Shown one piece after another: positions 1-64,000 of a stretch of DNA of 64,000 bases. A program made the translations under genes and the position numbers. This stretch comes from Enterobacter phage phiEap-3, in the sequence record KT321315.1; one strand, written 5' to 3'. Positions within the stretch are counted from its first letter, which is position 1. The number at the start of each line of letters is the position of its first letter. The notes under the pieces were generated by a model. It was not told the origin of the DNA. It searched no databases and worked only from the letters and a program-made list of their open reading frames with translations.

Positions 1-1
1 C

Positions 2-2407
2 GTAGGCAATCCGGTTTCCCGTACCGTTGCTTATCAGAGCGCTAACACTACGTATGTGTTAGGATACGATCGCATATTTTACGGGCGCACGTCAACAGAT
101 ATTCGTTGGTCTTCTGATGAAGTTCGTTTTTCTGCTGATGATGTAACGTTTGCGAAGCTGGGGAACCAGTCAGGGTTAGATTTTGATGTTGACTCATACA
201 ACACGTATGCGCGTCTACCGGGCGGAGTGTCGAAGTATGCCGAAGCTATGGCTTGTTCTAGTGACTGGCTCTACGTGGCTGCTAAGAACGTTATGCGCCG
301 TATTGCGTTACGTAACACACCAATTGATACTGATCCTGGTTCGCCGACCTTTGGTGAACGTATTTTTGATGAAGTTTCATATACCATCGTACCAGGAAAT
401 GATAAAATTGTTGTTAAAAAAATGGACGTGCTGAATGACCGTCTGTACGTTCTGGTAACTGGTGAAGTTAAAACGGCGATGATGGATCCGACTGTCAAGG
501 CTAACGTGATCCCATCAAATGATGCTGGCGTTTATCTGTGGGATGAGACTGAAAAGACGTTTACCCGTGTTTATGGTAAAACCGAAGAGGAACGTTTTTA
601 TATCACTCATGAATATACCAATATGTCAACTAACGGCGACGAAGTTTACATTTCTGTTGGTAACTACAAATATCCAGGAACTTTGCCAGATCCAGATCTG
701 GTTGAAAAGTATCCGGAAGATGTGCATTCAGCGGTGAAATACGATCTTGTTCCTGGTTATACTGCGAGCATTTCGATTAACTTTGCTACAGTTCGAGCAA
801 ATCAGAACGATCCTACAGTATGGAACTTTGGGCCGCAAGAGTACTACAATGAAGCAAACTTTAGCTGGCATTTCCGCGATAAGGTTAGCACATGGATCAC
901 CAATGATAACCGTCCTCTGGTGGTTTATCCGGAAACCCTGTATACTCTGGTTACTGATAGCGCGTCTCCTGCGTCAACGATTCGTGTAAACCATGAAGTT
1001 TGGGACAAAGGAACAGTTACTATCTACTTGAATAATATCAAGTTTACTGGTTTTACGAAGTACACAAACGGCGTTCTGTTGTATCGCTCAGGTGGTAGGA
1101 TTATTGGATTCTATGAACTGTCATACCGTGCAAGGGATGAACTCACTATTTTCTGGAAACCTGATAACACTTTAATGGTGGCAAGTCTGGTTAATCAGGA
1201 ACGTGAAAACCCATACACGCCGGATATTGAACCTGGACTAATCGACCCTGATCTGAGTCACATGATCACTCGTTTTGCTCCGCAAAGCTATCTGGACAAC
1301 CAACAGTTCGAAAAATTTGGTGAATACTATCTGCAATATATTTCGTTGGGTAGCAACAGTTACTATAACAAATTGCTGAACCTCATCCGGAACAAATATC
1401 CGAGAGAGAAAAACAACGTTGAATATTTGTGGTCTGAAATTAACCGCCGTAACATTTACCTGGATAAAACCAAACGTGAGGCAGTGGTTAGATTTTTTGA
1501 ATCACGTGCAAGCGATTTCTATTCAACAAAAGGGATTGAGGCAAGTTATACGTTCCTGTTTAAATTGCTGTATAACGAAGATGTTTCCGTTGAGATCGAA
1601 AGCTCCAACAGTCTCGAATATGATATTTTGGTTAGTTCAACAAATATCAGTCAGGATATCGTAGGCCGGACGATCTATACACCAACTGGACGCGCTAACG
1701 TTACATACATCGAACGTGAATATGAAAATGGTCAATTGCGTTGGTCAATGACTCTGCATAATGCTCAAGGTAACTTTATCGAAGGACAGGTTGTCAAGTC
1801 AGAAAAAACCAATTTCACCGGAATGGTAATTCGTGGTGTTCGCGGTAAACAAATGGCTAACAACTCGATCGACTATATCAACCGTGGACGATCTTACTAT
1901 GTGATGAAAATTCGTTCAAATCTACCGACTTCCCGTTATAAGGATGACGTATTGAGGTTTGTTCATCCGGTAGGATTCGGCTTTATGGGTATCACGATGT
2001 TAACAGTATTCATCAACTCTGGTTTGTCAATGACTCATAACGAGACAATCATTGATATTCTGAGAAACTACCGTTTCGATAGTGGTTATCCTAAGTTCTG
2101 GCCTGATCGCATTGCGAGTATGGACGGTAACGGAAACCAACAATTCGACCTGGTTACTGGTGAACCTCTGTACACCGCACACCCGCGAGCGGGGGAACCT
2201 TTTGATGTGCCTCCGGAATATGACATTGAAGAAAAACCGCTTAACGGTGTTCTTCCTTCTGCGCGACGGTTCGATCAAAGTCCGTTGTTCGATTGCTCAG
2301 GCGTTAAATATTCACAGTTCCGTAATTTGGTGGATAGACGACTGAAAGATGATGCAGGAAACCCACGTGATCCAAATCCTCCATCACAGATTAAGGTAGG
2401 AAATTAA
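2..2407 (+). CDS. 7: Baseplate wedge protein gp7, C-terminal ~800 aa; the 5' end lies outside the window
   Basis: The reading frame is open from the window edge; the track 'M' at 56 is a GTG inside the frame. The ORF is larger than gp6 and sits immediately upstream of gp8 in the conserved T4 order 7-8-9-10-11-12-wac. Confidence 0.6.
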   Translation, partial: VGNPVSRTVAYQSANTTYVLGYDRIFYGRTSTDIRWSSDEVRFSADDVTFAKLGNQSGLDFDVDSYNTYARLPGGVSKYAEAMACSSDWLYVAAKNVMRRIALRNTPIDTDPGSPTFGERIFDEVSYTIVPGNDKIVVKKMDVLNDRLYVLVTGEVKTAMMDPTVKANVIPSNDAGVYLWDETEKTFTRVYGKTEEERFYITHEYTNMSTNGDEVYISVGNYKYPGTLPDPDLVEKYPEDVHSAVKYDLVPGYTASISINFATVRANQNDPTVWNFGPQEYYNEANFSWHFRDKVSTWITNDNRPLVVYPETLYTLVTDSASPASTIRVNHEVWDKGTVTIYLNNIKFTGFTKYTNGVLLYRSGGRIIGFYELSYRARDELTIFWKPDNTLMVASLVNQERENPYTPDIEPGLIDPDLSHMITRFAPQSYLDNQQFEKFGEYYLQYISLGSNSYYNKLLNLIRNKYPREKNNVEYLWSEINRRNIYLDKTKREAVVRFFESRASDFYSTKGIEASYTFLFKLLYNEDVSVEIESSNSLEYDILVSSTNISQDIVGRTIYTPTGRANVTYIEREYENGQLRWSMTLHNAQGNFIEGQVVKSEKTNFTGMVIRGVRGKQMANNSIDYINRGRSYYVMKIRSNLPTSRYKDDVLRFVHPVGFGFMGITMLTVFINSGLSMTHNETIIDILRNYRFDSGYPKFWPDRIASMDGNGNQQFDLVTGEPLYTAHPRAGEPFDVPPEYDIEEKPLNGVLPSARRFDQSPLFDCSGVKYSQFRNLVDRRLKDDAGNPRDPNPPSQIKVGN

Positions 2408-3400
2408 ATGGCACAACAAAACTTGTATCGGTCGGTAATTACTGCAAAATTCCGAACCGAAAACTTGATGAACTTCAAAGATATGATCGGCGATGCCGCC
2501 GATCTAAACACGATTTATATGTCTATTGGGCGAACTGAATCATGGGCGGATAACGAATCCGACCCTAACTTTGCCCCGCCATATCCAAATGATAGCACCG
2601 ATGGTGTTAGTGATATGTGGACGCATATGATCGGGGCTACTAAAGTTCCTGGTGATATGATAGATGCAATTTTACCACGTAAAGACTGGGGTGATACTCG
2701 CTATCCAAACCCGAAAATCTTTTACTTTAACGATATTGTTGTTGTAAACACCGCGCCTTATAACCGTACTGATCCGGGTAAAGGTTGGATGGTTTATCGT
2801 GTAGTTGATGTTCCTGATATCGGTTCTTGCTCCATTTCGAGCATTACCGGAAAACTTGAATGTATCAGGATCGGCGGTATCTGGAGTCCGTCTCATGAAT
2901 CCAGTGAACCTCCACGCGGAGAAGCTAACGGGATCGACATGGGCGACGGCTATAAATGGGAATACCTCTACACAATCCCGCCAGATGTCGTGATCAACCG
3001 CTGTACGAACGAACATATCGTAGTTCCTTTCCCTGGCGAACTGGAAGAGGATCCGGTACGTTGGGGTTATGATAACGTGATTCAATGGTATCCAGGACAA
3101 TACGATCTAGTGTATCGGTTGAAGGTGAATTCAATGCGTTTTCGTGCGTACATGGATTCTCTTTTCTTCCCGCAATCTACGCTCCCTGGTAACAAAGGGT
3201 TCCGTCAGATAAGTATTATTGTAAACCCGTTGATTAAAAAGGCAAGCCCGACCGAACCTGAAAAGAAAGCAACTGGTGATTACTATAATGCTAACGCGCT
3301 TGAACCTGATTCCGGACGTATGATTTACATGGAAAACAGACAACCTATTATTCGCTCCCTTGATCAGACTGAGGAAGTGAGTATTGTATTCGAATTCTAA
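2408..3400 (+). CDS. 8: Baseplate wedge protein gp8
   Basis: 330 aa versus 334 aa in T4. The ATG overlaps the gp7 stop (TAAATG). Position is between gp7 and gp9. Confidence 0.75.
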   Translation: MAQQNLYRSVITAKFRTENLMNFKDMIGDAADLNTIYMSIGRTESWADNESDPNFAPPYPNDSTDGVSDMWTHMIGATKVPGDMIDAILPRKDWGDTRYPNPKIFYFNDIVVVNTAPYNRTDPGKGWMVYRVVDVPDIGSCSISSITGKLECIRIGGIWSPSHESSEPPRGEANGIDMGDGYKWEYLYTIPPDVVINRCTNEHIVVPFPGELEEDPVRWGYDNVIQWYPGQYDLVYRLKVNSMRFRAYMDSLFFPQSTLPGNKGFRQISIIVNPLIKKASPTEPEKKATGDYYNANALEPDSGRMIYMENRQPIIRSLDQTEEVSIVFEF

Positions 3401-3409
3401 GGAAAAACA

Positions 3410-4273
3410 ATGGCTTACCAAACAGCAAAAAAACTAATTGATGTCGGTGAAATCGGCAACCCATCAACAGGCGATCCGCTTTATGATGGTGGTGTTAAAC
3501 TGAACGAAATGATCACCAACGTTTATAATGCGTTTGGTGATGTGCGTATGCTGTCTGCAAACGAAGGTGTCGGTAACATGGTGATCCATGCTACCGGATA
3601 CTATCAGAAATTACCACGCACTTACTATTCAAGTACACCGATCGAACTGGGTTCCCTGCATGACATGGATACTTCAACAGGTTCGATTACCGTTGTTCTT
3701 CCTTCTGGTAAGGTTGGCGAAGGTTGCTACTTCATAAATAGTACGGGTAGTGTCTCTGTTGATCGTCCTATCGCGTTTCGTCCTCAAGTTGGCGATACAA
3801 TCGCGGGGGTTGCAGACCAGTTGTACATCACGTCACCTTACACCTTTGTAAAAATATGGTGTACCAAAAAAGAAGGTGCGATCACAACATGGGATTATTC
3901 TGTAGAATCTATGTTCGGTTCTAAAACGATGCCTGTTGACACTACGGCGCTTGTACTGAAAGCAAACCCGACTGCTATTCCTATGTTCGGATATAGCGAA
4001 TTTAGCGGGGCTAAGGTGCTCGTATACGCAGAAAACGTAGCTGGTACAGTTACCAAAATGGCGGAAGTTTTAATGACCGTGGATCGTGTAAACAAAACGA
4101 TTTATTCAACGGAATACGCTATTTTGAAAAACAGTGAAGATGAAATGTTTACATTAAACTTTACTGTCGGTGCTGGTGATGTCGTATACGCTAACGTGCA
4201 AGCGATCAAAGAAGATCGAATTAAATTCACGATTAAAGCAATCGATACGATTAAATCAGGGATCGCGTCATGA
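3410..4273 (+). CDS. 9: Baseplate wedge / long-tail-fibre attachment protein gp9
   Basis: 287 aa versus 288 aa in T4. Synteny. An AAGGAAAAACAATG ribosome-binding site is present. Confidence 0.75.
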   Translation: MAYQTAKKLIDVGEIGNPSTGDPLYDGGVKLNEMITNVYNAFGDVRMLSANEGVGNMVIHATGYYQKLPRTYYSSTPIELGSLHDMDTSTGSITVVLPSGKVGEGCYFINSTGSVSVDRPIAFRPQVGDTIAGVADQLYITSPYTFVKIWCTKKEGAITTWDYSVESMFGSKTMPVDTTALVLKANPTAIPMFGYSEFSGAKVLVYAENVAGTVTKMAEVLMTVDRVNKTIYSTEYAILKNSEDEMFTLNFTVGAGDVVYANVQAIKEDRIKFTIKAIDTIKSGIAS

Positions 4274-6087
4274 AACAAGAAATTTTAATAGGTCAGGTTG
4301 TAGACGATGGTACAGGCGATTACCTGCGTCGAGGTGGTCAAAAGACTAACAGCAACTTTACAGAATTGTATAACATGTTGGGGGATGGTGAGATCCCCCA
4401 TCCAGCAGGTGCCTGGAAAACCTTTGCGGGTACGACGCTATCACCAAAATTTGGTGAATCATGGGCGTTGAATACCAGTGCAAACAAAATCACCGTAAAC
4501 CTCCCGAAAGGCGGCGTAGGCGACTATAACAAAGTTATTCGTCTGCGTGATGTGTGGTCGCGTTGGGCTACCAACAACGTTAGACTGATCCCCGCAACTG
4601 GTGATACTATCAAAGGTTCCCCAACTCCTAAAGATCTGTTTAAAGATTTTATGGATGTGGAACTGGTGTATTGTTCTCCGGGCCGTTGGGAATACGTCGA
4701 AAACAAACAGATTGACAAAATCACAACTTCGGATCTGGCAACAGTAGCAAAAGAAACGTATATTGCTACTCAGGGACAAACTGACTTCCCTAACGTATTC
4801 GGTGTTGGTAATGAATACAACCTGCAATCGTTCGAAGTTTACTATCGCGGTAACTTGCTGTTCATCGATGAGAAAGACGGATTCAATGCTGATAACTCAG
4901 ACTATGGATCGATTGGTTCTGCTCCTGGTGAACTGGTTGCGCTTGATGGTAATTCAGTACGCCTTAAAAACCCGTGTAACGCTGGTGACACTCTTCAATT
5001 TGTTACCTATCTAGATGGGTTAGCAACATGGCGGTCGAGCTATGAAGCGTATGTGATGCGCATGTATCAGACTGGTGATACTTCTCTGGAAACCGTTCCT
5101 GGTGAACAGTGGGTAGGCGATCTGACAACCAAAAAAGAGTTTACACCTGCTGAATTTGGTGTTAACCCTCGCGTGTTGATTAACCCTAACTCGTTTGAAC
5201 TGCTTCTCAACGGTAAACAACTGGTTAAAGGCGGTGACGCTGACTATCCGGCGTTTTCCTGTGAAGGTGCGGAAGGTGTTGATGAAAGTACGTGTGTTGG
5301 TAACTCTGGTACATGGGTTCCGTCAGGACAGGATTACAGCTTAGTATTCACTGATTCTGTAGTGACTTCAATCAAGTTTGCTCAGGAACTGGAATCCGGC
5401 GACGTTGTAACGATTCGTTGGTTTAACAATGATATTGGTACTCTGATGGATTGGGAAGGAACTGGCGGTATTAAAGAAAAAGCTGATAAGGTTTATCTCA
5501 ATAACGAAGAAGAAGTTATATTGACGAACCGTATCGAATATACCGATTATAATAACCCTTCTCAGAAAACAATGCGTAATACAGGGGAAACCTATCAGGG
5601 ACGTATTCTGGATATTCAGGCTATGTTTGATATTATCCACCCGATCGGAACCATCTATGAAAACGCACACAACCCGGCAAACCCTGCTGATTATATGGGC
5701 TTTGGTGGTTGGAAACGTTACGCAGAAGGTTATTTCCTGGCTGGCTGGACATCAAATGCAGCGGATCCTGATTTCGCATTAAACAATAATGATTTAGATA
5801 GTGGTGGTCAACCGAGTCATACGGCAGGTGGTACTGGTGGCGATCGTGGTACAGAAATCAAAATCATCAACGTTCCTGAACTTGTATCAAAAGATAAAGT
5901 TCTGATTGCTGATGAAAATGGTGCTGTGATCATTGGTGGTTGTCAGTTAGACCCTGATGCTTCTGGCCCTGGATACACTAAATACCGTGAGGATACATTG
6001 AAAGTGAATCAGGGTAACACATTACCTGATAAAATCAAAACTATTCCACCGTATATGACTGCACATCGCTGGATAAGGGTTGCATAA
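4270..6087 (+). CDS. 10: Baseplate wedge protein gp10
   Basis: 605 aa versus 602 aa in T4. ATGA overlap with gp9. Synteny. Confidence 0.8.
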   Translation: MKQEILIGQVVDDGTGDYLRRGGQKTNSNFTELYNMLGDGEIPHPAGAWKTFAGTTLSPKFGESWALNTSANKITVNLPKGGVGDYNKVIRLRDVWSRWATNNVRLIPATGDTIKGSPTPKDLFKDFMDVELVYCSPGRWEYVENKQIDKITTSDLATVAKETYIATQGQTDFPNVFGVGNEYNLQSFEVYYRGNLLFIDEKDGFNADNSDYGSIGSAPGELVALDGNSVRLKNPCNAGDTLQFVTYLDGLATWRSSYEAYVMRMYQTGDTSLETVPGEQWVGDLTTKKEFTPAEFGVNPRVLINPNSFELLLNGKQLVKGGDADYPAFSCEGAEGVDESTCVGNSGTWVPSGQDYSLVFTDSVVTSIKFAQELESGDVVTIRWFNNDIGTLMDWEGTGGIKEKADKVYLNNEEEVILTNRIEYTDYNNPSQKTMRNTGETYQGRILDIQAMFDIIHPIGTIYENAHNPANPADYMGFGGWKRYAEGYFLAGWTSNAADPDFALNNNDLDSGGQPSHTAGGTGGDRGTEIKIINVPELVSKDKVLIADENGAVIIGGCQLDPDASGPGYTKYREDTLKVNQGNTLPDKIKTIPPYMTAHRWIRVA

Positions 6088-6755
6088 TGGCTTACAACAA
6101 TATTTCAAAAACAAGGGAGGGCGCTCGCGTCCTCTCTAAAGAAGCAGATTACTTACAGTATGATACTTATGGTAAGTTGCCTCTGATCGGCGGTAAACGT
6201 TCGATCGGCGAACCAAACATTGACCAAACAAAACGCGGTGTTCTGTATGGAAACGTACAATCCGCAATTGATGACCTGTATACGCTTATCGAGCAAATCC
6301 CGATTAACGGCGTTGTTACCATGACTGAGGATGCCCCTCCAATCGCTGTACAGCAGGTTGAGAGCGTTTCTTTTGATGGTATTGTACAGAACATCGATTC
6401 AGACCAAGAACAGGCTGTAGTTCACGTATATGGCTTCCCTTTCATCTTTGATAATGGGACTAACGCCGCAACCGTTTGTGAAACTGCATACAACAAATTT
6501 TCTGAATTCGTTGCAGCGGAAAAATATTTCGCAGAAGTTAACCGCAAAGGTGTTGATGGTACGATCCTTGAATGTCGATTTATTGATAGTGTTCCGCACC
6601 CGGCAACAAATATCTCAGAAAACGGTATTCGTCAAATCGGAACTATCGACGTAGCCGCAAAAAATGGCTATGGTTCATGGGTTAAGTTGGGTTCTGGTTT
6701 CTTACCTGATGTTACTCCGCAAGTAACCGTGTATTACTTCAAACGAATTGCATAA
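6087..6755 (+). CDS. 11: Baseplate wedge / short-tail-fibre attachment protein gp11
   Basis: 222 aa versus 219 aa in T4. TAATG overlap with gp10. Synteny. Confidence 0.75.
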   Translation: MAYNNISKTREGARVLSKEADYLQYDTYGKLPLIGGKRSIGEPNIDQTKRGVLYGNVQSAIDDLYTLIEQIPINGVVTMTEDAPPIAVQQVESVSFDGIVQNIDSDQEQAVVHVYGFPFIFDNGTNAATVCETAYNKFSEFVAAEKYFAEVNRKGVDGTILECRFIDSVPHPATNISENGIRQIGTIDVAAKNGYGSWVKLGSGFLPDVTPQVTVYYFKRIA

Positions 6756-6764
6756 GGATAACAC

Positions 6765-8150
6765 ATGAGTAACAATACAATCAACCACGTAAGTGATAAA
6801 TCCATTTACGTGACATTTGACCCAACAGGTACTGATTGGCCTGATACCATAACCAACGTACAAGATGCGTTGGAAAAAATAGGTAGTTGGGCGCGTACTG
6901 ATACTGGGCTTCCTATCGCAACAACTTCTGTTCGTGGTATTGCTCAGATCGCAACCGAAGCTGATATTGACGCTGGCACGGATAACACTAAGATTGTTAC
7001 TCCGAAACTGTTAGCATACCGTATGCAGAACCCTAAAGCATCACAAACCGTATGGGGTTATACGAAGTATTCGACTGATGCGGAATCTACAACCGTAACT
7101 AACGATGCATCGTCTATTACTCCGCGATCACTGAACTATGTGTTCAATAACCGCAAAGGTACAGAATCGGTTTGGGGTTCTTCTAAAATCGCTACCACTG
7201 CACAGGCGGTTGCGGGTACAGATAACACTGTAACGATGACTCCGCTTAAAGTCAAGCAAGCGATCGCGTCTCTGGTTCCGGTTCAGTCAAGTGCGACCGA
7301 AAGCTCGCAAGGTCTGGTACAACTGGCAACAGTTGCACAGGTTCAGGCTGGTACGATCCGTGAAGGGTATGCAATTTCACCTTATACGTTTATTCGTTTA
7401 ACTGCAACTGAAAGCAACCTGGGCGTTATTCGTATCGCATCCCAGGCAGAAACGAACGCAGGGACTGATGACACCAAAGCAATTACCGCGAAAAAATTAA
7501 ATAATAGTCGCGCAACTGGTTCTCAATTCGGTGTTGTTAAATTAGCAACCACTGTAGGAAATGCAGCAAACACTGCACTTTCTTCTAATGCTAATGTATT
7601 ACCTAGCGATCGTAATGCGGTAATTAATGGTTCTCTTTATGAGAATAATGCAATATATAACAACAAATATCAGACGTGGACAGATCTTGATTGGCATTTC
7701 CCAGTAGGTGCTATTATCATGACGGGTTTCCAGACTGACCACGGCAGTTTGTATATTTGTGATGGACGTTCACTGAATAAAAATAATTACCCGTTACTGT
7801 TTGAGCGTATAGGTTATACATTTGGTGGTGGCGGCGATTGGTTTAACCTTCCAGACTGTCGAGGCGTTGCAGTACGTGGTCATGACCGTGGGCGTGGACT
7901 AAACCCTAATCGTGGGTATGGTACATATGAAGGCGATATGTTGGGCTGGCACGAACACCCATTACAGCTTATCTACCAGAACGGTGGCAACATTCCGAAA
8001 TGGCAAGCAGTTTACGAACTGAAAAGCGCCGAGAAGAATGACCAAAGCGCTCGCGTATTTGATGCTTCTATAACTAAAGCTACTGGTGTGGGCGGTGAAG
8101 AAACCCGCATGAAAAACATCGCATTAAACTACGTAATTCGTACTCAATAG
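6765..8150 (+). CDS. 12: Short tail fibre protein gp12
   Basis: Carries tandem 'xATxxxxGxxxxAT...NAGTDxTKAxTPKKL' repeats, which are also found at the N-termini of gp34 and gp37 in this window. Lies between gp11 and wac. Confidence 0.8.
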   Translation: MSNNTINHVSDKSIYVTFDPTGTDWPDTITNVQDALEKIGSWARTDTGLPIATTSVRGIAQIATEADIDAGTDNTKIVTPKLLAYRMQNPKASQTVWGYTKYSTDAESTTVTNDASSITPRSLNYVFNNRKGTESVWGSSKIATTAQAVAGTDNTVTMTPLKVKQAIASLVPVQSSATESSQGLVQLATVAQVQAGTIREGYAISPYTFIRLTATESNLGVIRIASQAETNAGTDDTKAITAKKLNNSRATGSQFGVVKLATTVGNAANTALSSNANVLPSDRNAVINGSLYENNAIYNNKYQTWTDLDWHFPVGAIIMTGFQTDHGSLYICDGRSLNKNNYPLLFERIGYTFGGGGDWFNLPDCRGVAVRGHDRGRGLNPNRGYGTYEGDMLGWHEHPLQLIYQNGGNIPKWQAVYELKSAEKNDQSARVFDASITKATGVGGEETRMKNIALNYVIRTQ

Positions 8151-8160
8151 AGGTTATTAA

Positions 8161-9912
8161 ATGATCATCGACAAATTAAATCCGTTGCCGAAGATCCCGT
8201 TTGTTGATGGCGTCCCAGATGACGCCACGACTCAAACGAAGATTCTTTGGATCAAAAACGGTGAAACTCTGGACGGTTCGCCAGATAAAGTGTCAAACAC
8301 TGGTAGTCTTAACCGAACTGGTGTAAACATCCAGCAGAACGCGGTTCAGTTAGAACAAAATACCATCACCCATAATAATAAAATCAACGAAGTAATCGAT
8401 CAGGTTAACTTGATTACTGAAAACATTGATGCTATTGGTGATGAAAGCGTAATCAAAAAAGTTAACCAGTTGGATCAGGATGTTCAGGCATTAACTTTAT
8501 CGAACACCCAAACACAGAACAAGGTAGCACAGTTAACCCTTTCTGTAAATGCTCAGAACGATGAAATTGGTGAATACGATCCAGAAAAGGATCCTAAACA
8601 CCGCACAATTCGTAATGATATCATTTACATCAAGAAAGAAGTTGGTTCATATCCGGGATTTAACGTTGATGGTGATGTTGATCCCTCTTCTACTGGTACT
8701 GGCCTTAAATACCGCGTACTGAGTAACCAACGTGCTATTTCTATGCAGGAAACCCGCATAACCAAACTGGAAGATGATTGGGCGCTTTCCGAAGTAGGAC
8801 AACTGACAGAAGAAGTAAAAGAACTTCGTGCTGAAATGGGTGATTCTGGTCTTGCCACAACCCGATCAATCTATGCGCGAATTAAGATCCTTGAGGATGG
8901 TTCTGTTGTAATGCAAAATGAACTTGATGCGATTAATAGTTATATTGGTCGCACGTCAGGTTCAACCAGTTCCATTAACGATCGTGTGAACAGTCTGGAA
9001 AACTCCGTTAGTTCTCTGGCTACACAAATCAACGATCCGGTAACTGGTATCACTGCACAAATTGCAACCATTAATGGTCAAATTGGTACGGTTTCTGCTC
9101 AGGGTAGTATCCGTTATGATATTGCGGAAAACAAACGCAGATTGATGGATATGGAAATGATTCTGGGTGAATCCGGTGATGAAGGATTGCAGGGGCAAGT
9201 TGCGATCTTAACTGGTGACATTGGCGAAGATTCAGATCCTACCAGTATCAAAGGCCGTTTGAGTGTTGTTGAAGGTGAATTACGCACCAACACTAGCGCA
9301 CTCTGGGAACTGCAAGGCGTTGTAGGTAACTCTTCTAGTGGCCTCGTTGCAACTAGCCAGCAGGTTAACAAAGAAATCTATGGTGATGGTGTTAGTGCCG
9401 ATCCTGTTACTCGCGCTGGTTTGAAAACGACAACCCGTAACCTGTTCACTCAGGTAGGCGATAACGCAGAAGGTAACGAAACGGGCATTTATGCACTGAT
9501 TGCCGACCTTAATAAACGTGTTGAGGATTTAGAAGCGTTGAACATTGCACAGGCACTTGCAGATCGCGTAACTATCGAAGATCTGAATGCTAAACTGGCT
9601 CTGTACATCAAAGAAGCTGACGCCGATCTCCGTTATGAGAGCAAAAACCCGCCGCTGGCATTCGGTACTAACCTAACTGGTGATACTGAATACACTACTG
9701 GCGATCCATTGTCTCTAAGCGTAACTATGACTGGTGGTGTTTCTCCGCTGTCTTACCAGTGGACGAAAAACGGTGTAAACGTTGGTACTGATGCTAACAC
9801 ATTTACCATCGATTCGCTACAGCCTTCTGATTCCGGAACCTACAAAGTAACGGTAACTGATGCAAGCCATAAAGTCATCGTTTCTGATGAACTGGCGATC
9901 ACTGTCGCTTAA
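8161..9912 (+). CDS. wac: Fibritin (whisker antigen control, Wac) with a C-terminal Ig-like, Hoc-type domain instead of a foldon
   Basis: The N-terminus 'LPKIPFVDGVPDD...ILWIKNGE' and 'RTIRNDIIYIKKEVGSYPG' resemble T4 Wac. The long central part is a heptad coiled-coil. The C-terminal ~88 aa (YQWTKNGVNVGTDANTFTIDSLQPSDSGTYKVTVTD) resemble the Hoc Ig repeats encoded at 28935-29996. Confidence 0.85.
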   Translation: MIIDKLNPLPKIPFVDGVPDDATTQTKILWIKNGETLDGSPDKVSNTGSLNRTGVNIQQNAVQLEQNTITHNNKINEVIDQVNLITENIDAIGDESVIKKVNQLDQDVQALTLSNTQTQNKVAQLTLSVNAQNDEIGEYDPEKDPKHRTIRNDIIYIKKEVGSYPGFNVDGDVDPSSTGTGLKYRVLSNQRAISMQETRITKLEDDWALSEVGQLTEEVKELRAEMGDSGLATTRSIYARIKILEDGSVVMQNELDAINSYIGRTSGSTSSINDRVNSLENSVSSLATQINDPVTGITAQIATINGQIGTVSAQGSIRYDIAENKRRLMDMEMILGESGDEGLQGQVAILTGDIGEDSDPTSIKGRLSVVEGELRTNTSALWELQGVVGNSSSGLVATSQQVNKEIYGDGVSADPVTRAGLKTTTRNLFTQVGDNAEGNETGIYALIADLNKRVEDLEALNIAQALADRVTIEDLNAKLALYIKEADADLRYESKNPPLAFGTNLTGDTEYTTGDPLSLSVTMTGGVSPLSYQWTKNGVNVGTDANTFTIDSLQPSDSGTYKVTVTDASHKVIVSDELAITVA

Positions 9913-9921
9913 CGATTAACA

Positions 9922-9941
9922 AGGGGCTTCGGCCCCTTTTG
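9922..9941 (+). terminator. Rho-independent terminator after wac
   Basis: GGGGC-TTCG-GCCCC followed by TTTT. Confidence 0.7.
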
Positions 9942-9950
9942 AGGATCTTT

Positions 9951-10877
9951 ATGATTACGAACAACCCAGCACAATTAAAAGATGAAATTCTGCGCCGTTT
10001 AGGTGCTCCGATCGTCAAAATCGAAGTGACAACCGATCAGGTTTATGACTGCATTCAACGAGCATTAGACCTATATGCAGAATATCATTACAATGGATCT
10101 AACAAAGGGTATATCATTCTTACCCTGGGGCCGGACAACCCGAAAAATATTTTCGATCTGAGTAAAGAACACATTTTCGCAATTACTAAAGTGTTGCGTA
10201 CTAACATGGGTTCCCTTGTATCGATGGATGGTACTGCGGTTTATCCGTGGTTTACTGATTTCCTGATGGGCCTTACTGGTGGTTCTCTGGGCGGTGGTGG
10301 TTGTGCATCACGTACCTACGGAATGAACGCATACGGCGCGGATATGGGCTATTTTACCCAGATGATGAGCTATCAGAGGTCAATGCAAGACCTCCTGTCT
10401 CCGCTTCCTGATTACTGGTATAACGACGACACAGGACAGTTTGCAGTATACGGAACCGTTAAAGATGGTGATATTGTTGTTATCGAAGCAATGATCAGAT
10501 CCTTTGTTGATGTACCCAGTATGGTCGGTAACGTCGCTGGATACGCTACAGCGGGTTCTGATGGTGAAGATAAGTCAACTATAGCAGATATATACAATAA
10601 CCCCTACAAAGCCGTCTCAGGCGGTGTGAAGGCTGGTCAAGGTATGAGCGTTCAGGGTTCATCCTCTGCGTATAACAACCGTTGGGTGAAAGATTACGCA
10701 ACTGCTCTTGTTAAAGAGGTAAACGGTCAGGTGCTGGCTAAGTTTCAGGGTATGCAATTGCCTGGTGGTGTTGCTCCGGATGGAACCCGACTGATTCAGG
10801 AAGCTATGCAAGAAAAAGAAAACCTCCGTCAAGAACTTCTGTTACTGTCTGATGCACTTCCAGTGTTGATGATGTAA
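9951..10877 (+). CDS. 13: Neck protein gp13
   Basis: 308 aa versus 309 aa in T4. The internal ATG carries a GAGGA ribosome-binding site; the track start at 9939 is TTG. Synteny after wac. Confidence 0.75.
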   Translation: MITNNPAQLKDEILRRLGAPIVKIEVTTDQVYDCIQRALDLYAEYHYNGSNKGYIILTLGPDNPKNIFDLSKEHIFAITKVLRTNMGSLVSMDGTAVYPWFTDFLMGLTGGSLGGGGCASRTYGMNAYGADMGYFTQMMSYQRSMQDLLSPLPDYWYNDDTGQFAVYGTVKDGDIVVIEAMIRSFVDVPSMVGNVAGYATAGSDGEDKSTIADIYNNPYKAVSGGVKAGQGMSVQGSSSAYNNRWVKDYATALVKEVNGQVLAKFQGMQLPGGVAPDGTRLIQEAMQEKENLRQELLLLSDALPVLMM

Positions 10878-10886
10878 GGAGGAAAA

Positions 10887-11633
10887 ATGCAAAATTGGGA
10901 TGAAAGTCTGTTTGCACAGTTAGAAGATGGTTCCGGCGTCGATCGGAACCTAAGACAAGAAGTAACAAACCCGTATGTTAACTGGTACAAGTATAACCCT
11001 ACTCAACAGTTACATGATTCACTAACAGCCGAAGCAATTCAAATGAAATCTCCGGATATGTATTACGTCCGTCGAGAATTTGTTAATATTGATAAAATTT
11101 TGGGTGAAGACCGTGAATCGAAGTTTACAAAATCGTGGAAAATTGCAGCATACATCGATTCGTATGCAAACTACGAAGGACAGAGAGACTTTTACAGCAA
11201 ATTTGGTATGATGTCAAACGATGAAATGACACTTGTGATCAATCCTCGTTTATTTGCACATCAAACCGATGGCGGGATCCCTGTTCTGGGAGATTTGATT
11301 TATTTCCCTATGGATAACAGCCTGTTTGAAATTACATGGATTGAGTTTGACCCGTTCTTCCAGTTCGGCGATCGTCCTCAACGTAAAATCAACCTCGTTA
11401 AATTTATCTATACTGGTGAAGAATTGGATCCTAAACTGCAACGAAATGAAGGGATTAACCTTGCTCCCGATGCTGATCTGGATCTCGAACCTATTCGAAA
11501 TCTTGATGGATTGGCTGATACCAATATTGAACAGTACGAAGAAGATCAAGCCTTTGAAGATGAAGGCGATGAATTCATTGAATCGTTTGATGTTGTTAAC
11601 GGGCGCGGATCACCGTTCGCACAGTTCCCATAA
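10887..11633 (+). CDS. 14: Neck protein gp14
   Basis: 248 aa versus 256 aa in T4. AGGAGGAAAAATG ribosome-binding site. Synteny. Confidence 0.7.
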   Translation: MQNWDESLFAQLEDGSGVDRNLRQEVTNPYVNWYKYNPTQQLHDSLTAEAIQMKSPDMYYVRREFVNIDKILGEDRESKFTKSWKIAAYIDSYANYEGQRDFYSKFGMMSNDEMTLVINPRLFAHQTDGGIPVLGDLIYFPMDNSLFEITWIEFDPFFQFGDRPQRKINLVKFIYTGEELDPKLQRNEGINLAPDADLDLEPIRNLDGLADTNIEQYEEDQAFEDEGDEFIESFDVVNGRGSPFAQFP

Positions 11634-11636
11634 ATA
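11629..11636 (+). promoter_or_regulatory. Late-promoter-like CATAAATA (gene 15)
   Basis: 7/8 match overlapping the gp14 stop. Confidence 0.3.
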
Positions 11637-11713
11637 TAACCAGGGGAAACCCTATACATGTAAGGGTATAGGAGAAATCTTATACCCGCTTTAACCCATA
11701 CAGGAAAAAGAAA

Positions 11714-12537
11714 ATGTTTGGCTACTGGTATAATAGTTCGCTGCGAAATTATATTGTCTTGATGGGTTGTCTTTTCAATCACGTGCAAGTTAAACGCATT
11801 CGCGGCGAACAAGAAAAATTTATCAAGGTTCCGATTACCTACGCATCAAAAGAAAAATTCCTGGCATCCATGAACAAGCTGAACTATGCATACAGTCAGG
11901 AAAATGTTGCTAAAACGGAAACAATTTTACCACGTATGAATCTATCTCTCGTTGATTTGCAGTATAACGCAATTCGTAAAACTGGGATCGCGGTAAACCA
12001 AAAAATGACGCAGTTACGCGCACCTGGAAAAACAGTAACGCAGTTTAACCCTGCTCCGTATCGTCTCATGTTCGAACTGGGAGTGTATACCCGTTACGAA
12101 GATGATGTGTTTCAGATCATAGAACAGATACTGCCATACTTCCAGCCGCATTTCAACTGTCGTATTACAGAATTACATAAAAACGACATTAAAATAGACC
12201 GAGATATTAAAATATCTCTGCAATCTGTTTCCCCTGATACATCGTTTGAAGGTGATGCAACGACACGGCGACACATTGAATGGTCTTTAATGTTTGAATT
12301 ACAGGGCTACCTGTATCCGCCTGTTAACGAGATTAAAGGCGAGATCAGAACAGTATACACGGATTTCTTTTCCAATATGAACCCGTTGGACAAAGACAAT
12401 TTTGAATCCGTTGATGCTCAGGTGGATCCGGTTGATATGCCTATACAGGATTACACGGGAGAAGAATACATTAAAACGTATGCTAATGATATCCCAATTC
12501 CTAGCGGTGATCAACCTCCTAAACCGAGGGGCCAATA

Positions 12538-12538
<1 letters not shown>
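11714..12538 (+). CDS. 15: Tail sheath stabiliser / tail completion protein gp15
   Basis: 274 aa versus 272 aa in T4. Synteny between gp14 and gp16. Confidence 0.7.
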
Positions 12539-14878
<2,340 letters not shown>

Positions 14879-14894
14879 TAGAGGAAACTTAATA

Positions 14895-16886
14895 ATGGCT
14901 TTAATCTCTCCAGGCATTGAAACTAAAGAAACATCGGTACAATCTACCGTTGTTCGAAATTCAACTGGTCGTGCTGCTATTGTTGGTAAATTTTCATGGG
15001 GGCCAGCTTACCAGATCCGTCAGATTTCTAACGAAGTCGAACTGGTAAATTATTTTGGCTCCCCAGACAATGACACCGCTGATTATTTCATGAACGCTGT
15101 AAACTTTTTACAGTTCGGTCAGGATCTGCGTGTTGTTCGTGTCGTCGATAAAGAAGCCGCAAAAAACGCAACCGCGATCTATAATCAGATCAAAACCACG
15201 ATCACCGCTGCTGGTTCTAACTATGCAGTAGACGATCAGATCAAAGTTAAACACAATAACGTTGTTATTGAAGAAGATGGTGCTGTTACAAGCGTTGATG
15301 ATCAGGGTAAAATCCTGTCTGTGTTCATTCCGAGCACTAAGATCATCGAACACGCTAAACAGGTTGGTGTATATCCGGATCTATCTAGTGGCTGGACTAC
15401 AGAAATCATTTCCAGTTCTTCTGGTGTTTCTGCTACGATTACAATCGACGGCGTAGAAGTTGATTCGGGTATTACTCTGCTCAACCTTGACACCGCAAAA
15501 GAAACTATTCAGGCAACTGATTTCCAGGAACTTTGCACCAAATATCAGCTACCGTCTGTTATTGCAATTTATCCGGGCGAAATGGGTAGCACCGTAACGG
15601 TTGAAATTCTGTCTAAAGCTGCATACGATTCTTCGGCTGTCATTAAGTCTTATCCTTCTGGTAAGTCTGGTAAAAACAGCGGTCGCAGTTCGATGAACTT
15701 TGGCCCTCAGAATGATAACCAATACGCGTTTATCGTTCGCCGTGGTGGTATTATCCAAGAAACGTTTATCGTGTCAACCGCTAAAGGTGATAAAGATATC
15801 TACGGTTCAACGATCTACATGGATGATTTCTTTGCAAACGGTGGTTCTCAGTATCTGTATGGTACGTCCCTAAACTGGCCTGTCGGATTCTCCGGCGTTC
15901 TGGAACTGGGCGGCGGTACTTCTGCAAACGCCACTGTAGGCGCTGATGAACTCATGGCTGGTTGGGATATGTTCGCAGATCGTGAATCTCTGCATGTTCC
16001 TCTGCTGATTGCGGGTGCTTGTGCTGGCGAAACTGCCGAAATTTCGTCTACTGTACAGAAACACGCTGTGTCTATCGGTGAAACCCGTTCAGATTGCGTT
16101 GTATTCGTTTCTCCGCCGCGTTCTGCTCTGGTTAATATCCCACTGGCTCAGGCCGTTGATAACCTCGTAGAATGGCGTACAGGCTACAAAATCGGTAATA
16201 CTACCCCAGTTGATAACAACATGAACGTAAGTTCAAGTTATGCGTTCATCGACGGTAACTATAAGTTCCAGTATGATAAATACAACGATGTTAACCGTTG
16301 GATCCCGCTCGCGGGTGATATGGCTGGCCTCTGTGTTTATACCGATCAGGTATCGCAACCGTGGATGTCTCCGGCTGGCTACAACCGTGGTCAACTGCGT
16401 AACTGCATCAAACTGGCTATCGAACCGACTAACGCACATCGCGATTCTATGTACCAGGTACAGATTAACGCGGTTACTGGTTTCTCTGGTGGTGCTGGAT
16501 ACATTCTGTACGGTGATAAAACCGCAACGACTGTTCCAAGCCCGTTTGACCGTATCAACGTTCGTCGCTTGTTCAACATGATCAAGAAAGACATCGGCGA
16601 TAACGCGAAATATAAACTGTTCGAGAATAACGATGATTTCACTCGTTCTTCCTTCCGTATGGATGCAGGACAGTATATGTCTAACGTTCGCGCTCTGGGC
16701 GGTGTATACGATTACCGTGTGGTTTGTGACACCACGAACAACACGCCGGATGTTATTGATCGCAATGAGTTTATTGCATCAATCTACGTCAAACCAGCAC
16801 GTTCTATCAACTACATCACACTGAACTTCGTAGCAACCTCAACTGGTGCGGATTTCGATGAGTTGATTGGATCAACGTCAGTATAA
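14895..16886 (+). CDS. 18: Tail sheath protein gp18
   Basis: The internal Met gives 'MALISPGIETKETSVQSTVV', matching the T4 gp18 N-terminus. The C-terminus 'SINYITLNFVATSTGADFDEL' matches T4. AATAATG ribosome-binding site after the gp17 stop. Confidence 0.9.
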   Translation: MALISPGIETKETSVQSTVVRNSTGRAAIVGKFSWGPAYQIRQISNEVELVNYFGSPDNDTADYFMNAVNFLQFGQDLRVVRVVDKEAAKNATAIYNQIKTTITAAGSNYAVDDQIKVKHNNVVIEEDGAVTSVDDQGKILSVFIPSTKIIEHAKQVGVYPDLSSGWTTEIISSSSGVSATITIDGVEVDSGITLLNLDTAKETIQATDFQELCTKYQLPSVIAIYPGEMGSTVTVEILSKAAYDSSAVIKSYPSGKSGKNSGRSSMNFGPQNDNQYAFIVRRGGIIQETFIVSTAKGDKDIYGSTIYMDDFFANGGSQYLYGTSLNWPVGFSGVLELGGGTSANATVGADELMAGWDMFADRESLHVPLLIAGACAGETAEISSTVQKHAVSIGETRSDCVVFVSPPRSALVNIPLAQAVDNLVEWRTGYKIGNTTPVDNNMNVSSSYAFIDGNYKFQYDKYNDVNRWIPLAGDMAGLCVYTDQVSQPWMSPAGYNRGQLRNCIKLAIEPTNAHRDSMYQVQINAVTGFSGGAGYILYGDKTATTVPSPFDRINVRRLFNMIKKDIGDNAKYKLFENNDDFTRSSFRMDAGQYMSNVRALGGVYDYRVVCDTTNNTPDVIDRNEFIASIYVKPARSINYITLNFVATSTGADFDELIGSTSV

Positions 16887-16891
16887 CATGT

Positions 16892-16910
16892 AAGGGGCTG
16901 AAAAGCCCCT
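16892..16910 (+). terminator. Hairpin after gp18
   Basis: AGGGGCT-GAAA-AGCCCCT. Confidence 0.55.
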
Positions 16911-16917
16911 ATAAATA
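16910..16917 (+). promoter_or_regulatory. T4-type late promoter TATAAATA (gene 19)
   Basis: Exact TATAAATA ~18 nt upstream of the gp19 ATG, immediately after the gp18 terminator hairpin. Confidence 0.75.
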
Positions 16918-16934
16918 CACATAGAGGTTAGAAA

Positions 16935-17420
16935 ATGCTTACTGATATTGTACGCGCCTTTGAATCCGGTGATTTCGCACGTCCGAACCTGTTCGAAGTA
17001 GAGATCCCGTACCTGGGCAAAAACTTTAAATTAAAATGTAAAGCCGCTACTATGCCAGCGTCTACCGTTGAAAAAGTTCCGGTAGGTTACATGAACCGCA
17101 AAATTAACGTTGCTGGTGACCGTACCTATGATGACTGGACAATCACGGTATATAACGACGATGCACACACAACCCGTGATGCAATCGTAGCATGGTCAAA
17201 CATGCTGCATGGTATGGGTGAAGACATTACAGGGGATATCCCTGCAAACTACAAAAAAACCGCTACGGTTAAACAGAAAAACCGTAACGACGAAGTAACC
17301 GCCGAACATACCATTTATGGCCTGTTCCCGACCAACGTTGGTGAGGTTACTTTAGACTGGGATAGCAACAACGAAGTGAGCACTTTTGAGTGTACTTTCG
17401 CGCTAGACTGGTGGGTTTAA
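16935..17420 (+). CDS. 19: Tail tube protein gp19
   Basis: 161 aa versus 163 aa in T4. Preceded by a TATAAATA late promoter. Synteny. Confidence 0.85.
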   Translation: MLTDIVRAFESGDFARPNLFEVEIPYLGKNFKLKCKAATMPASTVEKVPVGYMNRKINVAGDRTYDDWTITVYNDDAHTTRDAIVAWSNMLHGMGEDITGDIPANYKKTATVKQKNRNDEVTAEHTIYGLFPTNVGEVTLDWDSNNEVSTFECTFALDWWV

Positions 17421-17424
17421 ACGC

Positions 17425-17432
17425 TATAAATA
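17425..17432 (+). promoter_or_regulatory. T4-type late promoter TATAAATA (gene 20)
   Basis: Exact octamer after the gp19 stop, followed by a hairpin. Confidence 0.7.
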
Positions 17433-17433
17433 C

Positions 17434-17460
17434 AGGGGTAGCAATACCCCTTATCATTAT
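17434..17460 (+). terminator. Hairpin after gp19
   Basis: AGGGGTA-GCAA-TACCCCT followed by a T-rich tract. Confidence 0.5.
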
Positions 17461-17475
17461 TTTTCGGAGTTGTAA

Positions 17476-19050
17476 ATGAACTTTTTTGGATTAGACAATG
17501 TGTTAGGGTTTTTCAAAAATTTCGCCAAACAGGATGAAATGGAATTTGAAGCCCAATTAAAAGATGATACAGGTTCGATTGCGCCTCCGAAAAATAACGA
17601 TGGGGCGCACGAAATCGAAACGGACTTATCAAACCAGCGTTATTCTTCTGTGTTCCAACAGTTCTATTCCGGACAGGATCCGCGAATTCAGAACAAAACA
17701 CAGCTAATAAATACATACCGTGGGATCATGACATATCCGGAAGTGGAAAACGCTGTTTCTGAAATCATTAACGAAGCAATTGTTAATGAACAAGGAAAAG
17801 ATATTGTTACGATGGATCTTACTAAAACGAATTTTAGTAAAAATATCCAAGATAAGATCATGGAAGAACTCGATACCGTAATGAATATTCACGATTTCGA
17901 TAACCGAGGCTCTCGTTTATTCCGTGATTGGTATGTTGATTCGCGTATCTATTTCCATAAAATCATGCACAAAAATGAAGCTGACGGCATCAAAGAATTA
18001 CGCCAGTTAGATCCCCGTTGCATGGAACTGATCCGAGAATCGGTTACAGAAACCCTACCCGGTGGGGTTAAAATTTTCCGTGGCTATCGTGAATACTTCG
18101 TATACACCGCACCGAAAAACGGTTATAGCTACAACGGACAGATTTATAGTCACAATGACAAGGTAAAAATTCCTCGCTCTGCGATTGTTTACGCTCATAG
18201 CGGCCTTGAGGATTGCGACAACAACATTATAGGCTACCTGCACCGCGCGGTCAAGCCAGCTAACCAGTTGCGTTTGCTGGAAGATGCTATGGTGATTTAC
18301 CGTATTACCCGTGCGCCTGAACGTCGTGTGTTCTATATCGACGTAGGTCAGATGGGTGGCCCTAAAGCTACACAGTACGTAAATAACATTGCACAGGGCT
18401 TAAAAAACCGTGTTGTATATGACGCGAGCACTGGTAAAGTTAAGAATCAGCAAAATAACCTGTCAATGACAGAGGATTATTGGCTGATGCGTCGTGATGG
18501 TAAAGCAGTTACCGAAGTTTCAACGCTTCCTGGTGGCACTGCCTTCTCTGATATCGACGATGTTAAATGGTTTAACCGTAAGCTGTATGAAGCGTTACGT
18601 ATTCCGTTAAGCCGTATGCCTCGCGATGATGGCGGTATCCAGTTGGGTAACGATGGCGGTATTACCCGCGACGAATTGAACTTTAGCAAATTTATTCGCG
18701 AATTGCAAATTCAATTCAACCCTGTTCTTGCGGATCCGTTAAAAACTAACTTGATCGCGAAGAAAATCATTACAGAAGATGAATGGGATGAAAACGTAAG
18801 TAAGATTGCTTTTGTATATCAGCAAGATTCTTACTATTCCGAAATCAAAGATATTGAGATTTTGGAACGCCGTTTAAACCTGATGGGCCAACTTGAAGGG
18901 GTGGTCGGCAAATATATCTCCCATAAATACGTAATGAAAGAAGTTCTCCGGATGTCTGATGAGGAAATTCAAAGCGAAGCCAAACAGATAGAAGAAGAAT
19001 CAAAAGAAGAACGTTTTAAAAATCCAGAAGCGGAAGAGGAAAACTTTTGA
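17476..19050 (+). CDS. 20: Portal vertex protein gp20
   Basis: 524 aa, identical in length to T4 gp20. Late promoter upstream. Synteny. Confidence 0.9.
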   Translation: MNFFGLDNVLGFFKNFAKQDEMEFEAQLKDDTGSIAPPKNNDGAHEIETDLSNQRYSSVFQQFYSGQDPRIQNKTQLINTYRGIMTYPEVENAVSEIINEAIVNEQGKDIVTMDLTKTNFSKNIQDKIMEELDTVMNIHDFDNRGSRLFRDWYVDSRIYFHKIMHKNEADGIKELRQLDPRCMELIRESVTETLPGGVKIFRGYREYFVYTAPKNGYSYNGQIYSHNDKVKIPRSAIVYAHSGLEDCDNNIIGYLHRAVKPANQLRLLEDAMVIYRITRAPERRVFYIDVGQMGGPKATQYVNNIAQGLKNRVVYDASTGKVKNQQNNLSMTEDYWLMRRDGKAVTEVSTLPGGTAFSDIDDVKWFNRKLYEALRIPLSRMPRDDGGIQLGNDGGITRDELNFSKFIRELQIQFNPVLADPLKTNLIAKKIITEDEWDENVSKIAFVYQQDSYYSEIKDIEILERRLNLMGQLEGVVGKYISHKYVMKEVLRMSDEEIQSEAKQIEEESKEERFKNPEAEEENF

Positions 19051-19292
19051 TGAAAGAATTTATCGAAGCAATCAAAAGCGGTAATCTGGTGGAAGCTAAA
19101 AAAACTTTTTACTCCATCATGGAAGACCGCACAGAAGCGCTTCGTCACGAATTACGCGTTGAACTTGCCGAAGCTGTACGCATCGAAGGCGAAGAAGACA
19201 AAGAAAAAGACGACGAAGGCGCTGATAAAGATGACGAAAAGGGCGATAAAAAGCCAGCCGAGGATGATAAATCCGATAAAGATGATGAGTGA
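19047..19292 (+). CDS. 67: Prohead core protein gp67
   Basis: 81 aa. Acidic D/E/K-rich C-terminus as in T4 gp67. ATGA overlap with gp20. Confidence 0.7.
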   Translation: MMKEFIEAIKSGNLVEAKKTFYSIMEDRTEALRHELRVELAEAVRIEGEEDKEKDDEGADKDDEKGDKKPAEDDKSDKDDE

Positions 19293-19301
19293 GGTGTGTA
19301 A

Positions 19302-19706
19302 ATGCAACTTGACATCGAAATCACCGCCGAAGATCTCCAGGAACATTTAGACGAAGCGAAAGCCCGTGTAGATATTCTGGGTATCGATGAAGGCACGGTT
19401 AAAATCATCGAAAATTTGGCGGTCACCGAACCAAATTTAGCCCTTGCTATGATGGCGGTTGTTGAAGGTTTAACACTTGATGAGGTAATTGTCAAGCATG
19501 TTGATTCCCGTGGCAACGTAGAACGCCTCAAAGACAGGAAAACCCGTGAGCGTAATGCGTATCAGACGACCGGATTAACTAAATCCCAACGTCGCCAGAT
19601 CGCGCGTCGTGCTCTCAAAACAAAACGTGCTAACCCGTCAATTGCTACTCGCGCACAACGTAAGCGCAAGAAAGCATTGCGTAAACGTGCTGCACTGGGG
19701 CTATAA
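19302..19706 (+). CDS. 68: Prohead core protein gp68
   Basis: 134 aa versus 141 aa in T4. Basic C-terminus. Lies between gp67 and gp21. Confidence 0.7.
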   Translation: MQLDIEITAEDLQEHLDEAKARVDILGIDEGTVKIIENLAVTEPNLALAMMAVVEGLTLDEVIVKHVDSRGNVERLKDRKTRERNAYQTTGLTKSQRRQIARRALKTKRANPSIATRAQRKRKKALRKRAALGL

Positions 19707-19709
19707 ATA
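19702..19709 (+). promoter_or_regulatory. TATAAATA late-promoter motif overlapping gp68 stop / gp21 start
   Basis: GGCTATAAATATG: the stop codon of gene 68 lies inside the octamer. It may serve downstream genes. Confidence 0.5.
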
Positions 19710-20356
19710 TGAATGAATCCCAAATCAACGAAAACGGCGATATGCTTTTAATCGAAGAATGGGGTTTACCTTGCGGTGACGTTTCAGAATCTATTTTAGA
19801 ATCTGTTGGGGAATCAAAAGACGGTAAATTACGGATCGAAGGTATTTTCCTTCAAGCCGAAAAGGTTAACCGTAACCGTCGTTTGTATCCTAAAAACGTA
19901 CTTGAAGAAGCAGTTAACGATTATATTAGAACTCAAGTTAACACCCGTCAAGCATTAGGTGAAATGAATCACCCTCCGCGCCCGAATGTGGATCCGCGAA
20001 ATGCTTGCATCCTGATTGAAAAATTGTGGTGGAAGGGTAACGATGTTTGGGGCCGCGCTGTTGTTGTTGAAGGCGACGGTGGTGATGGTGACAAACTGGC
20101 GGCGTTGATTCGTGCTGGTTGGGTTCCTGGTGTTTCTTCCCGTGGATTAGGTAAGCTCTCCGATTCCGGCAAAGGCTACGGCGTTGTACAAAAGGGCTTT
20201 AAATTAGCTGTAGGCGTTGATGTCGTCTGGGGGCCAAGCGCACCTGATGCATATGTTAAGCCTATAGTGGAAAATCAGCAAAGCAAACCGCTTGTTGAGA
20301 ATAATAGTGCTGATGACGCTTTTCGGGAATTGTCCGAGCGTTTGAAAGGTCTATAA
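19709..20356 (+). CDS. 21: Prohead core scaffold protease gp21
   Basis: 215 aa versus 212 aa in T4. Synteny 68-21-22. Confidence 0.8.
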   Translation: MNESQINENGDMLLIEEWGLPCGDVSESILESVGESKDGKLRIEGIFLQAEKVNRNRRLYPKNVLEEAVNDYIRTQVNTRQALGEMNHPPRPNVDPRNACILIEKLWWKGNDVWGRAVVVEGDGGDGDKLAALIRAGWVPGVSSRGLGKLSDSGKGYGVVQKGFKLAVGVDVVWGPSAPDAYVKPIVENQQSKPLVENNSADDAFRELSERLKGL

Positions 20357-20359
20357 ATA
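20352..20359 (+). promoter_or_regulatory. T4-type late promoter TATAAATA (gene 22)
   Basis: The gp21 stop lies inside the octamer, 30 nt upstream of the gp22 ATG. Confidence 0.7.
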
Positions 20360-20388
20360 CATTAAACAAAACAACAGGAAAATCAAAA

Positions 20389-21177
20389 ATGCTTAAAGAA
20401 CAACTGCTGGCGGAAGCCCAGAACCTGGATACTCCGGTCGAGTTAGACAGCATTTTCGAATCAGTTGAACTTTCTGATGACGTGAAAGCGACATTCACCA
20501 CTGTATTCGAACAAGCTGTAAAAGCTGGCGCTGCAAAACTCGCTGAATCCCACATTACCCAGATCGCGGAACGTTCCGATGAACTGGTCGAAGCTCAGGT
20601 AACTGAACGTGCCGCTGAAATCGAAACTAAGCTGTACGAAGATGCTGATAAATATTTTGCGCACATTTCCGAAGAATGGCTGAAAGAAAACAAAGAAGCC
20701 GTTTCCCGTGACATCAAAGCCGATCTGTTTGAATCCCTGATCATGGGCCTCAAAGAAGTTCTGGTTGAACATAACGTTGTCATTCCGGAAGAACAGGTTG
20801 ATGTAGTCGCCGAACTGGAAGACGAACTGACTGAGAATCAGCAGGAAGTTAAAACCCTGTTTGAAGCGAATCAGGAACTGACCAAAGAAATTTCAGAAAT
20901 GAAACGCAATGCAGTAGTTTCAGAGAAAACTAAAGGTTTGACCGAATCTCAGGTCGAAAAAGTAGAATCTCTGATTGAAGGGCTGGAATATTCCGCAACC
21001 TTCGAAAATAAACTCAGCGCAATTGTTGAAATGGTAGCAACCAAAGCTGAAAAACCCGTTGACGAGTCTGTAAATACTCCGCAAACGAAAGATGACTTTG
21101 TTCCGGTAGTTGAAAGTGTTCCGGCAGAGAAATCCAAGATCAATAAATATGTACAAGCGGCAAAAGCCCTTTCTTAA
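20389..21177 (+). CDS. 22: Prohead core scaffold protein gp22
   Basis: 262 aa versus 269 aa in T4. Highly acidic coiled-coil. TATAAATA lies ~30 nt upstream. Confidence 0.75.
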   Translation: MLKEQLLAEAQNLDTPVELDSIFESVELSDDVKATFTTVFEQAVKAGAAKLAESHITQIAERSDELVEAQVTERAAEIETKLYEDADKYFAHISEEWLKENKEAVSRDIKADLFESLIMGLKEVLVEHNVVIPEEQVDVVAELEDELTENQQEVKTLFEANQELTKEISEMKRNAVVSEKTKGLTESQVEKVESLIEGLEYSATFENKLSAIVEMVATKAEKPVDESVNTPQTKDDFVPVVESVPAEKSKINKYVQAAKALS

Positions 21178-21196
21178 TTTCAAAAGGTAAGAAACA

Positions 21197-22765
21197 ATGT
21201 CTAAGAAAAACGAATTGATGGAAAAATGGAACGATCTTCTGGAGTCTCAGGAAGGCTTACCGGATATCGCTACCAAATCCAAAAAACAACTGATTGCTGC
21301 CATTATGGAAGCACAGGAAAAAGACGCAGAAGTTGATCCGGTTTACCGCGACGAGAAAATCGTTGAATCCTTCGGTGGTTTCCTGGCGGAAGCTGAAATT
21401 GCTGGTGACCACGGTTACGACGCAACCAAAATCGCTTCTGGTAACTCAAGCGGTGCTATTACCAACATCGGCCCTGCTGTAATCGGTATGGTTCGCCGTG
21501 CGATTCCTAACCTGATCGCGTTCGATATCTGCGGTGTTCAGCCTATGACTGGCCCTACTGGTCAGGTGTTCGCTCTCCGCGCAGTGTACGGCAAAGATCC
21601 GCTGGCTTCCGGTGCTAAAGAAGCATTCCATCCGATGTTCTCTCCGGATAGCATGTACTCCGGTCAGGGCGCGGCTCCGAGCAACGGCTTTACCGAACTG
21701 GCTTCCGGTACTGCGATCGCTGACGGCGCTATCGTGTTCCACGATTTCGTTGAAACTGGTCGTGTGTTCCTCCAGAACGTTTCTGGCGCTCCGGTTACTG
21801 TAACTGGTTCTACCGACGATGCTCTGGATGCTGCTGTTATCGCCGAACAGGAAAAAGGTACTCTGGCTGAAATTTCTTACGGTATGGCTACCAGTGTAGC
21901 AGAACTGCAAGAACAGTTCAACGGTTCTACTGGCAACCCGTGGAACGAAATGGGCTTCCGTATCGATAAGCAGGTTATCGAAGCACGTAGCCGCCAACTG
22001 AAAGCACAGTACTCTGTAGAACTGGCTCAGGATCTCCGCGCTGTTCACGGTATGGACGCTGACGCCGAACTGTCTGCTATTCTGGCAACCGAAATCATGC
22101 TGGAAATCAACCGCGAAATCGTTGACATGATCAACTATACCGCACAGGTTGGTAAAACTGGTTTCACTCAGACCGTTGGCTCTAAAGCTGGTGCGTTTGA
22201 CTTCCAGGATCCGATTGATGTTCGTGGCGCTCGTTGGGCTGGTGAAAGCTACAAAGCTCTGCTGATTCAGATCGACAAAGAAGCAAACGAAATCGCACGT
22301 CAAACTGGTCGTGGTGCTGGTAACTTCATCATCGCTTCCCGTAACGTGGTTTCCGCTCTGGCTCGTATCGATAGCGGTATCACTCCGGCAGGTCAAGGTC
22401 TCCAGAAGACTCTGAACGTTGACACCACTAAAGCAGTATTCGCTGGTGTTCTGGGTGGCGTGTATAAAGTATACATCGACCAGTATGCACGTGGTGATTA
22501 CTTCACCGTGGGTTACAAAGGCGATAACGAAATGGATGCTGGTATCTACTACGCTCCGTATGTTGCGCTGACCCCGCTGCGTGGTTCTGATCCGAAGAAC
22601 TTCCAGCCAGTAATGGGCTTCAAAACTCGTTACGGTGTAGGTATCAACCCGTTTGCGAACTCTCGCTCTCAGGCTCCGTCCGACCGTATCACTTCTGGTA
22701 TGATTACCAAAGAAATGTTCGGTAAAAACGCATACTTCCGTAAAGTATACGTTAAAGGGCTGTAA
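21197..22765 (+). CDS. 23: Major capsid protein gp23
   Basis: 522 aa versus 521 aa in T4. Strong codon bias typical of highly expressed genes. Followed by a strong terminator. Confidence 0.95.
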   Translation: MSKKNELMEKWNDLLESQEGLPDIATKSKKQLIAAIMEAQEKDAEVDPVYRDEKIVESFGGFLAEAEIAGDHGYDATKIASGNSSGAITNIGPAVIGMVRRAIPNLIAFDICGVQPMTGPTGQVFALRAVYGKDPLASGAKEAFHPMFSPDSMYSGQGAAPSNGFTELASGTAIADGAIVFHDFVETGRVFLQNVSGAPVTVTGSTDDALDAAVIAEQEKGTLAEISYGMATSVAELQEQFNGSTGNPWNEMGFRIDKQVIEARSRQLKAQYSVELAQDLRAVHGMDADAELSAILATEIMLEINREIVDMINYTAQVGKTGFTQTVGSKAGAFDFQDPIDVRGARWAGESYKALLIQIDKEANEIARQTGRGAGNFIIASRNVVSALARIDSGITPAGQGLQKTLNVDTTKAVFAGVLGGVYKVYIDQYARGDYFTVGYKGDNEMDAGIYYAPYVALTPLRGSDPKNFQPVMGFKTRYGVGINPFANSRSQAPSDRITSGMITKEMFGKNAYFRKVYVKGL

Positions 22766-22783
22766 TAGCCAACTTTTCCAAGA

Positions 22784-22808
22784 GGGAACCGCAAGGTTCC
22801 CTTTTTTA
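22784..22808 (+). terminator. Rho-independent terminator after gp23
   Basis: GGGAACC-GCAA-GGTTCCC followed by TTTTTT. Confidence 0.8.
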
Positions 22809-22811
22809 TTA

Positions 22812-22819
22812 CATAAATA
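22812..22819 (+). promoter_or_regulatory. Late-promoter-like CATAAATA (gene 24)
   Basis: 7/8 match located after the gp23 terminator and before gp24. Confidence 0.4.
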
Positions 22820-22852
22820 AAGAAAAGTTTGTCAATAACGCAGGAACATAAA

Positions 22853-24142
22853 ATGAGTGAAAAATTTTACACAATTAACAAGCTGGTGCGTCAGTCACAG
22901 CTACCGCCTGGCCTGTCTAAAAAGGTTCTTGATGAGGCAACCGGAACAGAAACAATTAACGTAGCTAATACCCGTCCGGATCTGGTATCTCTTACCCGTG
23001 CGGTAAACAACCTGATCTACGGTGAACTTGTAGCGATTCAGGAAACTAATTTGCCTACCGCAACCCTGTTCGGTGTGCGTTATCGTAACCCTAAAGGCGA
23101 TATGACGTTTTCCAGCGCTGCTACCTATTCCGGTAAGTATGCAAGCCGTGATAACATTCAAGTTGGTGCGGTTGGTACTGCCTACACCAAAGGCCAAGTT
23201 TTCAAACACCCGACAAGCGATGTCGTATACGAAGCAACTGATAGCGTAACTCTCGCAGGTGCTGATATTGATGAAGCGATTATGGTCGCAGTATTCAGCA
23301 ATAAATTACGCCTGGCAAGCGAAGCCGCGCCAACAAGTCAGTATGAAACCAGCGAAGATATTAGCACAACTTCTTTCGAAATGGATCGTTGGAATATCAA
23401 CGTTCGTTCCCGTAAATTCAAAACTGAAATGACCGTGGAACTTATGCAGGATCTGGAAGCAAACCAATTCAACGCAGAAAATGTGATTGAAGATGTTCTG
23501 GGTACTGTTGCCAGCGAAGAAGTAAACAAAGATATCATCCAGACTCTGATCAACGTATCAAATCGTTACAACGTTGATGGTGTGGTCACAAATGGCATTT
23601 TCGATGCTACAACCGCATACACTGCAAAGGATGCTCCGGCTTTAGGTCGTTTCCTGTATCAATTAGTGTGTGAAATGGGGCAGGAAATGAATAGAACGAC
23701 TTCATTTGAAGCTACCTATGTCCTGGCCTCTTCTCGCGTTGTAGGCGTTCTGGCTGCGTCTGGTTGGATGCATGAAACTGATGAAACCCACCCGTTAGCA
23801 ACAGGTCGACTTAAAAACGGTTATTATGTCTATACTGACACCAATACACCGTTTGATTACCTGCTGACTGGTTGCAAGTACGATCTGGGTGAAATGGATC
23901 ATGTTGGCTCTCTGTTCTATACGCCATACACAGAAGCTGATCAGGCAGGTTCGATCAAGATTTCTGTTGATCCTCAATCCTTACAACCTAAAGTTGCTAT
24001 TCTGATGCGCTACGGTTTATCGGTTAACCCGTATACCACTGCTGCTAATGAAAGACTTGTGAAAGGTGATGACTGGGTAAACCTCTCAGGCAAATCTAAA
24101 ATGAGTCAGATTGTTGGTATCAAACTTCCTAAACTGGGTTGA
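22853..24142 (+). CDS. 24: Capsid vertex protein gp24
   Basis: gp23 paralogue, sharing the 'VELMQDLEANQFNA' and 'PYTEA' regions with T4 gp24. The internal ATG carries an AGGAACATAAAATG ribosome-binding site; the track start at 22829 is TTG. Confidence 0.9.
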   Translation: MSEKFYTINKLVRQSQLPPGLSKKVLDEATGTETINVANTRPDLVSLTRAVNNLIYGELVAIQETNLPTATLFGVRYRNPKGDMTFSSAATYSGKYASRDNIQVGAVGTAYTKGQVFKHPTSDVVYEATDSVTLAGADIDEAIMVAVFSNKLRLASEAAPTSQYETSEDISTTSFEMDRWNINVRSRKFKTEMTVELMQDLEANQFNAENVIEDVLGTVASEEVNKDIIQTLINVSNRYNVDGVVTNGIFDATTAYTAKDAPALGRFLYQLVCEMGQEMNRTTSFEATYVLASSRVVGVLAASGWMHETDETHPLATGRLKNGYYVYTDTNTPFDYLLTGCKYDLGEMDHVGSLFYTPYTEADQAGSIKISVDPQSLQPKVAILMRYGLSVNPYTTAANERLVKGDDWVNLSGKSKMSQIVGIKLPKLG

Positions 24143-24176
24143 TAGTATAACCCAACGGGGATAATATTCAATAGGT

Positions 24177-24205
24177 GGAGTAGGGAAACTTACTCCATCT
24201 TTTAA
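24177..24205 (+). terminator. Terminator after gp24
   Basis: GGAGTA-GGGAAACT-TACTCC followed by ATCTTTT. Confidence 0.55.
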
Positions 24206-24320
24206 TAATTATTATAATTAATATTAAATTAGATCTTGAATTTATAAATGATTTATGATAAAATTTATTAATTATAATTATTATAGATCAAATAATTTTT
24301 GAAATCAAGTAAAAATAAAT

Positions 24321-24349
24321 TTGATTTTATTAATTAGATCATGTATAAT
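24321..24349 (+). promoter_or_regulatory. Sigma70-like early promoter upstream of uvsY (TTGATT-17-TATAAT)
   Basis: -35 TTGATT and -10 TATAAT with a 17-nt spacer that contains a GATC. Confidence 0.5.
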
Positions 24350-24388
24350 TATTCTTTTAATAATATATTATATTAGATCAAATAAAAT

Positions 24389-24416
24389 TTGACTACAAAT
24401 TAATATAGTATATTAT
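24389..24416 (+). promoter_or_regulatory. Sigma70-like promoter upstream of uvsY (TTGACT-16-TATTAT)
   Basis: Consensus-like hexamers ~30 nt before the uvsY ATG. Confidence 0.45.
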
Positions 24417-24446
24417 AGATCAACTGGGTAAATTGGTGAGTATGTT

Positions 24447-24866
24447 ATGAGTTTGAAATTAGAAGATCTGCAAAATGAACTTGAGAAGGATATGCTGATA
24501 GATCCCCTCAAGTTGCAATCAGAATCAGCGGATATCCCGAAGATTTGGGCTAAATGGCTTCGATACCATTCAAACGCTAAGAAAAAATTGATCCAACTTC
24601 ATGCGAAAAAAGAAGCTGATGTGAAGGATCGTATGCTGTACTACACCGGAAGGCATGACAAAGAAATGTGCGAAGTGGTGTATACTGGGACTACTGAAAT
24701 CAAAATCGCGATCGCTGGGGATCCGAAGATTGTAGAAACCAACAAGCTGATCCAGTATTATGACATGGTGGTAGATTTCACCAGCAAAGCACTGGATATC
24801 GTCAAAAACAAAGGATACTCTATCAAAAACATGTTAGAGATCCGTAAATTAGAAAGTGGTGCATAA
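24447..24866 (+). CDS. uvsY: Recombination mediator UvsY
   Basis: 139 aa versus 137 aa in T4. 'LEDLQNELEKD', 'LYYTGR' and 'QYYDMVVDF' match T4 UvsY. Confidence 0.85.
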   Translation: MSLKLEDLQNELEKDMLIDPLKLQSESADIPKIWAKWLRYHSNAKKKLIQLHAKKEADVKDRMLYYTGRHDKEMCEVVYTGTTEIKIAIAGDPKIVETNKLIQYYDMVVDFTSKALDIVKNKGYSIKNMLEIRKLESGA

Positions 24867-25042
24867 TGTCTACTGAAAATGAAAAATGTGTAGTGTGCAA
24901 GTGTCCGGTTCCTTCTACTGGTTTTGTGACTGAATCCGGGCGCGTGTGTAGTACTATCTGTGCTGACTACATCGCAGAAAAAACAAAAAACGGCGAGATC
25001 AACGAATCCGATGATCTGAATGAAGTTCAAATGTTGCTGTAG
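24866..25042 (+). CDS. Small Cys-rich (CxxC...C...C) protein, uvsY.-1-like
   Basis: 58 codons. Translationally coupled to uvsY by a TAATG overlap. Zn-ribbon-like cysteine spacing. Below the 60-aa track cutoff. Confidence 0.5.
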   Translation: MSTENEKCVVCKCPVPSTGFVTESGRVCSTICADYIAEKTKNGEINESDDLNEVQMLL

Positions 25043-25051
25043 GAGAATCTT

Positions 25052-25132
25052 ATGATTGGATACGGTGAAGGAATTACAGATCGTGATGAACGTCCAGATC
25101 TCTTAGAATCTGACGAACATCCTGATTTTTAG
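25052..25132 (+). CDS. 26-codon micro-ORF (uvsY.-2 position)
   Basis: GGAG ribosome-binding site 6 nt upstream of the ATG. Ends right before the late promoter at 25135. Confidence 0.25.
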   Translation: MIGYGEGITDRDERPDLLESDEHPDF

Positions 25133-25134
25133 GA

Positions 25135-25142
25135 TATAAATA
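25135..25142 (+). promoter_or_regulatory. T4-type late promoter TATAAATA heading a non-coding unit
   Basis: Exact octamer. No ORF with a ribosome-binding site before terminator 25473-25504. Confidence 0.6.
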
Positions 25143-25472
25143 CTATCGTAGGGCAAGGGCATGTTTACCGATGAATGCATTTTCATAATCGGATAAACCT
25201 ATGGCCTATATGGAATGCAACATATATTCGTGATTGGGATTTTTTTCTCAACCTGGAACCTTTAGGCTAACAGTGTGCAACGGCACGAACTACGATTATA
25301 CCACAGTACCCGAAAGGGGCTTGATAAAAGAATGCTGGATGATAGGCGTACTCTTTTGCGCCGTCCGATGGAGTTTACCTTCGGCGGGGTGATTGATAAC
25401 ATACCTTCGATCAAGGGCATGTGAATAGAATAGCCAGAATAGTACAGCACTGGCGTTAAGCAAATGTACAAA

Positions 25473-25504
25473 AGCCCCTTCCTTTCGGTTGGGGCTTCTT
25501 TTTT
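25473..25504. terminator. Bidirectional terminator between the non-coding unit and uvsW.1
   Basis: AGCCCC-(12 nt)-GGGGCT flanked by AAAA and TCTTTTTT. Confidence 0.65.
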
Positions 25505-25736
25505 AGAACTTTTCTTCTTCTCCGCTTTCGAGTTCGGCCTTTAATTCTTCGGCTCGACCTTTCAGCGCATCGCGCATAGAAATATCGTCTGACGGTGCAA
25601 CATCAACTTCTTTTACACGATTTTTGTAATATTTTTCAAGCTCTTTAAGGCCGTCCATAGTACGGCAAGAGGCGACCTTGCTCATGAAATCATCAATAGC
25701 CGCCTCATAAAGTCGAAAATCGTTGAAACTCTTCAT
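25503..25736 (-). CDS. uvsW.1: UvsW.1 (small UvsW-associated protein)
   Basis: 77 aa versus 76 aa in T4. Lies immediately 3' of uvsW on the same strand. Confidence 0.7.
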   Translation of the reverse strand: MKSFNDFRLYEAAIDDFMSKVASCRTMDGLKELEKYYKNRVKEVDVAPSDDISMRDALKGRAEELKAELESGEEEKF

Positions 25737-25744
25737 TTTAACCT

Positions 25745-27244
25745 CTAAATTTCGATTTGTTTGATCACGTAGTCAAACTTTTCTTCATTGTAAATGCGTA
25801 CTCGTTCGATCGCGTGTTTCATACCATAGTTTTTGTATGAATATTTATTTTTAGCATTTTTGGACTTTGCCAGCGTTGCTAAGTTATCAACCAAATCCCA
25901 AACAGTAGCAAGAGATTTAGAATCATGTTTACGCAGTACGCGCCCAATTGACTGTTTGACTATAACAGCAGATTTGCAAGGATGTCCGAAGATTATGTGA
26001 TGCAGGTTCTTAACAGAAATACCTGTACTCAGTACACCAATAGAACCGATTACGATCAGCCCCTTCGTTGATTCCGCGATCCGTTTCATTTCGTTTCGCT
26101 CATCAATTCCCGTTTCCCCAGAAATGTATACAACGTTGTCATATACCTTTTTGAGTTGCTCATACAGCCATTTACCATGTTTGATCTGATTGAACATCAC
26201 AAACACGTTTTCATCTTTTTCCCTTGCCAGTTTCAACGCCAGCTTACAGATCCATGCGTTACGCCTGGTATGCGATGTTATATACTTGATTTCGCTTTGG
26301 TAATCAGCCCCCTTCATTTTCTTAATCTCATCCTCTTTATATCTCATGAAGATGGTATTAATTCGAAGGTTGGTAACTTGACCTTCCTGCATCAACCGAT
26401 TTGTATCAACTGGCTTGAAGATTTGACCAAAAGCGCCAATGTATTGCATCATGTTTGCTTTGCCTTCTTTCAGAGAACCAGAAAGGCCAAACTTGAAAAT
26501 ACACTGATCCATTGTGTTGATGATCTTCTGTATGCTTTGTCCGGTTGATTTGTGGCATTCATCCACCATCAAACACATGAACTGCTGAAACCACTCAGGA
26601 GGCATTTTAACAGCCGATTGCCACGTAGACACGTAGATCAATGCATTACTGTTTTTAGCAGTTCCTGACCGTATTCCAAGCATTGCCTCGCGAGGTAAAA
26701 GGCGATAGTTGACGATATCACCGATCATCTGATCAACAAGGGCAGTTGTTGGGACAATGATTAGTACTTTGCCTGTGTAATTTTCCAGACACCAACGAGA
26801 TATCAATCCCTGAATAAGAGATTTACCCGCTGACGTTGGGAGGTTAAGCACAGCACGGCGGTTTTTAATCGCATGAAACACCGATTGTTTTTGATACCAA
26901 TACGGATCAATTTGCTTGTTTCCGTCGTATACTGGGTGTTCTTCTAACCACTTGTCAAAATCTGGCTGGGTAATTTCTTCTGTTTCGTGGATCTTAGGAT
27001 CCATCCAGATAGAATACCCGCGAGACTCCGCGAATTTTGTTACAAGATAGGCTAAACCGTAGGGCAGTTTCCCGTTATAGTCCATCAAGTATATGTAGCC
27101 GTTCCATCCACCATATTTGTATTTTGCCTGGTACTGATAACCTGGCGGCTGGAAGCTGAAATAGTCGCGCAATTCATAGACTATGTTAGCCTCTGCCTGA
27201 ATCTGCACATGACTAGTGTTAAGGAATTTGACTTCGATATCCAC
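25745..27244 (-). CDS. uvsW: UvsW SF2 DNA/RNA helicase
   Basis: 499 aa versus 503 aa in T4. 'NLPTSAGKS' Walker A, 'DECH' box, 'VLIIVPTTAL' and 'TVWDLVD' are collinear with T4 UvsW. Confidence 0.9.
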   Translation of the reverse strand: MDIEVKFLNTSHVQIQAEANIVYELRDYFSFQPPGYQYQAKYKYGGWNGYIYLMDYNGKLPYGLAYLVTKFAESRGYSIWMDPKIHETEEITQPDFDKWLEEHPVYDGNKQIDPYWYQKQSVFHAIKNRRAVLNLPTSAGKSLIQGLISRWCLENYTGKVLIIVPTTALVDQMIGDIVNYRLLPREAMLGIRSGTAKNSNALIYVSTWQSAVKMPPEWFQQFMCLMVDECHKSTGQSIQKIINTMDQCIFKFGLSGSLKEGKANMMQYIGAFGQIFKPVDTNRLMQEGQVTNLRINTIFMRYKEDEIKKMKGADYQSEIKYITSHTRRNAWICKLALKLAREKDENVFVMFNQIKHGKWLYEQLKKVYDNVVYISGETGIDERNEMKRIAESTKGLIVIGSIGVLSTGISVKNLHHIIFGHPCKSAVIVKQSIGRVLRKHDSKSLATVWDLVDNLATLAKSKNAKNKYSYKNYGMKHAIERVRIYNEEKFDYVIKQIEI

Positions 27245-27314
27245 TATGTGTATCCTATATACGGTTTATATGAATATTTATAGGCTAAATAATGATAAAC
27301 ATTGGAGAAATACA

Positions 27315-27893
27315 ATGAGTATTGATTACGAAAAGGTTGAAGGTTTCAAAGCCTTAGAACAAAAAGAAGCCAAATTACAGCTTGCTACCTACGCGCAAGA
27401 AACGTTTGATGTCAAACTGAACCGCCAGAAGTCATTCGAAAATATGCTTGCTGATCTGGAAGCTGCTGTACCAGCAGAAAAGCCGGAACTGTTGATCGAC
27501 TCCCCTGATCCGGAAATTGCTACATACGAAGGCGAACAATCCGTTCCTGGTGTTGCTCCGGAAGTTGCAGACCAGATTGAAATTGTTCCTGACGCTCTAC
27601 AAGCTCCTGTAAGCGATTCTGAGACGGTTTCTGATGAACTGGCATGGATGGAAGGGTTTACCCCGTCTATCATCATGATGGGCCGCTCTGTTTCGAATAC
27701 TGGCTTTTATACGTGTCCGTATTGGATCTATGATTGGATGAAACAAAATCCGGATTGGTATAAGCACCCTGATGGTTGCCCTCATTATTCAGCGCGTCAA
27801 ACCCTCAAGTCGCTGGCGTGGTACATGCACCGTGATGGGATGGTTACTGTACGGGAAACCAGAAACAGCCAGTTCGACACGTTCAAAAAATAA
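27315..27893 (+). CDS. Hypothetical protein (acidic N-terminal half, Cys/His/Trp-rich C-terminus)
   Basis: The internal ATG carries a GGAGAAATACAATG ribosome-binding site. Divergent from uvsW. Confidence 0.5.
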   Translation: MSIDYEKVEGFKALEQKEAKLQLATYAQETFDVKLNRQKSFENMLADLEAAVPAEKPELLIDSPDPEIATYEGEQSVPGVAPEVADQIEIVPDALQAPVSDSETVSDELAWMEGFTPSIIMMGRSVSNTGFYTCPYWIYDWMKQNPDWYKHPDGCPHYSARQTLKSLAWYMHRDGMVTVRETRNSQFDTFKK

Positions 27894-27906
27894 TTTTAAA
27901 AAGTAG

Positions 27907-27935
27907 TTGACCTTACCCTGCTGTTCGAGTATATT
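27907..27935 (+). promoter_or_regulatory. Sigma70-like early promoter (TTGACC-17-TATATT)
   Basis: Upstream of gene 27986-28297. Confidence 0.45.
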
Positions 27936-27985
27936 TGTATTCGAAGGCGGGGGAATGGCTCTCGCAGTGAAGAAGGAAATACAAA

Positions 27986-28297
27986 ATGAACATGATGAAA
28001 AATGCTTACTACCCAGTTCTGTTTGTTTGGGCTAATGGTGAAGTTAAGAAAATCGTCAATTCTAAAGCTCCTTATTACACTGTTGGTGAAGCACTTCGCC
28101 ACGCTGCGGAAGCAAATTATCCCGTTCATGCCGAACCTGGTTATGCTCGTTGGAACGGTTCTAAATGGGTTGCTGATACCTGGGACAACTACGAAGAAGA
28201 AAGAATGGAGTGTGATCCTGATTACGTATCTCGTCAAATGGAAGCTCATATGATTGCAGATCGTAGACTGGATAATGAAGCTCGCGGATTCTATTGA
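27986..28297 (+). CDS. Hypothetical protein
   Basis: Sigma70-like promoter at 27907-27935. AAGGAAATACAAAATG ribosome-binding site. Hairpin terminator directly downstream. Preferred over the antisense ORF 27896-28249. Confidence 0.5.
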   Translation: MNMMKNAYYPVLFVWANGEVKKIVNSKAPYYTVGEALRHAAEANYPVHAEPGYARWNGSKWVADTWDNYEEERMECDPDYVSRQMEAHMIADRRLDNEARGFY

Positions 28298-28303
28298 TTA
28301 ACA

Positions 28304-28327
28304 AGGGGCTACGGCCCCTTTTCTTTT
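28304..28327 (+). terminator. Rho-independent terminator
   Basis: GGGGC-TACG-GCCCC followed by TTTTCTTTT. Confidence 0.7.
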
Positions 28328-28336
28328 AGGTGAAAT

Positions 28337-28906
28337 ATGAACTTAAACCACGAATGTTTAAAAGATTTGAGCGATGGTAACGAAATTGGTAACGTTATTT
28401 TTCTTGATATCGATGGCGTTCTAAATAATATGCGGTGCATGAAATTTGGTGAACATATGGACATCGAATGCGCACGACACTTACGCCGGATAGTGAATCA
28501 CGCTAATTGTGATATCGTCATTTCCTCTACGTGGAGAATCGGCAACAGTACCCATAATCTACGTGAAATATTTTATCCGTGGGGATTGTATCGGATCATT
28601 GGTAAAACTTGCACCAACTTCCCTCATAGCACTGGAATGCGTGGTGATGAAATCAAGGCATGGATCGATACTTTCGGATGTAAAAACTATCTCATTCTTG
28701 ATGATGATACCGATATGCTTTCTTCACAAAAAGATCATTTTATTAAAACTGATGGGTTCGTTGGGTTGACCGAAGAACAATCCACTTATGCGATCCGTAA
28801 CATTTTCGGGGTTACTACTCCGTTTTGTCCTGAATGTAATGGGTATGGACGTGTTAACGGCTACGACAAATGCGGAACGTGTAACGGTAAAATACTCCGG
28901 CTATAA
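28337..28906 (+). CDS. HAD-superfamily phosphatase with C-terminal CxxC-x-CxxC zinc ribbon
   Basis: HAD motif I 'FLDIDGVLN', motif II 'VISSTW' and motif IV 'LILDDDTD'. The C-terminus is 'CPECNGYGRVNGYDKCGTCNGK'. Confidence 0.6.
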   Translation: MNLNHECLKDLSDGNEIGNVIFLDIDGVLNNMRCMKFGEHMDIECARHLRRIVNHANCDIVISSTWRIGNSTHNLREIFYPWGLYRIIGKTCTNFPHSTGMRGDEIKAWIDTFGCKNYLILDDDTDMLSSQKDHFIKTDGFVGLTEEQSTYAIRNIFGVTTPFCPECNGYGRVNGYDKCGTCNGKILRL

Positions 28907-28909
28907 ATA
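28902..28909 (+). promoter_or_regulatory. T4-type late promoter TATAAATA (hoc)
   Basis: GGCTATAAATACC ~26 nt upstream of the hoc ATG. Confidence 0.75.
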
Positions 28910-28934
28910 CCAATAAACATAAGAGGTTAAATTT

Positions 28935-29996
28935 ATGGCAATTCCTTCTGTAACAATTAGCGCCAACAAAAACGAACTTTTGATTGGCGAAACTTTGACC
29001 TTAGAGGTTGAAACTACTGAACTAGATCCGGGTGATGTGTTTCTGGCCTATCGTTGGCAAAAAGATGGTGTAGATATTCCAAGCGCAACCGCCGATACTT
29101 ACACAACTACTGTTGACGGTACAACTGCTGGCGATTATACCCTGATTTTAAAACACGGTGCTGATGAAGAATCAGCAACAGAAACCACGTCTGATACAAT
29201 CACCGTGACCACTTATCCTGTAATCGCATTTGGTACTGATTTACCTGCAACAAAATCTGTTGTTACTGGTAAAGAACTTACCCTGACTGTTGCGGTAACT
29301 GGCGGTAAAGCCCCGTATACCTACGTATGGAAACGCGGTTCTACTGTTGTTAGTGGTGATTCTGCAACCTTAACAATTAGCGCTGCTGCAAGTGGTGATG
29401 TTGGTTCATATACGGTAGAAGTGACGGATTCACTGGGTAACAGAAAAACTTCTGGTGCTTGTGCTGTTAGCGTTACGCCTGCTCTTGCATTTGATAAAAA
29501 CCTAAGCCCTACCTCTTCCGTAACACAGGATTCTGAATTGATCCTTAGTGTAACTGTATTGGGTGGTACTTCTCCTTATTCTTATGCATGGACTAAGGAT
29601 GATTCTCCGGTTGGCGACGATGCGGATACTCTTACCATAGCAAGTGCGGCTCTTGATGATGCAGGTTCGTATAAAGTTGTAGTCACTGATGCGAATTCAG
29701 ATACCATCACATCAACTGTATGTGTCGTAACTGTTAATCAAAATTCTGATGATCTCGTTTCTAAATGGACGGTTCACCCGATTCCGTGGCGTGATACCAG
29801 TTTTACCCCGATCGGTTATTGGGTACTTGATGAAATTCTGTATCAGAAAGCACAGGGTAAAGATTGGAAAACTGATTATGCTGATTACAAGTATAGTGAG
29901 GAAGTACAAACGATCCTGAAAGCGTTTATGGAAAATGGTGAATGTGAGATCCAGGATTCACGAAACGGTTATATTCATAAAATGAGTGAAATCTAA
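28935..29996 (+). CDS. hoc: Hoc (highly immunogenic outer capsid protein): three Ig-like repeats plus a C-terminal capsid-binding domain
   Basis: Three ~88-aa internal repeats with the 'YxWxKxG...D(S/A)GxYxVxVTD' Ig signature. TATAAATA late promoter at 28902. The domain architecture matches T4 Hoc. Confidence 0.8.
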   Translation: MAIPSVTISANKNELLIGETLTLEVETTELDPGDVFLAYRWQKDGVDIPSATADTYTTTVDGTTAGDYTLILKHGADEESATETTSDTITVTTYPVIAFGTDLPATKSVVTGKELTLTVAVTGGKAPYTYVWKRGSTVVSGDSATLTISAAASGDVGSYTVEVTDSLGNRKTSGACAVSVTPALAFDKNLSPTSSVTQDSELILSVTVLGGTSPYSYAWTKDDSPVGDDADTLTIASAALDDAGSYKVVVTDANSDTITSTVCVVTVNQNSDDLVSKWTVHPIPWRDTSFTPIGYWVLDEILYQKAQGKDWKTDYADYKYSEEVQTILKAFMENGECEIQDSRNGYIHKMSEI

Positions 29997-30006
29997 GAGG
30001 CTTTAA

Positions 30007-30282
30007 ATGGCAACTGAAAAATGGACTACGGTTCATCCTATTCCGTGGAGAAATACCAGTTTTACATATCTTCCATACTGGCTATACGATATTATCGTTG
30101 ATGCTTTTGAGAAAGGCGAAGACTGGCGTGATTATGCGGAAGAAAAATATAAATTAGAGTTTGATACTCTGAAAGAGGCGTTTGAAGATTATGGTGATAT
30201 TCATGTAATCGAATCTCGTAATGGTAAACTGGTTAGTCTGTTGTCATTGACTCCTGCTCCTGAACCAGATCCTGACCAATAA
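30007..30282 (+). CDS. Stand-alone paralogue of the Hoc C-terminal (capsid-binding) domain
   Basis: 'KWTTVHPIPWRNTSFTYLPYWLYD...ESRNGK' aligns with the Hoc C-terminus 'KWTVHPIPWRDTSFTPIGYWVLDE...DSRNGY'. GAGG ribosome-binding site. Confidence 0.6.
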   Translation: MATEKWTTVHPIPWRNTSFTYLPYWLYDIIVDAFEKGEDWRDYAEEKYKLEFDTLKEAFEDYGDIHVIESRNGKLVSLLSLTPAPEPDPDQ

Positions 30283-30295
30283 AATAAGGCAAACA

Positions 30296-30814
30296 ATGAA
30301 TACACTTCTTTTTGATTTCGACGACACTTTAGCAGAATTTTCTCAGGCTTTTTATGATAAGTTCGGTGTACGTCCGGAAGGAACGCCAAAAGAACGATAT
30401 GACGAAATGGCGGCTTCTTTGGTGCGTACTGATTTTTATAAAAACCTTCCCCGTATTCAGGCTGGGATCGACCTCCTTCAATGGAGTTTCCAACGCCGAA
30501 TCGGTGATCCTGCTACTTTGCTGCTTCGCGCGGAAGCGGTCAGCCCTCTTTGGGTTATGAAAGAAAAACTGAACTATACAGATAAGATTTGCGCTGAACT
30601 GGGGATCTCTCGTCTCGATTTTAGTCGCATTGACTATCCGGAACAGTTCGCAGAACATGCCTATCGTGGTGTTCTGATTTCCCGCAACCAGAAACATCTT
30701 GAAATCTGGAACAATTCTCATCTAGCTAATAAAGTTCCTGGTATTTTCCTTGCGGAAACACTGGAAGAAAATATTCAGCTAGTCACGGAAGCGCTTGCAA
30801 AGGCTAATCAATAA
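30296..30814 (+). CDS. NT5C-like 5'(3')-deoxyribonucleotidase (HAD family), paralogue A
   Basis: Motif I 'LLFDFDDTLAEF'. 'TDFYKNLPRIQAGIDLL' parallels 'TDFYENLEPIKEGFELF' in the convergent gene. Confidence 0.55.
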   Translation: MNTLLFDFDDTLAEFSQAFYDKFGVRPEGTPKERYDEMAASLVRTDFYKNLPRIQAGIDLLQWSFQRRIGDPATLLLRAEAVSPLWVMKEKLNYTDKICAELGISRLDFSRIDYPEQFAEHAYRGVLISRNQKHLEIWNNSHLANKVPGIFLAETLEENIQLVTEALAKANQ

Positions 30815-30821
30815 CAAAAAA

Positions 30822-30848
30822 GGGAACCGCAATGGTTCCCTTTCTTTT
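30822..30848. terminator. Bidirectional terminator between convergent NT5C paralogues
   Basis: GGGAACC-GCAAT-GGTTCCC with AAAAAA on the 5' side and TTTCTTTT on the 3' side. Confidence 0.75.
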
Positions 30849-31311
30849 ACAATCTTTTTAATTCATCAAGCGCGGTTTTCTTATCACCAACAAAGAGGAT
30901 TGCTTTACCTCCTGCTTTTCTGAAAGGCAACACCGCTTTTGCCCGATCGTCAAACAGAATTCCTTTACCAGCGAATGCTGCTTTTTCATGGCTACTTTTA
31001 ACGTAGTGGAATTCTGGAACGTAACCCAATACTTTTTGTAATGCTTTACGTTTTTGTTCGGCAACACCGTCAGAATTGAATTTACCGACACTGGTTAGTA
31101 TTGCTACATCACCAAGTGTTCTTAAATGATGGAATAATTCAAATCCTTCTTTGATTGGTTCCAGATTTTCGTAGAAATCAGTTTTGGCAATTTTTGCTTT
31201 GCACTTTTTCAACTCATCTTCTGTCATCATCGAGGGTTCGCCATACATTGGCACAAATGAACCTTCCCAGTCGAACAATACACCATCCATATCAAAGAAA
31301 AACTTATTCAT
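30847..31311 (-). CDS. NT5C-like 5'(3')-deoxyribonucleotidase (HAD family), paralogue B
   Basis: Motif I 'FFFDMDGVLFDW', typical of the NT5C family. Shares the bidirectional terminator 30822-30848 with paralogue A. Confidence 0.6.
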   Translation of the reverse strand: MNKFFFDMDGVLFDWEGSFVPMYGEPSMMTEDELKKCKAKIAKTDFYENLEPIKEGFELFHHLRTLGDVAILTSVGKFNSDGVAEQKRKALQKVLGYVPEFHYVKSSHEKAAFAGKGILFDDRAKAVLPFRKAGGKAILFVGDKKTALDELKRL

Positions 31312-31360
31312 ATCAATTCCTCAGTTTGTGTATGCATACTATAATGTTTAATCATTAATG

Positions 31361-32200
31361 TCAACCCCAAGTGTCAGTTTTCGGTGCGTATGCTGCAACT
31401 TTAGCCACAATTTCCTTATCCAGTTCAGCTACCGATTTCTGAGGCTTACCACGGGCTTTAACTTTGATGTAGTTTGACTTAACAACAAACATACCTTTAT
31501 TGCTTGATTTCTTGATCTCGCTATCAACACCAACTTTGTTAAAGCTGATCCAAATATCGCCGTCCATATACTGTTTAAGAGAATCACCCATGTTCAGGAT
31601 CTTCGCCATAGTAAGGGCCGCGCCTTCGTGGGTATCCATGAGAATTTCTTTAGGAACTACACGATCGCGTTTCTGGTTCTGCTGCATAGCAATATGCACA
31701 TCGTTCATAACCCATACGATATGTACGTTTTCTTTCTTGTATCCCAGCTTTTCGACATCACGCGCGATACTTGCCAGCTTGCTCATACCTTTTAACGTTA
31801 CGTCAAAGATGAGGTTAGGTTTACGATCTTCTGGTGCTGCCATAATACCGGAATAAACACGGTTTTGGTTTTTGTTGGAAATGTTGAAAACGTCGGCGAT
31901 CACATGATGGAGGGTAGATACGTTTTCTGGGTTTTTGAGGTTCATTGTTTTGACATCATGGCCCGTTTGTTTCTTGATCTCTGCTGCGAGTTTATCGCTA
32001 CCCATTACAAGTTTTTTCAGGGCGTCAACGTCCAGGGTGATACCTTCGATGCCTAGCAGTTTTTCCAGTGTGAAACCTTTACCGGAACCAGCACCGCCAG
32101 CCAGAATAACAACCTGACCAAACTTAGGATAAGCACGGCCCCCGAAGGTGATCAGCGCTTCGGTTAAGGTGCTTTCTGTGAATTGTTTAAATGACTTCAT
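31361..32200 (-). CDS. P-loop NTPase / nucleotide-kinase-like protein
   Basis: Walker A 'ILAGGAGSGKG' (adenylate-kinase-like GxxGxGKG) and Walker B-like 'LIFDVT'. 279 aa. Confidence 0.5.
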   Translation of the reverse strand: MKSFKQFTESTLTEALITFGGRAYPKFGQVVILAGGAGSGKGFTLEKLLGIEGITLDVDALKKLVMGSDKLAAEIKKQTGHDVKTMNLKNPENVSTLHHVIADVFNISNKNQNRVYSGIMAAPEDRKPNLIFDVTLKGMSKLASIARDVEKLGYKKENVHIVWVMNDVHIAMQQNQKRDRVVPKEILMDTHEGAALTMAKILNMGDSLKQYMDGDIWISFNKVGVDSEIKKSSNKGMFVVKSNYIKVKARGKPQKSVAELDKEIVAKVAAYAPKTDTWG

Positions 32201-32314
32201 GTAAAATTCTCCAGTTTATTTTCTATTATTTATTGACATGCTTTCTGACAGTGGTGTATGGTTATGGTGTTCGACGGATAGGCCGGAAGAACTTTAAACC
32301 ATAAGGTATATGAT

Positions 32315-33190
32315 ATGAAAATTGATTTACATCGCTTCATTACAGAATTTTCCCGCGACCGCGACATGGACTCTTTCAACTACTACTCCCGTGAAATTGA
32401 AGATCGTTTTGCGGCTCATGTTGGGTTCCGTCGCCACCATACCCCTAAAATGCGCCCTGACCACGATCCGAAGTATAGCCCTATTACGTGGCAAGCCCCG
32501 ATCGATGGTTACGTTGAAGGGATCCGGATCATGACGTTTAACGCGATGTATGGAAATGCTTTGATCCATATTGCACGTGAGAAAAAGGCAGAATTCCCTA
32601 ACGGCTGGCGTATTGATGAAGTGATTCAAAACCTTATGCAGTTACGACGTGAATACAAAGCGGGTATGTGTCTGCGTAATGAACAGTATCCGATGTATAA
32701 AACGTATGCCTATATCTCTAAGCATCTAATTAATTCCATGTTTTACATCGTTGGTAATCATGGTTCCGCTATAGATATTGGTTCTTATGAAATCGTGGCT
32801 TATGCTCGCGAACAAGGAAAGGCCGCTGCACTGAAAATCATTGAATCTGGTGCTATCATTCTTAACCATCGCATTGATACTATTGCTTACTATGGCGATC
32901 AGGTTGAGGTTGAAGGCGTACACCATGAACGATTCAACAAAGCCGTATTTACTAAAAGTGGTTATGCTTATGGTAATGACATTATAACTTCTGCTGTCCC
33001 TTTCGTTCGTCTAACTGTTGAAGGATTTGGAGAAAGGTTGCCTTATAAACCGTCAGAAGCTCAAATGTGTGCGGCTGCTGAAAGAATCGCCAAAAAGCGG
33101 AAAATGTATACCGATGAATACCTGGCGTATGTCAACAAGACAAAAGAAGATGCAGATCGAGAAATTTCTTGCATGGATTTATGCCTTTGA
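32315..33190 (+). CDS. Hypothetical protein
   Basis: 291-aa ORF divergent from the kinase-like gene. No recognisable motif. Confidence 0.5.
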   Translation: MKIDLHRFITEFSRDRDMDSFNYYSREIEDRFAAHVGFRRHHTPKMRPDHDPKYSPITWQAPIDGYVEGIRIMTFNAMYGNALIHIAREKKAEFPNGWRIDEVIQNLMQLRREYKAGMCLRNEQYPMYKTYAYISKHLINSMFYIVGNHGSAIDIGSYEIVAYAREQGKAAALKIIESGAIILNHRIDTIAYYGDQVEVEGVHHERFNKAVFTKSGYAYGNDIITSAVPFVRLTVEGFGERLPYKPSEAQMCAAAERIAKKRKMYTDEYLAYVNKTKEDADREISCMDLCL

Positions 33191-33222
33191 TATAATGTAA
33201 GCATCTTTTTAAGGGAGGATGC

Positions 33223-33540
33223 ATGAAAACGATACATTGCAGAAGTGAAAACGTTGTTTACTATCACGGTTCGTGTACTGCTGCTGGTATTGAAAGCATG
33301 TTATTGCCTCCCTGTGATTCTGATACTCTGTCTGAAAAAGGCAGAAAGAAAAATTTAGATCGTGTTTTCTTTACCGCTGATATCGGGTTAGCTCGTATAT
33401 ACGCTGGAAGGGCCGCGCGTTCTATAGGTGGGGATCCTGTTCTGTACAGGGTTGTGTGTCCGGTTGATGTTGTATGTATGAACGAAGACAAAGGCGCGAG
33501 CGTTTACCATGCAGCATGGGCGTTTTGTGAGGAATTATGA
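33223..33540 (+). CDS. Small Arr-like putative ADP-ribosyltransferase
   Basis: 'YYHGS...RVFFTADIGLARIYA...LYRVVCP' resembles the H-G-T/S, YFS/T and Y-x-V-E motifs of rifampin ADP-ribosyltransferase (Arr). GGGAGGATGCATG ribosome-binding site. Confidence 0.35.
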   Translation: MKTIHCRSENVVYYHGSCTAAGIESMLLPPCDSDTLSEKGRKKNLDRVFFTADIGLARIYAGRAARSIGGDPVLYRVVCPVDVVCMNEDKGASVYHAAWAFCEEL

Positions 33541-33593
33541 ATGATAGCGTGTTGGCGTATCTCGTTTTCTTGTTGGGATATCGCTTAGAAGTG

Positions 33594-33713
33594 ATGGGCG
33601 GGTATTCATCAATGTATGGTGATTTAACGGCTATCTGGATGGTTGGGTTAGGGGTTGCTTTTACATTCCTTTCCTTTGCAATTATTAATGAATCGGAAAA
33701 GGATATTGTATGA
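33594..33713 (+). CDS. 39-aa hydrophobic micro-protein (single transmembrane helix)
   Basis: Stop overlaps the next ATG (ATGA at 33710). 'IWMVGLGVAFTFLSFAII' is a transmembrane helix. Below the track cutoff. Confidence 0.25.
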   Translation: MGGYSSMYGDLTAIWMVGLGVAFTFLSFAIINESEKDIV

Positions 33714-34036
33714 AACTATATCATGTGATCTACTCTGGTGTTTTAGGCATTGACAAACAAATGTTAGTTGATGTAATGTGTAAAAAACTCGATGAACGAA
33801 TTGGAACCCGATACAAAAATCATGTATCGGAAAGTATCTTCATCAACGTTGACCATCCAAATGACATGGAAGAAATGGTTAATACTCTTGATGATCAGCA
33901 GATCCCGTTTGTTGACAATTTCAACATGAGCGCTGGAGTGTATACGGTAGTAACTTTTGTTCTAAAAAATGTTGACAGCCGAAACGATAGCGTGTTGAAT
34001 GTAGTTGCAAAAATCGATTCTACCAAAGGAAAATAA
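33710..34036 (+). CDS. Hypothetical protein
   Basis: 108 aa. Translationally coupled to its neighbours. Confidence 0.45.
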   Translation: MKLYHVIYSGVLGIDKQMLVDVMCKKLDERIGTRYKNHVSESIFINVDHPNDMEEMVNTLDDQQIPFVDNFNMSAGVYTVVTFVLKNVDSRNDSVLNVVAKIDSTKGK

Positions 34037-34037
34037 T

Positions 34038-34394
34038 ATGAAAATTGTACACCGTAGCATTTCCGAACTGTCCCAAGCCGAAAAAGTGCAAATCCATTTC
34101 AAATTCAATGATTTGCGTAAAGGTTATGCCGAAATTGCCCGTGAACATGGGTTAGATAACGGCGATATTTACCAGGTAGTACAGGAAATTGAACGTATCC
34201 GCGCGTTCCGTTCTGCAAATCTCCCTGTTAAAAATGCAATGCGCCGCGAAGCGATCGAAATCCATCGTAAGCGTGTGTACAATTTAGAACGTGCTAAACG
34301 TCCGATGAAGAAAGAAAAGAAACCTCGCCCGTTTAAACGCGAACATCTTAACACCTCTATGGCGCTGGCGTTTCAAGATGCGGGGATTATCTAA
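34038..34394 (+). CDS. HTH protein with sigma-70 region-4-like motif and basic C-terminal tail
   Basis: 'LSQAEKVQIHFKFNDLRKGYAEIAREHGLDNGDIYQVV' fits the sigma70_r4 / LuxR-type HTH. The C-terminus is 'KRPMKKEKKPRPFKRE'. AAAGGAAAATAATATG ribosome-binding site. Confidence 0.45.
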   Translation: MKIVHRSISELSQAEKVQIHFKFNDLRKGYAEIAREHGLDNGDIYQVVQEIERIRAFRSANLPVKNAMRREAIEIHRKRVYNLERAKRPMKKEKKPRPFKREHLNTSMALAFQDAGII

Positions 34395-34918
34395 TGCGTA
34401 AATCTGCGATGGATCGTTGGGCTAGTATTGCTACTTCAAACGTAAAACCAAATCAAGCCGCACCTGATGTAGAAGCGGTTCGTAAAGCAAAAGAACCTGA
34501 GATCGTGGCCCTTAGCCCTGAACTCATCGAGCATCGCCGTCGTGCGTCTGCTATTGAACTGGATCTGCGTATTGCGCGTTCATACAATCTCAAGCATGAA
34601 CACGCCGCAAAGAACAACCATTCTTTTGACCTTACTCTGGAAGATTGGAAAGTGTTGATGACAACTGAACGTTGTCAGTATTCCGGCAAGATGTTTAGCA
34701 ATAAACCAGGTAGCCCGTATGCCCGTACAATGGAACGTATTAATCCACGTCTGGGATATACACAAGAAAATACAATAGCGGTTATCAACGCCGCTAATGC
34801 CGAAAAATCACAGCTTGATGCATTCGTTAAGGGTGATGTCATTCTGGATGAAGTAAAAGTGAAGTTGCTGCGTAAAGCACTTTATCAAGTCGAAAAACGT
34901 GTGAAAATGAAAGGTTAA
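34394..34918 (+). CDS. Hypothetical protein with degenerate HNH-like motif
   Basis: 'ERINPRLGYTQENTIAVINAANAEKS' mirrors the HNH pattern [DH]HIxP...GG...NL..LC..CN..K, but the His and Cys positions are replaced. Confidence 0.45.
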   Translation: MRKSAMDRWASIATSNVKPNQAAPDVEAVRKAKEPEIVALSPELIEHRRRASAIELDLRIARSYNLKHEHAAKNNHSFDLTLEDWKVLMTTERCQYSGKMFSNKPGSPYARTMERINPRLGYTQENTIAVINAANAEKSQLDAFVKGDVILDEVKVKLLRKALYQVEKRVKMKG

Positions 34919-34921
34919 ATT

Positions 34922-35941
34922 ATGTTTAAGAAATATTCTTCTCTGACTAACCATTATGAAGGTAAGTTCATCAATGGTGTAATTATGAACGGGCTTACTG
35001 GCGGTGTGTGGGTTGCGCGTGAAAAGATCCACGGTGCTAACTTTAGCTTTATCACCGATGACGGTATTACCGTTACCCCCGCAAAGCGTACTGATGTTGT
35101 TAAGCCAGCCGAAGATTTTTATGGCTGTTCAGCAGTAGTTGCAAAGTATTCCCCAGGGATCCGTAAGATGTGGGAAACCCTCAAAAAGACCGGAACTTAT
35201 GATGATTTGGTTATTCAAGTCTACGGTGAATTTGCGGGGCGCGGTGTACAGAAAGATGTTGATTACGGCGAAAAAGATTTCTATGTATTCGATATCCGTG
35301 TAAATGGTGAATTCCTTCCGGATAACCTGTGCTCGCTAATCTCTCGATCTCATGGCCTGAAAATGGCCCCGCTGTTGGGATATGGTACTTTTGAAGAGAT
35401 CAAAGAACTGCCGATCACGTTTGAATCCGTTGTGAATAAAGCAAATAGCGGCATTGGTAGCGATAATACAGTATATGGTGAATTCGTATATCCTATCATG
35501 GAAGTTGAAGAGGGAAACATTGCAGAAGGTTTTGTAATGAAACCTGTTTCACCTGCTTTTATGCCAAACGGTGAACGCGTTGCAATCAAATGCAAAACAA
35601 CCAAATTCACTGAGAAGAAAGCGAAGAAAGCAACCCGCTTTAATGCTCCGGTTTCACTGTCAGAAAAAGACAAAAACCAACTCGATGAGTTTGTTTGTTA
35701 CCTTACAGAGAACCGTGTGAAAAACGTTCTTTCGAAACTGGATCTGGCTTCGATCACTGCGAAAGATTTCGGTCGCATTATGGGCTTAACGGTTCAGGAT
35801 GCTATTGAAGAAATCAGCCGTAATCATGGGCCTTTCCTCGAACAGTTCGAAGACCCAGCAATGGCTAAAAAGCTGTTTGTAACCGAAGCCCAAAACATGA
35901 TTCGCCCTGTATGGGGCAAAATCCTGAACCATGAATTTTAA
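34922..35941 (+). CDS. rnlB: RNA ligase 2 (RnlB)
   Basis: 339 aa versus 334 aa in T4. The N-terminus 'MFKKYSSLTNHYEGKF...GGVWVAREKIHGANFS' is near-identical to T4 Rnl2 and includes the KxHG adenylylation motif. 'GLTVQD' is conserved. Confidence 0.9.
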   Translation: MFKKYSSLTNHYEGKFINGVIMNGLTGGVWVAREKIHGANFSFITDDGITVTPAKRTDVVKPAEDFYGCSAVVAKYSPGIRKMWETLKKTGTYDDLVIQVYGEFAGRGVQKDVDYGEKDFYVFDIRVNGEFLPDNLCSLISRSHGLKMAPLLGYGTFEEIKELPITFESVVNKANSGIGSDNTVYGEFVYPIMEVEEGNIAEGFVMKPVSPAFMPNGERVAIKCKTTKFTEKKAKKATRFNAPVSLSEKDKNQLDEFVCYLTENRVKNVLSKLDLASITAKDFGRIMGLTVQDAIEEISRNHGPFLEQFEDPAMAKKLFVTEAQNMIRPVWGKILNHEF

Positions 35942-36512
35942 TCAGATTCTGGTTGATGCAAAAGCGGCTACCCTGATCGGTAGCCGTAAACCTCCTGAAC
36001 GTATCGCAAACATTGCTGTTAAAATCGGACGTGCTTTGAACGAACGCGGGATCAGGGCTTATTCTGGCGGCGCTCCTGGTATGGATAGTCACTTTCTGTT
36101 TGACTATAGTCCGGATAACAGGTGTATAATCCTTCCTGAGAACGGTTTTAACGGCCTTTTCTCAAACGGAAAGGATATCATCGACTTTCGAGATTTAAAC
36201 ACACAGAAAGCCGCTGACGAAGCCAGAAAGGTAGCAGGTAACTTCGATACACAGAATGAATACGTTCAAAGAAGGTATGCGCGAAACACGATTCAAGTTC
36301 TTCGTGAAAATCTTGACAATCCAACTGACTTTGTTTTATTTTGGGCGGAAGAACGTGAAGGATGTGTTAAAGGTGGAACCGCGATCGCTGTAAGATTGGC
36401 TAGGTTGTACAGGGTTCCATGTTTCAATCTCTTCAAAGAAAGTGTATTGAACGATGTGTGTGATACGTTAGGGATTAATATCAAACCCCCAACGTTGGAT
36501 TTTTTATGGTAA
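35931..36512 (+). CDS. DprA/Smf-like (SLOG superfamily) Rossmann-fold protein
   Basis: 'LIGSRKPPERIANIAVKIGRALNERGIRAYSGGAPGMDS' matches the GSR...SGGAxGxD signature of DprA/SLOG. Overlaps the rnlB 3' end. Confidence 0.5.
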   Translation: MNFNQILVDAKAATLIGSRKPPERIANIAVKIGRALNERGIRAYSGGAPGMDSHFLFDYSPDNRCIILPENGFNGLFSNGKDIIDFRDLNTQKAADEARKVAGNFDTQNEYVQRRYARNTIQVLRENLDNPTDFVLFWAEEREGCVKGGTAIAVRLARLYRVPCFNLFKESVLNDVCDTLGINIKPPTLDFLW

Positions 36513-37030
36513 TTGAACATGCGCCCTTACTTCGTGAAACATACGAAAGATGGGCTGTTAATAACGCAATAGGTGAAAATATGATTCATGTACGTAGTAT
36601 CGGTGCTGACGGCGAAACTCCGGTTCCAGTAGAAGGCCGATCCCCCACTCTCGCAGAACGAGCAAGAGAAATTATCAACGATCAGAATGCTAAGATGATC
36701 GAACATGCGCGGGATACAATCACAAAGGGTGTTCTGAAACACGCAACACAACAAAACCTTATCTATGATATGAAGCACGATATCGGCTCTTGTCTGGGTA
36801 TTGAATGTACTCGCTATGCATTCCAACGAATTGCTGAATGGTTGGAAGAAGAAGGGCTAAAATTCGATACAGAAGAAAAACGCAACGCCGCTAAGATCAC
36901 AAATTCTCTGGCTAGTAAGTACAATCAAACGTATCGAAACCAGGAAGAACGCGAAGTGTTTGGTTTCAAAATTCCTGAAAGGAAAACAGATCGCCGTGTA
37001 AGTGAATTCACTTTTTACATTAGTTGGTAA
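36506..37030 (+). CDS. Hypothetical protein
   Basis: 174 aa. Start overlaps the upstream gene. Confidence 0.45.
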   Translation: MVIEHAPLLRETYERWAVNNAIGENMIHVRSIGADGETPVPVEGRSPTLAERAREIINDQNAKMIEHARDTITKGVLKHATQQNLIYDMKHDIGSCLGIECTRYAFQRIAEWLEEEGLKFDTEEKRNAAKITNSLASKYNQTYRNQEEREVFGFKIPERKTDRRVSEFTFYISW

Positions 37031-37107
37031 AAAGGTGTTGACGGGGGTTGGTTATAGTAGTATTCTAACTCCCGTAGACAAGACACTAACTCAGAAGGAT
37101 AAACATC

Positions 37108-37368
37108 ATGGAAATCGTAATGAAAGCAACTTATGCTGGATATTGCCTGGAAGCAAAAGGTGTTGCTAACAATGGCAAAGGCTTACGGGCCAATGTTGAA
37201 GCAATGCTGGATGAATTACATGCAATGTACGAATACGACAACGTAGCGGGTAGCGTTCTTATCCAGACGTTGGAAGTTGATGGTGTTGATTGTGCTGGTT
37301 GGTGGGATGCTTACATTGACTACAACGATAACCGGGTTTACCTGTTGAGCAACAAAGATTATTTCTAA
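37108..37368 (+). CDS. Hypothetical protein
   Basis: 86 aa. AAGGATAAACATCATG ribosome-binding site. Confidence 0.4.
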   Translation: MEIVMKATYAGYCLEAKGVANNGKGLRANVEAMLDELHAMYEYDNVAGSVLIQTLEVDGVDCAGWWDAYIDYNDNRVYLLSNKDYF

Positions 37369-37377
37369 GGAACCACT

Positions 37378-37827
37378 ATGAGCGATGAAGCTGAGGCTTT
37401 AGAAGATTGGGCTGATTTTGATGACGAAGAAGACGGGGAATATTTCTGCGTTAACAGTGGTGCTTACAAAGACCGTTTAGAACTTCGTGAACTTTTATCC
37501 GGTTCCTCTCAAATATCAGGATCCAAACGAAAAAGTAGTAAACAAAAAGTTCAATATAGTGATGGTTCTGTACGTGATGAAACCGTTGTTGCTGAATTTC
37601 GTGGTCGGGTTATCACAAAAGAACGACAAATTGATGTAAAGAACTTGTATGAAGTGGCTAAGGCTGCTAAAATAGGTTCTGTGATTGTTTGCCCTGTGTG
37701 CAAAGAAAAACACACAAAGACAACGTATCACAAAGTTTTCTGTTCGAATGGCAGAAAAACCAGTAAGGATTGTAAGTCTAAATATCACAATACAATCCAT
37801 CCCGAACGACTGGATCGGGTATTTTAA
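37378..37827 (+). CDS. Hypothetical protein (acidic N-terminus, C-terminal CPVC...C zinc-ribbon-like)
   Basis: 149 aa. AAGGAACCACTATG ribosome-binding site. Confidence 0.45.
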   Translation: MSDEAEALEDWADFDDEEDGEYFCVNSGAYKDRLELRELLSGSSQISGSKRKSSKQKVQYSDGSVRDETVVAEFRGRVITKERQIDVKNLYEVAKAAKIGSVIVCPVCKEKHTKTTYHKVFCSNGRKTSKDCKSKYHNTIHPERLDRVF

Positions 37828-37854
37828 AATAAACTTAAAACGTGGAGTACGTTT

Positions 37855-39288
37855 ATGAACAACAAAACTTTCGAAGAACTGAACAGCATCATCACTTCCG
37901 TAGATTCCTATAAGGTTTCTCACTGGTCGCAATATCCAACTGGCTCCGAAGAGGCGCTGTTTTATATTGAATCTCGTGGTGGTAAATTTGATCAAGTAGT
38001 TACGGCTGGCTGTAACCGCCTTGCGCAAATCCTATCACGTCCGGTGACTATGGAAAACGTAGATTTTGCTAATCGGTTGTACAAAATGCACTTTGGGCGT
38101 GAAATCTTCAACTACAAAGGTTGGAAAGAAATTGCAGAACTGGGTTACATCCCTCTTGAATTCAGAGCGATTCCGGAAGGAACCCCAGTAGCGGTTAAAA
38201 ATCCGGTTGCAACTTTCCATGCTGGGAAAAATGCGCTGTGGTTAGCAGGACACGTAGAAACCCTGGCGATCAGGGGAGTATGGTTCCCTTCAACCGTAGC
38301 AACGCTATCCCGCGAATGTAAAAAAGTGTTGAAGAAATATCTCAAGAAAACCTCCGATCTCGAAGGTGAAGCATTTGATATGGTATTACGTACCCGTTTG
38401 CATGACTTCGGCGCACGTGGAACCTCTTCTGCTGAATCTGCTGGTATTGGTGGCCTCGCGCACCTGTATAACTTCCTCGGTACTGATACCGTAGAAGCGC
38501 TGATTATGGCTATCTCTCTGTTTGAAGATTGTCAGAAAGCGTTTGATGATGGTGAAATGGCGGCTGGTATTTCAATTCCTGCTCGCGAACATTCCACTAC
38601 CGTTTCTTACGGCAAAGAAAACGAAGACCTTGCATACAAAAACAGTATTGAGATCTTCGGTGAAGGGATGTATGCATGTGTGTATGATTCCTGGGATTTT
38701 AAAGCGGCGGTTCGCCGTATCGCAGAATATAAAGATTCTATTCTTTCTAAGGGCGGTACTCTGGTAGTTCGTCCGGATTCTGGTGATATGGTAGACAATA
38801 TCATGTACGCTCTTGAAGAACTGGGCCGTATCTTTGGCTATACAGTGAACTCAAAAGGGTATAAAGTACTACACCCAGCAGTAAGGATCATTCAAGGCGA
38901 TGAAATTCATGGCCCTGAAACAATCAATCGGGTGTTGAACTGGATGGAGTCTAACCGTTGGGCGTCTGAAAACATCGCGTTCGGTATGGGCGGCGGATTG
39001 CTTCAAGAAGTTACCCGCGATACTCAAAAATATGCGATGAAAATGTGCGCAATCAAAATTAACGGTGTGTGGACTGGTGTTTATAAATGTCCAAAAGGCG
39101 CTGAATGGAAAAAGAGTAAAAAAGGGTTGTTGATGACTATCACTGATGGTGTTAACTTTAAAACCATTGATACTCTGGAACAGAAAGTGCCGGAAGGCTG
39201 GAAAGATGCTATGATCACATACTATGTCAACGGAAAGATTACTGCCCGTGACACTTTAGAGGAAATTAGGAACCGTGCCGGGATTTAG
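37855..39288 (+). CDS. nadV: Nicotinamide phosphoribosyltransferase (NadV/NAMPT)
   Basis: 477 aa. 'HDFGARG', 'GTDT', 'RPDSGD' and 'GMGGGLLQ' are signatures of the NAMPT/NAPRTase family. Confidence 0.85.
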   Translation: MNNKTFEELNSIITSVDSYKVSHWSQYPTGSEEALFYIESRGGKFDQVVTAGCNRLAQILSRPVTMENVDFANRLYKMHFGREIFNYKGWKEIAELGYIPLEFRAIPEGTPVAVKNPVATFHAGKNALWLAGHVETLAIRGVWFPSTVATLSRECKKVLKKYLKKTSDLEGEAFDMVLRTRLHDFGARGTSSAESAGIGGLAHLYNFLGTDTVEALIMAISLFEDCQKAFDDGEMAAGISIPAREHSTTVSYGKENEDLAYKNSIEIFGEGMYACVYDSWDFKAAVRRIAEYKDSILSKGGTLVVRPDSGDMVDNIMYALEELGRIFGYTVNSKGYKVLHPAVRIIQGDEIHGPETINRVLNWMESNRWASENIAFGMGGGLLQEVTRDTQKYAMKMCAIKINGVWTGVYKCPKGAEWKKSKKGLLMTITDGVNFKTIDTLEQKVPEGWKDAMITYYVNGKITARDTLEEIRNRAGI

Positions 39289-39577
39289 TATCCGCAAAAA
39301 CGACAAAGGAACCGTGATTTTCTATGACAACATGCCCCTTGTAGCTCGCAAGGGGCTTTTTGCTAAAATCGCTGGGTATTCCTTTAAACTGGAAGAAGTC
39401 AACGACGAAACACTAAAAGAGATCGTAAGAATTGCCTTACAGTTAAGAGGTAAGAAAGACGAACAAAGAGCTATTGACATGATCAATAAATTGGGCGAAA
39501 CTCAATGCTTCATAGTGAATCGTGGTTACAAGTACGATACCATTGCAAAATTTGAAAAAGGGCTTTGTGAATTATGA
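39275..39577 (+). CDS. Hypothetical protein
   Basis: 100 aa. Overlaps the nadV 3' end and is ATGA-coupled to dam. Confidence 0.4.
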   Translation: MPGFSIRKNDKGTVIFYDNMPLVARKGLFAKIAGYSFKLEEVNDETLKEIVRIALQLRGKKDEQRAIDMINKLGETQCFIVNRGYKYDTIAKFEKGLCEL

Positions 39578-40425
39578 GTTATTATGGTGTGATCCCATAC
39601 ACAGGAAACAAGCAAAAGCTACTTCCTGAATTGTTCAAATTATTTCCGGACAGAAACAGCTATATGCGATTCATTGACTGTTTTTGTGGTGGTTTGAGTG
39701 TGTCACTAAACGTCCCTAAACCCGTTCTAAGCAACGATTACGATCGGACGTTGATTGATATGTATAAGCGCCTTCAAATGCTTCCTGACCTCTCTCCGGT
39801 GCGAGAATTGATTAAACAACATGGGCTGGGTAAGAACGAGAAAGAAGCGTATCTCACATTTCGTGATGCATATAATAAGAACAAGGATCCGCTATGGCTC
39901 TATATTCTGATCCTGCATTCGTTTAGTAATGTTAATCGAACCAACGATAAAGGCGATTTTAACGCCAATTTTGGTTGTAGAACGTTGAATGATTCTACCG
40001 TTAAACGGTTTGAACACTTCAAAAACAATGTTCGGGGAATTGAATTCTCTAGCGCATCGTTTAAGGATCTTGATATCTGTTTGAATGATTTTGTGTACTG
40101 CGATCCGCCGTACCTGATCACTGATGCAGTTTATAACAAATTCTGGAACGAAGAACGCGAGCATGAATTATATGATTTTCTCGATAATTTAAACTCTGAT
40201 GGTATCAAGTTTGGTTTATCAAACGTGACACATCATGCAGGAAAGCAAAATGATATCCTGATCGAGTGGATGCAAAAATATAATGTGCATAACCTCGATA
40301 AAAAGTATCTGTTAGGCCAGCATACTGATTCTTACGAACAAAATAAAACGCAAGAAGTCTACGTGTGCAACTACCAGAAACGCGACGTAAATACATACCC
40401 TGAAACACTGGATGACTTAATGTAA
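39574..40425 (+). CDS. dam: DNA adenine methyltransferase (Dam, GATC)
   Basis: 'YTGNKQKLLPEL', 'FCGGLSVSLN', 'DPPY' and 'YNKFW' are collinear with T4 Dam. Confidence 0.9.
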   Translation: MSYYGVIPYTGNKQKLLPELFKLFPDRNSYMRFIDCFCGGLSVSLNVPKPVLSNDYDRTLIDMYKRLQMLPDLSPVRELIKQHGLGKNEKEAYLTFRDAYNKNKDPLWLYILILHSFSNVNRTNDKGDFNANFGCRTLNDSTVKRFEHFKNNVRGIEFSSASFKDLDICLNDFVYCDPPYLITDAVYNKFWNEEREHELYDFLDNLNSDGIKFGLSNVTHHAGKQNDILIEWMQKYNVHNLDKKYLLGQHTDSYEQNKTQEVYVCNYQKRDVNTYPETLDDLM

Positions 40426-40433
40426 GGTAACAT

Positions 40434-40709
40434 ATGTTTAAGATTTTTGGTTATATCCCTTCTGTTTACAATTGCGCTCCATGCCTGAATTCTAAACGTC
40501 TCCTGGACGCAAAACGAAAAGAATATGAGTTTGTTTCTGTAGCCGATGAAAAAGACGCAGACGGCAAACCGATCCTGAATGAAACGGTCATTTCTGAACT
40601 CGAAAGCCTGTTGGGTACTCGTAGACTGACCATGCCTCAAATTTTCCACGATGGTAAGCACATCGGCGGCTTTGACCAACTGCGTGAGTACGTTCGCACG
40701 TTGGGATAA
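40434..40709 (+). CDS. nrdC: Glutaredoxin (NrdC)
   Basis: 91 aa. 'MFKIFGY', 'LTMPQIFHDGKHIGGFDQLREY' and a CAPC active site; near-identical to T4 NrdC. Confidence 0.85.
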   Translation: MFKIFGYIPSVYNCAPCLNSKRLLDAKRKEYEFVSVADEKDADGKPILNETVISELESLLGTRRLTMPQIFHDGKHIGGFDQLREYVRTLG

Positions 40710-40740
40710 ATATTAACACCTTTATTTGATTGGTGTTATT

Positions 40741-41223
40741 ATGCTCACTAAACGTATTACTAAGAAAGATTATCCATCCATTAAACAAGCTCTTTTTGAA
40801 CAGCAAAACGGCTTGTGCGCGTTATGTGGTCGCCCTTTAGAGGGCGACCTTGAAAAACATCACCTTGACCATGATCATGCTCTATCTGGCTCTAATGCCG
40901 GACGTGTGCGCGGCCTCCTATGTAACCTATGCAACGGTACAGAAGGTATCGTAAAGCACAAATTCAATCGTTCGGGTCTGGTTTCCCGTGATGTTGATTA
41001 CATTGAATGGCTAGAAAGCCTGGTAGCATACCTCAAACGCGACTATTCACAAAACCGTATGCACGACAAATTTATACCCGATAAGGTTAAATGGTTTACA
41101 CGCCTGACTAAATCGGATATGATAGCCGAAATGATTTCTATGGGCTTTGAGTACTCAGAAACTGAGGATCGCAAGGCTTTAGCAAAGAGCTATAGAAGAC
41201 AATTAATGAAGGCAACCAAATGA
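40741..41223 (+). CDS. 49: Endonuclease VII (gene 49 Holliday junction resolvase)
   Basis: 'QNGLCALCGRPL', 'HLDHDH', 'GRVRGLLCNLCN', 'KHKFNRSGL' and 'DYIEWLE' are near-identical to T4 endo VII. The track start at 40726 is TTG. Confidence 0.9.
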   Translation: MLTKRITKKDYPSIKQALFEQQNGLCALCGRPLEGDLEKHHLDHDHALSGSNAGRVRGLLCNLCNGTEGIVKHKFNRSGLVSRDVDYIEWLESLVAYLKRDYSQNRMHDKFIPDKVKWFTRLTKSDMIAEMISMGFEYSETEDRKALAKSYRRQLMKATK

Positions 41224-43343
41224 AAGTAGAAAAACGCGACGGAACAATCGTCGATTTCGATCAAGAAAAAATTCGTAACGCAGTTTATAAAGCTGGCGGT
41301 ACAATGACGGATGAAGACAGTGCGATTATGCTTGTGTTGCGTAGTCAGATCCGCAACGGTAAAGCAATGAAGATTTCGCAAATTCAAGAACTTGTTGAAG
41401 AATCTTTGATGAAGACAAATCCGACTGTTGCCCGTGCATATATCGAATATCGTCATGATCGTGATATCGCCCGTGAACAAAACGGAAAATTATTCCGTGA
41501 TATCAAGGGTTTGATGACTCTTAGTAACAAAGAATTAACCAACGAAAACGCAAACAAAGATTCTCGCGTATTCCCGACTAAACGCGATCTTCTGGCGGGT
41601 ATCGTTTCTAAACACATGGCGCGTAACCATATTCTACCGAAACATATTGTAGCGGCGCATGATTCCGGTGATATTCATTATCACGATCTGGATTACAGCC
41701 CGTTCACCCCATACACTAACTGCTGTCTTGTTGACCTGAAAGGCATGTTAGAAAATGGGTTCCGGATGGGTAACGCTGATATCGAACCGCCCAAATCAAT
41801 CGGTGTTGCTACTGCTCTTATGGCTCAAATCACCGCACAGATTGCTTCTCACCAGTACGGCGGGACAACCTTTGCAAATGTCGATCAGGTGCTGGCCCCT
41901 TACGTTGAAATGACGTACAACAAACACTTTAAAGACGCTGTTTGGTATGGGGTTCCTAAATCAAAACAGTATGCGATGGAAAAAACAGAAAAGGATGTAT
42001 TCGATGCGTTCCAGTCATACGAATATGAAGTAAACACCTTACATACTGCAAATGGACAGACGCCTTTTGTCACAATCACTTTTGGTATGGGTACTGGTTG
42101 GCGCGAACGCATGATCCAGAAAGCAATTCTGAAAAACCGTATTCGTGGACTGGGTAAAAAGGGCATTACTCCTGTATTCCCAAAACTGGTTATGTTTATG
42201 GAAAAGGGGATTAACCTTAATCCGGAAGACAGAAACTATGATATTAAGAAATTGGCCCTGGAATGTTCTTCAAAGCGTATGTATCCGGATATTATTAGCG
42301 CGGCTAATAACCGTCGTATTACTGGCTCTAGCATTCCTGTATCTCCTATGGGTTGTCGTAGTTTCCTTAGCGTGTGGAATGATGAGCACGGTAATGAAAT
42401 TCTTGATGGACGTAATAACCTGGGCGTTGTGACAATCAACCTTCCTCGTATTGCGATTGAAGCCGAAGCACAGGAAGATGAAGACGCGCATGATGCATTT
42501 TGGCGTATCCTTGATGAACGTCTGGAACTGTGTTTTGAAGCTCTGATGACTCGTATTGATAGTCTCAGAGGGGTTAAAGCCAGTGTAGCCCCGATCCTTT
42601 ATACAGAGGGTGCGTTTGGTGTACGGTTGAAACCTGATGATGAAATTCTGGAACTGTTCAAAAATGGGCGTAGTTCTATCAGTCTCGGATACATCGGATT
42701 GCATGAAACTCTGATGCTTTTCGGATCTGGACAGCACCCATTCGACCGGATCGGTTCTCAGAACATGGGTAGACTGATCCTGGAATATCTACGCGCTGCG
42801 ACCGAAGCATGGAAAAAGAAAACCGGATTTGGGTTTAGTCTGTATTCAACCCCTGCTGAATCTCTATGTCATCGTTTCTGCAAACTGGACTATGAGAAAT
42901 TCGGAAGTATCAAAGGGATCACAGATAAAGGCTGGTACACTAACAGTTTTCATCTGGACGTTGACCGCAAGGTAACACCGTTCGAGAAAATCGACTATGA
43001 AGCCGATTATCATTACATTGCAACTGCTGGACATATCAGCTATGTAGAATTCCCTGATATGAAAAACAACCTGGAAGCCCTTGAAAAAGTCTGGGATTAT
43101 GCAATGGATAAACTGGACTACTTCGGAACTAACCTTCCGGTCGATAAATGCTTTGAATGTGGCTCTGATGATGAATTTAAGCCAACAGAAGACGGTTTTC
43201 ATTGTACCCATTGTGGGAATCAGGATCCGGAAAAAATGAGCGTCACGCGCCGTACATGCGGCTATTTGGGTGCTCCCGCTGTCCGTGGGTTCAACGAAGG
43301 TAAGAACAAAGAAATGATGCATCGTATTAAGCATCAAAATTAA
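41220..43343 (+). CDS. nrdD: Anaerobic ribonucleoside-triphosphate reductase NrdD (uninterrupted)
   Basis: 707 aa. N-terminal ATP cone. C-terminal glycyl-radical motif 'RRTCGYLG' with a Zn-ribbon 'CFECGSDD...CTHCGN'. No intron. Confidence 0.9.
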   Translation: MKVEKRDGTIVDFDQEKIRNAVYKAGGTMTDEDSAIMLVLRSQIRNGKAMKISQIQELVEESLMKTNPTVARAYIEYRHDRDIAREQNGKLFRDIKGLMTLSNKELTNENANKDSRVFPTKRDLLAGIVSKHMARNHILPKHIVAAHDSGDIHYHDLDYSPFTPYTNCCLVDLKGMLENGFRMGNADIEPPKSIGVATALMAQITAQIASHQYGGTTFANVDQVLAPYVEMTYNKHFKDAVWYGVPKSKQYAMEKTEKDVFDAFQSYEYEVNTLHTANGQTPFVTITFGMGTGWRERMIQKAILKNRIRGLGKKGITPVFPKLVMFMEKGINLNPEDRNYDIKKLALECSSKRMYPDIISAANNRRITGSSIPVSPMGCRSFLSVWNDEHGNEILDGRNNLGVVTINLPRIAIEAEAQEDEDAHDAFWRILDERLELCFEALMTRIDSLRGVKASVAPILYTEGAFGVRLKPDDEILELFKNGRSSISLGYIGLHETLMLFGSGQHPFDRIGSQNMGRLILEYLRAATEAWKKKTGFGFSLYSTPAESLCHRFCKLDYEKFGSIKGITDKGWYTNSFHLDVDRKVTPFEKIDYEADYHYIATAGHISYVEFPDMKNNLEALEKVWDYAMDKLDYFGTNLPVDKCFECGSDDEFKPTEDGFHCTHCGNQDPEKMSVTRRTCGYLGAPAVRGFNEGKNKEMMHRIKHQN

Positions 43344-43348
43344 TCAAA

Positions 43349-43378
43349 AAGCCCTTGACTTCGGTTGAGGGCTTTTGT
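43349..43378 (+). terminator. Terminator after nrdD (UUCG tetraloop)
   Basis: AGCCCTTGAC-TTCG-GTTGAGGGCT followed by TTTG. Confidence 0.6.
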
Positions 43379-43385
43379 TATATTG
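43355..43385 (+). promoter_or_regulatory. Promoter embedded in terminator hairpin (TTGACT-18-TATATT)
   Basis: The -35 lies in the hairpin stem and the -10 just 3' of the T-tract. Upstream of ORF 43410. Confidence 0.4.
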
Positions 43386-43409
43386 GGCCTATCGAAAAGG
43401 AGACATATT

Positions 43410-43652
43410 ATGAAACTGACTAAGAAAATGACCGATGTAGTGGCATGTGCGTTTGCATTAGGCTACAAAGTTGAAAATCATCCAACTCGCGTTGAAGTCA
43501 TCAACCCTATCAAGGGCCGTCCTGGTTTGGTTCTGTGTGAAGACGGTACAGCATATCGTAATGATGTCTCTTTAGAACTGGCAACTACTATCCGCACCGC
43601 AAAACAAATGAAAGATGTTCTCATTAGCGGCGCAAAATTGAGGGCTTTATGA
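43410..43652 (+). CDS. Hypothetical protein
   Basis: Internal ATG with an AAAAGGAGACATATTATG ribosome-binding site. Downstream of the composite terminator/promoter. Confidence 0.4.
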   Translation: MKLTKKMTDVVACAFALGYKVENHPTRVEVINPIKGRPGLVLCEDGTAYRNDVSLELATTIRTAKQMKDVLISGAKLRAL

Positions 43653-44146
43653 TGTATTGGACAAAAGATAAATTTGTTTTTCGTGATGATACGTGCTTTG
43701 GGACTGCATACCGAAACTTAGCTATTCGTGGCGGTTCGTTTTCTGCTAATGATTTGTCTAAGGTAGTATTCCCTATTAAAGTTACTGAGTATGACGTATT
43801 CGGTGTTAAAGGGTTTACTGATTACTTTGGTACAAAGTTTGAATCGGAATCTTACATTTTTACTAATAACGATCGTGAATTGTTCAAAAAACACGTTGTT
43901 GTTAAAGAGAAACCGCTATTACCAAAAGAAGATGAAGCAAAGGAAATCTATGATCTCCTGAATATGCTTGATAATCTCGGTACTTGTCATCTGTTCGGTA
44001 AACGCGCCCGTAAAGCGAAAGATGTTCTCAATCTGTTACGCTCTCGCCGTAATTACCTGATCCGGGAAGCGGAACGTAATCTGAAAAATTCAGAAAAACA
44101 AGTTGATTTTCATAAATCAACCCTTGCGAAATTAAAGGCTTTGTGA
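43649..44146 (+). CDS. Hypothetical protein
   Basis: 165 aa. ATGA-coupled. Confidence 0.45.
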   Translation: MMYWTKDKFVFRDDTCFGTAYRNLAIRGGSFSANDLSKVVFPIKVTEYDVFGVKGFTDYFGTKFESESYIFTNNDRELFKKHVVVKEKPLLPKEDEAKEIYDLLNMLDNLGTCHLFGKRARKAKDVLNLLRSRRNYLIREAERNLKNSEKQVDFHKSTLAKLKAL

Positions 44147-44352
44147 TGTTTCCGTTATATGCTAAAGTGCGTCGAAATGTCGGTGATTCATATCAGGAAT
44201 GGAGTGAATGGCTACGCGAAACAAAGTCATTCTACATTTCAAAAGCAACTGATATGAAAGGTCGTAATATTCGCTATCGTAAACCCAGTGGTAAACGAGT
44301 GAATGGGATAGATTACATTGTTCTTGATTCGATTCGGGATGATATAAAATGA
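44143..44352 (+). CDS. Hypothetical protein
   Basis: 69 aa. ATGA-coupled. Confidence 0.4.
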   Translation: MMFPLYAKVRRNVGDSYQEWSEWLRETKSFYISKATDMKGRNIRYRKPSGKRVNGIDYIVLDSIRDDIK

Positions 44353-44861
44353 TTAGCAAGATCCTTGATAAGTTATTTCCTTCCCGTATTGTTGAACGCG
44401 AGAAGAGACAAAATCGTTTTCAGAACGCTATTGACTATCTTGAAGAAATTCGATTTCAGAAATTCCTTGAAGATAAAAAGATGCGTGAAGATGAGAAGCA
44501 CCCAAATTCTAAAATGGCTGACGGTGTAACAAAATGCGCGGTTGGTCGGACGTGGAAACGAAAAGACTACAAGGATCTTGTTTCTGCGATACCACGCGGA
44601 AGCCTGGAAGATTACTCAAAAGCAACGGGCCGATCTTATACCGGATGTCTTAACAGACTCTGTATGATTGGTGTTGTTAAGAGAATGACTCCTACGTATA
44701 ATCATGTTTATATGGCTATCGTAAAGAAAAGAAGGTTGCAATTCTATGCAGCATCTGGGGAATCTATCAATCTAATTGATGATTTAATTGAAGTTGGGTA
44801 TGTAGACGACGGGAAATTTTTAAAAGCTCCTGATTATCTACGCGGTAAACTATTGAAATAG
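44349..44861 (+). CDS. Hypothetical protein
   Basis: 170 aa. ATGA-coupled. Confidence 0.45.
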   Translation: MISKILDKLFPSRIVEREKRQNRFQNAIDYLEEIRFQKFLEDKKMREDEKHPNSKMADGVTKCAVGRTWKRKDYKDLVSAIPRGSLEDYSKATGRSYTGCLNRLCMIGVVKRMTPTYNHVYMAIVKKRRLQFYAASGESINLIDDLIEVGYVDDGKFLKAPDYLRGKLLK

Positions 44862-44870
44862 GTATAAATT

Positions 44871-45122
44871 ATGATTTTCAACAAAGCAAATTCACGTAAT
44901 TTGAACTATCTACGCTGTGAACTGGAAGCTAACGAAATTGAACTGTTTTTCTGTGGGGCTACAGATCCGGAACACAAATTGCATTGGGTATCAGGTGAGA
45001 TTGTAAGCCTAACCGATCAGATTGTCGAAGAGGCTACCCGCCGCGATGCAATCGTTAAAATTGGTGCTGTTGATGTGAACTATGAAGGACATCCTTCATT
45101 TTTCATTCAATATTATCCATAA
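44871..45122 (+). CDS. Hypothetical protein
   Basis: 83 aa. Confidence 0.4.
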   Translation: MIFNKANSRNLNYLRCELEANEIELFFCGATDPEHKLHWVSGEIVSLTDQIVEEATRRDAIVKIGAVDVNYEGHPSFFIQYYP

Positions 45123-45127
45123 AAGTA

Positions 45128-45156
45128 TTGACCTGTATAACTGAATGTAGTAACAT
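45128..45156 (+). promoter_or_regulatory. Sigma70-like promoter (TTGACC-17-TAACAT)
   Basis: Upstream of gene 45162-45377. Confidence 0.35.
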
Positions 45157-45161
45157 CCTTC

Positions 45162-45377
45162 TTGTCAACTAAGGAGGATGTTATGAAAATCAAAAACACT
45201 GCTACTGAAACTCTTTGCAACGAAATTGCAGAAATGTACTGGAGTAAAGGTCACTTAGAGGCTATGAAAGAGTTTCAAAAGTGGTGTGATACCCAAAAGT
45301 TAGCTAAATGGGAATACATCGTTATTGTTGAACGGATCAAAGAACTGATCCTCGTGAAGAAAGGTAACATGAAATGA
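45162..45377 (+). CDS. Hypothetical protein
   Basis: 71 aa. Sigma70-like promoter 45128-45156. TAAGGAGGATGTTATG ribosome-binding site. Confidence 0.4.
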   Translation: MSTKEDVMKIKNTATETLCNEIAEMYWSKGHLEAMKEFQKWCDTQKLAKWEYIVIVERIKELILVKKGNMK

Positions 45378-45901
45378 TTCAACTGAAATTAGACACAAAT
45401 GCGGTGTTAAGCCTGTTTCCAGAAGGTTCAACCGCTCGCGTAGATCTCCAATCTGCTATCATCAAAAACGTGGTGAATAGCGTAGTTGGTAAGCGTGTTA
45501 GCGAAGAAATCAACAAACGGATCCAGGAACAGTTAGCTGTTCTAATGCCGAACTCATCCGAAATTACACAGGTCATCAAATCTGAATTCTCGGATTACGT
45601 CGAAAAACGTTATGGGTATTCTAATGTTTTCGATGTCAATTATGGCAATGTTCGCGAACTGTCTGGTAAAATCAAAGAATCGGTAAAACAGCAATGCCAA
45701 ACCATTCTTAAAGATATCGAGAAAGAGGCGATTGCTCATGCAACAGAAAACATTATTGCAGACGAAGCCGCGTTTATCGCTCGCGTCTCTAATCACCTGG
45801 AAGTTACTGTACGCAAAGCAGTAATGCAACGGGTTAACACTCAGTTCCCAGACATTATTGACGAAGCGATCAGAGAACGTCTGTTTGGTGAAAAAGCATG
45901 A
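45374..45901 (+). CDS. Hypothetical protein
   Basis: 175 aa. ATGA-coupled to nrdG. Confidence 0.45.
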   Translation: MIQLKLDTNAVLSLFPEGSTARVDLQSAIIKNVVNSVVGKRVSEEINKRIQEQLAVLMPNSSEITQVIKSEFSDYVEKRYGYSNVFDVNYGNVRELSGKIKESVKQQCQTILKDIEKEAIAHATENIIADEAAFIARVSNHLEVTVRKAVMQRVNTQFPDIIDEAIRERLFGEKA

Positions 45902-46389
45902 ATTACGACCGCATCTATAATATGGATGTGGTCAACGGAAAAGGGATCCGTGTTGTTTTGTTTGTGACTGGATGCAATCATAAATGCGAAGGTTGTTATA
46001 ACAAATCGACGTGGAACCCTTGCAACGGAACACCGTACACGGAAGAGACAGAAAACCATCTGATTTCTCTGTTGAGTAATCCGCATGTTGATGGACTTAC
46101 ATTAACTGGCGGCGATCCGCTTTACCGTGACAACTATCCTACTATCCTAAAACTGCTTGAGCGCGTTTCTAAGGAACTTCCAAAGAAAAACGTATGGTTA
46201 TGGACAGGATATACCCTGGAGGCTTTACAGGCCGACCCAGAACGTTCTAAGCTACTTCCTTACATTGATGTTCTGATTGATGGTAAGTATGAGAAAGATT
46301 TGCCAACGAAAAAGCCGTTTCGCGGTTCAGATAATCAACGTATGATCGAATTCGCTAAAAATTCGATAGAAATTAAAAATATTGCTTGA
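45898..46389 (+). CDS. nrdG: Anaerobic ribonucleotide reductase activase NrdG (radical SAM)
   Basis: 'CNHKCEGC' CxxxCxxC cluster. 163 aa versus 156 aa in T4. Confidence 0.85.
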   Translation: MNYDRIYNMDVVNGKGIRVVLFVTGCNHKCEGCYNKSTWNPCNGTPYTEETENHLISLLSNPHVDGLTLTGGDPLYRDNYPTILKLLERVSKELPKKNVWLWTGYTLEALQADPERSKLLPYIDVLIDGKYEKDLPTKKPFRGSDNQRMIEFAKNSIEIKNIA

Positions 46390-46458
46390 CCTAATGTGTA
46401 ACTATGGTAATCTTACCACATCGTAAATGACGATTAACTTTAATTGAGAGATAATATC

Positions 46459-47418
46459 ATGATCCTGAATTTCAAAACCCGTAAAGAAGCGCGTAACTAC
46501 TGCTGGAAGTGGAACATTCCCCTGAAAACCATCCGTAATACAGGGCGCGGTTCTTGCCCGTGGACAGTTCAAGCAAATGAACTGAAAACGTTCGTGGTTG
46601 GTAAAACTTACAAACTGGTTGACCGTGAAGGGTTTACTACCAATTCACACGGCGGATCTAACACCGCAAACACTATCCAGGCGAGACAGATCGAAAAATT
46701 CCTGAATAACGAGGTAAAAATTATCTCGAAAACCAATTCAGATACTTTCAAAATTGAGCATACTCCGGAAATGACTTTTAGCTCTCTGCGTTCGTGGGAA
46801 GCTCGTTATTTCGTCGAAGTTGGCGCGGCTCCGGTTAAGAAAACGAAAGCTAAACCGAAAAAAGTCAACGTTACGGCTCCGGTTGCACCTGTTGCACCAG
46901 TAACCGCAGATCTTGATCAAATGCTTGATGGTGGTTCGGCAATGTCGGTTGAACTGGATCCGACTAAATTTGTTGAAGGCCGTTCGTATGTTCTGGTTAA
47001 GCCACACCAGTTTAGAACACGTTGTAGCGCTAACCACTCGATCAAATCATATACCGATGAACACAGTAATGGTGTATACACCGTTTACCATACGAATAAT
47101 CTCAATCAACATCAATTGAGCAAAACGGTAGAAACCATTGATTCCCCGACCGGAAAAGTTGGTTACTATCTGGTTGATTCTGAACGTTCGTTCTTCCGTG
47201 AACTGGCGACCGGAACTGTTGATGAACCTGTTAGCGTTTCCGGTAATAGCGCTATCGCTATCAACGTAGACGAAGCGGCTAAGAAAGAAGAAATCGCAAA
47301 AGCAATGGCACAGCTTGAAGAAGCGGTTAAAACCCATGATGACGCGCTTCAAAATCTGCGTACTGCTTCCGACCTGGTTCGCAAAGCTGCTCGTAAAGTA
47401 GCAGAAGTAAGCAAGTAA
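46459..47418 (+). CDS. Hypothetical protein (Ala/Pro/Val linker 'APVAPVAPV', C-terminal coiled-coil)
   Basis: Internal ATG; the track start at 46444 is TTG. Followed by terminator 47427-47448. Confidence 0.5.
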   Translation: MILNFKTRKEARNYCWKWNIPLKTIRNTGRGSCPWTVQANELKTFVVGKTYKLVDREGFTTNSHGGSNTANTIQARQIEKFLNNEVKIISKTNSDTFKIEHTPEMTFSSLRSWEARYFVEVGAAPVKKTKAKPKKVNVTAPVAPVAPVTADLDQMLDGGSAMSVELDPTKFVEGRSYVLVKPHQFRTRCSANHSIKSYTDEHSNGVYTVYHTNNLNQHQLSKTVETIDSPTGKVGYYLVDSERSFFRELATGTVDEPVSVSGNSAIAINVDEAAKKEEIAKAMAQLEEAVKTHDDALQNLRTASDLVRKAARKVAEVSK

Positions 47419-47426
47419 ATTAAACT

Positions 47427-47448
47427 GGGTGCTCCGGCACCCTTTTTT
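47427..47448 (+). terminator. Rho-independent terminator
   Basis: GGGTGC-TCCG-GCACCC followed by TTTTTT. Confidence 0.75.
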
Positions 47449-47460
47449 ATGAGGTGACAC

Positions 47461-48129
47461 ATGGAATTATTAGCAGGTAAATCTTATACCCTGAACATCG
47501 ACGCTAAAGAATTTGCAGAAAAAACCTGGCGAAATGCTTTAGCTGAATTGATCAAAAACAACGGCTATATCACAATCGATCGTATTGCGATTGGTGATAC
47601 TGAGGACATTGCTTATGTTCTGCAAGATGATTTCGAATACGAGATCCCTAGCCATATCTGGAAATACTTCAAAGCATATGATTTGCCGGAAGAAGAACCG
47701 AAGATCGCTACTAAAGAAGAAGTCGCCGCGCCTGTTTTAAATTTTGTATCTTCCGATCCTAAAATGTGGATGACTGTAAAACCTGTTCAACAAGATATCA
47801 ATGATCTGCGATTTGATTATCCTTTTGTCAAGCGGATCACTTCGATTTCTGTACTACCAGCGCCGACTGATTCACAGGCACTTGAATTTGCATTACAGCA
47901 TGTTTTCGGTGATAATAAGCTGTACGCGATTGACAAGGAAGCTGCTATTGATGAACAGAAAAAGGAAATCATCAACCTTCTTTCTCTGCATCAACAACTT
48001 GAAGCGGTGGAATTGATTGAGCGTATGCTTTCTGATACAAAGAAAGATATCATTAGCAAAATCACTCCGGCACGAAGGAAAGCAATTGATGAAAATCGAG
48101 ATTTACGGTATTCCCGAATCGCTTCATAA
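47461..48129 (+). CDS. Hypothetical protein
   Basis: 222 aa. AGGTGACACATG ribosome-binding site. Confidence 0.45.
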   Translation: MELLAGKSYTLNIDAKEFAEKTWRNALAELIKNNGYITIDRIAIGDTEDIAYVLQDDFEYEIPSHIWKYFKAYDLPEEEPKIATKEEVAAPVLNFVSSDPKMWMTVKPVQQDINDLRFDYPFVKRITSISVLPAPTDSQALEFALQHVFGDNKLYAIDKEAAIDEQKKEIINLLSLHQQLEAVELIERMLSDTKKDIISKITPARRKAIDENRDLRYSRIAS

Positions 48130-48370
48130 ATGTTACGGCTGTATTGAAGCTCGGAAATTACTTGATGAGCATGGATTAGAATACGAATTTTATTCTGTTC
48201 TAAAGCCAGCAAATAACAGTGTGGGGTTTGATTACGATCGACCCCGCATTGAAGAGTTAGCGAAACGTGTTCGTAGTCGAAGCATGGCATTTACTTACCC
48301 TCGGATCTTTGTAGATGGTAATTTTATTGGCGGTTATATGCAATTGAAAGAGTATTTGGGTGAAGCATGA
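48089..48370 (+). CDS. Glutaredoxin-like protein (NrdH/Grx, CYGC active site)
   Basis: 'MKIEIYGIPESLHKCYGCIEARKLL...RIFVDGNFIGGYMQLKEY'. GAAGGAAAG ribosome-binding site. Start lies 41 nt inside the upstream ORF. Confidence 0.6.
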   Translation: MKIEIYGIPESLHKCYGCIEARKLLDEHGLEYEFYSVLKPANNSVGFDYDRPRIEELAKRVRSRSMAFTYPRIFVDGNFIGGYMQLKEYLGEA

Positions 48371-48666
48371 ATAAAGAATACATTCGCAAAGTAGCAAACG
48401 CTATTCACGCAACAACTATTGATTTTCTGGAAGGATTTGATCATATTATCCATCCCGAAACGTTGGATAGTTGGGAAGCCAAACTGTTTAAAAGCATCAA
48501 TGAACAGTTTCCGGAAAAAGTTAAACGCTGGTTTGTTAGACAGGAAATCGTAGCAACGATCCTTAATGAACGTGGTGTTGAGGCGTTCGGTGTAACCCCT
48601 CTATATAAACGAAACCAGATTACAGACGAAACAATCAAGAAATATAAAAAGATGGTTCGGAAGTAA
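48367..48666 (+). CDS. Hypothetical protein
   Basis: 99 aa. ATGA-coupled. Confidence 0.4.
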   Translation: MNKEYIRKVANAIHATTIDFLEGFDHIIHPETLDSWEAKLFKSINEQFPEKVKRWFVRQEIVATILNERGVEAFGVTPLYKRNQITDETIKKYKKMVRK

Positions 48667-48681
48667 TAAATAATCAGTTAA

Positions 48682-48702
48682 ATGGCCTTCGGGCCATTTT
48701 TT
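48682..48702 (+). terminator. Rho-independent terminator before gp34
   Basis: ATGGCC-TTCG-GGCCAT followed by TTTTT. Confidence 0.7.
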
Positions 48703-48705
48703 GTA

Positions 48706-48713
48706 TATAAATA
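48706..48713 (+). promoter_or_regulatory. T4-type late promoter TATAAATA (gene 34)
   Basis: Exact octamer after the terminator, ~33 nt before the gp34 ATG. Confidence 0.75.
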
Positions 48714-48745
48714 TTGGTATTGAATACAATATAGGAAAAAAGATA

Positions 48746-51700
48746 ATGGTAGCTAAATCATTCCGCGCACGAAGTGGCCTTGATGCTGCTGGTGAAAAAG
48801 TTATCAACGTTGGGAAGGCTGATCGTAATACGCTGAGTGACGGCGTTAACGTTGACTTTTTCAATGAATTTAACGGAATCCAGCAGTATGACCCGACCCG
48901 TGGTTATTCTCAAGACATGGCGATCATTTATGCGCGTCGTATCTGGTACGCAAAACAGAATATTGCTTCCCCTGCTGGGGCTTTCGACGAATCCAAATGG
49001 ATCGCAACTCGTAATGACCCGAAATGGGTTTATAGTAACGTAACCACTCCAGACGGTAGCATTATTGAATCTGGTAGTTACATTATGGCTGATGGACGCT
49101 TTACTGAACTTCTGTACCTGCTGCCGGACAACCCGACAGAGGGCGACGTAATCACGTTTAAAGATTGCGGTGGTTTAGTAGGTGTGAACAGTATCCTTGT
49201 TAAGTCTAACACCCGTCAGATCCGTTTACGTGCGGTACAATCGGCACAGTATAGACTGACCCACCCGTACATGATCGCAACGTTTATCTATAACGGTAAC
49301 GTATGGCGTGTTGCTGAAACTCTGGACAACCGTGATTCTGAGATCGTGAACGCAACCGGAACAGGTTCATTCCAGTTACAATCTGGTATGACAGTTTTCC
49401 GTAATAGTGCTACAGGTAAAATTACTCTCCAGTTGCCGAAATATGCAAATGATGGTGATGTGATCACAACCTATGACGCTGATAAAATGAACTCTATCAA
49501 CATAGCCGTTTTGCAGATTTATCCAGGTAGTGGACACACTATTTCTGATGGTGCAAGTACTGGTGTTACTTCGGTAACTAGCCAGAAATCCGGCTTTGGT
49601 ATGTTCATCTTTGATGCACAGAATAGCCAATGGAAAGTATATGATGCTGATAACCGTGTTCGTCTGCGTCGTATCTATAGTGATTTAAACGCAGTTCCTA
49701 ACGATTACGTTTTTGTTACTGCAAACCCTTCTGGGACTATACCAAACGTTACAGTTACCCTTCCAACTGATGTTGCCGATGGTGATCGCGTTTACGTATC
49801 CCTTTACATGATGGGTAAAAACCAGAACTGTACAATCAAAGTTAAAGATGGTACAACGGACAAGATCCGCACCAACAAAAATATGATGCAGTTCCCGCAG
49901 CGCAAAGATTATCCGCCTGATGATTGGTTTAGTGTAACTTCATTAGCGTTTAATGCTGGTAGCGATTACCTCCCGTATATCGAGTTTTCTTATCTGAAAG
50001 CTACGAAAGAATGGGTTGTTGCTAATTATCGTCCAATCGTTGAACGTGTTGATGCAACTAACAGATCGCGTACTGGTGTTATTGCTCTGGCTGCACAGGC
50101 AGAAGTAAACAAAAACTTGGAAGATAACCCGAACGATGAAACCGCTATTACTCCGAAGACGTTAGCAAATAAAACTGCTACTGAAACCCGTCGTGGTATT
50201 GCGCGTTTAGCGACAACTGCTGAGGTTAACAAACTTTCAACCGATACCTATCTGGATGATGTGATTGTTACCCCTAAGAAGCTGAACGAAAGAACAGCAA
50301 CTGAAACCCGTCGTGGGCTGGCAGAAATCGCAACTCAGGCAGAAACCAACGGAAGCACCGATGATATTACTATTGTAACCCCTAAAAAGTTGCATAACCG
50401 TATTGCATCGCCGACCTTGACTGGTATCCTTGCCCTTGTTGCTACTGGTGGTGCTCCTAACACTAACACGGATCGTGCTCAGGCTGGTACTGGGGTTTAT
50501 GACCATTCAGATTATCAGAAAGCGGTAACGCCTAAAACTCTTCGTGAGTATAAAGCGACTCAGTTACAATCCGGTGCTGTATGGCTGGCTTCTGAAACCG
50601 AAGTTATTAACGGTACTGTTGCAAGTTCAAACATTCCGACCGTTGTTACTCCGGAAATGCTGCACAAGAAAACCTCTACTGATGGTCGTATTGGTTTGAT
50701 CGAGATTGCTACTCAGACAGAAACCAACGCAGGGACTGATTACACGCGAGCGGTAACGCCTAAAACGCTTAACGATCGTGCTGCAACAGAAACGCTGACA
50801 GGTATCATTGCAATTGCAACCACTGCCGAAGTATCAGCAGGTACTGTAACGAATAAAGCGATCGTGCCGTCTAAACTGAAAGGTTATCTGGACGATACAA
50901 GTCATATTACTGTTGCTACTGCTGACGGATTAACTCAATCTGGTACTATCTGGACTACGGTTAACATCGGTATTCAATCAGCAACTGAAACCCAACGTGG
51001 TACTTTACGCGTTGCTACGCAGTCTGAGACGAACGCAGGGACATTAGATACAGTATTTGTCACCCCTAAGAAGTTACACGCTAAGAAAGCGACTGAGAGC
51101 GCAGAAGGTATCATTCAGGTGGCTACGGCTGCTGAAACTACTGCTGGCACCGTTGCAAACAAGGCTGTTTCTCCTAAGAACTTGAAAAATACAATTCAGG
51201 TTGATACTTCATGGCAAGCTACCGATCTGGTACGTGGTACTGTGAAGCTGTCTAAGGGGCTTGGTACTTGGTCGGGTAATGATGTGGCTGGTTCTACTCT
51301 TCCGGATGATGGTTATGCCGCTGTAGGTGTTGCTGTTTCTCCGTATGAACTGAACTTAACACTGAAACACTATCTGCCGATCGGGGCTAAAGCGGTTGAT
51401 GCTGATAAGCTGGATAACCTGGATTCTTCCCAGTTCATTCGTCGTGATGTTAATCAGACGGTTAACGGGGCATTGACTCTAACGAAAGCAACCACTGTAC
51501 AGGCTGACATTAACTCAACAGCCGACGCAAGTTTCCGGGTAATGAATGTTAGTGGAGATCTGAACGTTGGTGATGGTTCATCGATGGGTAAACTTCGTTT
51601 GAATGGTGGTTCATCTAACGACTGGTCAATTCAAGCAAGTTCAGCCTCTGGGCGTATTGCAATGATCTCAACGGGTAACACTGGCACAGTTCATCTTTCT

Positions 51701-52519
51701 GTGTATAATGATACTCGCGGCGTTGTAGCTAACGTTAAATTCCAGGCTCCTGAAATTCAGGCGATTAGCAAAGTGACGCTGGGTAATGATACAGTGATCA
51801 CGGCTGCTGGTTCTGTTCTCTCTATGGGTACGAAAAACAAGACAACTAAGATCCTAACTTCGGACGCTGGTAACATTTTGGCAGAAGAATCTGGGAACTC
51901 TTATAAAGTCTTTACTGAGAAGAACGCGCAAACCTTGCTGAATCCTACGTATGTACGTAAAGCAGGTGATACGATGTCTGGACGGTTGACGGTAAGCAAC
52001 AGTTCAATTATCATCGCAGGTCAAGCGGCTTGGTCAACGCTGGATGCAGTAACAGAAGCATCTAGGGGTAACTGGACGGCTGAGATCACAGCATCGGCGC
52101 AATACAACGTGCTTCCAGGTTATGCGGTTCCGGTTCTTGAACCTGATCCAATTAATCCGGATATCATGATTGTAACCCGTTATACCTATGTTAAAGCACC
52201 TGGTACTTTAACGCAGTTTGGTAACGGAACTGCATTCACTTATCAGATTTGGGCACCTCGTCCGACCTCCGGTGCTGGTGTTAATGCGCTGGCGCAATCC
52301 TTCTGGATCCGTCAGATGAACCCAATTACGGGTAAATTTGATGAGTGGGGCCGCATGTATACGAGCAACAACCCGCCTACTGCTGGTGAGATTGGTGCAA
52401 CGTCTGCTGTTGGTACTACAGTTAAAAACATGACTGTTACCGATTGGATCAAAGTTGGTAACGTTAGGATTTACCCAGATCCGGTTACTCAGACAGTTAA
52501 ATTTGAGTGGGTGGCATAA
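48746..52519 (+). CDS. 34: Long tail fibre proximal subunit gp34
   Basis: 'MVAKSFRARSGLDAAGEKVINVGKADRNTLSDGVNVDF...QQYDPTRGY', 'RARLGVIALA' and 'TATETRRGIARLATTAEVN' repeats; C-terminus 'IYPDPVTQTVKFEWVA' as in T4 gp34. Late promoter at 48706. Confidence 0.9.
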   Translation: MVAKSFRARSGLDAAGEKVINVGKADRNTLSDGVNVDFFNEFNGIQQYDPTRGYSQDMAIIYARRIWYAKQNIASPAGAFDESKWIATRNDPKWVYSNVTTPDGSIIESGSYIMADGRFTELLYLLPDNPTEGDVITFKDCGGLVGVNSILVKSNTRQIRLRAVQSAQYRLTHPYMIATFIYNGNVWRVAETLDNRDSEIVNATGTGSFQLQSGMTVFRNSATGKITLQLPKYANDGDVITTYDADKMNSINIAVLQIYPGSGHTISDGASTGVTSVTSQKSGFGMFIFDAQNSQWKVYDADNRVRLRRIYSDLNAVPNDYVFVTANPSGTIPNVTVTLPTDVADGDRVYVSLYMMGKNQNCTIKVKDGTTDKIRTNKNMMQFPQRKDYPPDDWFSVTSLAFNAGSDYLPYIEFSYLKATKEWVVANYRPIVERVDATNRSRTGVIALAAQAEVNKNLEDNPNDETAITPKTLANKTATETRRGIARLATTAEVNKLSTDTYLDDVIVTPKKLNERTATETRRGLAEIATQAETNGSTDDITIVTPKKLHNRIASPTLTGILALVATGGAPNTNTDRAQAGTGVYDHSDYQKAVTPKTLREYKATQLQSGAVWLASETEVINGTVASSNIPTVVTPEMLHKKTSTDGRIGLIEIATQTETNAGTDYTRAVTPKTLNDRAATETLTGIIAIATTAEVSAGTVTNKAIVPSKLKGYLDDTSHITVATADGLTQSGTIWTTVNIGIQSATETQRGTLRVATQSETNAGTLDTVFVTPKKLHAKKATESAEGIIQVATAAETTAGTVANKAVSPKNLKNTIQVDTSWQATDLVRGTVKLSKGLGTWSGNDVAGSTLPDDGYAAVGVAVSPYELNLTLKHYLPIGAKAVDADKLDNLDSSQFIRRDVNQTVNGALTLTKATTVQADINSTADASFRVMNVSGDLNVGDGSSMGKLRLNGGSSNDWSIQASSASGRIAMISTGNTGTVHLSVYNDTRGVVANVKFQAPEIQAISKVTLGNDTVITAAGSVLSMGTKNKTTKILTSDAGNILAEESGNSYKVFTEKNAQTLLNPTYVRKAGDTMSGRLTVSNSSIIIAGQAAWSTLDAVTEASRGNWTAEITASAQYNVLPGYAVPVLEPDPINPDIMIVTRYTYVKAPGTLTQFGNGTAFTYQIWAPRPTSGAGVNALAQSFWIRQMNPITGKFDEWGRMYTSNNPPTAGEIGATSAVGTTVKNMTVTDWIKVGNVRIYPDPVTQTVKFEWVA

Positions 52520-53643
52520 TGTCAAACTTAATGGCGGGGTTCGGCCCCGATTTTGTAGAAACGCAAATTCTATCGGAAACAAACAGCGTAACTTACAGAA
52601 TAACCGCAAAGGCAACACATCCCAATGCGGTTCCTAATCAGTATGAGTTTACACTAAATCAAAAGGCGGTAGGGACACCGCCTAGTGTTGGGATCAACGT
52701 ATGGAGAATTAACAATGCTATAGTTGATCCAATTAAAACCTTCACATTATCGAATGATAATTCATCGACTGCAAACAAAGCGTTTGTTGAATATATGGAT
52801 GCTCAAACTTCTGGGCTGTATTTGATAATGACTAACGGTGAATACAAAACAAGCCAAATCGTTGATGATTGGTTTGCTAAAAACAGATCCGTTATGTGGC
52901 AAGGTGCTGATTTCGCTCAGAGATTCCCAAATTCCGCATATGTTGCGTTGTATGGGGCCGCAAAATCTCGTATACTGATTGAATCGTTTTACGCAAACGA
53001 TGGAGTTTTAAAAGAAGATTCACGCGCATCAATCGATCTTGTCTATGATAATGTTGGTGATGTTGGGCGAACTGGTGTACCTTTCCGATCTGTTGAAGAT
53101 ACGGAAGAATACAATTCAACCAATGGATCTGAATATAAAGTGTATCCTGTTGCAAACCCAGTGATCTCTAAACTGGCTGATTACGGTATGGCTCCTGGAT
53201 TAGCTATGATGATTACTGGTGATTTTTACGCCAGTAAAGCATTATTGGATGCTGGATCAACAACAAGGGTTACTGTTCGATGGTTTACGGGTACTGCTCA
53301 AACTTCATCATCGGTGATTGAAGTTCCTGCAAACAAACCGGATGAGTGGTTACGATTTGAACAGTTCTATACGATCCCTAGTGGTTGTGATGGATTTAAC
53401 GTTGCTGTATCTCGTTATCCTAAACCCGCTACGGATAGTTTATCTGCGATTCGTAACTTCGTGATGGTTCAGGTATCTGCTGCCGAAGCTGATCAAAACT
53501 TTGCTGCACAGTTTGGGGTTAACGGTATCAGAATGAACAACATGATCGATGGTGGAACACCGTATATATTTGAATTGCCGAATACTAAGGTTTATCCTGG
53601 TGGCGATTATTCTGCTTCCGAATTCCGTGAAGTTGATGCATAA
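52519..53643 (+). CDS. 35: Long tail fibre hinge protein gp35
   Basis: ~375 aa versus 372 aa in T4. TAATG overlap with gp34. Lies between 34 and 36. Confidence 0.75.
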   Translation: MSNLMAGFGPDFVETQILSETNSVTYRITAKATHPNAVPNQYEFTLNQKAVGTPPSVGINVWRINNAIVDPIKTFTLSNDNSSTANKAFVEYMDAQTSGLYLIMTNGEYKTSQIVDDWFAKNRSVMWQGADFAQRFPNSAYVALYGAAKSRILIESFYANDGVLKEDSRASIDLVYDNVGDVGRTGVPFRSVEDTEEYNSTNGSEYKVYPVANPVISKLADYGMAPGLAMMITGDFYASKALLDAGSTTRVTVRWFTGTAQTSSSVIEVPANKPDEWLRFEQFYTIPSGCDGFNVAVSRYPKPATDSLSAIRNFVMVQVSAAEADQNFAAQFGVNGIRMNNMIDGGTPYIFELPNTKVYPGGDYSASEFREVDA

Positions 53644-53647
53644 ACAA

Positions 53648-53667
53648 AGGCCCGGATCATCGGGCCT
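53648..53667 (+). terminator. Stem-loop after gp35
   Basis: AGGCCCG-GATCAT-CGGGCCT. No clean T-tract; runs into the late promoter. Confidence 0.4.
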
Positions 53668-53675
53668 TATAAATA
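53668..53675 (+). promoter_or_regulatory. T4-type late promoter TATAAATA (gene 36)
   Basis: Follows the stem-loop after the gp35 stop; ~18 nt before the gp36 ATG. Confidence 0.7.
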
Positions 53676-53692
53676 TGTAAAAAGGGGTTATT

Positions 53693-54361
53693 ATGGCAGA
53701 TTTAAAAGCTGGTTCTACAGTCGGGGGTTTACCTATTTGGCACTCCGGCACATTTCCGCTGGTTCCGGTTGGTAATACTCTAACCTATCGCGGATATAAG
53801 GTTTATACTGAAAACGATAAACCGCAAGCATCAAATAACGACTTCGTTTCTAAAGCAAGCGGTGGTCAATATTTGGGTGTAGTTGCCTTTAAACAGGGGC
53901 TACAAATTAACGCTACTTTCACAGGCGGAAGTGACCAGAACGGTTTATATTCTGGTGATGGTGATGGTGCGACATTATCAAAAGCCAACATAGATCTTGT
54001 ATCATGGTACGGTATTGGTATTCGTTCATCTTCCGGAACTAATGGTCGCGTATTAGTCATCAACGCTCGAAATGGTGATTTAAACACTCAGGGTAATATC
54101 ACGGTTGAAAAACAAATCAGTATTACAACCGCTAACCCTACTGACGCAAGTCATGCAACACGAAAAAGTTATGTTGATGGTCAGATAAATACTGTCACAA
54201 CAAATGCTAATAGCAGGGTATTACGCGCTGGCGATACAATGACAGGGCTATTAACTGCCCCGCAATTCGCGAGCACAGGCGCGGCTTCCCGTCCCGAACA
54301 CGTACCACGGCTCGACCAGGTAATTACTAAAGGGACTATCATAGATTTTGGATCTTATTAA
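53693..54361 (+). CDS. 36: Long tail fibre distal connector gp36
   Basis: 222 aa versus 221 aa in T4. TATAAATA at 53668. Synteny. Confidence 0.8.
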   Translation: MADLKAGSTVGGLPIWHSGTFPLVPVGNTLTYRGYKVYTENDKPQASNNDFVSKASGGQYLGVVAFKQGLQINATFTGGSDQNGLYSGDGDGATLSKANIDLVSWYGIGIRSSSGTNGRVLVINARNGDLNTQGNITVEKQISITTANPTDASHATRKSYVDGQINTVTTNANSRVLRAGDTMTGLLTAPQFASTGAASRPEHVPRLDQVITKGTIIDFGSY

Positions 54362-54369
54362 GGTGAAAC

Positions 54370-57300
54370 ATGGCTGATTTAGCAAAAATTCAATTCCTAC
54401 GTAGCACAGTTGCGGGGAAAACACCTACTACAAGTCAGCTTGCAGATGGTGAACTGGCGATCAACATGGCTGATTATGCCATTTACACGAAAAATGGTTC
54501 TTCGATCGTTCAGTTAGCGGGTAAAGGTATCCCAGAAACAAATACCAAAAAATTAACAGTAAATGGGCCTAGTGCTCTTAATGATACCGTTACCGTAGCG
54601 GAAGGTAAAACTATTACTTTCACCAACGCGGATTTGAGCGGGGGTATGGTTCGTCATATCACTGGTAAAAACGCGCTTAACGATGGTTGGTACATCGGTT
54701 CTGGTGGTGAGAGCAATAAAGGGTTTTTAGAAATCGGTACAATTGATGACGGTGATGAAGAGATCCGTTTCGTTTCCCGTGGTTCTGGTGATACTGTTCG
54801 CCGTACTCTGAAACTTATTGATTCCGGTGGTAACACTCGCGTACCAGGTAACATCTATATTGATGAAGCTATGGGCGGTGCTGGTTCTGCTTTTATTTCA
54901 AAAAGTAAAGCATATTTCGGTGCTGGCGGTGCTGATATCTATATGCGTAACACTGCTGGCGGTGCAACAAATCAGTTAACGATCACTGATGGCGGCGAAT
55001 TGCTGTTTCAAGCAAAACCTGTATACTGGGACGGTCGTAAACCGACTTTAACCGAATTGGGGATCGGTCGGGTTGAAAACGCGCGTCAGCTTGAGCAAGA
55101 TAATTTCCCTGTAACTACTGGCAACGAAACCCGTTGGATCAAAGTTGCTCTGTTAAAAGATCCGGCTTCCGGTCAGAGTCGCTTGCAACTGATGGTGACT
55201 AACGGCGGTAACTATGGTTCTACGCGTAGTTCTATCGACTTTATTGATTGTACTGCTCGAAGCATTCCAGCGACATTAACAAGCGGTAACGTTCGTTCTT
55301 ACTTGCAAGTTCGTCGTTTAGGGGATACTGCAATTGATAATGTTAACCAGATGCGTTATAGCCTTGTTCGTACCTCAGAAGGGTTAGAACTGTGGTTTAC
55401 TCAACGCGCATTCATTGGTGGTGTTAAAGTTGCGCTGTTGTCTATCGCTGGCGGTGCTGCTACTGAATATTATCTGCCTACTGGTTACACGATTTCTGCA
55501 ACTGCTCCGGAAGGTTTGGTTGAGAGTGTGGTTATTCGTATCTATGATGAAATGAATAAGCCTAACCTTGACGATGGTACTGATGGTATTCTGTCTGTTG
55601 CTAAAGGTGGTACAGGTGCAAGTACAGCGGCTGCTGCTCGTACAAACTTAGGTTTGGGTACTGCTGCAACCCGTGATGTTGGTACAGGTTCCGGACAAGT
55701 AATGCTTGTTGGTGCTTACGGTTTGGGCGGTAAGGGTACATCATATACCGTTTCTAACGCTCGCGACTATCTGAAACAACTGCGTACTGATGGTTCTCAG
55801 TTCATGCGAAATACGCTTGGTACTGAAATTAACTATGGTATGGGCGCAAGTTTTTATAGCTCTGTATCAGATGTTCATGCGGTGATCTCGGTTGATTGGA
55901 ATACTGGACGCGTTAAAGTTGGTGCAACTAATGATGCTAACTTAAACTCAGATACCGGAAAAATCAGCTCTCAGGAACTGTACGGTACTGCATTTAAACC
56001 AACTCCGGATGACGTAGGGGCTGTTGCTCGTACTGGTGATGGTATGACAGGTGATCTGTCTATTACCAAAGTGTCTCCCGGATTCCATTTAAATGCTGAG
56101 AGCGGAAACTCCGTAATTTGGTTTAAGTATAAAGGGGTTGAAAGTGGTGCTGTGTGGGCGTTGCCTAATACTGCCTCTTCTGGTGAAGTTCGCATTCGTG
56201 CCAGAACGTCGGGCGGAACGACTGGGGGCGAATTCTCATTTAAATCAGACGGTACATTTACATCACCGGGTAATATTAACATCACATATGGTGCATTTAA
56301 CGGTCGAACTGTTAATACATCCTATGCGAACTTTAATAACACAAGTTCAACAACAACCGAACAAACCGTTTCTATTAGTGGTTCGCAGCACACTCCGCTG
56401 TTACTGAATAGACCGACTAACTCAAACTTGTCTATCGGGTTTAAACTTTCCGGAATGAACATGAAACGTTTGGGTATCGATGTAAACGGCGATATTCGTT
56501 ACGGTGAAGCCGAAAACCAGACACAAAACGCATGGCTGTTGACTTCGGATACCATAAACAGATGGAGTGTTAACTTCGGGCGTGATATTAACGTTGCAGG
56601 TGTAGTTAATTCAACTGGTGGATTTGCTGGCCCTGTTACTGCATATGATTTGACCGGGGTAACTCAGGATCTTGATGCTTTAACATTGAACAATGCCGAA
56701 CCAGGACATATTAAAGTTTATTCGTGCCGTAGTATGGGTGGCGGTGATAACATCACCAATAAACCTTCCGGCGTAGGTGGTAACTTTATTGTTATCGTTG
56801 AATGTCTCCGTAAAGTAGGCGATACTGATTACACTAACCGTCAAGTATTACGCGCATCGGACAATAAACGCAGTTGGGAACGTTGGTTTACTGTTAGCGG
56901 TACTGCTAAAGCCTGGACACCGTGGAGAATGAACGTTGTTAGCGGAAACGATGACGATGTATCATTTAAATCTGTTACCACGACTACAGGAAACCTGAAC
57001 AGTGGAAACGATCTGATTGTTGCTAACAACGCTCGCGTAGGCGGCAACTTAGGGTTAGGTGGTGCTTCTTCCACGACGTACACTGATAAAGGTGTTGTGA
57101 TTGGTAACGGTAGTGCTCTGTTAGAAACTACTGATGGTCGCGTGATTATTGGTAGTTCTGGTGCTGGTCGTGCCGTTGAATTGCGTCCTGGTGGCCCAAC
57201 TCAAACCAACAACGGGATCAAAGTGACTGCTACCTCTGGAAGTGGTGGTGATACTGCGATCGAGTATGCACAAGGGGCGAAAATTCGTTCTAATAACGGC

Positions 57301-58554
57301 GGCGCGTTGATTATTTCTGCTAAAGCAGGTCAAGCAATTTATCTGCGACCGCAAGGTGATACATCCAGCACAAACGAAACCCGTATTGATTCAAACGGTA
57401 GTATCACGGTTAACGGCAATATTAACGCTAACGGTACATTAACTTGTACTGGCGGTGCTGTTAACGGTGAACTTACTGTTAACAACGTTGGCCCGATCCT
57501 GAAAAAAGGTGTTAGAACTTATGCAGATGGTTCAGTAACTGTTAATGAAACCGACGGCATCAAGATGTTTGGCAACGGTACTATATCTGGTACTATGAGA
57601 TTAGTTGAACGTGTTAACGATACTACGTTTATTGGTCTTCAAACATCGCTTAATGCAGATACCAATGGTTGGTTTGAGTTTCACCATAACGGGATGCTTC
57701 GAGCAAACCATGCGGAACTGACAACAGGTCTTCGTGTTAAAGGTTCTCCGATTATTCAGCCAACAAGCGACAACAATGCTTGGGCGTCTATTAACTTTAG
57801 ACATACTGACGGTACTACAAATCGTGGTATTTTGTTTGCTGATGCTGCTGGTAATATCGGGTTTAGTAATATAAACGGTAAAAACGTTATATGGAACACT
57901 GGTAACTACTTTATCATTCAGCAAGGCGAACTGAACGTTGGTGTTAACAACGGTGGTACTGGTGAAGGTAACGAAGATAGAAACAAAGCCAACTTCTACA
58001 ACAAAGGTTCTATTGATTGCGCAGGTACACGCGCATATCAAGATACAAACGATAATAATCGTTGGGTTCGTGAAGTTCGTGGCGTAAGACATCTTATGCA
58101 AGGAACTGATCTTGGTTCTGAAAACATATTTGTTGAACGTGTTGGACAGCGCCATTTCCATATGCTTCATGTATTTGGGGCTAACAGTAATGGTTGGTTT
58201 GAATTCCGTAATAATGGTGATATGTCGTGTAACGGTACGTTGTACGCACAGGATGTTTATATAACTTCCGATAAACGACACAAACGTAATATCACTAAAG
58301 TTGAAAGCTCCGAAGAAATTTTGAGCAAAATGTCAGCTTATAATTACGAAGTTCGAGATCCTACAGCAGATGATGCATGGACAAAAGCAACGGGGCTTAT
58401 TGCTCAGGAAGTTCAGGAAGTTCTTCCTACTGCTGTTGATGATTCAGATCCTGAACATATTCGCTTGAACTATAACGCGATTGTTGCGGTTCTTGTAGAA
58501 CAGGTCAACAAGTTAACTGCTAAAGTTAATGAACTTGAAAGAAAACTTAATTAA
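54370..58554 (+). CDS. 37: Long tail fibre distal subunit gp37 with C-terminal S74 intramolecular chaperone domain
   Basis: The N-terminus 'MADLAKIQFLRSTVAGKTPT...ADGELAINMADY' is gp37-like. The C-terminal ~100 aa 'SDKRHKRNI...GLIAQEVQEVLP...LNYNAIVAVLVEQVNKL' match the endosialidase / T5-pb1 type self-cleaving chaperone. Confidence 0.9.
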   Translation: MADLAKIQFLRSTVAGKTPTTSQLADGELAINMADYAIYTKNGSSIVQLAGKGIPETNTKKLTVNGPSALNDTVTVAEGKTITFTNADLSGGMVRHITGKNALNDGWYIGSGGESNKGFLEIGTIDDGDEEIRFVSRGSGDTVRRTLKLIDSGGNTRVPGNIYIDEAMGGAGSAFISKSKAYFGAGGADIYMRNTAGGATNQLTITDGGELLFQAKPVYWDGRKPTLTELGIGRVENARQLEQDNFPVTTGNETRWIKVALLKDPASGQSRLQLMVTNGGNYGSTRSSIDFIDCTARSIPATLTSGNVRSYLQVRRLGDTAIDNVNQMRYSLVRTSEGLELWFTQRAFIGGVKVALLSIAGGAATEYYLPTGYTISATAPEGLVESVVIRIYDEMNKPNLDDGTDGILSVAKGGTGASTAAAARTNLGLGTAATRDVGTGSGQVMLVGAYGLGGKGTSYTVSNARDYLKQLRTDGSQFMRNTLGTEINYGMGASFYSSVSDVHAVISVDWNTGRVKVGATNDANLNSDTGKISSQELYGTAFKPTPDDVGAVARTGDGMTGDLSITKVSPGFHLNAESGNSVIWFKYKGVESGAVWALPNTASSGEVRIRARTSGGTTGGEFSFKSDGTFTSPGNINITYGAFNGRTVNTSYANFNNTSSTTTEQTVSISGSQHTPLLLNRPTNSNLSIGFKLSGMNMKRLGIDVNGDIRYGEAENQTQNAWLLTSDTINRWSVNFGRDINVAGVVNSTGGFAGPVTAYDLTGVTQDLDALTLNNAEPGHIKVYSCRSMGGGDNITNKPSGVGGNFIVIVECLRKVGDTDYTNRQVLRASDNKRSWERWFTVSGTAKAWTPWRMNVVSGNDDDVSFKSVTTTTGNLNSGNDLIVANNARVGGNLGLGGASSTTYTDKGVVIGNGSALLETTDGRVIIGSSGAGRAVELRPGGPTQTNNGIKVTATSGSGGDTAIEYAQGAKIRSNNGGALIISAKAGQAIYLRPQGDTSSTNETRIDSNGSITVNGNINANGTLTCTGGAVNGELTVNNVGPILKKGVRTYADGSVTVNETDGIKMFGNGTISGTMRLVERVNDTTFIGLQTSLNADTNGWFEFHHNGMLRANHAELTTGLRVKGSPIIQPTSDNNAWASINFRHTDGTTNRGILFADAAGNIGFSNINGKNVIWNTGNYFIIQQGELNVGVNNGGTGEGNEDRNKANFYNKGSIDCAGTRAYQDTNDNNRWVREVRGVRHLMQGTDLGSENIFVERVGQRHFHMLHVFGANSNGWFEFRNNGDMSCNGTLYAQDVYITSDKRHKRNITKVESSEEILSKMSAYNYEVRDPTADDAWTKATGLIAQEVQEVLPTAVDDSDPEHIRLNYNAIVAVLVEQVNKLTAKVNELERKLN

Positions 58555-58574
58555 GGGGCTTCGGCCCCTTTTCG
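58555..58574 (+). terminator. Rho-independent terminator after gp37
   Basis: GGGGC-TTCG-GCCCC followed by TTTT. Confidence 0.7.
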
Positions 58575-58585
58575 GAGGTTAACTA

Positions 58586-59113
58586 ATGGCTATTTCCGGC
58601 CCACTAGTTGGAAGTTCGGCGGTTAATGAAACTGGACAACGATCCATGATTCAAGCTGCTGCCGTCGTTCGACTCGGTACACCGTTTTATATGTCTCAAT
58701 TAATTGGGCGTAGCAAATGGCATTTTACTTTTGTTCCCCAGGAACGTTGGTATAACAACACTCGTTGGCGTGGTGTTTGGCGTAAAGGCGCTGATACTAA
58801 CGTATGGTACAACATTTCTGACTCTGCTTATACTATTGTTGGTGATTATAACGGTAAGCAAATAGGTACTATTGGCGCCGTTGGTGATGTAATAGAAAAC
58901 GGGTCTAACTTAACTATTTTTGATGGTCCAAATAGAAATGTTCGCATTCTCTTCACTCGTGTAGATAATAATCAACAATGGACGTTTGATTTCAGGATAT
59001 CAAGTTATATGCGTGATGGATTCAGAAACTATGATGCAATGAGTAGAGATTGGTATGGATTCTTGAATGCTAATGTGGGTGTTACTATTTCCGGAATCAT
59101 TACTGAGATCTAA
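58586..59113 (+). CDS. Hypothetical protein in gp38 position (not T4- or T2-type gp38)
   Basis: 175 aa. GGAGGT ribosome-binding site. Lies between gp37 and t. No Gly-rich adhesin motifs and no similarity to T4 gp38. Confidence 0.5.
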   Translation: MAISGPLVGSSAVNETGQRSMIQAAAVVRLGTPFYMSQLIGRSKWHFTFVPQERWYNNTRWRGVWRKGADTNVWYNISDSAYTIVGDYNGKQIGTIGAVGDVIENGSNLTIFDGPNRNVRILFTRVDNNQQWTFDFRISSYMRDGFRNYDAMSRDWYGFLNANVGVTISGIITEI

Positions 59114-59120
59114 TTTTTAA

Positions 59121-59146
59121 GGCTACCATACAGGTAGCCTTTTTTG
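59121..59146 (+). terminator. Rho-independent terminator
   Basis: GGCTACC-ATACA-GGTAGCC followed by TTTTTTG. Confidence 0.7.
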
Positions 59147-59192
59147 TTGTATCCTAAATATACCTATAGTAACCTAAGAAGAGTCTTATAAA

Positions 59193-59840
59193 ATGGCTGA
59201 GAGAAATCCCGTAGATAAACTAGCCTTATTTGATCGGGTAATCTCGTTTGTGATGGGTGTGAAAACATGGAAACAATTGCTGATAAAAATAATTCTAATA
59301 ATGGTTATGTTTCTTATGGTAGTAACTTGGTACAAATGGACTGATATATTCCCGATGATAAAAGGTGCCCTTGTAGTCGATACAAGGGCTATCGAAATGG
59401 AAAGAACAGAAAAGTTTAATCAATCCGCGTTGGAACAGTTGAGCATAGTTCATCTTACTTCCAACGCGGATTTTTCAGCGGTACTGGCATTCAGACCAAA
59501 GAATATAAACTATTTTGTTGACATTGTAGAATATCAGGGTAAATTACCATCCCAAATCGATCCTAAAAACCTCGGTGGTTATCCGATCGATAAAACATCC
59601 GAAGAATACACGAATCATATAAATGGCTTGTACTATTCATCAACTACAGCAAGTTCCTACCTACCGACACGCGATTTTGTGCCAGTAGCTTATACTTTTA
59701 GTTGCCCTTATTTCAATCTTGATAACTACTATTCTGGATCGGTTTTGATGGAATGGTATGCAAAGCGGCCTGATATACCAGATATGAAGCTAAACATCAT
59801 ATGTGGACAGGCCGCGCGCATTTTAGGTCGAGCGAGGTGA
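59193..59840 (+). CDS. t: Holin t
   Basis: 215 aa versus 218 aa in T4. The N-terminal transmembrane segment, 'LEQLSIVHLTSNADFSAV..FRPKN(I/L)NYFVDI' and the C-terminus 'ICGQAARILGRAR' are near-identical to T4 T. Confidence 0.9.
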   Translation: MAERNPVDKLALFDRVISFVMGVKTWKQLLIKIILIMVMFLMVVTWYKWTDIFPMIKGALVVDTRAIEMERTEKFNQSALEQLSIVHLTSNADFSAVLAFRPKNINYFVDIVEYQGKLPSQIDPKNLGGYPIDKTSEEYTNHINGLYYSSTTASSYLPTRDFVPVAYTFSCPYFNLDNYYSGSVLMEWYAKRPDIPDMKLNIICGQAARILGRAR

Positions 59841-60122
59841 TTAACGTAATGCTGGTGTTAAATTGTGTGATCTTCCAATAGCCCGTTTGATTGCTTTAAA
59901 GAAGTTCATCACCGGGCTATTTTTCTCGTAAATATCCCAAACTTTCAATTTGTCCCACGGATCCGGAACATAATCTTCATTCCTTGCCGAAACCCCCAAC
60001 GTAACCCGCCTGTATCCAGCGCTGTCGTGATAATACACGAAGAATGGCCTACCTATTGGCGCAACCTTACAACCTCTCTTAGCGGCTCTCATAGCCTCAT
60101 CGAACGTCATGGATTCCCCCAA
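59841..60122 (-). CDS. Hypothetical protein
   Basis: 93 aa. Abuts the t stop with zero spacer, convergent. Not AsiA-like. Confidence 0.4.
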   Translation of the reverse strand: MGESMTFDEAMRAAKRGCKVAPIGRPFFVYYHDSAGYRRVTLGVSARNEDYVPDPWDKLKVWDIYEKNSPVMNFFKAIKRAIGRSHNLTPALR

Positions 60123-60397
60123 AAATTTCTGTGTGTGAATGGTCGAATTCCGATAGTTTCACTCAAAATGAATACCGGATGATCTAGCTCATCGTGATTT
60201 TCTTCGTCAATGACGATATCCCAATCAGTAGCCTTTTGTTCTTCTACAGTGGCAATGAATACCTGGTTTACTTCACACTTGCGGTGTGTACGTCTGATGA
60301 TTGTATCCCCTTCACGAAACACAATCATATCAGGGTTGGTAGTACGGTACGCGGTTTTACCCGCGCACACTTCATTAAGCATATCTTCGTATGTCAT
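60107..60397 (-). CDS. Hypothetical protein
   Basis: 96 aa. Overlaps its neighbours. Confidence 0.4.
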   Translation of the reverse strand: MTYEDMLNEVCAGKTAYRTTNPDMIVFREGDTIIRRTHRKCEVNQVFIATVEEQKATDWDIVIDEENHDELDHPVFILSETIGIRPFTHRNFWGNP

Positions 60398-61194
60398 TAT
60401 AAAACCTTTACACGTTGAACGATGGTTTGTTTAACGCCTTTGTATTCTCCGTGCTCTTTAACGGTTGCTTTGAAAGTGATTTCGTCACCTTCGTTTGCAA
60501 TGTTATTACCGAAGTAAACAACAACATTACCATCAACATTAATTTTTGTCATAAATCTTTCTACAGAAGTGTAGTAAGAAACTTGAGTATATCCCAGTGA
60601 AATCACTTTCTCAACGGTTCCGGTCATTTCCAGACGCTGTTTGATTTCACCTATGTGGTTAGCTTTAGAAATGCGTTCCTGGCGCTCTTGTTCCCACTGT
60701 TCGCGGATTTCTTCGCGTTTGGCGATATAATCCTTCTCCAGTGCAACACCCATGCAGTAAGCGCATACAGCGTCGAATACAGGGCTGTTTTTATTGTCTT
60801 CTTTAGACTGGTCAGCCCACCAAAGAACAGTAAACATAGGCATTTCTGCAATTACTTCGCCTTTACGCTTGCCAATCGGCATGATCCCTTGCTCCAGCAG
60901 TTCCAGTTTTTCAGTATCAAACACTGACAGCTTACCGCGACGTTCGAACAGATCGAAATCTGCAAAGCCCTGGAATACCATTTTGAAAGTATCAGTTTCA
61001 GTTAAACGGGCTGAAACACGGTCGAAATACTCACGCGCTTTCGCTTCCGCTTTCTCCGGATCGGTAGATAAGTTGCAGATATAGTTATCAGAAGTATAAC
61101 CGCCACCTCTACGCTCAACACGCAAGGTATACATTGCATTTTTACGACCAGAAGAAATGAAGTAAGTGGTAGTAACTACGGTTGCGTTAGTCAT
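60397..61194 (-). CDS. Hypothetical protein (265 aa)
   Basis: Internal Met with an AAGGAGA ribosome-binding site. A TTGACT-18-TATATT promoter is embedded in the hairpin at 61229-61268. Confidence 0.5.
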   Translation of the reverse strand: MTNATVVTTTYFISSGRKNAMYTLRVERRGGGYTSDNYICNLSTDPEKAEAKAREYFDRVSARLTETDTFKMVFQGFADFDLFERRGKLSVFDTEKLELLEQGIMPIGKRKGEVIAEMPMFTVLWWADQSKEDNKNSPVFDAVCAYCMGVALEKDYIAKREEIREQWEQERQERISKANHIGEIKQRLEMTGTVEKVISLGYTQVSYYTSVERFMTKINVDGNVVVYFGNNIANEGDEITFKATVKEHGEYKGVKQTIVQRVKVL

Positions 61195-61228
61195 GGTATT
61201 TCTCCTTAAAGGGTATCTCGTTTCGATA

Positions 61229-61262
61229 TGGCTAATATAGCAAAAGCCCCTGACCGAAGTCA
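61229..61262 (-). promoter_or_regulatory. Promoter embedded in terminator hairpin (TTGACT-18-TATATT), minus strand
   Basis: The reverse complement reads AAAGCCCTTGACTTCGGTCAGGGGCTTTTGCTATATT. Upstream of gene 60397-61194. Confidence 0.4.
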
Positions 61263-61268
61263 AGGGCT
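61245..61268 (-). terminator. Hairpin terminator (minus strand), composite with promoter
   Basis: On the - strand: AGCCCTTGAC-TTCG-GTCAGGGGCT followed by TTTG. Confidence 0.5.
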
Positions 61269-61274
61269 TTTTAA

Positions 61275-61502
61275 TCATTCATTCGAATCTTTCATTGTTT
61301 TATGAAGATGAATATCAAAAATTTTCCAGTACGCCTTTCCGCGAGGATAAATTTTTGCGTTGTCAATATCGTTGTTGCTTCCCCATGTGTTGTTTGGGCC
61401 ACGACATCGATTTTTTATATAATCTGTATGCCAGAATAAGCGCTGAACCGATGATTCCGTACCTAATGGATCTTCTTTACTGAACAGAATTTGTATACTC
61501 AT
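61275..61502 (-). CDS. Hypothetical protein
   Basis: 75 aa. Followed by hairpin 61245-61268. Confidence 0.35.
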   Translation of the reverse strand: MSIQILFSKEDPLGTESSVQRLFWHTDYIKNRCRGPNNTWGSNNDIDNAKIYPRGKAYWKIFDIHLHKTMKDSNE

Positions 61503-61831
61503 AAGAAGAACCCAGTGCGAACAATCAGATCGATTTTCTTTTCTGGTTCAAACGGTGATTTGCTATCGATGTTACACTGATAGAACATACCAACATACTT
61601 TTCAGGAATGTTGGATTCACGCGCCCATTTCAGGTTGTCATCGGTATTCGGCCCCAGCATGAGGTTAACAACATCAACAGCATAATCCTGTTCTTTGGTG
61701 TTACCGGAACCGTTTACATAATGCCCGTGGGCGGTTTTGAGGATCTCAATTACTTCGCTATCGTCAGTTTCGACTTTGTAAAGCGTTGTATTTTCAGGAA
61801 TTTCTTCAAGAATGATCAAAGCGGTTTTCAT
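61499..61831 (-). CDS. Hypothetical protein (110 aa; track ORF extends to 61918)
   Basis: The internal Met carries an AAGGT ribosome-binding site. The upstream ATG at 61918 lacks a Shine-Dalgarno sequence. Confidence 0.4.
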   Translation of the reverse strand: MKTALIILEEIPENTTLYKVETDDSEVIEILKTAHGHYVNGSGNTKEQDYAVDVVNLMLGPNTDDNLKWARESNIPEKYVGMFYQCNIDSKSPFEPEKKIDLIVRTGFFL

Positions 61832-61943
61832 CACACTTACCTTTGTGTTTCTGTTTACGTTTTGCTTCTTTAAATGCTCGCTTGCGATCGCGGTGAGTAG
61901 AAGCGCGGTTGAAATCATGTTTCGCTACCAAATTATTCATATA

Positions 61944-61980
61944 AGCCCCTTAAAGAAAAATATTTAGGGGCTTTCGCCCC
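61944..61980 (-). terminator. Terminator after coiled-coil gene (minus strand)
   Basis: On the - strand: GGGGCGAAAGCCCC followed by TAAATATTTTT. An alternative longer stem AGCCCCT/AGGGGCT is possible. Confidence 0.55.
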
Positions 61981-61984
61981 TGTA

Positions 61985-62233
61985 TCAATCCAGCAGTTTG
62001 CGGATCTTGTCTGCGATACGTCCGGCGCGGGTTGCGCTTGCGGTATGATCGCTTTCTTTTGAAGCCAGTTCCGCCAGCTTACGCTGATGTTCTTCTTCTG
62101 CTGCTTGGCGATCTGCTGCAACCTGTGCAACCTGCTCATTATCGTGAGCAATACGCGCTTCCAGTTCAGACAGGGTTTTGTCGAAAGTTGCTACGATTTC
62201 ATCTACAGAACGAATTTTATTAAACAGTTTCAT
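61985..62233 (-). CDS. Small coiled-coil protein
   Basis: 82 aa. GAG ribosome-binding site. Followed on the - strand by a hairpin plus T-tract. Confidence 0.4.
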   Translation of the reverse strand: MKLFNKIRSVDEIVATFDKTLSELEARIAHDNEQVAQVAADRQAAEEEHQRKLAELASKESDHTASATRAGRIADKIRKLLD

Positions 62234-62269
62234 AATTTATCTCAATTGGTTAGTTTTAATCAGTATACA

Positions 62270-62707
62270 TCAATATGGTTGAAATTCAAAATCATAAATG
62301 TCATTCAGTGCGCGGTTCCACTCGGTGTAGTTTTCACCAGCACCATAACGCATTTGAATAGCACTTTCGAACGTTGATCCGTTAAGGTTCGGGAAACCGA
62401 ACAGGTTTTTGATTTTGTCATGTGCTACATAGTACAGAGAAGCACTTTCCAGCATCGCAACCATCGCAGACGGTTCGTGTTCGCGGCGCTTGATACGTAA
62501 CAGAGTACGACTAGCGCCAGTTTTACGGCGTTGATTTGGTGCTACGTAGAAACGGAATACTACGCGCCCTGTTTTATCATCAACTACCAGGTAAAACCCG
62601 TTTTCTTTCAGATCCACGCCTTCGAATTTCTTGAAGGTTCCGCGTTTCATGTCACCAATTTTAATTGCATATTTGTGAATGTCAAGTCTTGTCAGAATTC
62701 TTTTCAT
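62270..62707 (-). CDS. ndd: Ndd-like nucleoid disruption protein
   Basis: 145 aa versus ~151 aa in T4. 'GFYLVV..KTGR', 'FYVAPNQRRKTG...RIKRRE' and the C-terminus '..F.F.QPY' parallel T4 Ndd as recalled. Lies next to rIIB as in T4. Confidence 0.45.
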   Translation of the reverse strand: MKRILTRLDIHKYAIKIGDMKRGTFKKFEGVDLKENGFYLVVDDKTGRVVFRFYVAPNQRRKTGASRTLLRIKRREHEPSAMVAMLESASLYYVAHDKIKNLFGFPNLNGSTFESAIQMRYGAGENYTEWNRALNDIYDFEFQPY

Positions 62708-63056
62708 CTTTTTTCGATACCAGTTTGCCTAATTTTGTAATTTCGCCTGTTTTTACGTTAACAAACAAGGCGATGCTCAGAAACGGGATGCTAATAACTA
62801 CGCTGATCAATGTAAACAGAAAACGTATCACAAAAAGAACAGCACGTTCAAGATATCGTTGCATCCACGCGATTCCTAAACAAGTATACCCCACTATAAA
62901 GGTGGTTGCAACATAAAATGCACCAAATCCTTTACGAAATACGTAACCTTTTCCAGATTCGATCTGGTCATCGGCCCACATTTCACGGGCAGTTTTCAGA
63001 ATAGATTCACCACTCGCGCGGGTTTCGTTAGCCGAAGGCATGTTTTTAAATTTCAT
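62682..63056 (-). CDS. Small membrane protein (2 transmembrane helices) in denB position
   Basis: 124 aa. Hydrophobic segments 'FGAFYVATTFIVGYTCLGIAW' and 'VLFVIRFLFTLISVVISIPFLSIALFV'. Confidence 0.4.
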   Translation of the reverse strand: MKFKNMPSANETRASGESILKTAREMWADDQIESGKGYVFRKGFGAFYVATTFIVGYTCLGIAWMQRYLERAVLFVIRFLFTLISVVISIPFLSIALFVNVKTGEITKLGKLVSKKDEKNSDKT

Positions 63057-63101
63057 GATAGTCTCCTATGCGCCCAGAACTCTCCAGGCGCGGTTGTTTA
63101 G

Positions 63102-64000
63102 TTAGTAATGGCTAAAACCATAGGTAACATCAATCATGACTTTATAACGGCATACACGCATTTTTGCGTTATTGTAATCCACTGGGATCGCTACTACGTC
63201 AGCAGGATCCACCTTTACCTGAATGACTCTACCAATACCGCCCCCGTAATGTGGAAGGTATGATTTAGCCGCAACGTGTAGGCCAGTAGAACAGGTGCGC
63301 GTTTTATCTTCGTCTACCATGTTTCGAGGCATGGATACAGTCACACCAGGACTATTATCAAATTTGCCAGTCGCGAGATCTTTATAGTTATCGCGTACAC
63401 GTTTCCAGGCAAGAAAACAACCATCATCGGTCAGTTCAATGTCATTATGTACAAGGAACCCGTAAAGCTGGTATACCGCATCGCGTGAAGGGTTTCGCAT
63501 CAACCGTTCAAAGAAGTTTACCAGGTGTTCATACGGACGATCGTTATACATTTCGCGAATGATTCGTTGAGTGATATCAGAATCAAACACTACATCTTTA
63601 TATAGAAGCTGATGACCAATGATTTTAATGTTGCCTTTGCTATAGGTTCGGATCGCTTCCTGAGTATCCAAACAACGCACCGCGCCTTTAACATCACCAG
63701 CTTTCAACATTTCATGCGCTTTCTTAAAGTTCGGATGTGTTTCACCCGCCATGAAAACGCGCCCTTCGTATACAACCGTAATGAACGATTCAGAACCGAT
63801 CATACGCGGTACAGTGTCTGATACTTTAGGCTTTTGTTTTACGTCCCTTTTCTTCGGGAACTCCGCTAACTTGCGGTTGATAACGCGCCCAATGGTTCGG
63901 GCGCTTACGTTGAACTGTTGGGCCAGTGCTGTTTTACTTGCCCCCGTCAACCATCCATTATAGATAGCTTTCTGTTGTACTTCGTCAAGAATTTTGACCA
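63102..64000 (-). CDS. rIIB: rIIB (lysis-inhibition / Rex-exclusion protein), N-terminus outside window
   Basis: 'NPSRDAVYQLYGFLVHNDIELTDDGCFLAWKRVRDNY', 'TCSTGLHV' and 'DYNNAKMRVCRYKV' are collinear with the T4 rIIB C-terminal half. The frame is open to the window edge. Confidence 0.85.
   Translation of the reverse strand, partial: VKILDEVQQKAIYNGWLTGASKTALAQQFNVSARTIGRVINRKLAEFPKKRDVKQKPKVSDTVPRMIGSESFITVVYEGRVFMAGETHPNFKKAHEMLKAGDVKGAVRCLDTQEAIRTYSKGNIKIIGHQLLYKDVVFDSDITQRIIREMYNDRPYEHLVNFFERLMRNPSRDAVYQLYGFLVHNDIELTDDGCFLAWKRVRDNYKDLATGKFDNSPGVTVSMPRNMVDEDKTRTCSTGLHVAAKSYLPHYGGGIGRVIQVKVDPADVVAIPVDYNNAKMRVCRYKVMIDVTYGFSHY

Follow-up and report, generated by a model that had tools for sequence, protein, structure and literature searches.

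The DNA analysed here, referred to as the window, is a stretch of 64,000 nucleotides from Enterobacter phage phiEap-3 (KT321315.1), in which the long tail fibre genes are found in the order gp34-gp35-gp36-gp37-gp38-t. All features described below lie on the plus strand. The homologue of gp37, the distal long tail fibre subunit, was taken from the list of open reading frames. It is located between gp36 and the gp38/t homologues at 54370-58554 (including the stop codon) and encodes a precursor of 1394 amino acids. Residues 1-1242 correspond to phrog_10316 (“tail fiber protein”) and residues 920-1394 to phrog_1699 (“long tail fiber protein distal subunit”). A coding sequence of the same length is present in Klebsiella phage KMI7, with a nucleotide identity of 94.5%.

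The extreme C-terminus of gp37 (residues 1300-1394 of 1394) was identified as an intramolecular chaperone (IMC) of the Peptidase_S74 type. It spans S1300 to N1394 (95 residues, 58267-58551) and is predicted to be released from the precursor. The Pfam profile Peptidase_S74 (PF13884, curated cutoff 22 bits) matches residues 1300-1356 over profile positions 1-57 of 58 with a score of 43.5 bits and an E-value of 3.9e-11. When the sequences in the PDB were searched with phmmer, the best match among solved structures was 6F45_A, the “Long tail fiber distal subunit” of phage S16 (E 1.1e-13); the alignment covers gp37 residues 1281-1393 and thus includes both the cleavage site and the IMC. A profile built from 16 sequences also reaches the self-cleaving domain of MYRF (7DC3, 4e-11), another phage tail fibre (8JOV, 5e-7) and the neck appendage chaperone of GA-1 (3GUD, 1e-3), whose chain starts with SDERHK and aligns with SDKRHK of gp37. 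Judged by these comparisons, the S74 similarity of the gp37 C-terminus is far above chance. In the preliminary description, which was made from the sequence alone, an S74 or endosialidase-type IMC had been proposed on the basis of the motifs SDKRHKRNI, GLIAQEVQEVLP and LNYNAIVAVLVEQVNKL. All three are in frame within 58240-58554, and the Peptidase_S74 HMM search suggested there as a check gave the above-cutoff match, so that the domain and its C-terminal location are confirmed. Its extent has to be corrected: the domain starts at Ser1300 (58267), 27 nt further downstream than had been assumed, and comprises 95 residues rather than about 100.

In the 16-sequence alignment, the IMC core GLIAQEVxxVLP and the L and Y of “LNY” are invariant. 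A related IMC is found in 1,034 phage records; a word-indexed protein search with the IMC fragment as query returned only 14 homologues. No S74 domain other than that of gp37 was found in the window, where gp12, wac, gp10 and gp9 were checked. An AF2 monomer model of gp37 residues 1251-1394, calculated with a 15-sequence alignment, was poor (mean pLDDT 54, pTM 0.38), and the fold is thus supported by sequence only. The low quality of the monomer model probably results from the IMC being an intertwined trimer. Within this overall poor model, a long C-terminal helix is predicted with a pLDDT of 85-91 at residues ~1368-1393 (118-143 of the 144-residue fragment); such a helix would fit the coiled coil of the T5 chaperone (PMC4690869).

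The predicted scissile bond is Thr1299/Ser1300 (58264-58269, serine codon TCC at 58267-58269), with S1300 falling on position 1 of the S74 profile. Lys1305 (58282-58284) is the predicted general base of a Ser-Lys dyad; it is invariant and has the i+5 spacing known from T5 pb1, which is cut between Thr1263 and Ser1264 and has Lys1269 at i+5 (PMC4690869). The residues S1300, D1301, R1303 and K1305 (S-D-x-R-x-K) are identical in 16 of the 16 aligned sequences. The serine proposed earlier as the cleavage site had therefore been placed correctly. In S16, gp37 is cleaved at DLNVS^SDRRIKK, and autocleavage of the IMC uncovers the docking surface for gp38 (PMC7917993). From the aligned sites of S16, T5 pb1 and GA-1, we infer that gp37 undergoes autoproteolysis at Thr1299-Ser1300, which would leave a mature protein of residues 1-1299 (54370-58266). 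The last five residues of this mature form fit the pattern [DN]V[YE]I[RT], as they do in all ten loci compared.

The residue in front of the scissile serine is threonine here and arginine in the other nine of these loci. This difference could be taken to mean that the S74 domain has lost its cleavage activity and remains attached to the C-terminal end of the fibre as a permanent cap, so that gp38 could not dock. However, neither Ser1300 and Lys1305 nor the flanking D and R vary among the aligned sequences, a threonine at -1 is also present in T5 pb1, where Thr1263 participates in catalysis (PMC4690869), and the co-inheritance of an intact gp38 gene speaks for use of the docking site. We thus regard a non-cleaving domain as extremely improbable. 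In T5, the upstream Arg1250 and Asp1239 from the neighbouring chain serve as a “folding sensor” (PMC4690869). R1280, D1283 and D1295 of gp37 are candidates for such residues; these segments are too divergent for a reliable alignment with T5 and K1F.

At the end of gp37, there is an intercistronic hairpin (AAGGGGC-UUCG-GCCCCUU, 58553-58570; RNA fold -15.3 kcal/mol, z -2.0), and a GGAGG ribosome-binding site lies behind it at 58575-58579. A putative terminator is annotated at the equivalent position of phage KP15; an Rfam scan of the window gave no matches. The next gene, which begins 32 nt past the gp37 stop, encodes a short, 175-residue form of the gp38-type tail fibre adhesin (58586-59113). 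Pfam Gp38_N (PF21721) matches its residues 1-40 (E 3.1e-20), phrog_1121 (“tail fiber adhesin”) matches with an E-value of 2.4e-47, and residues 1-77 can be aligned with S16 gp38 (6F45_D). This gene is the defining feature of the T2/S16 type of fibre tip and had been missed in the preliminary description. Short gp38 proteins of the same sub-type are also found in KP15, RB43, leB and Metamorpho. In total, a word-indexed search yielded 5 relatives of the protein and an exhaustive search 30.

The N-terminal docking domain (residues 1-43, 58586-58714) is modelled by AF2 as three helices (8-16, 21-27 and 36-39). Foldseek superimposes it on 6F45_D over 44 columns with an rmsd of 0.8 A, 52% identity and a probability of 1.00. 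In S16 gp38, three tryptophans at the helix apices are the docking prongs (PMC6851490). These three residues are absent from the gp38 proteins of the window and of KMI7, which have L7, S20 and Y35 instead. Going by an alignment of 35 gp38 sequences, 19 of which have all three tryptophans and 8 none, the prongs vary within the family and are not a strict criterion. The C-terminal part (residues 44-175, 58715-59110) is predicted to be an all-beta domain (model pLDDT about 80) and is presumably the receptor-binding portion. A search of the PDB with the model of this domain gave no match at E <= 0.001, and in BFVD it matches only gp38-like proteins of Proteus and Vibrio phages. The polyglycine-sandwich domain GP38 (PF05268) gave no match in the gp38 of the window. 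Compared with gp38 of the Jiaodavirus Metamorpho, the C-domain is 91% identical, but the N-domain only 63%.

We also considered the T4-type gp38 chaperone as a candidate for the 175-residue protein and ruled it out, since there is no similarity to T4 gp38 (E 5.2). A more general reading is that the protein is a non-virion assembly chaperone, in which case the processed tip of gp37 would itself bind the receptor. This is how the database labels would have it: the gene is called “distal long tail fiber assembly catalyst” in KMI7, KP27, RB43, leB and others, and the partner in the majority of Slopekvirus phages has been termed “tail fiber assembly protein” (bioRxiv 10.64898/2026.05.12.724579). 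Its length, which is close to that of T4 gp38 (183 residues), and the lack of the GP38 polyglycine domain point in the same direction. Apart from the missing similarity to T4 gp38, this is opposed by the strong Gp38_N match and the 0.8 A superposition on the attachment domain of the S16 adhesin. Moreover, the C-domain has moved between genera separately from the docking domain, as the comparison with Metamorpho illustrates, which is expected of a receptor-binding module. RefSeq (for KP15) and PHROGs both classify the protein as an adhesin, and the 175-residue protein has been modelled on the fibre tip of phage Miro (PMC13611949). An assembly chaperone is thus improbable, and we treat the protein as an adhesin in the following.

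The closest structurally characterised system is S16, for which the gp37-gp38 structure is available (PDB 6F45; Dunne et al. 2018, as reported in PMC7917993 and PMC6851490). In both phages, gp37 carries a C-terminal IMC, with the S^SDRRIKK site of S16 aligning with T^SDKRHKR here, the gp37 C-termini are homologous (E 1e-13 to 1e-18), and a separately encoded gp38 has an N-terminal three-helix docking domain. They differ in the length of the IMC (113 residues in S16, 95 here), in the replacement of the docking tryptophans by L, S and Y, and in gp38 itself, which in S16 has 249 residues and a polyglycine-sandwich receptor domain, whereas the 175-residue protein has an unrelated beta domain.

The same arrangement, an S74 domain at the C-terminus of gp37 with a Gp38_N adhesin gene directly downstream and then the holin gene t, is found in the Tequatrovirus phages T2 and T6. 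Peptidase_S74 matches T6 gp37 with 39.6 bits, and T2 gp37 is matched by the IMC of the window over 99% of the IMC length. The IMC identity between these two phages and the window is only 31-35%. Their gp38 also differs in having the PF05268 GP38 domain with its glycine-rich motifs (238 bits in T6, in addition to Gp38_N).

KP15 shares with the window, as does Miro, a genus-level backbone with 94% DNA identity up to residue ~1036 of gp37. KP15 gp37 has an S74 domain (58.2 bits) followed by a 175-residue Gp38_N protein, and a gp37-gp38 tip complex has been modelled for the Slopekvirus Miro (PMC13611949). The distal cassette of KP15 is a different one: the IMC is 44% identical, gp38 is 35% identical overall (60% in the N-domain and 22% in the C-domain) and retains all three tryptophans in KP15, and the mature gp37 proteins differ in length by 66 residues.

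The preliminary description had concluded that a gp37 with its own chaperone implies a fibre tip unlike both the T4 and the T2 type. This would amount to a third architecture, in which the mature end of gp37 is the receptor-binding tip. It is correct that T4 gp37 is devoid of an S74 domain, as had been pointed out. Furthermore, the mature tip (residues 1037-1299) is rare, being full-length in only six phage records, and the gp38 of the window has neither the docking tryptophans nor the polyglycine sandwich. The conclusion could nevertheless not be upheld: gp37 of both T6 and T2 has the domain, no solved structure matches better than S16 gp37, and a gene for a Gp38_N adhesin starts 32 nt past the stop codon. 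An IMC combined with gp38 is in fact the majority arrangement in the literature: a self-cleaving chaperone is present in the majority of T-even-like gp37 proteins, which subsequently bind a gp38 monomer (PMC9569957), and T2, T6, S16 and Slopekvirus are described as having a self-cleaving gp37 chaperone together with gp38 (bioRxiv 10.64898/2026.05.12.724579). A third architecture is therefore very improbable. With a high degree of confidence, we instead assign the locus to a KP15-like Klebsiella Slopekvirus whose long tail fibre tip is of the standard T2/S16 type.

T5 pb1 and similar IMC proteins have a C-terminal, trimer-dependent self-cleaving chaperone with Ser and Lys at i+5, as predicted for gp37, and T5 shares the threonine in front of the serine. 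In these proteins, however, binding or degradation of the receptor is carried out by the mature C-terminal domain, and cleavage is not followed by the docking of a separate adhesin. At 133 residues, the IMC of T5 is also longer, and it has long beta-hairpin “tentacles” (PMC4690869). T4 has a fibre subunit in the equivalent position with the same architecture in the N-terminal two thirds. Unlike the protein described here, T4 gp37 is not equipped with an S74 chaperone; its end is formed by a Collar / Phage_fiber needle tip. A Gp38_N adhesin is likewise missing from T4: its gp38 (183 residues) is an unrelated non-virion chaperone (PMC9603124) that matches no Pfam family. With an S74 domain in gp37 and a gp38 that shows no similarity to that of T4, the window does not contain a T4-type tip.

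One feature that the lineage has in common with T4 is gp57A, whose presence elsewhere in the genome had been raised as a point to be checked. No significant tblastn match to it was detected in the window, which begins downstream of its expected position. The gene is encoded elsewhere in KP15, and KP15 and all six phages with the same gp37-gp38 module have it with an identity of 98.8-100%. Since gp57A has been kept in these relatives, the IMC is not a replacement for gp57A in this lineage. Most simply, gp57A would be retained for gp34 and gp12, and possibly for gp37 as well.

Comparison with KP15 also shows where the conserved backbone ends. In a protein alignment, gp37 identity falls away past about residue 1036, and the distal part of the mature protein (residues ~1037-1299, 57480-58266, ending in DVYIT) is variable. 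At the DNA level, blastn aligns 53693-57479 at 94.2% and 59119-59840 at 98.8%, whereas only 58391-58731 can be aligned in between, at 66%. The region 57480-59118, which comprises the gp37 tip, the IMC and gp38, is thus an exchanged host-range cassette with flanks 94-99% identical to KP15 DNA. The gp37-gp38 module is common to six GenBank phages with an identity of 92-94.5%, and a second breakpoint appears to be located at the boundary between the N- and C-domains of gp38. In the literature on KMI7, pR7_1 and R4_1, we found nothing that ties the module to host range.

We had predicted that the gp38 N-domain would co-vary with the 40 gp37 residues before the cleavage site. This prediction was not supported (Spearman r 0.15, Mantel p 0.16), in a small sample of ten paired loci, three of which are near-identical. 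Together with the missing docking tryptophans and polyglycine sandwich and the poor IMC model, this result counts against the T2/S16 reading. In the same sample, co-variation was seen between the gp38 N-domain and the IMC (r 0.51, p 0.005); the two are encoded only ~30 nt apart, and linkage explains this correlation as well as function does. It is conceivable, if rather unlikely, that the cassette at 57480-59118 represents a separate sub-type of docking between gp37 and gp38. This idea derives from the tryptophan-less attachment domain of gp38 in combination with a rare gp37 tip that has Thr instead of Arg before the cleavage site, and from a beta domain for which no related fold has been solved and which passes between Slopekvirus and Jiaodavirus separately from the docking domain.

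By analogy with the solved relatives, assembly of the tip would proceed as follows. After synthesis of gp37 as a precursor of 1394 residues with the S74 chaperone as its C-terminal 95 residues, three copies of the IMC would associate and aid the in-register folding of the upstream trimeric, beta-structured tip. Once the trimer is folded, Ser1300, activated by Lys1305, would cut the Thr1299-Ser1300 bond, and the chaperone would depart, leaving the gp37 trimer with an exposed blunt end. A single 175-residue gp38 would then dock on this end via its N-terminal three-helix domain, so that its C-terminal beta domain faces the host receptor.

The combination of an S74 chaperone on gp37 with a gp38 adhesin is thus real, but it is ordinary and already known in T4-like phages. 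Its significance is therefore small, and its practical consequences concern annotation and engineering. As the mature fibre is predicted to end at T1299, the last 95 residues should be excluded from the receptor-binding tip. Receptor specificity most likely resides in the C-domain of the 175-residue gp38, a protein that many records mislabel as “assembly catalyst”; the modular exchange of this domain, as seen in the sequence comparisons, lends indirect support to such a role. For engineering, the cassette 57480-59118 is the unit that lends itself naturally to swapping. If the chemistry of the interface does differ, the gp38 modules of this lineage would not be interchangeable with tips of the tryptophan type, which would constrain host-range engineering.

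The gp37 ORF (54370-58554, + strand) encodes a precursor of 1394 aa, and the in-frame translation of 58240-58554 reads LYAQDVYITSDKRHKRNITKV...GLIAQEVQEVLP...LNYNAIVAVLVEQVNKLTAKVNELERKLN*, containing all three motifs quoted in the preliminary description. The S74 domain proposed there for the gp37 C-terminus was recovered by profile search: Pfam PF13884 Peptidase_S74 (“Chaperone of endosialidase”) matches aa 1300-1356 with an E-value of 3.9e-11 and 43.5 bits (curated cutoff 22 bits), a match that covers the 58-position model almost entirely. Several PHROG tail-fibre families also match the C-terminal ~110 residues. The top PDB sequence match to gp37 is 6F45 chain A, the gp37 of Salmonella phage S16 (E 1.1e-13, aa 1281-1393 aligned). 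With a 16-sequence profile this match rises to 1e-18, and further structures come within reach: the MYRF self-cleaving domain (7DC3), a second phage tail fibre (8JOV) and 3GUD, which is the chaperone released from the neck appendage of Bacillus phage GA-1 and whose chain start SDERHK aligns exactly with SDKRHK in the window. The aligned S74-bearing homologues show no variation at S1300, D1301, R1303 or K1305, or in the GLIAQEV..VLP core. Because the profile, the PDB matches and the invariant residues all align there, the domain start was set at Ser1300 (codon 58267-58269, + strand). The domain thus lies within 58240-58554 as first placed, but its true start is 27 nt further inside. The predicted released piece, the intramolecular chaperone (IMC), is 95 aa long, and the whole window holds one S74 copy. 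Homologues of gp37 are widely named “L-shaped tail fiber protein”, the name of T5 pb1, a label that probably stems from the common S74 domain alone.

The key context, which the preliminary description did not use, is a 175-aa ORF directly downstream (58586-59113). It matches Pfam Gp38_N (“Phage tail fibre adhesin Gp38 N-terminal domain”, E 3.1e-20), is spanned end to end by phrog_1121 “tail fiber adhesin”, and its residues 1-77 align to S16 gp38 (6F45 chain D). In an AlphaFold2 model (pLDDT 81, pTM 0.71), three short helices at the N-terminus lead into an all-beta domain, and modelled residues 1-44 superimpose on 6F45_D with 0.8 A rmsd at 52% identity. Sequence comparison with T4 gp38 gave no similarity (E 5.2). 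The name “distal long tail fiber assembly catalyst”, under which many GenBank records list gp38 adhesin homologues, describes the function of T4 gp38 and is therefore a carry-over from T4.

ORF, domain and PHROG matches place gp34 (48701-52519), gp35 (52507-53643) and gp36 (53693-54361) upstream of this pair and holin t (59193-59840) downstream. The gp34 ORF as called begins at a TTG (48701) and has 1272 aa, while the CDSs in KMI7 and KP15 have 3774 nt (1257 aa); the real start is probably the ATG at ~48746 (MVAKSF...). Between the gp37 and gp38 genes lie a hairpin with a UUCG loop and a ribosome-binding site, GGAGG. The hairpin is stable (58553-58570, AAGGGGC-UUCG-GCCCCUU, -15.3 kcal/mol), has a UUCG tetraloop, lies 5' of the gp38 ribosome-binding site and takes in the final two nucleotides of the gp37 stop codon; a “putative terminator” is annotated at the equivalent position in KP15. 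Elsewhere in the window, the 583-aa wac (fibritin) homologue (8161-9912) carries an immunoglobulin-like domain at aa 507-582 (Ig_3, Ig_2, I-set) after its Fibritin_C region.

The fibre tip had been described as differing from both the T4 and the T2 types, and only the first half of this comparison held. T4 gp37 has no S74 match in a Pfam search (Collar, Phage_fiber and Gp34_trimer only), as had been stated, and T4 gp38 matches no Pfam family. In contrast, T2 and T6 gp37 both bear an S74 domain with a Gp38_N adhesin gene downstream; in T6, Peptidase_S74 matches aa 882-940 (39.6 bits) and gp38 consists of Gp38_N and GP38. KP15 has the same layout as the window, with a gp37 of 1328 aa (Peptidase_S74, 58.2 bits) and a gp38 of 175 aa with Gp38_N. 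The arrangement of IMC-bearing gp37 and gp38 is common to the window, T2, T6 and KP15, and the window tip is of the T2/S16 type in its short-gp38 (KP15/RB43-like) form. Searching all phages by tblastn with the 95-aa IMC gave 1,034 records at E <= 1e-5; nearly all of these are full-length matches, and the “long tail fiber protein distal subunit” of T2 itself is one of them. Biochemical evidence for processing of the T2 gp37 C-terminus was reportedly presented in the 1980s by Drexler, Riede and Henning.

The window combines the S74 domain identity and conserved catalytic residues with an adhesin gene alongside, and both partners are homologous to the S16 complex. In S16, the last 113 residues of gp37 (the IMC) are autocleaved at DLNVS^SDRRIKK once gp37 has trimerised, which exposes the gp38 docking surface (PMC7917993); the same account has been given for T2, T6 and S16 (bioRxiv 10.64898/2026.05.12.724579). 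T5 pb1 is cut at Thr1263-Ser1264, with the Ser activated by Lys1269 and an Arg of the neighbouring chain tying cleavage to correct trimer folding (PMC4690869). The geometry of Thr1299-Ser1300...Lys1305 in the window is that of T5 pb1. By analogy, three IMC copies would nucleate folding of the gp37 tip, Ser1300/Lys1305 would make the cut once folding is done, and the mature fibre would end at T1299. A single gp38 would then dock by its three-helix domain and bind the receptor through its C-domain.

No gp57A was found in the window; comparison of gene order with KP15 puts the start of the window within gene 7, on the downstream side of 57A. The proposed check for gp57A elsewhere in the genome could be answered from relatives: KP15 encodes it as KP15_149A, beside gene 1 and a 57B-like gene, and all six phages that share the window's gp37-gp38 module have it (98.8-100% identity, tblastn). 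T4 gp57A is needed for correct trimerisation of gp34 and gp37 (PMC9603124), and gp12, gp34 and gp37 are named among the fibre proteins requiring specialised chaperones (PMC4690869). Since the window's gp12 and gp34 homologues have no S74 domain, retention of gp57A is expected and is no argument against the IMC.

The window belongs to a KP15-like Slopekvirus of Klebsiella (Straboviridae). Its whole gp37-gp38 stretch is matched in six records at 92-94.5% nucleotide identity (KMI7, PSKm2DI, pR7_1, R4_1, KP5 and NU-KP11), and in more than 100 further records the match is confined to the initial ~3.1-3.3 kb of gp37. Compared with KP15, the DNA is 94% identical through 57479 and 98.8% identical from 59119 on; between these points similarity is confined to 58391-58731 (IMC core to gp38 N-terminus, 66%). 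Judged by this identity profile, the distal part (57480-59118; gp37 tip, IMC and gp38) is an exchanged cassette. The mature tip (aa 1037-1299) is found at full length in the six relatives only, and its C-terminal half shares ~30% identity with fibres of Serratia and Cronobacter phages. Outside the six Slopekvirus records no close donor of the cassette was found, and the nearest IMC there (Marfa / 15882-6-2 phages) is 48% identical.

A gp37-like fibre with an IMC has been described for most Slopekvirus members; in that account the majority fibre pairs the IMC with a “tail fiber assembly protein” and a minority has a “gp38-like adhesin” instead (bioRxiv 10.64898/2026.05.12.724579, Discussion, Fig. 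S25). Since an S74-bearing gp37 and a 175-aa Gp38_N protein occur together in the KP15 type and in the window type alike, these two classes may be diverged alleles of a single arrangement. Alternatively, a third variant may be involved, e.g. the phT4A / KLB23 type. For the Slopekvirus Miro, an AF3 model of the gp37 tip with gp38 has been published, the latter termed “another variant of gp38” (PMC13611949).

Three tryptophans in S16 gp38 have been described as docking prongs (PMC6851490). At these sites (gp38 aa 1-43, 58586-58714) the window and KMI7 have L7, S20 and Y35, and KP15 and T6 have Trp throughout. In a set of 35 diverse gp38 N-domains, the full Trp triplet occurs in 19 and none of the three Trp in eight, so the Trp-less state recurs as a minority state and is not unique. 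Identity of the gp38 N-domain did not track that of the 40 residues before the cleavage site in a docking co-evolution test (r 0.15, p 0.16). It does track IMC identity (r 0.51, p 0.005), a correlation explained equally well by physical linkage.

The gp38 of the window is itself mosaic. In comparison with the Jiaodavirus Metamorpho, identity is 91% in the gp38 C-domain (58715-59110, against 4050-4583 of the Metamorpho locus L007), 63% in the N-domain, 47% in the IMC and 20% in the segment before the cleavage site. The difference between the two gp38 domains argues for a recombination breakpoint at their boundary, and likewise for exchange of the receptor domain between genera. The C-domain, modelled with a pLDDT of about 80, is not matched by PF05268, and no solved structure resembles it at E <= 0.001; it differs from the polyglycine sandwich of S16/T2 gp38, and its sole resemblances are to predicted gp38-like proteins from two Proteus phages (phiP4-3, PM2) and from Vibrio phage VH7D. 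Separately, a metagenomic protein of 303 aa (P0044) joins a T2-like gp38 N-terminus, glycine-rich motifs and a C-terminal S74-like chaperone (...NDVYIRSDRRLKI...) in one polypeptide, and could be a genuine fusion of gp38 with an IMC or a chimera produced by assembly or gene calling. Records of two Yersinia phages, PYPS2T and PYps55T, carry the label “tail protein and peptidase” on the feature in which the gp38 match falls.

The arrangement itself is thus already known: GenBank contains it and published papers describe it. A modestly interesting reading, unproven and in our view rather unlikely, is that the window represents a Trp-less docking sub-type whose receptor domain, of a kind without solved structure, would be mobile between genera.
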